Shown piece by piece: positions 1 through 64,000 of a DNA stretch of 64,000 bases; position 1 is the stretch's first letter, and every line of letters begins with the position of its first letter. The DNA comes from the human T2T-CHM13v2.0 reference genome, Homo sapiens. Below the pieces are notes generated by a model. The model had not been told where the DNA came from. It saw only the letters and a program-made list of their open reading frames with translations, and did no database searches. Made by a program: the position numbers and the translations under genes. The stretch lies in NCBI RefSeq assembly GCF_009914755.1, contig NC_060937.1; one strand, given 5' to 3'.

Positions 1-174
1 GGTGTGTGTCTGGGGGTCCCGGAGGCGTGGACGGATCTCGGGTGGGTGCAGTTGGGGACAGAATCCTCATTCCCCTAGAAAGGCCACGGCCATCCCCCTG
101 CCTTGTCACCTCTGTCTTCCTAAATCCGTTCTTGCTCTCTTGTTTTTCTCCCCAGCCCCTCCCGCCGATTGCTC

Positions 175-1858
<1,684 letters not shown>

Positions 1859-2780
1859 CCACTATCTGCCACCCACGTTGTTCCCAGCCTCCCTTCCTTC
1901 CACCTGGACGTTCCCCCCAGCCCCACTTCTGCTCCACTCCTCCCCCGACTGGACCTGAAGCCTGAGCTTCCCCTGAACTTGGAGTACGCAACTTACAACA
2001 TGCAAGCTGCCAAACACCCTTTCTGTACAAGGCGATTGGAATGGAACTGTCATGTACAGTGAAAGTACACGTCACGTTTTTCAGCCAAGAAGAAGCCAAC
2101 CCGGACAACCTGGAAGAAGTGGGATGCAACAAGGATCACTAAGCATGGAAATTAGGAAACTGTATTCTTAAGTCCAGAGAAGTACGATTCTGGAAAAAGG
2201 ATTGATGACCTAGAATTAAAATTCCAGAAGACACTCATATAGACATGTGGGACATGCGAAAACTCAGAAGGAGCTAGAAGTTACTAAAGTGCTTCTCTAG
2301 TGCCTGGAGACGATAGACTGGCTGAATATAAGAGCAATAAAAATCTAGACTGACACATTTTTAAGTCTCAACGTGGGTACCCTTTGGGAACCACTAAATG
2401 AATTGGAATAGAAGGTAAAATTTCAAACAGATTGAGGAAAAAGGGGATCAAAGGACATGTGACGAATCAGACAAAAGGTGTTGGGGTGGGGGGGGGGGGC
2501 GGTTAACGGAAGCAAGGAGAGTGCATGACTCACTGGAACCGCTAAACCAGGAATCAGTAATTTGACGGCAGTGTCCTTGGCTTCCTCCTGGCTTTAATGG
2601 GAATATGTTGAATGTTTCACCATTAACCAAGATGTTGGCTGTAGGTGTCTCTTAGATGTTTAAGTTGAGTTAGTTCCCATCTTTTCAGAGTTTGATAAAT
2701 GTTGTATTATGAACTTTTGTATTTTGTATTTTATTAGGTAGGCTGTTGTTGGCTGGTTTTCACTCCTTTGTAAACGTCCA

Positions 2781-2846
2781 AATAAAATACAGATAACTTT
2801 TTACATCAAAGATTTTTCTCTTGTGTACTCAATCCTTCTAAATAAA
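2781..2846 (+). terminator. Candidate polyadenylation signals of PRR20 (repeated in each unit)
   Basis: AATAAA at 2781-2786 and 2841-2846, preceded by TGTA motifs and followed by T/GT-rich sequence; a further AATAAA at 2336-2341. Confidence 0.55.
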
Positions 2847-3442
2847 CCTTTCTCTTCAGACTTATTTTATAGAACAGTTCTTTCACTAAACTTTCACAAA
2901 TCGCAAATACAAAATGTGTTTACTAAAAGCAGAAAGGAAGGTAGAAAAATGGCTCCAGTCTCTGTTCTCCATTCATATCGCATCTTTCCCCATAGTCACA
3001 CAAGTCTACACCAACAAACGTGTACATTAAGAGCATCGTTTGTGGCTCGCTTTTACAAACACCTGGCGTGCCATGCGCCAGGGGTCCTGCTGAAGTGACT
3101 ATAAGGTCCAGGCAGGCAACACAGGTGTGGTCAGGACCAGAGCCTCTGTGGAGTCCGTGCGTCTCCAAACTAGGAACAGGCGACTTCGTATTGAAGCATG
3201 GCATGGAGCACAATGAGCACTGTGCAGTGGGAGCTGCTTCTTGGCTTGCCATTGGGGTCTGTCATCCATAAGCCAGAAAGCCCCCTTGCAGTCATCCTAC
3301 GCACATGTGCCACTATCTTCTTGCTGTATATCTGTCTGGAAAGATGCACAGCTTTTACATTATGCAGGTGGTGGTCTGCTGATACGCTACTTCCAGGATA
3401 TTTCTACCACCAGAATGCTTCACTAAACATTGGTACGTGGAG

Positions 3443-3945
<503 letters not shown>

Positions 3946-4299
3946 AGAGAAGTTATCCCAATAAGAAAGATAAAAGTTTTGAAGAGAAACTTCACAGAAG
4001 AATCTATGGGTTCGGTCAGTGAGCACACGAAATCCCAATAAGGATGAGAATATGCAAATAAGCATGGAGCATCCTGTGGTGCCAGGGAGAAAGGAGCCGC
4101 CCAAAACCAAACAAAGCCAAAAGCCACAGCGATGGGAGGTTGACAAAGGGACACGGAAGCCAACTAAAGGAGCTCCCGGTGGCCAAAGCTGGAAACATTG
4201 AGTAACAAAGTAATTAGCTAAATAATTAATAATTAAATAGTTAAGTAAAATATTTGACAAAATAATTAGTTCAATTATTAAATAATTCATCCCCTGAAG

Positions 4300-4890
4300 T
4301 ACTGGAGTGTAAACCAAAGCATACAATAGGTGTCCATAAGTCCATACGGATATAAATAAGTGATTAAATAAACAAACATGTGGGGGAGAATGGGAAAATC
4401 CTCCACACAGGAGAACTCCACAGAACTTAGGTAGCTATTCCCCTGCAAGGAGATAAAGCAAAACTTCCCTTTTCTTTACGTATAGGCTACAGGTAGCGAC
4501 TTCCAGAAAGCACAGTAGAGAAAGAGGTGGGAAAATCACTTTATGGTGGAGAAACCTAATCAACACTGCCCCAGCCCGGTGACCAGGACTAATAGCAGCA
4601 GTGATAAGCCGGCTTGATGGTGTGTACTCTAGACAGGATGGGATGGGAATGGCGCTTTCCCGCTGCAATCTTCCTGACAAAAACATATAATTCCAGTCAG
4701 ATCACAAGGAATACATCACACGAACTTCAGGAGAGGACATCCCACAATATATCTGATCAGTATTCAAAGTGTCAGGGTCATCAAAAACAAGGCAAGTGTG
4801 AGAAACCGTCGCAGCCAAGGGGAACCGTGACGAGTTGTAAGGTGGTACCCTGGATGGGGTCTTGGGACAGAAAAGGTATGTGAGGTGAAA
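4300..4890 (+). mobile_element. Old L1 (L1MC/L1MD-like) 3'-end fragment (each unit)
   Basis: Motifs typical of ancient L1 3' UTR (TCAAAGTGTCAGGGTCATCAAAAACAAGG, CCTGGATGGGGTCTTGGGACAGAAAAGG); subfamily by eye. Confidence 0.55.
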
Positions 4891-4938
4891 GCATAGCAAA
4901 ACCTCACTTCAACAGGAAATACAACCCAAAAAAATCAT

Positions 4939-5265
4939 TGGCCCGGCATGGTGGCTTGCGCCTGGGGTCCCAGCGACTCGGGAGGTTGAGCGGGACGGAC
5001 GGCTTGAGCTCAGGCCTTCCAAACAAGCCTGGGCACATAGCGAAACCTCGTCTCTCCAAAAAAATCCGAAAATTATCCCGATGTGGTGGCGCTCACCTGT
5101 AGTCCAGCTACTCCGGAGGCCGAGACAGGAGAATCACTTGAACTGATTCTCCTATCTCAGCCCCCCCCCCCCCCCCCCCCCCACCCCCAAGTAGCCGCAG
5201 CGAGCCGAGATGGCACCGCTGCACTCCAGCCTGGGCTACAGAGCGAGAACCCGTCTCTGTAAAAG
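4939..5265 (+). mobile_element. Full-length diverged, GC-shifted Alu with internal inversion and poly-C (each unit)
   Basis: GGCCCGGCATGGTGGC start, A-rich linker ~5058-5072, GCACTCCAGCCTGGG...GTCTCT end. Confidence 0.85.
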
Positions 5266-6179
5266 ACACAAGGATGCAAACCAACCAAATAACCCACTGT
5301 GGGATCCCCTCCAGCGTCCTGCTGTGTTTCCCGCTGTCTTCCTCCACCCGTGAGTGCACCCACAGCAATAAAAGCCAGCGGTGTGGGTCTCACACGCATC
5401 TCCAGCCCCGTCGCCATCGCGCTGAGCTCGACTCTTTTTACAAAAGGCCACTTGACATCCTCACTTGGCAGTTCAAAAGCCCCTTCAACCAGATGTGCGC
5501 AAGCCAAGCTCCGCAACTTCCCGTTCAGAGCAGGTTCTCGGTCCACCTCTGCCTGAATGAACCGGCGGGCTACCAAGGCCGCAGTCTCTTCCTCAAGGGC
5601 TGTCCACACTGGGTCTCGCTTTCTCTTGGAAATTTCTCTCCCACCAGGGAACTTTCTCCTCCTCTACCTCCCTGAGTCTCAGTCTAACAGCACCCTGCGC
5701 CCAACCCCGAGGGCTGCAATAGCCTTCTTGCCTCTCCTGACTTATTCTGCGGACCCTGGGTTGGCGCTCCTTCACAGCCAGGCTGGTCGTTTCTGAAATG
5801 TTAACCCGCTGCCGGACACCGTTCCACGGTTTTCCGCTGCCTTGGAACAAGACCAGCTCCTGCGCGGACCCTGCCTCCACCTCGCACCACCTCCGGGCCT
5901 GGACTTGGCCTCCCGTCCATTCCCAGAATGTGCCGGGCTCCCTTCCAGTCCGGGCCTCAGCACACTCTCTTCACTCCCCTTCCTCCCTCCCTGCCTCTCC
6001 CAACCCGGTTCAGGATGACTAATTTCAAATGTTATGTTCCAGATTTCAGCCCAGATATCCCCGCTTTGGATGCTTTCCTTGACCATGCTCAGATCTAAGC
6101 TAATCGCATCTTGCTGTCAGCCGCTTTCAGGGCACCACACCTCATTGTGCTGACACTCAGAGGTCATTATGCAATTTTT

Positions 6180-6400
6180 TTTCCTCGATGATTAGATTAA
6201 TCAATCAACCACGGACGTCTAGAAATGGCGGCATCTCAGAAGGGCCCCCATTTGACTGGCAGGGGACTGGCCCAATGCGCCTCGCAAGCCCAGCCAGGCC
6301 CGCCCCAGCCGGCCCCCCTCTGACGACGCCTGTCCCTTACGCGACTGCCTTGCTGCCATATAAGAGGGACGGCGCTCGGCCTCCAGCAGTCGGCTTTCTG
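6180..6400 (+). promoter_or_regulatory. Promoter of PRR20 copy 2: DUX4-consensus site, YY1-like motif, CCAAT, GC box, TATA-like box
   Basis: TGATTAGATTA 6189-6199, AAATGGCGGC 6223-6232, CCAAT 6272-6276, CCCGCCCC ~6299-6306, TGACG 6321-6325, TATAAG 6359-6364. Canonical order in a CpG-rich region upstream of donor CAG|GTGTGT at 6571/6572. Confidence 0.75.
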
Positions 6401-6571
6401 CTGGGCTCGGAGCCAGAACCTGCTGCGTGCTCCCTCCAGACTCCCTGGCTGCGGGTGGACTACCTCAGAGCTACAGCGGTGAACCTGTGGACACCTCCGA
6501 CTCCTCGGGCCTCTCTTCGTCGAAGAGTCTCCTAATTTTCAGATCTCCGGAGCCAGCTGTGGGAAGATCAG
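6385..6571 (+). other. Probable non-coding first exon of copy 2 (intron 6572-6725 follows; exon 2 starts 6726); same in copies 3-5
   Basis: TSS inferred ~25-30 nt after TATA; donor at 6571/6572; polypyrimidine + CCCAG acceptor ending 6725. The window starts at the equivalent donor of copy 1. Confidence 0.6.
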
Positions 6572-6744
6572 GTGTGTGTCTGGGAGTCCCGGAGGCGTGG
6601 ACGGATCTCGGGTGGGTGCAGTTGGGGACAGAATCCTCATTCCCCTAGAAAGGCCACGGCCATCCCCCTGCCTTGTCACCTCTGTCTTCCTAAATCCGTT
6701 CTTGCTCTCTTGTTTTTCTCCCCAGCCCCTCCCGCCGATTGCTC

Positions 6745-8428
<1,684 letters not shown>

Positions 8429-10197
8429 CCACTATCTGCCACCCACGTTGTTCCCAGCCTCCCTTCCTTCCACCTGGACGTTCCCCCCAGCCCCACTTCT
8501 GCTCCACTCCTCCCCCGACTGGACCTGAAGCCTGAGCTTCCCCTGAACTTGGAGTACGCAACTTACAACATGCAAGCTGCCAAACACCCTTTCTGTACAA
8601 GGCGATTGGAATGGAACTGTCATGTACAGTGAAAGTACACGTCACGTTTTTCAGCCAAGAAGAAGCCAACCCGGACAACCTGGAAGAAGTGGGATGCAAC
8701 AAGGATCACTAAGCATGGAAATTAGGAAACTGTATTCTTAAGTCCAGAGAAGTACGATTCTGGAAAAAGGATTGATGACCTAGAATTAAAATTCCAGAAG
8801 ACACTCATATAGACATGTGGGACATGCGAAAACTCAGAAGGAGCTAGAAGTTACTAAAGTGCTTCTCTAGTGCCTGGAGACGATAGACTGGCTGAATATA
8901 AGAGCAATAAAAATCTAGACTGACACATTTTTAAGTCTCAACGTGGGTACCCTTTGGGAACCACTAAATGAATTGGAATAGAAGGTAAAATTTCAAACAG
9001 ATTGAGGAAAAAGGGGATCAAAGGACATGTGACGAATCAGACAAAAGGTGTTGGGGTTGGGGGGGGGGGGCGGTTAACGGAAGCAAGGAGAGTGCATGAC
9101 TCACTGGAACCGCTAAACCAGGAATCAGTAATTTGACGGCAGTGTCCTTGGCTTCCTCCTGGCTTTAATGGGAATATGTTGAATGTTTCACCATTAACCA
9201 AGATGTTGGCTGTAGGTGTCTCTTAGATGTTTAAGTTGAGTTAGTTCCCATCTTTTCAGAGTTTGATAAATGTTGTATTATGAACTTTTGTATTTTGTAT
9301 TTTATTAGGTAGGCTGTTGTTGGCTGGTTTTCACTCCTTTGTAAACGTCCAAATAAAATACAGATAACTTTTTACATCAAAGATTTTTCTCTTGTGTACT
9401 CAATCCTTCTAAATAAACCTTTCTCTTCAGACTTATTTTATAGAACAGTTCTTTCACTAAACTTTCACAAATCGCAAATACAAAATGTGTTTACTAAAAG
9501 CAGAAAGGAAGGTAGAAAAATGGCTCCAGTCTCTGTTCTCCATTCATATCGCATCTTTCCCCATAGTCACACAAGTCTACACCAACAAACGTGTACATTA
9601 AGAGCATCGTTTGTGGCTCGCTTTTACAAACACCTGGCGTGCCATGCGCCAGGGGTCCTGCTGAAGTGACTATAAGGTCCAGGCAGGCAACACAGGTGTG
9701 GTCAGGACCAGAGCCTCTGTGGAGTCCGTGCGTCTCCAAACTAGGAACAGGCGACTTCGTATTGAAGCATGGCATGGAGCACAATGAGCACTGTGCAGTG
9801 GGAGCTGCTTCTTGGCTTGCCATTGGGGTCTGTCATCCATAAGCCAGAAAGCCCCCTTGCAGTCATCCTACGCACATGTGCCACTATCTTCTTGCTGTAT
9901 ATCTGTCTGGAAAGATGCACAGCTTTTACATTATGCAGGTGGTGGTCTGCTGATACGCTACTTCCAGGATATTTCTACCACCAGAATGCTTCACTAAACA
10001 TTGGTACGTGGAGTAAGACAGGGTCTCATTCCGTCATCCAGGCTGGAGTGCAGTGGTGCAATCACAGCTCAGCGCAGCCTGCGCCTCCTCAGCTCGGGTG
10101 ATCCTCCAACATCAGGTTGCCAAGTAGCTCAGACTGCAGGCAGGCACCAAGAGCCCTTGGTAATTCCTCCTGGTTTATTTATTCGTTCATTTATTTA

Positions 10198-10496
<299 letters not shown>

Positions 10497-12745
10497 TCAA
10501 AATGGAAAAAAGAGAGAGAGAAGTTATCCCAATAAGAAAGATAAAAGTTTTGAAGAGAAACTTCACAGAAGAATCTATGGGTTCGGTCAGTGAGCACACG
10601 AAATCCCAATAAGGATGAGAATATGCAAATAAGCATGGAGCATCCTGTGGTGCCAGGGAGAAAGGAGCCGCCCAAAACCAAACAAAGCCAAAAGCCACAG
10701 CGATGGGAGGTTGACAAAGGGACACGGAAGCCAACTAAAGGAGCTCCCGGTGGCCAAAGCTGGAAACATTGAGTAACAAAGTAATTAGCTAAATAATTAA
10801 TAATTAAATAGTTAAGTAAAATATTTGACAAAATAATTAGTTCAATTATTAAATAATTCATCCCCTGAAGTACTGGAGTGTAAACCAAAGCATACAATAG
10901 GTGTCCATAAGTCCATACGGATATAAATAAGTGATTAAATAAACAAACATGTGGGGGAGAATGGGAAAATCCTCCACACAGGAGAACTCCACAGAACTTA
11001 GGTAGCTATTCCCCTGCAAGGAGATAAAGCAAAACTTCCCTTTTCTTTACGTATAGGCTACAGGTAGCGACTTCCAGAAAGCACAGTAGAGAAAGAGGTG
11101 GGAAAATCACTTTATGGTGGAGAAACCTAATCAACACTGCCCCAGCCCGGTGACCAGGACTAATAGCAGCAGTGATAAGCCGGCTTGATGGTGTGTACTC
11201 TAGACAGGATGGGATGGGAATGGCGCTTTCCCGCTGCAATCTTCCTGACAAAAACATATAATTCCAGTCAGATCACAAGGAATACATCACACGAACTTCA
11301 GGAGAGGACATCCCACAATATATCTGATCAGTATTCAAAGTGTCAGGGTCATCAAAAACAAGGCAAGTGTGAGAAACCGTCGCAGCCAAGGGGAACCGTG
11401 ACGAGTTGTAAGGTGGTACCCTGGATGGGGTCTTGGGACAGAAAAGGTATGTGAGGTGAAAGCATAGCAAAACCTCACTTCAACAGGAAATACAACCCAA
11501 AAAAATCATTGGCCCGGCATGGTGGCTTGCGCCTGGGGTCCCAGCGACTCGGGAGGTTGAGCGGGACGGACGGCTTGAGCTCAGGCCTTCCAAACAAGCC
11601 TGGGCACATAGCGAAACCTCGTCTCTCCAAAAAAATCCGAAAATTATCCCGATGTGGTGGCGCTCACCTGTAGTCCAGCTACTCCGGAGGCCGAGACAGG
11701 AGAATCACTTGAACTGATTCTCCTATCTCAGCCCCCCCCCCCCCCCCCACCCCCAAGTAGCCGCAGCGAGCCGAGATGGCACCGCTGCACTCCAGCCTGG
11801 GCTACAGAGCGAGAACCCGTCTCTGTAAAAGACACAAGGATGCAAACCAACCAAATAACCCACTGTGGGATCCCCTCCAGCGTCCTGCTGTGTTTCCCGC
11901 TGTCTTCCTCCACCCGTGAGTGCACCCACAGCAATAAAAGCCAGCGGTGTGGGTCTCACACGCATCTCCAGCCCCGTCGCCATCGCGCTGAGCTCGACTC
12001 TTTTTACAAAAGGCCACTTGACATCCTCACTTGGCAGTTCAAAAGCCCCTTCAACCAGATGTGCGCAAGCCAAGCTCCGCAACTTCCCGTTCAGAGCAGG
12101 TTCTCGGTCCACCTCTGCCTGAATGAACCGGCGGGCTACCAAGGCCGCAGTCTCTTCCTCAAGGGCTGTCCACACTGGGTCTCGCTTTCTCTTGGAAATT
12201 CCTCTCCCACCAGGGAACTTTCTCCTCCTCTACCTCCCTGAGTCTCAGTCTAACAGCACCCTGCGCCCAACCCCGAGGGCTGCAATAGCCTTCTTGCCTC
12301 TCCTGACTTATTCTGCGGACCCTGGGTTGGCGCTCCTTCACAGCCAGGCTGGTCGTTTCTGAAATGTTAACCCGCTGCCGGACACCGTTCCACGGTTTTC
12401 CGCTGCCTTGGAACAAGACCAGCTCCTGCGCGGACCCTGCCTCCACCTCGCACCACCTCCGGGCCTGGACTTGGCCTCCCGTCCATTCCCAGAATGTGCC
12501 GGGCTCCCTTCCAGTCCGGGCCTCAGCACACTCTCTTCACTCCCCTTCCTCCCTCCCTGCCTCTCCCAACCCGGTTCAGGATGACTAATTTCAAATGTTA
12601 TGTTCCAGATTTCAGCCCAGATATCCCCGCTTTGGATGCTTTCCTTGACCATGCTCAGATCTAAGCTAATCGCATCTTGCTGTCAGCCGCTTTCAGGGCA
12701 CCACACCTCATTGTGCTGACACTCAGAGGTCATTATGCAATTTTT

Positions 12746-12966
12746 TTTCCTCGATGATTAGATTAATCAATCAACCACGGACGTCTAGAAATGGCGGCAT
12801 CTCAGAAGGGCCCCCATTTGACTGGCAGGGGACTGGCCCAATGCGCCTCGCAAGCCCAGCCAGGCCCGCCCCAGCCGGCCCCCCTCTGACGACGCCTGTC
12901 CCTTACGCGACTGCCTTGCTGCCATATAAGAGGGACGGCGCTCGGCCTCCAGCAGTCGGCTTTCTG
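12746..12966 (+). promoter_or_regulatory. Promoter of PRR20 copy 3
   Basis: Same motif set; DUX site at 12755, TATA at 12925. Confidence 0.75.
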
Positions 12967-13310
12967 CTGGGCTCGGAGCCAGAACCTGCTGCGTGCTCCC
13001 TCCAGACTCCCTGGCTGCGGGTGGACTACCTCAGAGCTACAGCGGTGAACCTGTGGACACCTCCGACTCCTCGGGCCTCTCTTCGTCGAAGAGTCTCCTA
13101 ATTTTCAGATCTCCGGAGCCAGCTGTGGGAAGATCAGGTGTGTGTCTGGGAGTCCCGGAGGCGTGGACGGATCTCGGGTGGGTGCAGTTGGGGACAGAAT
13201 CCTCATTCCCCTAGAAAGGCCACGGCCATCCCCCTGCCTTGTCACCTCTGTCTTCCTAAATCCGTTCTTGCTCTCTTGTTTTTCTCCCCAGCCCCTCCCG
13301 CCGATTGCTC

Positions 13311-14994
<1,684 letters not shown>

Positions 14995-16763
14995 CCACTA
15001 TCTGCCACCCACGTTGTTCCCAGCCTCCCTTCCTTCCACCTGGACGTTCCCCCCAGCCCCACTTCTGCTCCACTCCTCCCCCGACTGGACCTGAAGCCTG
15101 AGCTTCCCCTGAACTTGGAGTACGCAACTTACAACATGCAAGCTGCCAAACACCCTTTCTGTACAAGGCGATTGGAATGGAACTGTCATGTACAGTGAAA
15201 GTACACGTCACGTTTTTCAGCCAAGAAGAAGCCAACCCGGACAACCTGGAAGAAGTGGGATGCAACAAGGATCACTAAGCATGGAAATTAGGAAACTGTA
15301 TTCTTAAGTCCAGAGAAGTACGATTCTGGAAAAAGGATTGATGACCTAGAATTAAAATTCCAGAAGACACTCATATAGACATGTGGGACATGCGAAAACT
15401 CAGAAGGAGCTAGAAGTTACTAAAGTGCTTCTCTAGTGCCTGGAGACGATAGACTGGCTGAATATAAGAGCAATAAAAATCTAGACTGACACATTTTTAA
15501 GTCTCAACGTGGGTACCCTTTGGGAACCACTAAATGAATTGGAATAGAAGGTAAAATTTCAAACAGATTGAGGAAAAAGGGGATCAAAGGACATGTGACG
15601 AATCAGACAAAAGGTGTTGGGGTGGGGGGGGGGGGGCGGTTAACGGAAGCAAGGAGAGTGCATGACTCACTGGAACCGCTAAACCAGGAATCAGTAATTT
15701 GACGGCAGTGTCCTTGGCTTCCTCCTGGCTTTAATGGGAATATGTTGAATGTTTCACCATTAACCAAGATGTTGGCTGTAGGTGTCTCTTAGATGTTTAA
15801 GTTGAGTTAGTTCCCATCTTTTCAGAGTTTGATAAATGTTGTATTATGAACTTTTGTATTTTGTATTTTATTAGGTAGGCTGTTGTTGGCTGGTTTTCAC
15901 TCCTTTGTAAACGTCCAAATAAAATACAGATAACTTTTTACATCAAAGATTTTTCTCTTGTGTACTCAATCCTTCTAAATAAACCTTTCTCTTCAGACTT
16001 ATTTTATAGAACAGTTCTTTCACTAAACTTTCACAAATCGCAAATACAAAATGTGTTTACTAAAAGCAGAAAGGAAGGTAGAAAAATGGCTCCAGTCTCT
16101 GTTCTCCATTCATATCGCATCTTTCCCCATAGTCACACAAGTCTACACCAACAAACGTGTACATTAAGAGCATCGTTTGTGGCTCGCTTTTACAAACACC
16201 TGGCGTGCCATGCGCCAGGGGTCCTGCTGAAGTGACTATAAGGTCCAGGCAGGCAACACAGGTGTGGTCAGGACCAGAGCCTCTGTGGAGTCCGTGCGTC
16301 TCCAAACTAGGAACAGGCGACTTCGTATTGAAGCATGGCATGGAGCACAATGAGCACTGTGCAGTGGGAGCTGCTTCTTGGCTTGCCATTGGGGTCTGTC
16401 ATCCATAAGCCAGAAAGCCCCCTTGCAGTCATCCTACGCACATGTGCCACTATCTTCTTGCTGTATATCTGTCTGGAAAGATGCACAGCTTTTACATTAT
16501 GCAGGTGGTGGTCTGCTGATACGCTACTTCCAGGATATTTCTACCACCAGAATGCTTCACTAAACATTGGTACGTGGAGTAAGACAGGGTCTCATTCCGT
16601 CATCCAGGCTGGAGTGCAGTGGTGCAATCACAGCTCAGCGCAGCCTGCGCCTCCTCAGCTCGGGTGATCCTCCAACATCAGGTTGCCAAGTAGCTCAGAC
16701 TGCAGGCAGGCACCAAGAGCCCTTGGTAATTCCTCCTGGTTTATTTATTCGTTCATTTATTTA

Positions 16764-17062
<299 letters not shown>

Positions 17063-19316
17063 TCAAAATGGAAAAAAGAGAGAGAGAAGTTATCCCAATA
17101 AGAAAGATAAAAGTTTTGAAGAGAAACTTCACAGAAGAATCTATGGGTTCGGTCAGTGAGCACACGAAATCCCAATAAGGATGAGAATATGCAAATAAGC
17201 ATGGAGCATCCTGTGGTGCCAGGGAGAAAGGAGCCGCCCAAAACCAAACAAAGCCAAAAGCCACAGCGATGGGAGGTTGACAAAGGGACACGGAAGCCAA
17301 CTAAAGGAGCTCCCGGTGGCCAAAGCTGGAAACATTGAGTAACAAAGTAATTAGCTAAATAATTAATAATTAAATAGTTAAGTAAAATATTTGACAAAAT
17401 AATTAGTTCAATTATTAAATAATTCATCCCCTGAAGTACTGGAGTGTAAACCAAAGCATACAATAGGTGTCCATAAGTCCATACGGATATAAATAAGTGA
17501 TTAAATAAACAAACATGTGGGGGAGAATGGGAAAATCCTCCACACAGGAGAACTCCACAGAACTTAGGTAGCTATTCCCCTGCAAGGAGATAAAGCAAAA
17601 CTTCCCTTTTCTTTACGTATAGGCTACAGGTAGCGACTTCCAGAAAGCACAGTAGAGAAAGAGGTGGGAAAATCACTTTATGGTGGAGAAACCTAATCAA
17701 CACTGCCCCAGCCCGGTGACCAGGACTAATAGCAGCAGTGATAAGCCGGCTTGATGGTGTGTACTCTAGACAGGATGGGATGGGAATGGCGCTTTCCCGC
17801 TGCAATCTTCCTGACAAAAACATATAATTCCAGTCAGATCACAAGGAATACATCACACGAACTTCAGGAGAGGACATCCCACAATATATCTGATCAGTAT
17901 TCAAAGTGTCAGGGTCATCAAAAACAAGGCAAGTGTGAGAAACCGTCGCAGCCAAGGGGAACCGTGACGAGTTGTAAGGTGGTACCCTGGATGGGGTCTT
18001 GGGACAGAAAAGGTATGTGAGGTGAAAGCATAGCAAAACCTCACTTCAACAGGAAATACAACCCAAAAAAATCATTGGCCCGGCATGGTGGCTTGCGCCT
18101 GGGGTCCCAGCGACTCGGGAGGTTGAGCGGGACGGACGGCTTGAGCTCAGGCCTTCCAAACAAGCCTGGGCACATAGCGAAACCTCGTCTCTCCAAAAAA
18201 ATCCGAAAATTATCCCGATGTGGTGGCGCTCACCTGTAGTCCAGCTACTCCGGAGGCCGAGACAGGAGAATCACTTGAACTGATTCTCCTATCTCAGCCC
18301 CCCCCCCCCCCCCCCCCCCACCCCCAAGTAGCCGCAGCGAGCCGAGATGGCACCGCTGCACTCCAGCCTGGGCTACAGAGCGAGAACCCGTCTCTGTAAA
18401 AGACACAAGGATGCAAACCAACCAAATAACCCACTGTGGGATCCCCTCCAGCGTCCTGCTGTGTTTCCCGCTGTCTTCCTCCACCCGTGAGTGCACCCAC
18501 AGCAATAAAAGCCAGCGGTGTGGGTCTCACACGCATCTCCAGCCCCGTCGCCATCGCGCTGAGCTCGACTCTTTTTACAAAAGGCCACTTGACATCCTCA
18601 CTTGGCAGTTCAAAAGCCCCTTCAACCAGATGTGCGCAAGCCAAGCTCCGCAACTTCCCGTTCAGAGCAGGTTCTCGGTCCACCTCTGCCTGAATGAACC
18701 GGCGGGCTACCAAGGCCGCAGTCTCTTCCTCAAGGGCTGTCCACACTGGGTCTCGCTTTCTCTTGGAAATTCCTCTCCCACCAGGGAACTTTCTCCTCCT
18801 CTACCTCCCTGAGTCTCAGTCTAACAGCACCCTGCGCCCAACCCCGAGGGCTGCAATAGCCTTCTTGCCTCTCCTGACTTATTCTGCGGACCCTGGGTTG
18901 GCGCTCCTTCACAGCCAGGCTGGTCGTTTCTGAAATGTTAACCCGCTGCCGGACACCGTTCCACGGTTTTCCGCTGCCTTGGAACAAGACCAGCTCCTGC
19001 GCGGACCCTGCCTCCACCTCGCACCACCTCCGGGCCTGGACTTGGCCTCCCGTCCATTCCCAGAATGTGCCGGGCTCCCTTCCAGTCCGGGCCTCAGCAC
19101 ACTCTCTTCACTCCCCTTCCTCCCTCCCTGCCTCTCCCAACCCGGTTCAGGATGACTAATTTCAAATGTTATGTTCCAGATTTCAGCCCAGATATCCCCG
19201 CTTTGGATGCTTTCCTTGACCATGCTCAGATCTAAGCTAATCGCATCTTGCTGTCAGCCGCTTTCAGGGCACCACACCTCATTGTGCTGACACTCAGAGG
19301 TCATTATGCAATTTTT

Positions 19317-19537
19317 TTTCCTCGATGATTAGATTAATCAATCAACCACGGACGTCTAGAAATGGCGGCATCTCAGAAGGGCCCCCATTTGACTGGCAGG
19401 GGACTGGCCCAATGCGCCTCGCAAGCCCAGCCAGGCCCGCCCCAGCCGGCCCCCCTCTGACGACGCCTGTCCCTTACGCGACTGCCTTGCTGCCATATAA
19501 GAGGGACGGCGCTCGGCCTCCAGCAGTCGGCTTTCTG
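19317..19537 (+). promoter_or_regulatory. Promoter of PRR20 copy 4
   Basis: Same motif set; DUX site at 19326, TATA at 19496. Confidence 0.75.
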
Positions 19538-19881
19538 CTGGGCTCGGAGCCAGAACCTGCTGCGTGCTCCCTCCAGACTCCCTGGCTGCGGGTGGACTAC
19601 CTCAGAGCTACAGCGGTGAACCTGTGGACACCTCCGACTCCTCGGGCCTCTCTTCGTCGAAGAGTCTCCTAATTTTCAGATCTCCGGAGCCAGCTGTGGG
19701 AAGATCAGGTGTGTGTCTGGGAGTCCCGGAGGCGTGGACGGATCTCGGGTGGGTGCAGTTGGGGACAGAATCCTCATTCCCCTAGAAAGGCCACGGCCAT
19801 CCCCCTGCCTTGTCACCTCTGTCTTCCTAAATCCGTTCTTGCTCTCTTGTTTTTCTCCCCAGCCCCTCCCGCCGATTGCTC

Positions 19882-21565
<1,684 letters not shown>

Positions 21566-23334
21566 CCACTATCTGCCACCCACGTTGTTCCCAGCCTCCC
21601 TTCCTTCCACCTGGACGTTCCCCCCAGCCCCACTTCTGCTCCACTCCTCCCCCGACTGGACCTGAAGCCTGAGCTTCCCCTGAACTTGGAGTACGCAACT
21701 TACAACATGCAAGCTGCCAAACACCCTTTCTGTACAAGGCGATTGGAATGGAACTGTCATGTACAGTGAAAGTACACGTCACGTTTTTCAGCCAAGAAGA
21801 AGCCAACCCGGACAACCTGGAAGAAGTGGGATGCAACAAGGATCACTAAGCATGGAAATTAGGAAACTGTATTCTTAAGTCCAGAGAAGTACGATTCTGG
21901 AAAAAGGATTGATGACCTAGAATTAAAATTCCAGAAGACACTCATATAGACATGTGGGACATGCGAAAACTCAGAAGGAGCTAGAAGTTACTAAAGTGCT
22001 TCTCTAGTGCCTGGAGACGATAGACTGGCTGAATATAAGAGCAATAAAAATCTAGACTGACACATTTTTAAGTCTCAACGTGGGTACCCTTTGGGAACCA
22101 CTAAATGAATTGGAATAGAAGGTAAAATTTCAAACAGATTGAGGAAAAAGGGGATCAAAGGACATGTGACGAATCAGACAAAAGGTGTTGGGGTGGGGGG
22201 GGGGGGGCGGTTAACGGAAGCAAGGAGAGTGCATGACTCACTGGAACCGCTAAACCAGGAATCAGTAATTTGACGGCAGTGTCCTTGGCTTCCTCCTGGC
22301 TTTAATGGGAATATGTTGAATGTTTCACCATTAACCAAGATGTTGGCTGTAGGTGTCTCTTAGATGTTTAAGTTGAGTTAGTTCCCATCTTTTCAGAGTT
22401 TGATAAATGTTGTATTATGAACTTTTGTATTTTGTATTTTATTAGGTAGGCTGTTGTTGGCTGGTTTTCACTCCTTTGTAAACGTCCAAATAAAATACAG
22501 ATAACTTTTTACATCAAAGATTTTTCTCTTGTGTACTCAATCCTTCTAAATAAACCTTTCTCTTCAGACTTATTTTATAGAACAGTTCTTTCACTAAACT
22601 TTCACAAATCGCAAATACAAAATGTGTTTACTAAAAGCAGAAAGGAAGGTAGAAAAATGGCTCCAGTCTCTGTTCTCCATTCATATCGCATCTTTCCCCA
22701 TAGTCACACAAGTCTACACCAACAAACGTGTACATTAAGAGCATCGTTTGTGGCTCGCTTTTACAAACACCTGGCGTGCCATGCGCCAGGGGTCCTGCTG
22801 AAGTGACTATAAGGTCCAGGCAGGCAACACAGGTGTGGTCAGGACCAGAGCCTCTGTGGAGTCCGTGCGTCTCCAAACTAGGAACAGGCGACTTCGTATT
22901 GAAGCATGGCATGGAGCACAATGAGCACTGTGCAGTGGGAGCTGCTTCTTGGCTTGCCATTGGGGTCTGTCATCCATAAGCCAGAAAGCCCCCTTGCAGT
23001 CATCCTACGCACATGTGCCACTATCTTCTTGCTGTATATCTGTCTGGAAAGATGCACAGCTTTTACATTATGCAGGTGGTGGTCTGCTGATACGCTACTT
23101 CCAGGATATTTCTACCACCAGAATGCTTCACTAAACATTGGTACGTGGAGTAAGACAGGGTCTCATTCCGTCATCCAGGCTGGAGTGCAGTGGTGCAATC
23201 ACAGCTCAGCGCAGCCTGCGCCTCCTCAGCTCGGGTGATCCTCCAACATCAGGTTGCCAAGTAGCTCAGACTGCAGGCAGGCACCAAGAGCCCTTGGTAA
23301 TTCCTCCTGGTTTATTTATTCGTTCATTTATTTA

Positions 23335-23633
<299 letters not shown>

Positions 23634-25887
23634 TCAAAATGGAAAAAAGAGAGAGAGAAGTTATCCCAATAAGAAAGATAAAAGTTTTGAAGAGAAACTT
23701 CACAGAAGAATCTATGGGTTCGGTCAGTGAGCACACGAAATCCCAATAAGGATGAGAATATGCAAATAAGCATGGAGCATCCTGTGGTGCCAGGGAGAAA
23801 GGAGCCGCCCAAAACCAAACAAAGCCAAAAGCCACAGCGATGGGAGGTTGACAAAGGGACACGGAAGCCAACTAAAGGAGCTCCCGGTGGCCAAAGCTGG
23901 AAACATTGAGTAACAAAGTAATTAGCTAAATAATTAATAATTAAATAGTTAAGTAAAATATTTGACAAAATAATTAGTTCAATTATTAAATAATTCATCC
24001 CCTGAAGTACTGGAGTGTAAACCAAAGCATACAATAGGTGTCCATAAGTCCATACGGATATAAATAAGTGATTAAATAAACAAACATGTGGGGGAGAATG
24101 GGAAAATCCTCCACACAGGAGAACTCCACAGAACTTAGGTAGCTATTCCCCTGCAAGGAGATAAAGCAAAACTTCCCTTTTCTTTACGTATAGGCTACAG
24201 GTAGCGACTTCCAGAAAGCACAGTAGAGAAAGAGGTGGGAAAATCACTTTATGGTGGAGAAACCTAATCAACACTGCCCCAGCCCGGTGACCAGGACTAA
24301 TAGCAGCAGTGATAAGCCGGCTTGATGGTGTGTACTCTAGACAGGATGGGATGGGAATGGCGCTTTCCCGCTGCAATCTTCCTGACAAAAACATATAATT
24401 CCAGTCAGATCACAAGGAATACATCACACGAACTTCAGGAGAGGACATCCCACAATATATCTGATCAGTATTCAAAGTGTCAGGGTCATCAAAAACAAGG
24501 CAAGTGTGAGAAACCGTCGCAGCCAAGGGGAACCGTGACGAGTTGTAAGGTGGTACCCTGGATGGGGTCTTGGGACAGAAAAGGTATGTGAGGTGAAAGC
24601 ATAGCAAAACCTCACTTCAACAGGAAATACAACCCAAAAAAATCATTGGCCCGGCATGGTGGCTTGCGCCTGGGGTCCCAGCGACTCGGGAGGTTGAGCG
24701 GGACGGACGGCTTGAGCTCAGGCCTTCCAAACAAGCCTGGGCACATAGCGAAACCTCGTCTCTCCAAAAAAATCCGAAAATTATCCCGATGTGGTGGCGC
24801 TCACCTGTAGTCCAGCTACTCCGGAGGCCGAGACAGGAGAATCACTTGAACTGATTCTCCTATCTCAGCCCCCCCCCCCCCCCCCCCCCCACCCCCAAGT
24901 AGCCGCAGCGAGCCGAGATGGCACCGCTGCACTCCAGCCTGGGCTACAGAGCGAGAACCCGTCTCTGTAAAAGACACAAGGATGCAAACCAACCAAATAA
25001 CCCACTGTGGGATCCCCTCCAGCGTCCTGCTGTGTTTCCCGCTGTCTTCCTCCACCCGTGAGTGCACCCACAGCAATAAAAGCCAGCGGTGTGGGTCTCA
25101 CACGCATCTCCAGCCCCGTCGCCATCGCGCTGAGCTCGACTCTTTTTACAAAAGGCCACTTGACATCCTCACTTGGCAGTTCAAAAGCCCCTTCAACCAG
25201 ATGTGCGCAAGCCAAGCTCCGCAACTTCCCGTTCAGAGCAGGTTCTCGGTCCACCTCTGCCTGAATGAACCGGCGGGCTACCAAGGCCGCAGTCTCTTCC
25301 TCAAGGGCTGTCCACACTGGGTCTCGCTTTCTCTTGGAAATTTCTCTCCCACCAGGGAACTTTCTCCTCCTCTACCTCCCTGAGTCTCAGTCTAACAGCA
25401 CCCTGCGCCCAACCCCGAGGGCTGCAATAGCCTTCTTGCCTCTCCTGACTTATTCTGCGGACCCTGGGTTGGCGCTCCTTCACAGCCAGGCTGGTCGTTT
25501 CTGAAATGTTAACCCGCTGCCGGACACCGTTCCACGGTTTTCCGCTGCCTTGGAACAAGACCAGCTCCTGCGCGGACCCTGCCTCCACCTCGCACCACCT
25601 CCGGGCCTGGACTTGGCCTCCCGTCCATTCCCAGAATGTGCCGGGCTCCCTTCCAGTCCGGGCCTCAGCACACTCTCTTCACTCCCCTTCCTCCCTCCCT
25701 GCCTCTCCCAACCCGGTTCAGGATGACTAATTTCAAATGTTATGTTCCAGATTTCAGCCCAGATATCCCCGCTTTGGATGCTTTCCTTGACCATGCTCAG
25801 ATCTAAGCTAATCGCATCTTGCTGTCAGCCGCTTTCAGGGCACCACACCTCATTGTGCTGACACTCAGAGGTCATTATGCAATTTTT

Positions 25888-26108
25888 TTTCCTCGATGAT
25901 TAGATTAATCAATCAACCACGGACGTCTAGAAATGGCGGCATCTCAGAAGGGCCCCCATTTGACTGGCAGGGGACTGGCCCAATGCGCCTCGCAAGCCCA
26001 GCCAGGCCCGCCCCAGCCGGCCCCCCTCTGACGACGCCTGTCCCTTACGCGACTGCCTTGCTGCCATATAAGAGGGACGGCGCTCGGCCTCCAGCAGTCG
26101 GCTTTCTG
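25888..26108 (+). promoter_or_regulatory. Promoter of PRR20 copy 5
   Basis: Same motif set; DUX site at 25897, TATA at 26067. Confidence 0.75.
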
Positions 26109-26452
26109 CTGGGCTCGGAGCCAGAACCTGCTGCGTGCTCCCTCCAGACTCCCTGGCTGCGGGTGGACTACCTCAGAGCTACAGCGGTGAACCTGTGGAC
26201 ACCTCCGACTCCTCGGGCCTCTCTTCGTCGAAGAGTCTCCTAATTTTCAGATCTCCGGAGCCAGCTGTGGGAAGATCAGGTGTGTGTCTGGGAGTCCCGG
26301 AGGCGTGGACGGATCTCGGGTGGGTGCAGTTGGGGACAGAATCCTCATTCCCCTAGAAAGGCCACGGCCATCCCCCTGCCTTGTCACCTCTGTCTTCCTA
26401 AATCCGTTCTTGCTCTCTTGTTTTTCTCCCCAGCCCCTCCCGCCGATTGCTC

Positions 26453-28136
<1,684 letters not shown>

Positions 28137-29905
28137 CCACTATCTGCCACCCACGTTGTTCCCAGCCTCCCTTCCTTCCACCTGGACGTTCCCCCCAGCC
28201 CCACTTCTGCTCCACTCCTCCCCCGACTGGACCTGAAGCCTGAGCTTCCCCTGAACTTGGAGTACGCAACTTACAACATGCAAGCTGCCAAACACCCTTT
28301 CTGTACAAGGCGATTGGAATGGAACTGTCATGTACAGTGAAAGTACACGTCACGTTTTTCAGCCAAGAAGAAGCCAACCCGGACAACCTGGAAGAAGTGG
28401 GATGCAACAAGGATCACTAAGCATGGAAATTAGGAAACTGTATTCTTAAGTCCAGAGAAGTACGATTCTGGAAAAAGGATTGATGACCTAGAATTAAAAT
28501 TCCAGAAGACACTCATATAGACATGTGGGACATGCGAAAACTCAGAAGGAGCTAGAAGTTACTAAAGTGCTTCTCTAGTGCCTGGAGACGATAGACTGGC
28601 TGAATATAAGAGCAATAAAAATCTAGACTGACACATTTTTAAGTCTCAACGTGGGTACCCTTTGGGAACCACTAAATGAATTGGAATAGAAGGTAAAATT
28701 TCAAACAGATTGAGGAAAAAGGGGATCAAAGGACATGTGACGAATCAGACAAAAGGTGTTGGGGTGGGGGGGGGGGGGCGGTTAACGGAAGCAAGGAGAG
28801 TGCATGACTCACGGGAACCGCTAAACCAGGAATCAGTAATTTGACGGCAGTGTCCTTGGCTTCCTCCTGGCTTTAATGGGAATATGTTGAATGTTTCACC
28901 ATTAACCAAGATGTTGGCTGTAGGTGTCTCTTAGATGTTTAAGTTGAGTTAGTTCCCATCTTTTCAGAGTTTGATAAATGTTGTATTATGAACTTTTGTA
29001 TTTTGTATTTTATTAGGTAGGCTGTTGTTGGCTGGTTTTCACTCCTTTGTAAACGTCCAAATAAAATACAGATAACTTTTTACATCAAAGATTTTTCTCT
29101 TGTGTACTCAATCCTTCTAAATAAACCTTTCTCTTCAGACTTATTTTATAGAACAGTTCTTTCACTAAACTTTCACAAATCGCAAATACAAAATGTGTTT
29201 ACTAAAAGCAGAAAGGAAGGTAGAAAAATGGCTCCAGTCTCTGTTCTCCATTCATATCGCATCTTTCCCCATAGTCACACAAGTCTACACCAACAAACGT
29301 GTACATTAAGAGCATCGTTTGTGGCTCGCTTTTACAAACACCTGGCGTGCCATGCGCCAGGGGTCCTGCTGAAGTGACTATAAGGTCCAGGCAGGCAACA
29401 CAGGTGTGGTCAGGACCAGAGCCTCTGTGGAGTCCGTGCGTCTCCAAACTAGGAACAGGCGACTTCGTATTGAAGCATGGCATGGAGCACAATGAGCACT
29501 GTGCAGTGGGAGCTGCTTCTTGGCTTGCCATTGGGGTCTGTCATCCATAAGCCAGAAAGCCCCCTTGCAGTCATCCTACGCACATGTGCCACTATCTTCT
29601 TGCTGTATATCTGTCTGGAAAGATGCACAGCTTTTACATTATGCAGGTGGTGGTCTGCTGATACGCTACTTCCAGGATATTTCTACCACCAGAATGCTTC
29701 ACTAAACATTGGTACGTGGAGTAAGACAGGGTCTCATTCCGTCATCCAGGCTGGAGTGCAGTGGTGCAATCACAGCTCAGCGCAGCCTGCGCCTCCTCAG
29801 CTCGGGTGATCCTCCAACATCAGGTTGCCAAGTAGCTCAGACTGCAGGCAGGCACCAAGAGCCCTTGGTAATTCCTCCTGGTTTATTTATTCGTTCATTT
29901 ATTTA

Positions 29906-30204
<299 letters not shown>

Positions 30205-32292
30205 TCAAAATGGAAAAAAGAGAGAGAGAAGTTATCCCAATAAGAAAGATAAAAGTTTTGAAGAGAAACTTCACAGAAGAATCTATGGGTTCGGTCAGTG
30301 AGCACACGAAATCCCAATAAGGATGAGAATATGCAAATAAGCATGGAGCATCCTGTGGTGCCAGGGAGAAAGGAGCCGCCCAAAACCAAACAAAGCCAAA
30401 AGCCACAGCGATGGGAGGTTGACAAAGGGACACGGAAGCCAACTAAAGGAGCTCCCGGTGGCCAAAGCTGGAAACATTGAGTAACAAAGTAATTAGCTAA
30501 ATAATTAATAATTAAATAGTTAAGTAAAATATTTGACAAAATAATTAGTTCAATTATTAAATAATTCATCCCCTGAAGTACTGGAGTGTAAACCAAAGCA
30601 TACAATAGGTGTCCATAAGTCCATACGGATATAAATAAGTGATTAAATAAACAAACATGTGGGGGAGAATGGGAAAATCCTCCACACAGGAGAACTCCAC
30701 AGAACTTAGGTAGCTATTCCCCTGCAAGGAGATAAAGCAAAACTTCCCTTTTCTTTACGTATAGGCTACAGGTAGCGACTTCCAGAAAGCACAGTAGAGA
30801 AAGAGGTGGGAAAATCACTTTATGGTGGAGAAACCTAATCAACACTGCCCCAGCCCGGTGACCAGGACTAATAGCAGCAGTGATAAGCCGGCTTGATGGT
30901 GTGTACTCTAGACAGGATGGGATGGGAATGGCGCTTTCCCGCTGCAATCTTCCTGACAAAAACATATAATTCCAGTCAGATCACAAGGAATACATCACAC
31001 GAACTTCAGGAGAGGACATCCCACAATATATCTGATCAGTATTCAAAGTGTCAGGGTCATCAAAAACAAGGCAAGTGTGAGAAACCGTCGCAGCCAAGGG
31101 GAACCGTGACGAGTTGTAAGGTGGTACCCTGGATGGGGTCTTGGGACAGAAAAGGTATGTGAGGTGAAAGCATAGCAAAACCTCACTTCAACAGGAAATA
31201 CAACCCAAAAAAATCATTGGCCCGGCATGGTGGCTTGCGCCTGGGGTCCCAGCGACTCGGGAGGTTGAGCGGGACGGACGGCTTGAGCTCAGGCCTTCCA
31301 AACAAGCCTGGGCACATAGCGAAACCTCGTCTCTCCAAAAAAATCCGAAAATTATCCCGATGTGGTGGCGCTCACCTGTAGTCCAGCTACTCCGGAGGCC
31401 GAGACAGGAGAATCACTTGAACTGATTCTCCTATCTCAGCCCCCCCCCCCCCCCCCACCCCCAAGTAGCCGCAGCGAGCCGAGATGGCACCGCTGCACTC
31501 CAGCCTGGGCTACAGAGCGAGAACCCGTCTCTGTAAAAGACACAAGGATGCAAACCAACCAAATAACCCACTGTGGGATCCCCTCCAGCGTCCTGCTGTG
31601 TTTCCCGCTGTCTTCCTCCACCCGTGAGTGCACCCACAGCAATAAAAGCCAGCGGTGTGGGTCTCACACGCATCTCCAGCCCCGTCGCCATCGCGCTGAG
31701 CTCGACTCTTTTTACAAAAGGCCACTTGACATCCTCACTTGGCAGTTCAAAAGCCCCTTCAACCAGATGTGCGCAAGCCAAGCTCCGCAACTTCCCGTTC
31801 AGAGCAGGTTCTCGGTCCACCTCTGCCTGAATGAACCGGCGGGCTACCAAGGCCGCAGTCTCTTCCTCAAGGGCTGTCCACACTGGGTCTCGCTTTCTCT
31901 TGGAAATTCCTCTCCCACCAGGGAACTTTCTCCTCCTCTACCTCCCTGAGTCTCAGTCTAACAGCACCCTGCGCCCAACCCCGAGGGCTGCAATAGCCTT
32001 CTTGCCTCTCCTGACTTATTCTGCGGACCCTGGGTTGGCGCTCCTTCACAGCCAGGCTGGTCGTTTCTGAAATGTTAACCCGCTGCCGGACACCGTTCCA
32101 CGGTTTTCCGCTGCCTTGGAACAAGACCAGCTCCTGCGCGGACCCTGCCTCCACCTCGCACCACCTCCGGGCCTGGACTTGGCCTCCCGTCCATTCCCAG
32201 AATGTGCCGGGCTCCCTTCCAGTCCGGGCCTCAGCACACTCTCTTCACTCCCCTTCCTCCCTCCCTGCCTCTCCCAACCCGGTTCAGGATGA

Positions 32293-34300
<2,008 letters not shown>

Positions 34301-34887
34301 TTAAGACTTATTTTATACTACAGTTCTTTTGCTAAAATATCACCAATTACAAATATAAAATGTGTTTACTTAACCCAGAAAAAAGGTAGAAAAATAATAT
34401 CTGCTGTCTCTGTTCTCCTTTCATATTGCATCTTTCCCCATAATCACACAAGTCTATACAAACTAACGTAAATATTAAGAGCATCGTTTGTGGCTTGACT
34501 TTACAAACACCTGGCATGCCATCTGCCAGGGGTCATGCTGAAGTGAATATAGGGTCCAGGCAGGTAACGCAGGTGTGGTCGGACCAGCACCTCTGTGGAG
34601 CCCATGCCTCTCCATACTAGGCACAGGCGACTTCGTATTGAAACATGGCATGGATCACAATGCACACTGTGCAGTGATAGCTGCTTCTTGGCTTGCCATA
34701 GGGATCTGTCATCCATAAGCCAGAAAGCACCCTCTCAATCATCCTACACACATGTGCCACTATCTTCTTGCTGTATATCTGTCTGAAAGATGCACAGGCT
34801 TTAAGTTGTGCAAGTGATGGTCTGCTGATAGTGTGCTTCCAGGATGTTTCTACCACCAAAATGCTTAATTAAACATTTGTACATAGA

Positions 34888-35058
34888 GTAAGACAGGGTC
34901 TCATTCAGTCATCCAGGCTGGAGTACAGTGGTGGAATCATAGCTCACTGCAGCCTGTACTGCCTGAGCTCAGGTGATCCTCCCACATCGGCCTGCTAAGT
35001 AGCTGGGACTACAGGCAGGCACAAAGACCCCTTGGTAATTTCTCTTGGTGTATGTATG

Positions 35059-35089
<31 letters not shown>

Positions 35090-35492
35090 GTATTTATTTT
35101 GAAACAGAGTCTCACTCTTTCACCCAGGCTGGAGTGCAGTGGCTTCAGCTCACTGAAACCTCTCCTCCCCTGGTTGAAGCGATTCTCATGCCTCAGTCTC
35201 CCAAGTAGCTGGGACCACAGTCCTGTGCCACCACGCCTGGCTAATTTTGTATTTTTAGTAGAGATGGAGCTTCACCATGTTGGCCAGGCTGGTCTCAAAC
35301 TCCTGATCTCAAGTTATCTGCCCACCTTGGCCTCCTAAAGTGCTGGAATTACAGGCATGAGTCAACACACCCAGCCAACTGGGGTTTCATCATGTTGTGA
35401 AGGCTGGTCTTGAACTCGTGAGCTCAAGCCATCTGCCCACCTTGGCCTCCTGAAGTGCTGGGATTATAGGTGTGAACCACCGCACCCGACCT
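34888..35492 (-). mobile_element. Nested Alus: old (AluJ-like) element split by an AluS-like element with a (GTAT)n tail
   Basis: Right arm 34888-35040, microsatellite 35049-35090, complete Alu ~35095-35378, left arm ~35380-35492. Confidence 0.8.
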
Positions 35493-35624
35493 TTTTTGCA
35501 AAAATCTTTATGAAATAAATTCTCAAAGTGAGATTCCTACACCAATTGGTATGGCCATATTTTATTTTATTTATTTACTCTTAATTTAACAGTTAAGTTA
35601 CATTAATTTATCTTTTATGTTAAA

Positions 35625-35945
35625 TTAGGATCCAGCATGTGTTGTTCCCCTCTATGTGTCCATGTGTGTTCACCGTTTAGCTCCCACTTATAAGTGACAG
35701 CATTGTGGTAATTGGTTTTCTGTTTCCGTGTTAGTTTGTTAAGGATAATGGCCTCCAGCTCCATCTGTGTTCTTGCAAAGGATGTGATCTTGTTTTTGTC
35801 ATGTCTGTGTAGTATTTCATGCTGTATACATTGATGGGTATTTCAGTTGATTCCATGTCTTTGCCATTGTGAATAGTGCTGCAATGAACATACCCATGCA
35901 TGTGTCTTTATAATTGATTTATATCCCTTTGGGTATATACCCAGC
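35625..35945 (-). mobile_element. L1 (L1PA/PB-like) 3' end fragment
   Basis: TTTAGCTCCCACTTATAAGTGA...GGATAATGGCCTCCAGCTCCATC...TGTGAATAGTGCTGCAATGAACATA. Confidence 0.8.
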
Positions 35946-37142
35946 AATAAATGTTGGGACGCTATAATTTTTTCCAGTCTCTTGGATAAAAATGTTATCT
36001 TATTGTTTTTCAAATTTGAGTTTCCTCCTACTAATAAAGTTCAGTATCTTTTTGTGGATTTATTGACCACTATTATAATCTTTTTCTGTTAATTTCTAAT
36101 ATATCATTTTTATACAATTTTCTGTTGGATTTTATATCTTCTGCTTATCAATTTGTAGGAACTCATGTGAAAAGTGCATAAGTTCTGCAGTTCTGCTCCA
36201 TCTTCCAATATTCCTCAGGTTTCCTGGGGTTCTCCTGGCTCATCCTCTAAGCCCCTGCCCTCATCCCTCCAACACTTTGCTAAACAAGACTTGGTTCCCT
36301 TTACTTCCCCACTTTTGGAAATCCTGCTTCTCCTTTGGAAATCCTGGTGTGTTTGTGGAAGTAGTTGTCTTGGGCCATATGTGGAACCAGCTTCAGTTGT
36401 GGGTGCAGGTAGATGCGTCAGCAGATCCTGGGTTGGTGTGATCTCAGTGCAGGACAGTCCTTTCGGTAGGACCAGGTGCTTACATGGAAGCAGGACTCCT
36501 TTGGGAGTCAGGCTGCTGCTGATCTCCCCACCCTGGAGGAGACGGAATTCTTTTCTGAGTTATGGGGGATATCCTTGGTGCCCTGGAGGGCACTCAGACC
36601 ACAGCCAAATCAGCCTATGGGTTTCAGTAAGTGACGTAACTTAGAGCACATGAGGCTTCTTTGTGGGACCCCTCTGCAAGCTGCCTCAGCCTCTTCAAGT
36701 TTCACTGTCCACCTCTACCCGATCAGACCAGGCTTCAGTGTCCCCACATAGGACCCCCTCCCCTGAGACCTCACCTTAGGGGAATCCAAGCATGGGAAGA
36801 AAGAAGTGAGCCTGAGGGAGGGGAGGCAAGTCTAGAAACCAGGAAGCTTATTGCAGGCTGCACACCATGTCCCCTGTATTTCAAAACATTTGCATTTCCC
36901 TGCTGACCCTGTGATGTTGCCTAATGCCTGTTCCTATGTTTCTTGGCCATGCGGATATTTATTTTATAAAGTGTCTGTTCAAGTCCTTTGCCTATTTTGC
37001 TATTTGCTGGTCTTCTGATTCTTGTATAATTTTTATTTTTCAAAGGTCAGATATTTTAAAAAGCAAAGTCAAACTCTCTTATACTGCGTGCTTCAGTCTT
37101 AGGCAGGTTTTATGTCATTGTTATGTTCCCAAAACAATGTAG

Positions 37143-37785
<643 letters not shown>

Positions 37786-37834
37786 CAGTATTTTCAGGTC
37801 TTATATGAATGATATTCTACTGTACATATCCTTT

Positions 37835-39080
37835 TGTCATGGTATCTTTTGGGTGTCACTTATCTGGCTGGAAACCTCTGTAGCTGACGGCAACTTTGTC
37901 CAAATTCTTTTCTTGTGTGCAGGAAGAATAAGGTACACAGACAAGTGGAGGGTGAGCAAATGAAGAGGACCTTTTCTGAGTGTTAGAACAGCTCAGAGGA
38001 GATCTGCAATGAGTAGATCCTCTCTGTAGGCAGGCCATCCCATTGAGTGTTAAGATCTCAGCAGAGAGGAGGTCTGGAGTGGGTGGCTCTTCTCTGATGG
38101 TAGGTCATCCCAGTGAGTGTTCAGCTCTCAGCAGAGAGGAGGCCCTGGAAAGGGTGGTTCCTCTCTCCAGGCAGGTTGTTCAAAGGTCTGCAGCCTTCAG
38201 CAGAGAGGAGGCTCTGGAGAGGGTAGCTTCTCTCTGTCCTTGGTCGTACCACCATCTGCTCAGCTCTGGCTGAGCCTGGGGATTTTATGAGCCTTAGAGA
38301 GAAGAAAGTGTGTGCCAATTGGTCCATGGGTGGCCATGGGTGGGCCCAGAAAATGCACCACACATTCCCACTCTGGTCCATCAGACTGGCAGCCTAGACC
38401 CCAGCTTTCAGGCCCTCCCTGGTCTGAAGGTGTGGCCTCACTGGGGACACTCTGTCTTCCATCCAGGAATCTCTCTGCCTCCTGCTGCCATTCATGGCCC
38501 CCAGGCTCAGCCCTGACTTTGCTCTGAGATCAAAGTAGACTCCGAAAGCAGGCAGAAGCCAGTCAGCAGGAGGAGGCACTTCTGAGCTTGTGAGGGCAGG
38601 GGGGCCTTCCCAGGCACCCAAGAGTGCAGGAATGCCTGAGTCTGAAGCCAAGGTTTGGGCAGCTGCAACTGCACCTGGGGTGGGTTGGGGTTCCTGCCTA
38701 CTCCATGGAGTGGGATTCGTGGGTCTGCAGCTATGGCTTGGGTGGCTGCAGCTGTGCCTGGGAAGGCGGGGCTTCTGTCTGCTTCTGGCCCCCCAAGAGC
38801 ACAGGGAACCTGGAATCTGCAGCCACAACTTGGGTGGCTGCAGTCCTGCCCAGGAGGGCAGTGCTCCTGCCCACTCCATAGACCTGGAGGCACAGGTTTG
38901 CAGCTAAATTTGGATGGCTGCCATGGCACTCAGGGAGCTCCTGCTCCAACTCAGAGGGATGGGGCTTCCACTTGTTCCCAGCCCCAACCAACTCCATGGA
39001 GCATGCAGCCCCAGCCACACCTTCCTGATGCAGCCAGCATGATAGCAATGGCAGGCCATCTGGAGTGTCTGCTGCCATCA
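37835..39080 (-). mobile_element. ERV1 3' LTR, MER52-like (~1.25 kb)
   Basis: Minus strand begins TGATGGCAGC immediately after a polypurine tract (GAGGTGGGGG) and ends ...TGACA; GC-rich body resembles MER52. Confidence 0.75.
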
Positions 39081-42000
39081 ACCCCCACCTCTGAGGTGTT
39101 ACATCTAACTGCTGTTAGGATAGGGCTGATGACCACTCTTTACTGCTTCATGCTGACAGGGGGTATTGTTTGGGGATAAATGGCAGTTAGATCTTTCTTA
39201 GAGGCATATCTAAGGGTCCCAGGTAAAAAGGGAGCCAATCATTCAAGGCTCCAGTTGCATGATTGCTTGAACTTTGATGGTTTCTAGGCAAGAAGAAACG
39301 AATTTTACAAGGAGGTTAAAGTTTGAAATGGGCTACAGCTGTTTCACTCTGGTGGAAGAAATTTAATCTTGGATGCAGGCAATTAAACTTTAAGAGAGAA
39401 ATAGATGTTTAGGTGAGTATTTAATACCTTGGGAAGGGGTCCTTGACAAAGATGCCTTATGATGAGGAACAGAACAAAGGTGAGAATAGTAAGCATAGGA
39501 TATCTGTGGAGGGTTAATTATTACTACTTATCTTTTTTAATTTTTACTTTGGTGTCCCTGATTTTTTCATGCCTATACTTCAGGTGCTCTCATGGGTTAA
39601 TGGAATAAATTTTGTCAGTTCCCCAGGCCTTAACTCAGGTATAATGAATCCAACAATTTATTCCAGTGACCTTCACTGCCATAGGAGTAGGAAGAAGTAG
39701 AGTGTAAAGTCTCTCCTATTCCTAGCCTAGAGAAAAAGAAAGTGAAGGAAGTGTCATTACTAGTACTAAGTCTGCTGGGTTGAATAGAGGGACAAAGTTC
39801 ATGGGATTGAGAATCCAACATTTGTTTCAGCTCATATTGGAAACAGGCCAAAGAAATTATATGTTTAAATCAGAAGTTTCTTGGTCTAGCAAGAAATCAT
39901 TGGTGAGAAAAGGCTATCCACACATCATTTCAAAGGGACTTAAACCCAGCTTCATGAGGTGTTGCTAACACATATAGGGCTATAAGGAGAAGAGTAATCT
40001 GGGAGAGATTAGTCTCTTGAGACAGTTTTCTAAGGTGCTTTTTGATAATAGCATTTGTCTTTTTTTTTTTTTTTTTAACTTTCCCTGAGGATTGTGGTCT
40101 CCGAGCACAATGAAGATGGTATTGTATGCCTAGTGCCCTTGAGAAACCCTGGGGGACAGCTGCCTTGAACGAGGTGCCATTATCACTATGATCACTATGA
40201 TCATTATGAGAGCACTTAGGAAGTCGAAAGTGAAGAATTATCTCAATAATTAGTACTTTTATCACCTCAGAGGCTTTCTCTGTCTAGCATGAGATTGCTT
40301 CTACCCAGTTAGTGAAGGTATCTACCCATACTAGGAGGTACAGGATGCCCCTTGTGTTGGCATATGGGTGAAACCCATTTGCCAGACTTCCCCAGGTAAC
40401 CCCCCATTTTTTTGTGTTCTGGGGGAAAAGAAGCCATCGATTGAGGGGATTATTTTTCAGGCAAGTCTTACAAGCATTAATGTCCTGTTTGACCATTTTT
40501 AGCAAATTTTTGCCTGAGAACAACCTTTCAGCCATAGGATAGGTTTTATCCTTACCTAGTTGAAAGGCATGGTGGAGGATTTTAAGAACTTTCCATTGGC
40601 TGGAAGCTGGTAAATGAAGTTTGCCATCCCCTGATTGCAGTCATCCTGAGGACTGAAGGGTATATCCCCAAGAGGTAGCCCATTTATCTCCACAGAAGAA
40701 TGCTGAAGTTTTATTTCTTTTATGAAGCCCTCCGAGATCTGAGGGGGCTCTACTGGTTCAGAAGTCTGGGGCCCTCTCCTTACAGACTTAGCTGCTTTGT
40801 CTGCCAATTTATTTTCCTCAGCTATTTTACATGGCCTTAACAATGTGTTAATGACACTTCCCATGGAAGGAAGAATGAGGATAATATTTTGTTGATTTCC
40901 CAATGATATTAATGGAAGACCCACTGGCTGTGAAGAAGTCCCTCTCTTTCCAGATAGTGGCATGGGCATGGAGGACTTGGTAAAGGCAGGAGTAAACAAG
41001 AGGTCTCCCCAGCTACAACTAAGAGGTTGGGGAAAATATCAGGTTAAAGTTTTTCCTAAGACTCCCCTCATGGTCATGCTAAGAGAGGAGGGAAAGCCTG
41101 GATTGGAGAGGAGAGCTGAATGGCCTGATCCTGTGTCCAGGAGGAGGTCTACCTTCCTCTCTTTGAGTTCCAGAATCACCTGGGGCTCCTGGATGTTAAT
41201 GGTAGTCTGGACCACTGGAGCTGGGGAGAGGAGCCCCATGACCCATCAATCCTGCTGGACCATTTGAGGGACTGGCTCTAGACCCAGTGACCTGCGTTTC
41301 TGGGTACAGTACACCCTCCAGTGGCCCCCATTGCAAATTGGACAGGGTCAAAGTAGCTTCCTCCTGCTGTTCAGACAGTCCTTCATAAAGTGCTCTGGCT
41401 TGCTACATTTGTAGTAGCTGAAAACGCGTCTCAGAGACTCTGAGGTTTGTGAGCCTGCAGGGAAGTTATTAGAGCCTCTGCCTTTTCCTTGTATCTTCTT
41501 TCTCTTTTTTGGTCTTCCTCCTGGTTCCTATATTAAAGACCAAGGTGGCTACTTTCAGGAAATTCTCTAACATACTATTTGGTTCTATAACCTGTTTCTG
41601 TAGCTTCCCTTGATATCAGGGGCTGTCTGTGTGATAAACTTATCTTTTAGGATTAGCTGTCCCTTGACTGAATCAGCAGATAGAGAGGTAGGCTTTACCA
41701 AGGCCCTTCTTAGCCTTTCCAGGAAGACAATGGGATTCTGACCTAATCCCTGGCCTATCATGGATGGCTTGGATAATTGAAAGGCTTAAATCTAGTCCTT
41801 CATAAGACCTCCAGTATGCATACCTGAAGGTGTTTCTTCCTCCATTCTCCCATTTCATCATTGGGGTCTCATTTAGGACCCACCAATGGTATTGCTATTC
41901 TTCCAGTCACATAACTTTCATCCCCTTCCTTGGCCCTTTATGAGATACAAAAAGTCATCCCCAAAATGATCTGCTGTTTTTAGAGTGGCCTTTCAGCAGT

Positions 42001-44010
42001 AATCAGGGTTTGATTCACAAGCAACATGACATCATTCCAGGAGAGTTCAAATACCTGGGTTAAATTCAGGAAAGCCTCTATATACACCTCTCAGGATCGT
42101 CTGCAAACTTGCCAAGATCCCCCTTAATTTTCCTTAAGAACTGTAGAGAAAAGGGGACTTGGACCTTAATGGGGCCCTATTCACCAGGCATCTGTTGTAG
42201 GGGCAGGAGTGACACTGGGACCTGCCTAAAATATGTTTTTTAGGATGAGGTAAACTTGGAAGACAACCTGGATAGAGAGGTGTAGAGGCAGTTGATTCCT
42301 TAACTGGAGGGACCTCTGGGGTTTGTTTCCCTAGTTCCCGAGATTGCCCCTTGCAGCCTTTCCTGAGGTGGATGCTAGGAGGCTGAATCAATCCTACAAT
42401 ATTGGCAAAGGTCTGGACTATCCTGCAAGACAAAGAAGGCTTGCACAAATGAGGCCTTAGGCCACTTGCCCTCACATTTCCAGAAAAGGTCCAGCTACAG
42501 AATATTATTAAAAAAAATGCTTCCTTCCTGAGGTTAAGCTTCTCCTTCCTGCATAACATAATTCAGCCACACCATTGTGCAAAGGAATATGAGGCACTTT
42601 TTCTTCAGGGTCTGAGAGTCAAAGTAGTCACAGTGATTCAGGATACACTCTAGAGGGGTGCAGGCTGAAGAGTGTTGGTTACACATCTGGAAAAGAGGAC
42701 AGAGGATGAAAAAGTTTTCTTCCTCTCTCTTTCTAGCCTGAGGGTCAAAGGGGTCCCAGTGATTCAGGATGCACTCGAGAGGAGTCAGGTTGAAGTTGGT
42801 TGGTTACCCACCTGGAAAGAAGGAGAAAGGCATCCTTTTGTTATTTTATCTTTCCAGCTAATACCTGGGGTACATGAGGAAGAGAAAAAAGGCATCCCTT
42901 TTTTTCTTCCAACCTTATATTCCTGAGTCCTGGTGACCTGTGCAGGTGGCAACCATGGGTGCACATGTGACCTTGACCCATGAAGCAGGAAGCCGTAGCT
43001 GGCAGAAATATTCACACTCACCTGAGCTGTGCCTAAGCCTTCCACTGTCAATAACCTTTAAGTTCTCTAGACCGTATCTAAGCCATGAATGTGAGCATGA
43101 CCTCCTTCCATGAAGCAGAAGAGCCTAATCGGCAGGAATTAGTCATGCTCACCTGTGCTGTGCCCCTAGACTTATGCTGTCTTTTGCCTTTGTATCCCTC
43201 AGATCTAGTTTTCCTTTCTAGGGCCTCAAACTGAAGCTTGGGAAAAAGGTGTCTCAGGAGGGTGTATGAACCGATTAAGTTAGTCCCAGGCGGCCCTCAC
43301 CAAATTGCAGCCAGTAACCAGCAGGGCAGTCCTTCGGTTGCTTCCCTTTCATAAGCAGGCAAAGCTGTGGGACCAGGTCCTCCTCAACCAAGGGAGAGGA
43401 AGGAAGTCCCTGGAGTTGGGGATCTAGCCCAACAATGTGCCTCCTAAAAGGACAACTTAAGTGCAGGGGAGGGGAAGGTGCCTAGGGAAAAAAGCCTCTT
43501 GCCCTATGCATGTGGGTTCCTCCAACAGGGGAAAGAAAACTCAACTGTTATATTCTCCTTGATTCTAAGAATAGACAGACAGCACATTGTTCTCATTTAC
43601 ACTCCTGATGACTAAGCCAAATGCTCATTCTACCCAGTAATATTTCTGTAGTTTACAATAACATTATATACATTTAACATTGTATATAAAGAAGAGATAG
43701 GAACCATGATAGCCATGAAAATAAGAAAGGAAGAACAATAGGAAAGACTGGATGGAGGTCCTAGTACTGACACCCTAATGGGCAATCAGGGACTAAAGTT
43801 AGTCCAGGGGCCTTTGGAGAACTTTGAGGTGTGGCCTCAGCCAGCTACCCTCAGTTTCCCCCGGACCGCCTTCTGGCCCCATATGACAGCCAGACCTTCG
43901 TGAAGGGAAGCTGGGTTGGAACAAAGTCAACATTCCCAACACCCAGGAGTGATGGGGGATTGCCAGTATCCTCCCCAGCAAGCCTGTCCTGTGTGTCTTA
44001 AGTCAGGCAG
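39081..44010 (-). mobile_element. Degenerate ERV1 internal region (MER52-int/HUERS-P3-like): gag, protease, RNase H, integrase and env-end remnants
   Basis: ORF fragments: protease KVDLLLDTGSGHSALLS (41039-41239); integrase YLLVWVDTFTNWVEA (40284-40535) and DNGTSFKA...HCARRPQSSGKV (39930-40265); RNase H HAHATIWKER at ~40940-40970. Confidence 0.85.
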
Positions 44011-44129
44011 GCTGCTCCCTCTCTTCCTCTTTTTGTCTTTCTCTTTCTCCCTCTCCTCTTCTATCCTATCTTTTAGTCTAATATTCCTCTACCTAAACAT
44101 TCAGTATCAAAATTCTTCAAGTATTTATT

Positions 44130-44346
44130 TTAGGCTCAGTAAAATTAAACAGTCCAGATAGTAAATATTTTAGGGTTTGCAGGCCATATGGTTTCTGATG
44201 AAACTACTCAATTTGCTCTTTATAACATAAAAATAGCGGTATATATTATAGAAGTTAATGGCATGGCTGTGTTCCAATAAAACTGCATTTACAAAAGCAG
44301 ACAGCACCCAGATTTGGCCAGCAAGTTGTAGTTTGCCAGTCCCCTC
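44130..44346 (-). mobile_element. MER58A-like hAT-Charlie MITE
   Basis: CCAGATAGTAAATATTTTAGG...GGCTGTGTTCCAATAAAAC...GTAGTTTGCCAGTCCCCT matches the reverse of the MER58A consensus as I recall it. Confidence 0.8.
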
Positions 44347-44439
44347 TTTAGGCTCTCTCTTTCTCTCTCTCTTTCTCCTCTCTCTCTCTCTCTCTCATCT
44401 GTAAGTTATGGTATCTTTCCCATATGTTAAAATACACAC

Positions 44440-45400
44440 AAACTCTGACCACCGGTTAATAATATACATTGAGTCCAAAACTCTTCTGAGCTCTAGTCCT
44501 GTTTCCAATCAAATATTAGGTATTTTTCCACATGGATGTATCAATGGAACTGAGACAAAATATATCACAAATGCAATGTATGATTTTTCTTATCAATTTT
44601 CTCTTATTTCAACTTCCCAATATAAATATGTGGTGATACCATCCAGCCATTGTTGAAAATAAAGTACAGGCTCCTTTGGCTCTTCTCTCTTCATGAAGCA
44701 CCTGTGAATTACCAAGTTATATTGATTTAACATTAAAATGTATCTCAAATTCAGCCAAGTTTCTCCATTGCAATTGTGAGTTCTCTAATTTAATCTACAA
44801 TTATATCTTGCCTTTAATGCCTCCTATTTGTCTCTTCACTGTTTAATACACCACCTATTATTCTATTCTCCTGAAGTTAAGTTATACTCACAAAGTGGAA
44901 GGAAGTAAATTCAAATTATTTTCCTTCTTAAAATTATTTGATCTTAGTACAAAATAAGAATTTCCACATTTCACCTACAAGTTCTGTCATGATCTGGAAA
45001 CTTTGTAGTCTCTTCCTGCATCAGTCTTTCCTCACTCATTCATTTCCATCCATGTTAGCTTACTTTCAGGTCATTGAATCCATTAAACTTTTTTTCTTAC
45101 TTCTGAGATGAAAACATATGATGCTTCTTCAAACTGCAATGTCTTTCACTGACTCTTTGCTGATAACTTTCTATTTATCCTTCAGATCTCACATTATTAC
45201 GAATTTCTCAATCATGCATTCCAAGAACCTCGATCCAAATTTGGTATCCCTGTTGTAATTTTCATATTATTTATATTTTCCTTAGATAAATTGCAACAGT
45301 TTGTTATTATTTTTGTTTGATATGTGTTTAATTTCTTTCTCTTCTTACAGTGTAACCTCTAGCAAAATAAGGCTCATATTTATGTGTATCACAATTGTAT
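44440..45400. mobile_element. Degenerate L2 fragments
   Basis: L2-like phrases (TCCACATGGATGT, ATCCTTCAGATCTCA); weak, by eye. Confidence 0.45.
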
Positions 45401-45459
45401 GTCTAGTACTTTAAAAAGCGCAAAATATAATAGGATTTTAGTAAGTATTTAAAAATATT

Positions 45460-45645
45460 TGTCTGTACAAATAATTTAAAAAGTAGCTGGGTGTGGTGCA
45501 CACCTGTAGTCCTAGCTACTCTGAGGGCTAAAGTGGGAGGATCACTTGAGCCTACGAGGTTGATGCTGCAGTGAGCCCTGATCATGCCACTATACTCCAG
45601 CCTGGGTGGCAGAGCAAGACCCTATCTCAAAAATAAAAATAATAA
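45460..45645 (+). mobile_element. Alu right monomer (AluJ/FRAM-like)
   Basis: GCTGGGTGTGGTGCACACCTGTAGTCC...GGAGGATCACTTGAGCC...GAGCAAGACCCTATCTCAAAAAT. Confidence 0.85.
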
Positions 45646-47509
45646 TGATAATAATTGATATTTAAGCAATATTCCAAGATAGGAAAATAGCTTAGTAATT
45701 TATAATATACTGTATGGCTTTAAATAATTAAAATCATTTTATTCTTATATAATAAATTTAAGGACAGTAATATAAAGAAAAGACACTAAATATTTGGCCA
45801 AATATTCTGTGCAGTAGCAATAAATTACTACACAAATCTCCATGTAATGGGGGAGAAGAAGCTGCCCAAATTATCTTTTAAATGAAGGAAAATCTTATAA
45901 ATACATAGTGTGGTTTCACCACAGAAAATTCTAATGTTTTCCTATTGCTTCACCTCTTTCCCAGTGTTTGCTTATTATTTTACTTAATAATTTCTCTTGT
46001 TTTGTTATTGCTGTTTCTGTATATCAAATTTTGCGTGAAGTTAGATCACTAGAGTCACACCCATTAATTTCCACCCTCTATTGACTAAATAAGGTAAACT
46101 CATTTATAATTCAGTGAGCATAACTGGACATTAACTCAACATTTTAGGGTTAAAATCCCTTAAAATTGAGTAAATGTGAAAAGTGATCCTTTACAAATGA
46201 AAGCTGCTGTGGTGCAAAAGCAAAGCCTGTGTCCATTTACACAATAGCACTTCACGGGCCATATCTCTGCTTTGGCTTTCTGTTACTCTCTAGTATGTTA
46301 AAATACATATCACGCAAACATTCCTCTAAGAAGAAATAGCAATACATTTTTAATAAATTCTTAGCCAAATTTCCAGTTTCAGTGACAAGTATTTTGCTAC
46401 AAAGGTATCACTGACAAATTATATTTAAATAAATAAACTAAAATCTATTATTAAATGGCTTATCTCCTTTTCTGGAATGCAGAGTTCGTATTTGAGTTTG
46501 TCAGGAATTAAATAGCCATGCATTTTTAATAAAGCATGGATGAATATACCAATCATTTGAGAGTTATTGACATATCTATATCTGTACGATAGTGTCTTAT
46601 ACTATTTCTGCTCTTTTCTTAATAGGGTTTATACATTCAGTATTAATAATAGATGAACATTTTTAATTCATTTCTACTGTTGAATCCTATTTGTACTTCT
46701 GCAGGAACATTATTAAAACTGATTTTATAAAACTTATTTCTCATGACACGTGTATAGGCATTACTGTTCTTTAAAAAAATTCTGTGTGACTACAATTCTC
46801 AAATTATTATAAGTAAATTATTCATTTGTTAACTGCCAGACGTAACTGTTTTTTCTTGCACTGTTTTCCTTGAAGGTGGCCTTAGAAATGATATACTTAT
46901 CATTATCCAAGGAATATGTATTATCTACTAATCTCTTAGAAGGAGACATTACTCACCTTGCATACTGGTTTTCACTGAAATGCTAATAAATTTAGCCTAC
47001 AGGTCTGAGGTAATCTTTATTTTACACAAATAAGCAGGAACATTTACAGTTTTCCAGTAGTGGTCAGGTGATTTAAAGCTTCATGTCCACTTGTGTTTTT
47101 TAATTCACAATCACAGTGACAACAAAGGAATAACCCAGAATCAGTTTGTCTATGATATTAGGATAAAATGACCCTGAGTGACACATGAGTTCTGTCATAT
47201 CACAGTCTCAAAAATAAGAAATATATTTCATTCTCAAACAGTATTCTACTTATAAAAAGGAAATTTAAAAGTTACTTCTTTGATTTCAATGTCTAATTAA
47301 ATAGATCCCAAATTTTTGCATTTATCCTATTGATATCAAAATATATTTCCCCAGCAATGTTTTTCCAGTTGTTGCTTTCATAAACCAGAAACAGTATAAA
47401 CAGTTGTGGATTGTCATACTGTTAGAAAAATTTATTATTGCTAAGACAAGACATAAAATAAAAACAAGTGCCAAATAGAACAAAATAAAAAACAAACAAA
47501 CTCTTACTA

Positions 47510-48500
47510 TCTGCCGTTCACTAAACAGATGTTTGCTGAGCACCCATTTCATGCTGTGCAGCACTTTGCTAGGAACAGCAGAGAGAAAATAAACTGAATC
47601 ACCTTCCTGCTCTTAGGGACTGTATAGTGGGAGAAATAGAAAGAAACAAATATTCAAGGCAATAAATGTATATTACAAATGATATGCTCTATGCTCTGCG
47701 ATACTCTCTTAAAATACTGTGTAATGGATTTTAGGTTTCTGATCCAGGGAAGGGCTCTGAAGAAATGGCATTTAAGTTGAAGACTTGAGGATAAAGGGTC
47801 AGTCAAGTATATCAGAGGAAAAGAACATGCCAAGAAGAAGAAATAATATGTGCACAAGGAGCAGATACATACTATTACAATTATTTTATTTTTATTGCTA
47901 TTATTGCTATTTTATTGCTATTATTGCTATTTTAAAAATTTCCATTATTCCCAAATGCATTTCATTCTATTATTCAAGAAAGTTTACACTTGGCCTGGAA
48001 GGTCAAAAGCAAACATGGCAGACAAGTATGGGTGCTAAATCTAACCTAAACTATGTGCTTCAACATGGAAGAATCTTCAGCGGAAGTGACATACTCAAAC
48101 AAATTACAGATTGAGTTGGTCAGGAGAAATGGGGAGAGGCATAAGTAGTGCCTGTGATGAGGCTGAACAGAAATAAAGAGCAGTTTACCTCCTCAGGGGT
48201 CTTTCCAGATAAATTTGAAAGCTAGGATTGAAGTGCTTCAGCAGGACAGTGACATGGACTGATTTATATTTTTACATAAATAAACTTTGTTTTTCAGAAG
48301 GACTCTGACTACATGTAGAGAAATACTATCTTGAAAAGAAAAAACAACAACAAAAACCACATAAATACAGATAAAGCAGTTTAAAAATGTAGTTTTCTAG
48401 ATATTCAATGGTAGGTGATAAAGGATGGCAATGAAAAGTATAATATAAAAAGGACTCAAAGGAAGTTTAGCAGGTAGTAGCATTGACATGAATTAGTAAT
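47510..48500. mobile_element. L2 fragments, opposite orientation to those at 44.4-45.4 kb
   Basis: TTCACTAAACAGATGTTTGCTGAGCACC...GCACTTTGCTAGG is typical of an L2 3' end read antisense. Confidence 0.5.
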
Positions 48501-51500
48501 TTATTCAGTAGAGATAAGGTCAAATTAAATTATATCAATATCCCATTTAAATATTTTATCTAATATATAAATGCATATTTATAACAATATGACAACAGTG
48601 TATATCTATAGATTCTGAAAGTATGCTTATTTTTAAGTTCATATTTTTAAAATTTACTCACAATGACTACATATCAAAATATGAAATGTATTAAAATATA
48701 GGAAATTTTGTTGAAAGTGTCAGCTATTCTGTTTATATTTTCCTACTCAATAACCCAAAGCAGCAATTTGCAGAATTTCTAAGATAATAATTCTAAATAA
48801 GATGTCCCTTATTTTTCTCCTTTATGAATGACACAACCCAAAACTTCATCTTTATTAATTGACTTGTTGTCTATTTGTGCCAAGGTCCCTGTCAGGAAGA
48901 TTCATAATGAATTATATTATTTTGATATCTTGTCTGTCATTTTTTTTTCATAGCATGTATTTCCTACTTGAGGTACCCATGTGGTTAATTAACTTTATGG
49001 GCAGTAGCACGACACATATGAAAAAGTTAATGTCAAGGGAAGAACATGGATTCTGTGAATCCCTGATATCCAGACTGTAGCTATGAGTGAGATTTAATTG
49101 CCTGGCCTCAACCCTATTGTCCTGGTTCTTGGAAATAAAATGCACCCCTGAATGCCATCATGGATATATAATTACAAATATAGTACAACCTCTGATTCAC
49201 ATACAATATAATCCATATTTCTTGTTGGATTTACATCTGAGTCTTGGTTTTTCTGTCCATTTTCCACCTGGAACTAGTCTTCAGCTCTGACCTTCAAGGC
49301 TGTAGCCCTGGAGTGGATGCTAATTCTTAGAGTTTATCTCTACTTGTATTATGCCTCAGCTGGTGCTAATCCTGTCACCACTCAAAAGAAAATTCTGGAA
49401 CCAGGATTTTGGCATCTACTATACACAGAGAAGCATTTTTTTTCTAGGACTCCTTGACTATATTATTGTATTCCCAATTTTGAAGTTAGGTGACTTGCAT
49501 ATTGATAATATCCATGACTAATCTTAAATTACCCATGTCTTTTGTTCTTTGAGAGCTTGTTTTATGAAGGAATTGAAGTTGGATCTAGGGAGATATGATG
49601 TATATCTAATTCCAGATCTTAAGAGAATGTATTTAAATTCACACATAGCATTCAGTCTCTGAAAAAGTATCATTTTATATCTAAGTTTTAGATTATATGC
49701 ACCTAGAAATCAGAGCACTTCTAACTGTATCTTAAACTGCAGTAGGCCAAAAACTTTCTTTGCCTGATTGGAAAACTGTGCACATAACATAATTCCAAGA
49801 CTCTATAAATATTTTCTTAAAGATAATTTTTCTGATTTGGCAGGTTGTTTGAAAGGTGTTGTTCTCATATGTTTTCATACATTCTTTACAAAAGATCTAC
49901 CCCAAAATAGGGAAAAAATCATGCTATCTATAAAACATTTAAAATTGTGTGTAGTCAATAATTTTACTCTCGTGTTTCTGGACTGGCGAATATAAAATAT
50001 TGGCATATTGAAGTTTTAAAAAACCTGCTTGCCATCATTTTTTTTTCAGTTTTTAAACATTTTTAACTGTATCACTTTGTGCTTTTTTTTTTCCTTTTCC
50101 AGATGAGAGAAAAGGGCTCATTAATTCTCAATGAATCTAAGGTCACAAATTTATTAAGTGGGGATAATAGGTGTAGGGCTTCTGCTTTATGGTGCCTTTT
50201 GCAAGTTCTATGCAGCCTGCTTAGTTTCCGCAGTCCTCTCTGACATATTCATTTGTTTATGGTCTCCTATCACTTCCTATTCTACACGTGTCACTCAGAG
50301 AACTCCATTAACACTAGTGTAGTTCTTAACTACCTCTTTGTTAGCATGAGTGGTTTGCTTTACAGATTCTTTCTTAATCAGATAAAACATTTCTAGGTAC
50401 AATTTTAAAAAATTTTGTTTAACCAGATGGCTGAGCTAATAAATATCATGTTTCAGGCTATTTAAAGGTCTTTTAAATATTTGATGGTGGTATGAAATAA
50501 GTTGAAAATTTGCTGAAGTTTTGTTTTTATTAAAAAATATTAATAGCTTTCTGTTTAATTAGTTTAACCTCATTTACTTAGTAAACAAATTACTTCACAC
50601 TATAAATTCAAAACCATTTTCTGAATGCACTAAGGCTTCTGTAAATAAGAATGTCTAAGGCAAATTTTTACTACAGGAAGTGTTACTGGTAACTAAGGAT
50701 CAAAAGTCTAAAAGGACAGTTTCTTGTATGTCAACACCAAAAAACTCCCAAAGTGTATGTTTGGATTTAGTTTTCTGTTCTATTTCTGTTTTGTCTTAAG
50801 GGGAAACTCTAACTAATAGTAACCGGAAAAGCAAAACAAACAAACAAATCTGCCATTGAACTTAAAAATGCAAAAGTAATGTATATTTATGTGCATAAAT
50901 ACTTTTTATTCTTGCTCTTATTGCATTGTCTTTTCATTTGCAGCAGAAATCTTGTAGATCCTTAAACAAAGCCATACTTTTTCATATAAAAAATTAATAA
51001 ATTAAACTTTCTCAAAAATAAATTTCTATTACTGTATTTTCAGGCTATAAAGTAATAGGCTTCCGAGACATTATAAGAAGTGTCTTCAGTGAACTCAATG
51101 TCACAGATTTCTTTACTCTCCATATTGGAATATAAAATCTGAAATAACTTTATAATAAGATGAAGTTGAGAAAGAGAATGTAGTGATTGAAGACTGGTCC
51201 TTTCATTTTTCTTTAAAGGTTTTTTTTCAGTAATACACATCGATTACACTTTTTAATCACAATAAAGTTCTGTCTCTACATTACAAATACTATTAATTCA
51301 ATTCTCATATATCTGCCATGTGCATAGTGCCACCTGTTCTGCAATAGCAGAGCTCCAACACCTGGCTTTTCTCTGTTTTGTATTATTAATCAAGCACATG
51401 TGTAGAAGTTTTATGTTGGCAGTTCATACCACACTCATGTGAATCCTCATTCTTTGTAAAGTTAGGATCAAGAAAGAATGGAGAATAGAACCAGAGATAT

Positions 51501-52461
51501 CAGTTGGCTTTACATACAACCTGCTTAGGTGGCTTCCTATATGGTGTGTTCTGGAATTTGCTTGCAAGCTAGCATATCCTCAAATATGTTCCATTAATTC
51601 AAAATGGTGCCTGAAATGACTACCAGTATAACAGAAATGCACTTTTTATCTCTATACATTTCAGTTTTCCCAACTGTAAATTGAGGGCAAAAAATATCTA
51701 ATTCAAGTGATGGAAAGATATAAGTTAACTATCACAATAAGTATAAAATATATGGAGATATTGTGGTTTTGATAATGCTTACATAAAAATCTATAAACTG
51801 ACACATAAATGTATTTGTATACTGCCTCCTCAACTATGTTTTTATAAACTGGAAGAGTGAGACAGTTTATATTTTCACAAAATGTGTACGTGGAGGCATT
51901 CTAGGCTTTTAGCGGATGGGGACAAGAGTGCATGGTGTCCTGTTAGGCAAGGAAATGCCACAAATATTAAATAATTATTTTGCATTTTCCATGAGTTTTG
52001 TATGTTCAACTTCTATTCATATAACAAAAAGTTTGTAATCTGAGTATAAAAATGTACTTTATAAATATATAAATATATCAACATGAATTTTGTACATTTT
52101 TTTATAAATGCAATTTCAAAATCCAAGTATCTTGTGAATTAGGAAAAAAAATCCTGTTTAATTTTATTCAGAACTCTATCAAAAGTGATTCTGTATGAGA
52201 ATCAGGCCTCTGATTGTAATGGTTTTTATGGTACTGGATCACTAATATTAAAAAATAAATTGTCTTCACATGTGATTCCATCTGGGATTGCAAGTATTCA
52301 TTTTATCATTTAGCTTGGCCACACTGTAACACATTAAAATTCATATTTATTTTCTTATGAAGTATTTGTATTTAGTAGTTTGTATTGTTAGGGAATTATA
52401 TTTATGTTAAAAATTATGTGTGTAGATAGGTTGTATTGTCTTTAAAGTCATTTTGAAAGAG

Positions 52462-52908
52462 TGTTGTAAGTTGAATTGTGTTTCCTCAAAAAAGATATGT
52501 TGAAGTTCTCATCCCAGGTACCTGTGAATGTTTCCTAGATGTAATCAAGTTAGGAATAAGTCATACTAAATAAGGGTGCAAACTAAATCCAATAACTTAT
52601 GTCATAAAACGAAAGGAAAGAAAAACTCAGATACAGAGGCAAAAAGATACCCAGACACCCAGGAAGGAAGGCCATGTGAAGACATAGATAGGAATTGAAA
52701 GTATGCCACCACAAACCCCAATTAGTACCAGCGACCTTCTAAAGATAGGATAAAGAAAGAAAGAAATATTTTTTAAAACTTCAGAGAGAACATGGTCTTG
52801 GAAATACCTAGACTTCTAGTCTTAAGAACCAGAAGATAATAAACTTTTCTTGTTTTAAGCCACCCAGTTCATGGTATGTTGTTGTGGCAACTCTAGGAAA
52901 CTAATACA
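52462..52908 (+). mobile_element. MLT1-family MaLR solo LTR
   Basis: TG...TTGAATTGTGTTTCCTCAAAAAAGATATGTTGAAG start; GTTTTAAGCCACCCAGTT...AGGAAACTAATACA end. Confidence 0.85.
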
Positions 52909-52999
52909 AAGAGTAAGAGGTATTTCAATTGTGTTTAAAAGCAAATAATAAATATTGGCTTCACAGCAAACAAAACTAACAGATTTTTAGGGTCTGTTT

Positions 53000-55900
53000 A
53001 TTTTTATTTTTTATTTTTATTAGTACATAGCAGTTGTGTATATTTATCCCATAAATAATCCCATAACTTTATGTCCATAAGTTCCATTGTTTTGATTTTT
53101 AGCTCTAACACATGAGTGAGAACCTGCAAAGTTTGTCTTGCTGTGCCTGGCTTATTTCATTTAATATAATGACCTGCAGTTTCATCAATATTGCTGCAAA
53201 TAACAGGATATCTTTCTTTTTTATGGCCAAATAGTGCTCCATTGGGTTTACATCCAAAATTTTCTTTATTCATTCATCTGTTGATGGACACTTAGGTTTC
53301 TTCCCAGTCTTTGTAATTGTGAACAGAGCTGCAACAAATATGAAAGTTCAGATACCTCTTTGATATACTGATTTTCTTTTTGGGGAATATATACCTAACA
53401 TTGGTATTGCCGGATCATACCACAGTTCTATATTTACATTTTTTAGGAACCCTCCTACTGTGTTCCACAGGGGTGGTACTAATTTACATTCCCACCAACA
53501 GTGTACAAGGATTTCCTTTTCTCCACATCCTCACCAGCATTTTTTATTCCCTGTCTTTTGATATATACCATTTTAACTGGGGTGAGATAAAATCTCCATA
53601 TAGTTTTGATTTGCATTTTCTGATGATCAGTGATGCTGGGCACCTTTTCATATACCGGATGCCATTTGTCTACATTCTTTTGAGAAACGTCTATTCAGAT
53701 TTTTTGCCAGTTTTTAATTAGATTATTAGATTTTTTCCTATTGAGTTTTTTGAGCTCCTTATAAAATATATTCTGGTTCATATTCCCTTGTCAGATGAAT
53801 AGTTTGCCAATATTTTCTCCCATCCCATTCTATTGGTTGTCTCTCCACTTTACTGATTTTTTCATTTGCTGTGAAGATGCTTTTTAACTTAATATGATCC
53901 TATTTGTCCATTTTTGCTTTGCTTGCCTGTGCTGCTGAGATATTACTTAAGAAATCTTTGCCCAGGCCAATATCTTGGAGAGTTTCCAACTATTTTCTTG
54001 TGGTAATTTCATATTAGAGGTCTTGGGTATCAGTCTTTAATCTCTTTTAATTTAACTTTTTCATATGGCAAGAGACAAGGGTCTAATTTCATTCTTCTGC
54101 ATATAGGTATCCAGTTTTCCCAGCACCATTTATTGAAGAAACTGTAGCTTCCTAAATGTATATTCTTGGCACTTTTGTAAAAAATGAGTTTGCTGTAGGT
54201 GTGTGGCTTTGCTTCTGGGTTCTGTATTCTGTCCCATTGGTCTATGTTTGTTTTTATGCCAGTATCATGCTGTTTTGGTTATGATATCTCTATATTATAA
54301 TTTGAAGTTAGACAATGTGATTCCTCTAGTTTTGTAATTTTTGTTTAGTATAGCTTTGGCTATTCTGGGTGTTTTGTGGTTACATACAAATTTTAGGATT
54401 CTGTTTTCTGTTTCTGTAAACAATGTTATTGGCATTTTCATAGGGATTACTTTCAATCTATAGATTTTTGTGGGTAGTATAGACATCTTAACAATACTGA
54501 TTTTTCCAATCCATGAACGTGGAATACCTTTAATTTTTTGTGTCCTCTTCAATTTTTTGCATAAATATTTTATGGTTTTCATTATACAGATCTTTCAGTT
54601 TTTGGTTAATTCCTAGGTATTTTATTTCATTTGTATTTATTACCTTCTTGATTTCTTTTTCAGATGGTTCACTGATGGCATATAGAAATGCTACATATTT
54701 GTGTATTTTGATTTCATACCATGCAACTTTATTGAATTTGTTTATCAGTTTTAATCATTTTCTTGCAGATTCTTTAGGTTTTTCCAAATATAAGGTTATA
54801 TCATCTTCAAACAAAGATAATTTGAAATTTCCCTTTCCAATTTGGATGCCCTTTATTTCTTTCTCTTGTCCAGTTGCTCTAGTGAGAACATCCAGTATTA
54901 TATGGAATAATAATGGTGGAAGTGGGCATTATTATCTTTTTCCAAATCTTAGAGGAAAGGCTATCAGTTTTTCCCCATTTAATATGATACCAGCTATGAA
55001 TCAGTTGTATATGGCTTTTATTGTGTTGAGTAATGTTCCCTCTATACCAAGTTTTTGGGGAGTTTTAATTATTTAAAAATGTTTAATTTTATCAAATGCT
55101 TTTGAAGCATCAGTTGAAATGATCATATGCTTTTTGTCCTCAATTCTGTTGATACGATGTATCACATTGAATGATTTGTGTATGTTGAACCATCCTTGCA
55201 TCCATGGGAAAACCCCGTCTGGTCATGATAAATAATATTCTTAATATGTTGTTCAATTTGGTTTGCTAGTACTATGTTGAGCATTTTGGATCAATGTTCA
55301 TCAGGAATATTGGCCTACAGTTTATTCTCTTTTCTTGATGTCCCTTTCTGTGGTTTTGGTATCAGGGTAATACTAGCCTCATAGAATAAGTATGGAAGTA
55401 TTTCCTTCTCCTCTATATTTGGAATACTTTGAGTAAGATTTTCATTAGTTCTTCTTTAAATATTTGGCAAAATTTAGCAGTAAAGCCATTGAGTCCCAGG
55501 CTCTCCTTTGCTGGGAGAATTTTTATTACAGCTTTGATCTCATTGCTTATTACTGGTCAATTCAGATTCTGGATTTCTTCATGCATCAATGTTGCTAGGT
55601 TGTATGTGTCTGGAAGTTTATTCATATCATCTAGGTTTTTAAATTTATTGGCATTTAGTTGCCTATAGTTACCTCTAATTATCCTTTGAAATTCTGTGGT
55701 ATCAGTTATAATGTCTCCTTTTCCAGCTCTAATTTTATTTGAGTCTGCTTTTTTTTTTTCTTAATTAGCCTGGCTAAATGTTTATGGGTTTTGCCTATCT
55801 TTTCAAAAAACAAAGTTTTCTTTTTAATTTTTTTCTTTTTTTTTTGTTTTGTGTTTCGATTTCATTTATTTCTGCTCTGAATTTTATTATTTATTTTCTT

Positions 55901-58900
55901 CTACTAATTTTACATTTGATTTGTTTCTACTTGTCTAGTCTTTAAGATACATCATTGGGTTGTTTATTTGAAGTTTTTTCTACTTTTTTGATGTATGTGC
56001 TCATTGCTGTAAACTTTCCTCTTACTACTGCTTTTGGTGTATCCTATAGGTTTTGGTATGTTATGTTTCCACTTTCATTTGTTTCAAGATATTTTTAATT
56101 TCCTTCTTAATCTCCTTACTGATCTACTAGTCATTCAGGAACATACAGTTTAATTTCCAAGTATTAGTATAGTTTCCAAAATTCCTGTTGTTATTGATTT
56201 CAAGATTTTTCCATTTTGGTCATAGAAGATGTCTGATATTTGTTTCAATTTTTTAGAAGTTTAAAGACTTATTTTGTGGTATAAAAAAGGATATGATTTA
56301 TTCTTAGCAATAATCCATGTGCTGAGGAGAAGAATGTGTATTCTGCAGCCACTTGATGAAATGATCTGTAAATATCTATTAGGTTTATATGTTCTATAGT
56401 GCAGATTAAGTCTAATATTTCTTTTTTGATTTTCTGTCTAGATGAGTTGTCTGATGCAAATTAGGGAGTTGGAAGTCTCCAGCTATTTTTGTATTGGGGT
56501 CTATATCTCTCTTTAGCTCTAATACTATTTGTTTTATATATCTGGGTGCCCCAGTGTTGGGTGCATGTATATTTATAATTGTTCTATCCGCTTGCTGAAT
56601 TAACCCTTTAATCATTATAGACCTGCTTTGTCTCTTTTAATAGTTTTTAACTTGAAGCATATTTCATCTGATACAATTATAGGTACTATTGCTTTTTTGG
56701 TTTATATTTGCAGGGAGTATCTTTTTTCATCCATTTATTTTCAGTCTCTGTGTCTTTCTAGGTGATGTATACTTCTAATAGGCAACAAATTGCTGAACCT
56801 TTTTGCTTTATCCATTCAGCCACTCTATGGTTTTTGATTGGAGAATTTAGTCAGTTTACATTTGATGTAATTATTAATGGGTAAAGACTTCCACCATTTT
56901 GTTATTTGTTTTCTGGTTGTTTTGCGTTTTTTTCCTTTCTTCTTTTCTTCCTCCCTTTTTGTCAAAGTGATTTTCTGTCGGTGGTATGTTTTAATTTCTT
57001 GTTCTTTGTTTTCTGCATATCTTTTGTAGGTTTTTTAAATTTCAGTTACGATGAGGCTTACAAGTAGCATCCTATATCCATTATTTTAAACTAATGACAA
57101 TTTAACATTGGTTGCAAAAACCAACAAGCAAACAAGCAAGCAAAGAGCAAACAAACTCTATACTTAAACTGCATCTCCCCACTTTTTAACTTTTTGTTGT
57201 TTGTTTTAAATGTTATTATATTGTCTTTGTCTTGAAAAGTTCTTCGTCTTTGAAGAACTTATTTTAGCTTTCCTTGTTGGATACGTCTGGTGTCGATGAA
57301 ATCCTCAGTTATTGTTTGTCTGGGAAAGCCTTTGTTTCACCTTCATAGTTGAAGGATATTTTCACTGGATATACTACTCTTTGAAAAAGGTTTTTCCTTC
57401 AGCACTTTAAATATGTCATGCCATTCTTTCCTAGCCTGAAAGATTTCCACTGAGCAATCTGCTGCTATCTGTATTAGAGCTCCTTTGTATGTCATTTGTT
57501 TCTTTTCTCTTGCTTATTTGAGGAATCTTTCTTTACCCTTAATCTTTGTGACTTTGATTATTAAATGCCTTAAGGTAGGCTTATTTGGGTTAAATTTGCC
57601 TCATGTTCTATAAACTTCTTATATTTAAAAATTCCTATCTTTCTATAGGTTTGGACAGTTCTCTGTATTTATCTCTTTGAATAGACTTTGTAACTTGATC
57701 TCTCTACCTCTTCTTTAAGGCTAACTCTTAGATTTCCTCTTTTGAAGCTATTTTCAGTCCTTTAAGGTGTGCTTCACTCTTTTCATTATTTTTCTATTGT
57801 CTCTTCTTCCTGTGTATTTTCAAATAGCCTGTCTTCAAGCTCACCAAGTCTCTCTTCTACTTGATGAATTCTTTTGTTGAGAGACTCTGATGCCTTCTTC
57901 AGTATGTCAGCTGAATTTTATAGTTACAGAAGTTCTGCTTGATATTTTAAAAAGCATTTCAATCTCTGTTAAATTTGTTTGATGGGATTCTGAATTCTTT
58001 ATTTGTGTTATTGAAACGCCCTCATTTTCTGGAGTGACACCTGAGAATGTGTTGGGTCACACCTGCAGCCAGTACAGCACTGGGTCTCACCCAAAGCCTG
58101 CAAAGAGTACTACCTGGTTACTGTTGATGTTTATTCAAGGCCCAAGGGCTGTTTAGTTAGCAGGTGATGAATCTTGCCAAAATGAAGTCCTTCCCTTCAA
58201 GGTAGCAGGTTCCCTTCTGGCCCAGAATGTGTCTGGAAATATTGCCTGGGAGCTAGGATCTGGAATGGGGACTCTCCTTAGTACCCTATTCTTCTGCAGC
58301 TGAGTTGGTATCCAAGTTGCAAGACAAAAGTCAACTTTACCTGTTTCCTCTCCTCAAGCAGAAGAAAGGAGTCCCTCCTGGAGCTGCTAGCTGTTCTGCC
58401 TGGGGTTGGGTGGGGATTACACATGCACTCTTTTGGCCAACCCAGATGGTATTTCACTAGGCAACATGAACCCCAAATCCACTCACTCTGAGCCCAGCAA
58501 AGCACCAGGACTTGCTCAGAAAGTGTAATCCTCATGGCCTAGACTGCCCTTCAAGTTAATTTAGGGCACCAGAGTGTTTTAGCCTGTGTGTTGGTTGTGT
58601 GGCCAGAGCTCAGGTTCTGACCCTGGGAAAGATGATTCCCCTCTGGCTACAGTTTATCTACATGCTCCCTCTGTAGCCATTAGCTGACTTCTGTTTTGTA
58701 TTGTTTCCACTGTGACAGGGAAGCACTGAGTTCCAACCCAAAGTAACCCAGTGGCTTCACTTTCTCCCTCCCCCAAGCACAGATTCTCATTCCATGCCAT
58801 GTGACTACTGATGGAGGATGGCAGAAGGGTGGTGTCAGAGATTCAAGACTCTTTTCTACCTGTTTTAGTGTTTCTTTCCTTGTTACAATGTTAAAACCAA

Positions 58901-59010
58901 ACACTGTGATTGCTCACCTGATTTTTCGTGATTTTTGTTTCTTATTAAGCTGCTTTCTTGTGTAGCTACTTGTTCAATTTGGTTTTCCAGCAAGGGGAAC
59001 AATTGGCTGT
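53000..59010 (-). mobile_element. Long (~6 kb) degenerate L1 (L1MA/L1PB-like): 3' UTR, ORF2 remnants, 5' region
   Basis: ORF2 endonuclease fragment MIKGLIQQADRTIINIHAPNTGAPRYIKQ (56412-56615) and IPRSWIGKISIVKMSILP (54295-54582); many stops and frameshifts. Confidence 0.9.
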
Positions 59011-60876
59011 CTTGCTCCTCCTCCCTCCTCTTTAGACTGTTCTTTATTGATGTTCATGGTCTTTCAGCATAGTCTTATAATTTGCCATTTCCAACCTTTC
59101 ATGTATTATAACTACACTGCCTTCACCTTACCTGAACACATACACACCTTTCTTTGTGTTTATAATTTTGCTGGAAATTACAATTATCTCATTTCTATCT
59201 GATTAAATAATAACTATTATGTACAGCCCATTTCAAAGGCAAAATCCTCCCTCCTGTACTCACTCCAATCAGATGTACTATGGATGTGCTACCTTGTTTC
59301 ACCTTTTAAAAACAACAAGCAAATAATTATACTCTGCTTTATAATGTGGTGGAATGTATACAAATACTTTCTTCCATAATTTTTGAGAGCAGTAACTGTG
59401 TCTCACCAATCTTCATATTCTCCACTGCACTGACCATAGCATTTTGAATATAATTTGGAATCAATTAAATACATGAACAAACAAGTAAAATTTTATGGTG
59501 CAGGGAAAGTATTATTATTATTTTTTAAAAGGGCTCTGAGATATAATCTACTTTTCTGGGATAGTACCAAATAAAAATGAAATCAAGAATTTAAAGCATT
59601 CTGAAAATACTGAGAAAGACCATTAAAAAAAAGAAGGCTAAGAGTTTGTTTAAAAATATGAGAAATAAAAAAAAGATCCATATAACTGACTATAGCAAAA
59701 GCATGTGTTTTCTGAAGTAAGTAAGGCAGAAAGTAAAATAGACATCCTTTTAATACCTCTCATATCTATGCAGAGATGGCCAAGGTCTGGTAGTGATTTT
59801 CATGATGATGGGTCTGGGAAGCTTATTATTTTGTAACCAGTTTTATTACCTGCCCCCAGCAAAAGGCATTTGTTTACCTTCTTTCCTCTTTTATTCACTT
59901 TAGACGTGAAGAGAAGTATCACTGCTTCAGTATTAGGCTATTTCAATAAGCAAGGCAATTTTATTACAGATATCAGATGCAACACATATTTGGTAAATCT
60001 TAATAACCATATTCTTACACCTACACAATAAATTACTGGTAAAAACTGCTTTCGCTGTGACATTTTCACTATTTGCATTAACATGAACTCTTACATAGGC
60101 ATATATTCCAATTTTGAAAAGAAAAGCTTTCACAAACATTATGACATTTGATTGAATTGAGTAACTTAAAAAACATGCCTTATTAAAATATCTTATAAAG
60201 TTGGATTTATCTTCAAAAGCAATATAAAACAAGTCTATAATTACATCTAGCACTTTTTCCTCAAGATGACATAAATTATTTCTTATAACAATGTTTCAGA
60301 ACTTTTCATTGCCCCTCTCTTTCTGTCTCTGTCCTATACAATCAATGACTTAAATCTTCAAACTTCAACTTAGACTTTAATTATCTGATTCTCATGGTTC
60401 CTCAGTACACTATTCAAATTCTTTGAACAGATGAAGAAAGTATTTCATAGTCAAACTTGAGTAGATTGTTATAAAACAATATTTAAAAGTCACTCAATAA
60501 TTCCTATTCTTAAAGTTATTTGTATTTTGGAAGAAGATGTCCTAAGTGCCTATAAAGCAAAAGTATAAATGGAAATAAAGTAAATAACAGAAATCACCCA
60601 AATTTTAAGCATTATGGAAACTAACTGGGTAGACATCCCCATGAGAGTTTCTCAATAGACCATGCTGCCTGGGGCATGTCATACTATGCTCCATTTAACT
60701 ATCTGATTTGACCTCTAGCTCAGATGTTTTAATTTTGTTGCTGGATGTTTTACCCTTTCTTTAAGTGCTTAAGTGAGTAAAAATAATTGAAAATCAGATA
60801 TAATATTATAAAATAATATTATACAGCTTTTACATAAACTGTCTTAATAACTTTATGTACAATAAGTCATTTAATC

Positions 60877-61100
60877 CAGTTGTTTTCAACTAGAAGTGAT
60901 GTTACCTCCCAGGGGACATTTGCAATGGAAACATTTTTTGTTTGTCAATATTGGAGTTGGCTACTGATAAAATGGGTAGAAACCAGGATTGCTACTAAGC
61001 ATCCTGCAATGCATAGAAAGGACTAACTCTTGCAAAAAAAAAAAAAAAAAAAAAATCCCTGCTCCAAAATGTTGCTAGTGTCAAAACTGAGAAACTATAT
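60877..61100. mobile_element. MER20-like DNA transposon fossil with an expanded internal A-tract
   Basis: CAGTTGTTTTCAAC...CCCAGGGGACATTTGCAATG...AGCATCCTGCAATGCA...CCAAAATGT...TGAGAAACT. Confidence 0.75.
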
Positions 61101-61296
61101 TCTTTTTGCAAAACCTGTGAGATAAGTAGCTATTACCACAAGTTTAGTGATTCTTTTTTTAATGAGGAAATTATAGTGTTAACAACTTTCCAAAGTTACA
61201 TGGAAAATAAATAATTGAGCTGAAACTTAAATCTAGGCAAATTTAAGCAATTTGGCAGAGTGTACGTGATCACAGGAGCTATCTTCTTGCACCAAT

Positions 61297-61863
61297 GTTG
61301 TAATAGGCAACTTCTGAAGTGGCTCCCAATAATCCCCACTTCCTTGCATTCATATGCATGTGTAATACCCTCCAACTGTGTATTAAACAGGGCTAGTAAT
61401 TTCTTTCTTGAGAATGGCTTGGAGCAACATTCTTAGAATGCTGGGATATCATTACCAGTATTAGGTTGTACAAAACTGTGATACAGCTTTGGCTGGTATA
61501 CACTTCCTTTGGATTTTCAAGCTTACCATTTTTTTGATAAAGCAAGTTACTATGTTGTAACCTGCCCTACAGAATGAATGCTTCATTTAGCAAGAATCTA
61601 TGTCCAACAACCCTGGAGAAAGTGAATCCAGCCACCAGCCATGTGAGAGAGCTTGGAAACTGATAGCTTCCAGGTCAAGTCTTCATATAAAACTGCAAAT
61701 ATGGCTGGTTTCTTGATTGTATCTCATTAAATATCCAAAGTAGAGAACACACTTAAGCCATCACCTGATATGTGGCTCACAGAAACTGTGAGATAGCAAA
61801 TGGTACTGTTTTAAACCACAAAAGTTTGAGATAATTTTTATGCAGCAATAGATTACAAAAACA
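61297..61863 (+). mobile_element. MLT1-family MaLR LTR (older subfamily)
   Basis: GGCTCCCAATAATCCCCAC...TGTGTAATACCCTCC start; CACAGAAACTGTGAGATA...GCAGCAATAGAT end. Confidence 0.75.
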
Positions 61864-62734
61864 GATAAATAATTTGGAATTCATTTTAAATGTGTCTTTG
61901 AAAAATATTCACAAGATGTTGACATCTTCTTTGGAGAAAGAAAATCATCTTGCTTCATCAGTATAAGCTGTATCTATCCACTCCTTTTACCCACTTTGGG
62001 CAAAATGATTGGTGTAAACGAATTAATGAAGGAAAATTGTTTAATAAGGGCTTTACTATTATATCACTGGTGATGTAAATGTCATGGCTACTACAACATT
62101 AATACACATAAAGTCATTTAAATGTAGTAGGTCAATCATAATGATTAATTATAGGGCAAATAAAAGTTTTATTGGTATTTTGTTACTGTCACAGTGCTGA
62201 TGTAAGTTAAATAATGGCTAATACATATTATAATTGATTCAATTTCAACAATATGTGATGTGGTTTTAAAGCTTAAAAAACACTAGTTAATTAAAAAAAA
62301 TTGGCAGAAGATGTTAAGTAACTTAGCCACAGACTTCAAAATTGCATTCTACAACAATGTTGTGATCAGCATGGTAAATATACATAATTCACTAGTTTGA
62401 TTTACTTCTGTCATCATGTAAAACTTTAGGTTTCTGTTATATTCATACTGTACAGAAATCAAACTATAAAGACAAGCTTTCCTAATACAACTTATAGATA
62501 TGATACAGAATTTAATACAAGCACCATTTAGAAATACTTCTCATGAATTAGTAAAATGAAGCAGAAACATTACTACGTTTTGAGCTCTCTTAACAGTGTC
62601 TAGTACATAACAAGGCCCAGTTTATATTTACTGTCACATTAAAACTAAAAGTTTATAAAAATATCAAAATGTTTTAATCACAATAGAAATATATAATGAT
62701 TTTTAAAACATCAACAATAAAAATACATTAAAAA

Positions 62735-62910
62735 GAAAAGTATAAACTCAGTGTTAGATAGCAGAGTACGGTGACTATACTTAACAAAAATATACTGTAT
62801 TTGGGTTGAGGACACCCTAAATACCCTAACTTGATTGCTACACATAATATACATGTAACAAAATTTCTCATGTGTCCCAAAAACTTTACATATAAACAAG
62901 AAAAAGTATA
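62735..62910 (+). mobile_element. L1 (L1MA-like) 3' terminal fragment
   Basis: GGACACCCTAAATACCCTAACTTGATT...CATGTAACAAAATTTCTCATGTGTCCC followed by an A-rich tail. Confidence 0.65.
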
Positions 62911-63229
62911 ATTCAATAATACAAAAATAACCTCATTCCTTCCAGCTATGTCTTTGTGCATATCTGTGAATTTTTTGTGAAATAATTAAACAAATATGTA
63001 TTAAATGCCTACTATGTTTCAAACATAAGATTAAATACTGAGGACATACTATTGAAAAAAATGAATAAAGTCATAATTCCTATGCTAGTGGACCCATATA
63101 GAAGAGTAAGGAGGAGAGAAAAATCAATAAATGTTTAGTAACATATTGCAATAAGTGTTTTAAATACATATATGAAAATTCTATGAGACAGGGAGACTAT
63201 TTATTTTAGGGAAGAGGCTATAAAGAAAG

Positions 63230-63678
63230 CCCCTCCCATCACTATATATTCTACATGTAACAGATGAAATTACAAACCTCTCCCTTACTGTCAAGTGTAT
63301 GCCACCAATGATACTGAAGCTATGAATATACAGATTATGAAGTCTAAATTTTGACTATATGTAATTCCTACAACAGATGTAGAGCCAGCACAGCTATGAT
63401 TACTCAAAGTAGGCAATTGAATAGTCCTCCCTATAGAAATATCAATTCACATACTAATTTCATCAAATGTTTTACATTCATGAGCTATATCATAATTAGG
63501 CCTGAAAAGAGACCCAATTCCAGGATGTTTAAACAAAACAAACTTAACATCTACACAACCAAGACTTTACGACGGCCAATGCACAGAAATCTGCGGGTCT
63601 AACCATAGCTTTATACCCATTATTCTTGAAATAGTATGCCTAAAACACTTCAAAAACTTGTCAGCATTCATATTATAA
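63230..63678 (+). pseudogene. NUMT: mitochondrial COX2 pseudogene (3' two-thirds)
   Basis: In the mitochondrial code it reads ...HQWYWSYEYTDYE... and ...[19 protein letters not shown]... (CuA motif), stop TAA 63676-63678, with frameshifts. Confidence 0.92.
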
Positions 63679-63681
63679 TAT

Positions 63682-63749
63682 CGATGTGAAGCTAACTAGC
63701 ATTAACCTTTTAATTTAAAGACTGAGAGCCAAAAACCTCTCCCCAGTGA
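63682..63749 (+). pseudogene. NUMT: mitochondrial tRNA-Lys pseudogene
   Basis: AAGCTAACTAGCATTAACCTTTTAA...ACCTCT...CAGTGA lies between COX2 and ATP8, as in mtDNA. Confidence 0.9.
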
Positions 63750-63750
63750 G

Positions 63751-63990
63751 ATGCGTTAACTGGAAACCTCTACTCATCTACATATTTCTATTTTATCTAT
63801 AATTATATCACTGCTGATCCTACTTGCCGTAAAAGAAAAACCCAAATTTACTCACCAGGCAAATCCAATACTAAAAAACTTTGAATCACAGAAACAGGAG
63901 ACCCCTGGAGAATTAAAATGAATGAAGATCTATTCATCTCTTTCTTTATCCCAACAATAATAGGACTACCCGTAGTTATTCTACTTACCT
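63751..63990 (+). pseudogene. NUMT: ATP8 pseudogene overlapping the start of ATP6 (ATG 63918)
   Basis: ATG right after tRNA-Lys; CCCTGGAGAATTAAAATGAATGAAGATCTATTC matches the ATP8/ATP6 overlap; CCAACAATAATAGGACTACCC encodes ATP6 PTMMGLP. Confidence 0.85.
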
Positions 63991-64000
63991 TAGAATACAT

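What the first reader, a model, noticed from the sequence alone, without database searches (positions are those of the whole stretch)
6189..6207. Perfect DUX4 consensus site in a quasi-palindromic double-homeobox element in every complete PRR20 promoter
Seen: TGATTAGATTAATCAATCA, 160 bp upstream of TATAAG; also at 12755, 19326 and 25897. The first 11 nt are the reverse complement of TAATCTAATCA. It overlaps a second, oppositely oriented TAATCAATCA around the palindrome GATTAATC. Near-matches also occur at 6096 (TAAGCTAATCG), 298 (AAACTCAATCA) and 4552 (AAACCTAATCA). Known: TAATCTAATCA is the canonical DUX4 site, and DUX4 targets (PRAMEF, TRIM43, MBD3L2-5, RFPL4, ZSCAN4) are often multicopy zygotic-genome-activation genes. 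Inference: the PRR20 array may be a DUX/PRD-like homeobox target cluster overlooked because reads from near-identical copies multi-map.
Basis: partly seen in the sequence, partly recalled or inferred. Interest (0 to 1): 0.85.

Follow-up and report, generated by a model that had tools for sequence, protein, structure and literature searches.

The report
DUX4 binding site in PRR20 promoters
Each copy of the tandemly repeated human PRR20 gene has, just upstream of its TATA box, an exact match to the sequence that the embryonic activator DUX4 binds best, which probably explains why published data already show PRR20 switching on when DUX4 is expressed.

Summary
TGATTAGATTAATCAATCA is present exactly at 6189, 12755, 19326 and 25897. 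A fifth copy lies in the PRR20A promoter just left of the window. Its first 11 nt are the reverse complement of TAATCTAATCA, the most active DUX4 motif in reporter and SELEX assays (PMC4730607).

The four window copies are one event copied by tandem duplication: three units differ at 7 of 6571 columns.

- PRR20D is named among the top DUX4-stimulated genes in a 2025 preprint.
- PRR20A/B/C (log2FC 3.65-3.79) and the paralog PRR20G (log2FC 9.27) are doxycycline-induced in DUX4-inducible myoblasts, in supplementary tables of PMC13224869.
- Four other supplements searched hold no PRR20, which fits the multi-mapping argument.

I found no description of the site itself, and DUX4 occupancy is untested. 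The overlapping TAATCAATCA has 2-nt core spacing, on which DUX4 is inactive. PRR20G responds without a perfect site, so indirect induction is not excluded.

Verdict: a probable direct DUX4 target promoter, of modest novelty.

The parts
6189..6199 (-). Exact DUX4 'CT-flavour' 11-mer TAATCTAATCA in the PRR20B promoter; its flanks on the minus strand read GAT...TCG
   Evidence: activity of this 11-mer in PMC4730607
12755..12765 (-). The same 11-mer in the PRR20C promoter
19326..19336 (-). The same 11-mer in the PRR20D promoter
25897..25907 (-). The same 11-mer in the PRR20E promoter
6198..6208 (+). Overlapping TAATCAATCA, with homeodomain cores spaced by 2 nt, so not a DUX4 site. It contains ATCAATCAA (6200-6208), which matches the PBX1-type consensus. 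This half is conserved in the paralog PRR20G.
   Evidence: the spacing rule; the PBX1 oligo passage
6096..6106 (+). Near-match TAAGCTAATCG, with 2 mismatches to TAAYYBAATCA. The homologous PRR20G position reads TAATTAAATCA (1 mismatch).
6272..6276 (+). CCAAT box inside GGACTGGCCCAATG, which is 14 of 14 identical in PRR20G
6297..6306 (+). GC box (GGCCCGCCCC), a candidate SP/KLF site; PRR20G has CCCCGCCCC a few bases further on
   Evidence: that this is a KLF/SP motif type is recalled
6359..6364 (+). TATA box TATAAG; the wider TATAAGAGGGA is identical in PRR20G. The RefSeq exon 1 start (6358) lies 1 nt 5' of it.
   Evidence: hub annotation
6358..6571 (+). PRR20B exon 1, as annotated
   Evidence: hub annotation; the exon sizes agree with PMC3018141

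Best explanation
The 11-mer at 6189-6199, and its copies in all five PRR20 promoters, is a high-affinity DUX4 site (also bound by DUXA) that makes the PRR20 macrosatellite a direct DUX4 target.

Proposed mechanism. When DUX4 is present, its two homeodomains bind TAATCTAATCA on the minus strand, 160-170 bp upstream of a conserved CCAAT / GC-box / TATA core promoter. Settings with DUX4 are the cleavage embryo, testis, FSHD muscle and herpesvirus-infected trophoblast. DUX4's C-terminal activation domain then opens the otherwise silent array. Transcription starts from the TATA-containing core, probably helped by DUX4-induced KLF17/KLF18 acting at the GC box. DUXA, itself DUX4-induced, would later compete for the same site.

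What is shown: the sequence, its position, its identity in all copies, the published activity of this 11-mer in isolation, and the published induction of PRR20 mRNAs on DUX4 expression.

What is inferred: occupancy of this site in chromatin, its necessity for induction, and the roles of KLF and DUXA here.
For: - The 11-mer is exact in 4 of 4 window promoters and 5 of 5 genomic promoters.
- In PMC4730607 the CT flavour was the most active of four flavours and the top SELEX motif. A single copy gave about 8-fold activation, and the reverse complement about 6-fold, so it is orientation-independent.
- An exact site this close to a promoter is rare: 2621 genome-wide.
- The promoter is not a detectable repeat family. 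A 527-bp query found only 5 array copies plus PRR20G.
- PRR20D is among 30 prioritised genes drawn from those induced at log2FC > 4 by inducible DUX4 and by HSV-1/HCMV in trophoblast organoids.
- PRR20A/B/C have log2FC 3.65/3.78/3.79 plus versus minus doxycycline; for PRR20A that is 14, 12, 11 rising to 157, 160, 162 normalised counts (PMC13224869 Table S7).
- PRR20G goes from 0, 0, 0 to 138, 135, 138, log2FC 9.27, in MB135iDUX4 (Table S2).
- PRR20 is testis-expressed (PMC3018141).
- Analogy: the TAF11L macrosatellite, whose members are DUX4-induced, carries the identical 11-mer in the same orientation. It lies 71 bp upstream of a TATAAGG in 13 of 42 units.
Against: - There is no binding evidence. 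The DUX4/DUXA ChIP-seq peak table from 293T cells in PMC10514451 has no PRR20-annotated peak, and its RNA-seq table has no PRR20 row. Identical units would defeat unique mapping, so this is weak evidence either way.
- PRR20 is absent from the supplements of PMC3836709, PMC7224571 and PMC8901440.
- PRR20A-E are absent from Table S2 of PMC13224869, where PRR20G sits directly between PRR19 and PRR22.
- In Table S7 doxycycline induces a KLF18 transgene as well as DUX4, so that induction is not attributable to DUX4 alone.
- PRR20G is induced about 600-fold, although its homologous element reads CAATCTAATCG (both end positions differ). It has no consensus site within 3.5 kb. The only consensus match within 10 kb either side is TAATTGAATCA, 5.36 kb upstream.
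- PRR20G falls about 2-fold in both KLF18 knockouts (-1.03 and -0.93).
- Family induction therefore does not require the perfect site and may be partly indirect.
- Two of the six flanking positions are G, which SELEX disfavoured.
Confidence: 0.66

Rival explanations
1. PRR20 induction after DUX4 is indirect. It is driven by DUX4-induced factors such as KLF17/KLF18 at the GC box, or PRD-like homeodomain proteins, acting on the conserved core promoter. The perfect 11-mer contributes little.
For: - PRR20G is strongly induced without a perfect site.
- PRR20G drops about 2-fold in two KLF18 knockouts.
- In Table S4 PRR20G shows log2FC 4.87 and 4.41, with counts of about 5 against 0. The table header was not seen; these are presumably KLF17 and KLF18 overexpression versus GFP.
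- The GC box, CCAAT box and TATA box are conserved between the paralogs.
Against: - KLF expression alone gives only about 5 counts, against about 137 with DUX4.
- The KLF18 ChIP table S3 has no PRR20 entry: files with occurrences were 1, 3, 5 and 6 only.
- The exact best-flavour site in a proximal promoter is improbable by chance and is active on its own in reporters.
Confidence: 0.18
2. The element is mainly a site for other homeodomain factors that set testis or basal expression: PBX/TALE-HOX at ATCAATCAA, paired-type dimers at the 2-nt-spaced cores, or DUXA. The DUX4 match is a lineage-specific by-product, for example of CpG decay.
For: - The part shared with PRR20G is ATCAATCAACCA, while both ends of the DUX4 11-mer differ.
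- ATCAATCAA lies within the PBX1 consensus oligo quoted in PMC3913655.
- The array's TG corresponds to CG in PRR20G, which is the direction expected of CpG deamination (inference).
- A duplicated CAATCA half-site created a DUX4-independent activator site in 293T cells.
- DUXA shares DUX4's sites.
Against: - This does not explain DUX4-dependent induction.
- It is compatible with, rather than exclusive of, DUX4 use of the adjoining 11-mer.
- No binding data for PBX or others were available.
Confidence: 0.1
3. The motif is a chance occurrence with no regulatory role, amplified five-fold only because the whole 6.57-kb unit was duplicated.
For: - The copies are one event.
- About 3 promoters genome-wide would carry an exact site by chance (from; my arithmetic).
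Against: - The gene is independently reported as DUX4-induced.
- The surrounding 30-bp windows (6166-6211) are among the best conserved of the promoter against PRR20G, at 27 of 30 against 72% overall.
Confidence: 0.06

Closest known systems
Canonical direct DUX4 target promoters (ZSCAN4, FRG2, TRIM43, MBD3L2, LEUTX)
   Same: A TAAYYBAATCA-type site lies within a few hundred bp of the start site. The gene is silent in somatic cells, testis- or embryo-restricted, multicopy and strongly induced by DUX4.
   Different: - PRR20 has a single perfect site per promoter, whereas ZSCAN4 and FRG2 are described as having multiple motifs.
- No ChIP evidence exists for PRR20.
- Embryonic expression has not been documented.
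- The copies are so alike that short reads cannot be placed.
TAF11L (TAF11-like) macrosatellite on chr5p15.1
   Same: - Both are testis-expressed coding macrosatellites described in the same 2010 paper.
- TAF11L members are DUX4-induced.
- TAF11L units carry the identical TGATTAGATTA on the gene strand upstream of a TATAAG-type box.
   Different: - Only 13 of 42 TAF11L units have the perfect site. A further 28 have TCATTAGATTG and 1 has TGATTAGATTG. In PRR20 it is 5 of 5.
- The distance to the TATA-like box is 71 bp in TAF11L against 170 bp in PRR20.
- TAF11L units diverge enough to be listed separately in RNA-seq tables.
MaLR/ERVL LTR-derived DUX4-activated promoters
   Same: A DUX4 motif lies upstream of a TATA-containing promoter, with activation in testis and in DUX4-expressing cells (title and abstract of PMC3836709, listing).
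   Different: The PRR20 promoter is not a dispersed repeat: a 527-bp query found 6 genomic matches only. Its motif is the CT flavour, not the MaLR flavour TAATTGAATCA.
Paralog PRR20G (chr3)
   Same: - The promoter is homologous at 72-74% identity.
- It has the same CCAAT / GC / TATA layout.
- It is DUX4-induced.
   Different: - The homologous element is CGATTAGATTGATCAATCA, with no perfect DUX4 site.
- It contains a perfect 12-bp palindrome, GATTGATCAATC.
- Its better near-site is at the position of the array's 6096 near-match.

Membership tests
Direct DUX4 target gene | A consensus DUX4 motif (TAAYYBAATCA) in the proximal regulatory region | tested here: met
   TAATCTAATCA is exact 160-170 bp upstream of TATAAG in all copies. 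The consensus string itself is recalled; the CT flavour is documented.
Direct DUX4 target gene | mRNA induced when DUX4 is expressed | tested here: met
   This was a look-up in published tables, not my own analysis. PRR20D is among the top DUX4-stimulated genes. PRR20A/B/C have log2FC 3.65-3.79, with the caveat that doxycycline also induces KLF18 there. PRR20 is absent from four other supplements.
Direct DUX4 target gene | DUX4 occupancy at the site (ChIP-seq or CUT&Tag) | tested here: inconclusive
   The 293T DUX4/DUXA peak table has no PRR20-annotated peak. However, the units differ at only 7 of 6571 columns, so uniquely mapped reads cannot report on them.
Direct DUX4 target gene | Induction is lost when the site is mutated, and is immediate-early (independent of new protein synthesis) | not testable with these tools
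   This needs a reporter or genome edit and a cycloheximide time course.
Human ZGA / 8-cell-like-cell gene set | Transcript appears at the 4-8-cell stage or in 8C-like cells | tested here: inconclusive
   PRR20 is absent from the 4 supplementary files of PMC8901440. No main text links PRR20 to embryo expression: 16 papers hold both terms, 15 were listed, and none concerns cleavage-stage expression. Multi-mapping could hide it.
LTR (MaLR/ERVL)-derived DUX4 promoter | The promoter sequence is a copy of a dispersed retroelement | tested here: not met
   Window 6045-6571 matches only the 5 array copies and PRR20G in the whole assembly. The 19-mer has only 4 one-mismatch matches elsewhere. No RepeatMasker or Dfam was available, so an old, diverged origin is not excluded.
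Double (two-site) DUX4 element | A second motif with the 3-nt core spacing that DUX4 needs | tested here: not met
   TAATCAATCA has 2-nt spacing. DUX4 had no activity on 2-nt-spaced cores or on motifs with one base more or less of spacing.
PBX/TALE site | An ATCAATCAA / TGATTGAT consensus | tested here: met
   The consensus is exact at 6200-6208 and conserved in PRR20G. It lies within the consensus oligo quoted. Binding was not testable.

The most novel reading that the evidence does not exclude
The PRR20 array may be a copy-number-variable (5-20 units), DUX4-driven effector cluster of the cleavage-stage and antiviral programme. On this reading its output scales with array length and has been systematically under-counted.

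Its DUX4 responsiveness may have arisen twice in the family. Each paralog lineage would have turned a different ancestral ...ATCG near-site into ...ATCA by CpG decay: site 6189 in the chr13 array, and the 6096-equivalent in PRR20G.

Array length could then modify FSHD severity, herpesvirus restriction or early-embryo protein turnover.
Probability: 0.15. Interest if true: 0.6.

Novelty: new member of a known kind. Interest (0 to 1): 0.33.

Why it matters
DUX4 targets are used as FSHD biomarkers and define part of human zygotic genome activation. A target that is a polymorphic 5-20-copy array, and invisible to unique-mapping pipelines, would be missed or under-weighted in such signatures.

Pinning induction to one defined 11-mer gives a simple reporter. 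It also supplies a collapsed-unit target for re-analysing existing ChIP and RNA data.

The gain is incremental, however. PRR20D is already named as a DUX4-stimulated, herpesvirus-restricting gene, and the array's induction already sits in public tables.

Tried and rejected
- **Earlier findings.** The search of earlier findings was not open.
- **Supplement searches for PRR20 that found nothing.**
  - PMC10514451, 2 files. A control search showed that ZSCAN4, TAF11L and PRAMEF2 are present there, while PRR19 and PRR22 are also absent, so the table is filtered.
  - PMC3836709, 7 files.
  - PMC8901440, 4 files.
  - PMC7224571, 4 files.
- **Embryo and 8CLC data.** bioRxiv supplements are closed, so the preprint's fold-change tables were not seen. 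The headers of Tables S4 and S6 of PMC13224869 were not seen, so those numbers are quoted without column names.
- **Primate conservation.** This could not be tested: no primate genomes are held. The only comparison was with the paralog PRR20G, which gives no polarity except the CpG argument.
- **TE origin.** A dispersed-repeat origin was rejected, without RepeatMasker.
- **A second DUX4 site at TAATCAATCA.** Rejected on the spacing rule.
- **Tandem Repeats Finder.** With its 500-bp period limit it does not see the 6.57-kb array.
- **Literature searches on whether the site is in print.**
  - PRR20 + DUX4: 6 papers.
  - All PRR20 names: 79 papers, 40 listed.
  - PRR20G: 6 papers.
  - PRR20 + embryo: 16 papers.
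  - TAF11L / DUX4 / macrosatellite: 424 papers, 25 listed.
  - Of the matches to these searches that I read as passages, none describes a DUX4 motif in the PRR20 promoter. The remaining hits were seen as search listings only.

Full report
**Observation**

The window sequence at 6189-6207 reads TGATTAGATTAATCAATCA. The 19-mer recurs exactly at 12755, 19326 and 25897. There is nothing else at up to 2 mismatches, and no match in 100 shuffles. On the minus strand 6189-6199 is TAATCTAATCA. The degenerate form TAAYYYAATCA is found only at these four places in the 64 kb (shuffle mean 0.35).

TAATCAATCA (6198), the palindrome GATTAATC (6195), CCAAT (6272), a GC box (CCGCCC at 6300) and TATAAG (6359) were located by script.

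A whole-assembly search finds the 19-mer exactly five times, all in the chr13 array. The fifth is the PRR20A promoter just left of the window. The array ends at 32314, about 150 bp before a sixth site would lie, and runs into PRR20FP.

**How much is chance**

The copies are not independent. The segments from -250 to +400 around the four sites are identical, and three complete units differ at 7 of 6571 aligned columns. The question is therefore whether one exact 11-mer 160-170 bp upstream of a TATA box is surprising.

The assembly holds 2621 exact copies (1306 + 1315), against 1570 for the reversed control. By my arithmetic that is about 1.7e-4 per 200 bp, or roughly three promoters genome-wide by chance. 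The site is uncommon, but not decisive without other evidence.

**What the motif is**

Passages of PMC4730607 report the following:
- TAATCTAATCA was the most active of the four consensus flavours.
- It was the preferred sequence in two SELEX designs.
- A single copy gave about 8-fold activation, and the reverse complement about 6-fold.
- Half-sites and motifs with one base more or less between the cores were inactive.
- G was disfavoured in the three flanking positions on each side.

The PRR20 site reads GAT-TAATCTAATCA-TCG, so two of its six flank positions are G.

Passages of PMC10514451 report that DUX4 has no activity on cores spaced by 2 nt; a 2X-TAATCAATCA reporter is among the constructs listed. 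They also report that DUXA binds many DUX4 sites and competes with DUX4. The overlapping TAATCAATCA is therefore not a second DUX4 site, and the 'double' reading of the element is not supported.

That half contains ATCAATCAA, which lies within the PBX1 consensus oligo quoted in PMC3913655.

**Promoter context and the paralog**

A 527-bp promoter query matches only the five array copies and one locus on chr3 at 74% identity. I take this locus to be PRR20G. The promoter is thus not a dispersed repeat at this sensitivity.

In the alignment (72% identity overall), windows covering 6166-6211 score 27 of 30, among the best in the promoter. The others at that level include the CCAAT region and the exon 1 splice-donor region.

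The PRR20G element reads CGATTAGATTGATCAATCA:
- The conserved core is ATTAGATT and ATCAATCAACCA.
- Both end positions of the DUX4 11-mer differ, giving CAATCTAATCG on the minus strand.
- PRR20G carries a perfect 12-bp palindrome, GATTGATCAATC.

Conversely, the array's near-match TAAGCTAATCG (6096) corresponds to TAATTAAATCA in PRR20G. In both places the poorer version ends in CG and the better one in CA or TG. This is the direction expected of CpG deamination. It is an inference and needs outgroups.

PRR20G has no consensus site in 3.5 kb. Within 10 kb either side it has only a MaLR-flavour TAATTGAATCA, 5357 bp upstream of its TATA box.

**Published expression evidence**

- PMC3018141 (passages) describes the 6.6-kb PRR20 macrosatellite. 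It has 5-20 copies, is expressed mainly in testis, and has orthologous arrays in great apes.
- The preprint 10.1101/2025.01.22.634317 (passages) started from genes induced at log2FC > 4 by inducible DUX4 and by HSV-1/HCMV in trophoblast organoids. It kept one ORF per group with more than 90% peptide identity and prioritised 30. It names PRR20D among ten genes that restricted both HCMV and HSV-1 on overexpression. Its supplements were closed.
- PMC13224869 supplements:
  - Table S2 (header seen; row). PRR20G has log2FC 9.27 for wild type plus versus minus doxycycline, with counts 0, 0, 0 rising to 138.0, 134.6, 137.7. In the two KLF18 knockouts it changes by -1.03 and -0.93. PRR20A-E are absent, since PRR20G sits between PRR19 and PRR22.
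  - Table S7 (header seen; rows). PRR20A/B/C have log2FC 3.65/3.78/3.79 in the 'Long2' line. Doxycycline there induces both DUX4 and a KLF18 transgene.
  - Tables S4 and S6 also hold PRR20 rows, but I did not see their headers.
- PRR20 is not mentioned in that paper's main text, since it was not returned by the PRR20 + DUX4 search.

**Evidence against, or missing**

PRR20 is absent from the supplements of PMC10514451, which hold an RNA-seq table and a DUX4/DUXA ChIP peak table from 293T cells. A control search showed that table is filtered. It is also absent from the supplements of PMC3836709, PMC8901440 and PMC7224571.

PMC6526621 calls PRR20C/D/E completely or nearly 100% camouflaged. This explains such absences but does not turn them into support.

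No DUX4 occupancy data bear on the array.

PRR20G responds strongly without a perfect site and is partly KLF18-dependent. This shows that family induction does not need the 11-mer and may be partly indirect.

**An analogy found here**

The TAF11L macrosatellite on chr5 has members that are DUX4-induced. It carries the identical TGATTAGATTA on the gene strand, 71 bp upstream of a TATAAGG, in 13 of 42 units. A further 28 units read TCATTAGATTG and one reads TGATTAGATTG. This is a second coding macrosatellite with the same motif, orientation and TATA-proximal position.

**Verdict**

The most likely reading (about 0.66) is a direct, high-affinity DUX4/DUXA site. It would drive a conserved CCAAT / GC / TATA promoter in every PRR20 unit, with KLF17/18 as probable co-activators.

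The rivals are:
- indirect induction (0.18);
- a primarily PBX or other homeodomain function (0.10);
- chance (0.06).

Target status is already in print at the level of gene lists. In what I could search or read, the cis-element, its uniformity across units, the paralog comparison and the TAF11L parallel are not. Interest is modest: it is a new, well-defined member of a known class. It has practical value for re-analysing multi-mapped data, and the array's copy-number polymorphism may matter.

Noticed in passing
L028 6013-6023 and 6084-6090; chr5:17.43-17.65 Mb of the same assembly: In the TAF11L macrosatellite, 13 of 42 units carry the same perfect TGATTAGATTA 71 bp upstream of a TATAAGG. A further 28 units have TCATTAGATTG and 1 has TGATTAGATTG, so units differ at exactly the two outer motif positions.
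   Followed up: partly
L006 about 1835-1850 (chr3 paralog, minus strand): The PRR20G homolog of the element holds a perfect 12-bp palindrome, GATTGATCAATC, where the array has GATTAATCAATC.
   Followed up: no
L030, chr3:130025905: The only consensus DUX4-type match within 10 kb either side of PRR20G is the MaLR-flavour TAATTGAATCA, 5357 bp upstream of its TATA box. Whether it lies in an LTR was not tested.
   Followed up: no
window 32300-32500: The array homology ends at 32314, inside the sequence upstream of the promoter, and is followed directly by PRR20FP. The last partial unit therefore has no promoter and no DUX4 site.
   Followed up: partly
window 9058, 11731, 12201: The only differences among three complete 6.57-kb units are two single-base variants and one 5-bp indel. 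The RefSeq 'silencer' at 11524-11812 spans the indel.
   Followed up: no
window 6358-6364: The RefSeq exon 1 start (6358) lies 1 nt 5' of the conserved TATAAG (6359-6364). The annotated 5' end therefore cannot be the TATA-directed start, which would be expected near 6390 (inference).
   Followed up: no
literature listing: PRR20A occurs 11 times in the preprint on proteome-scale induced-proximity screens for protein degraders and stabilizers (10.1101/2022.08.15.503206) and in a highlight of that work. These were seen as search listings only and not read. A protein-degradation role would be relevant to a cleavage-stage or antiviral function.
   Followed up: no
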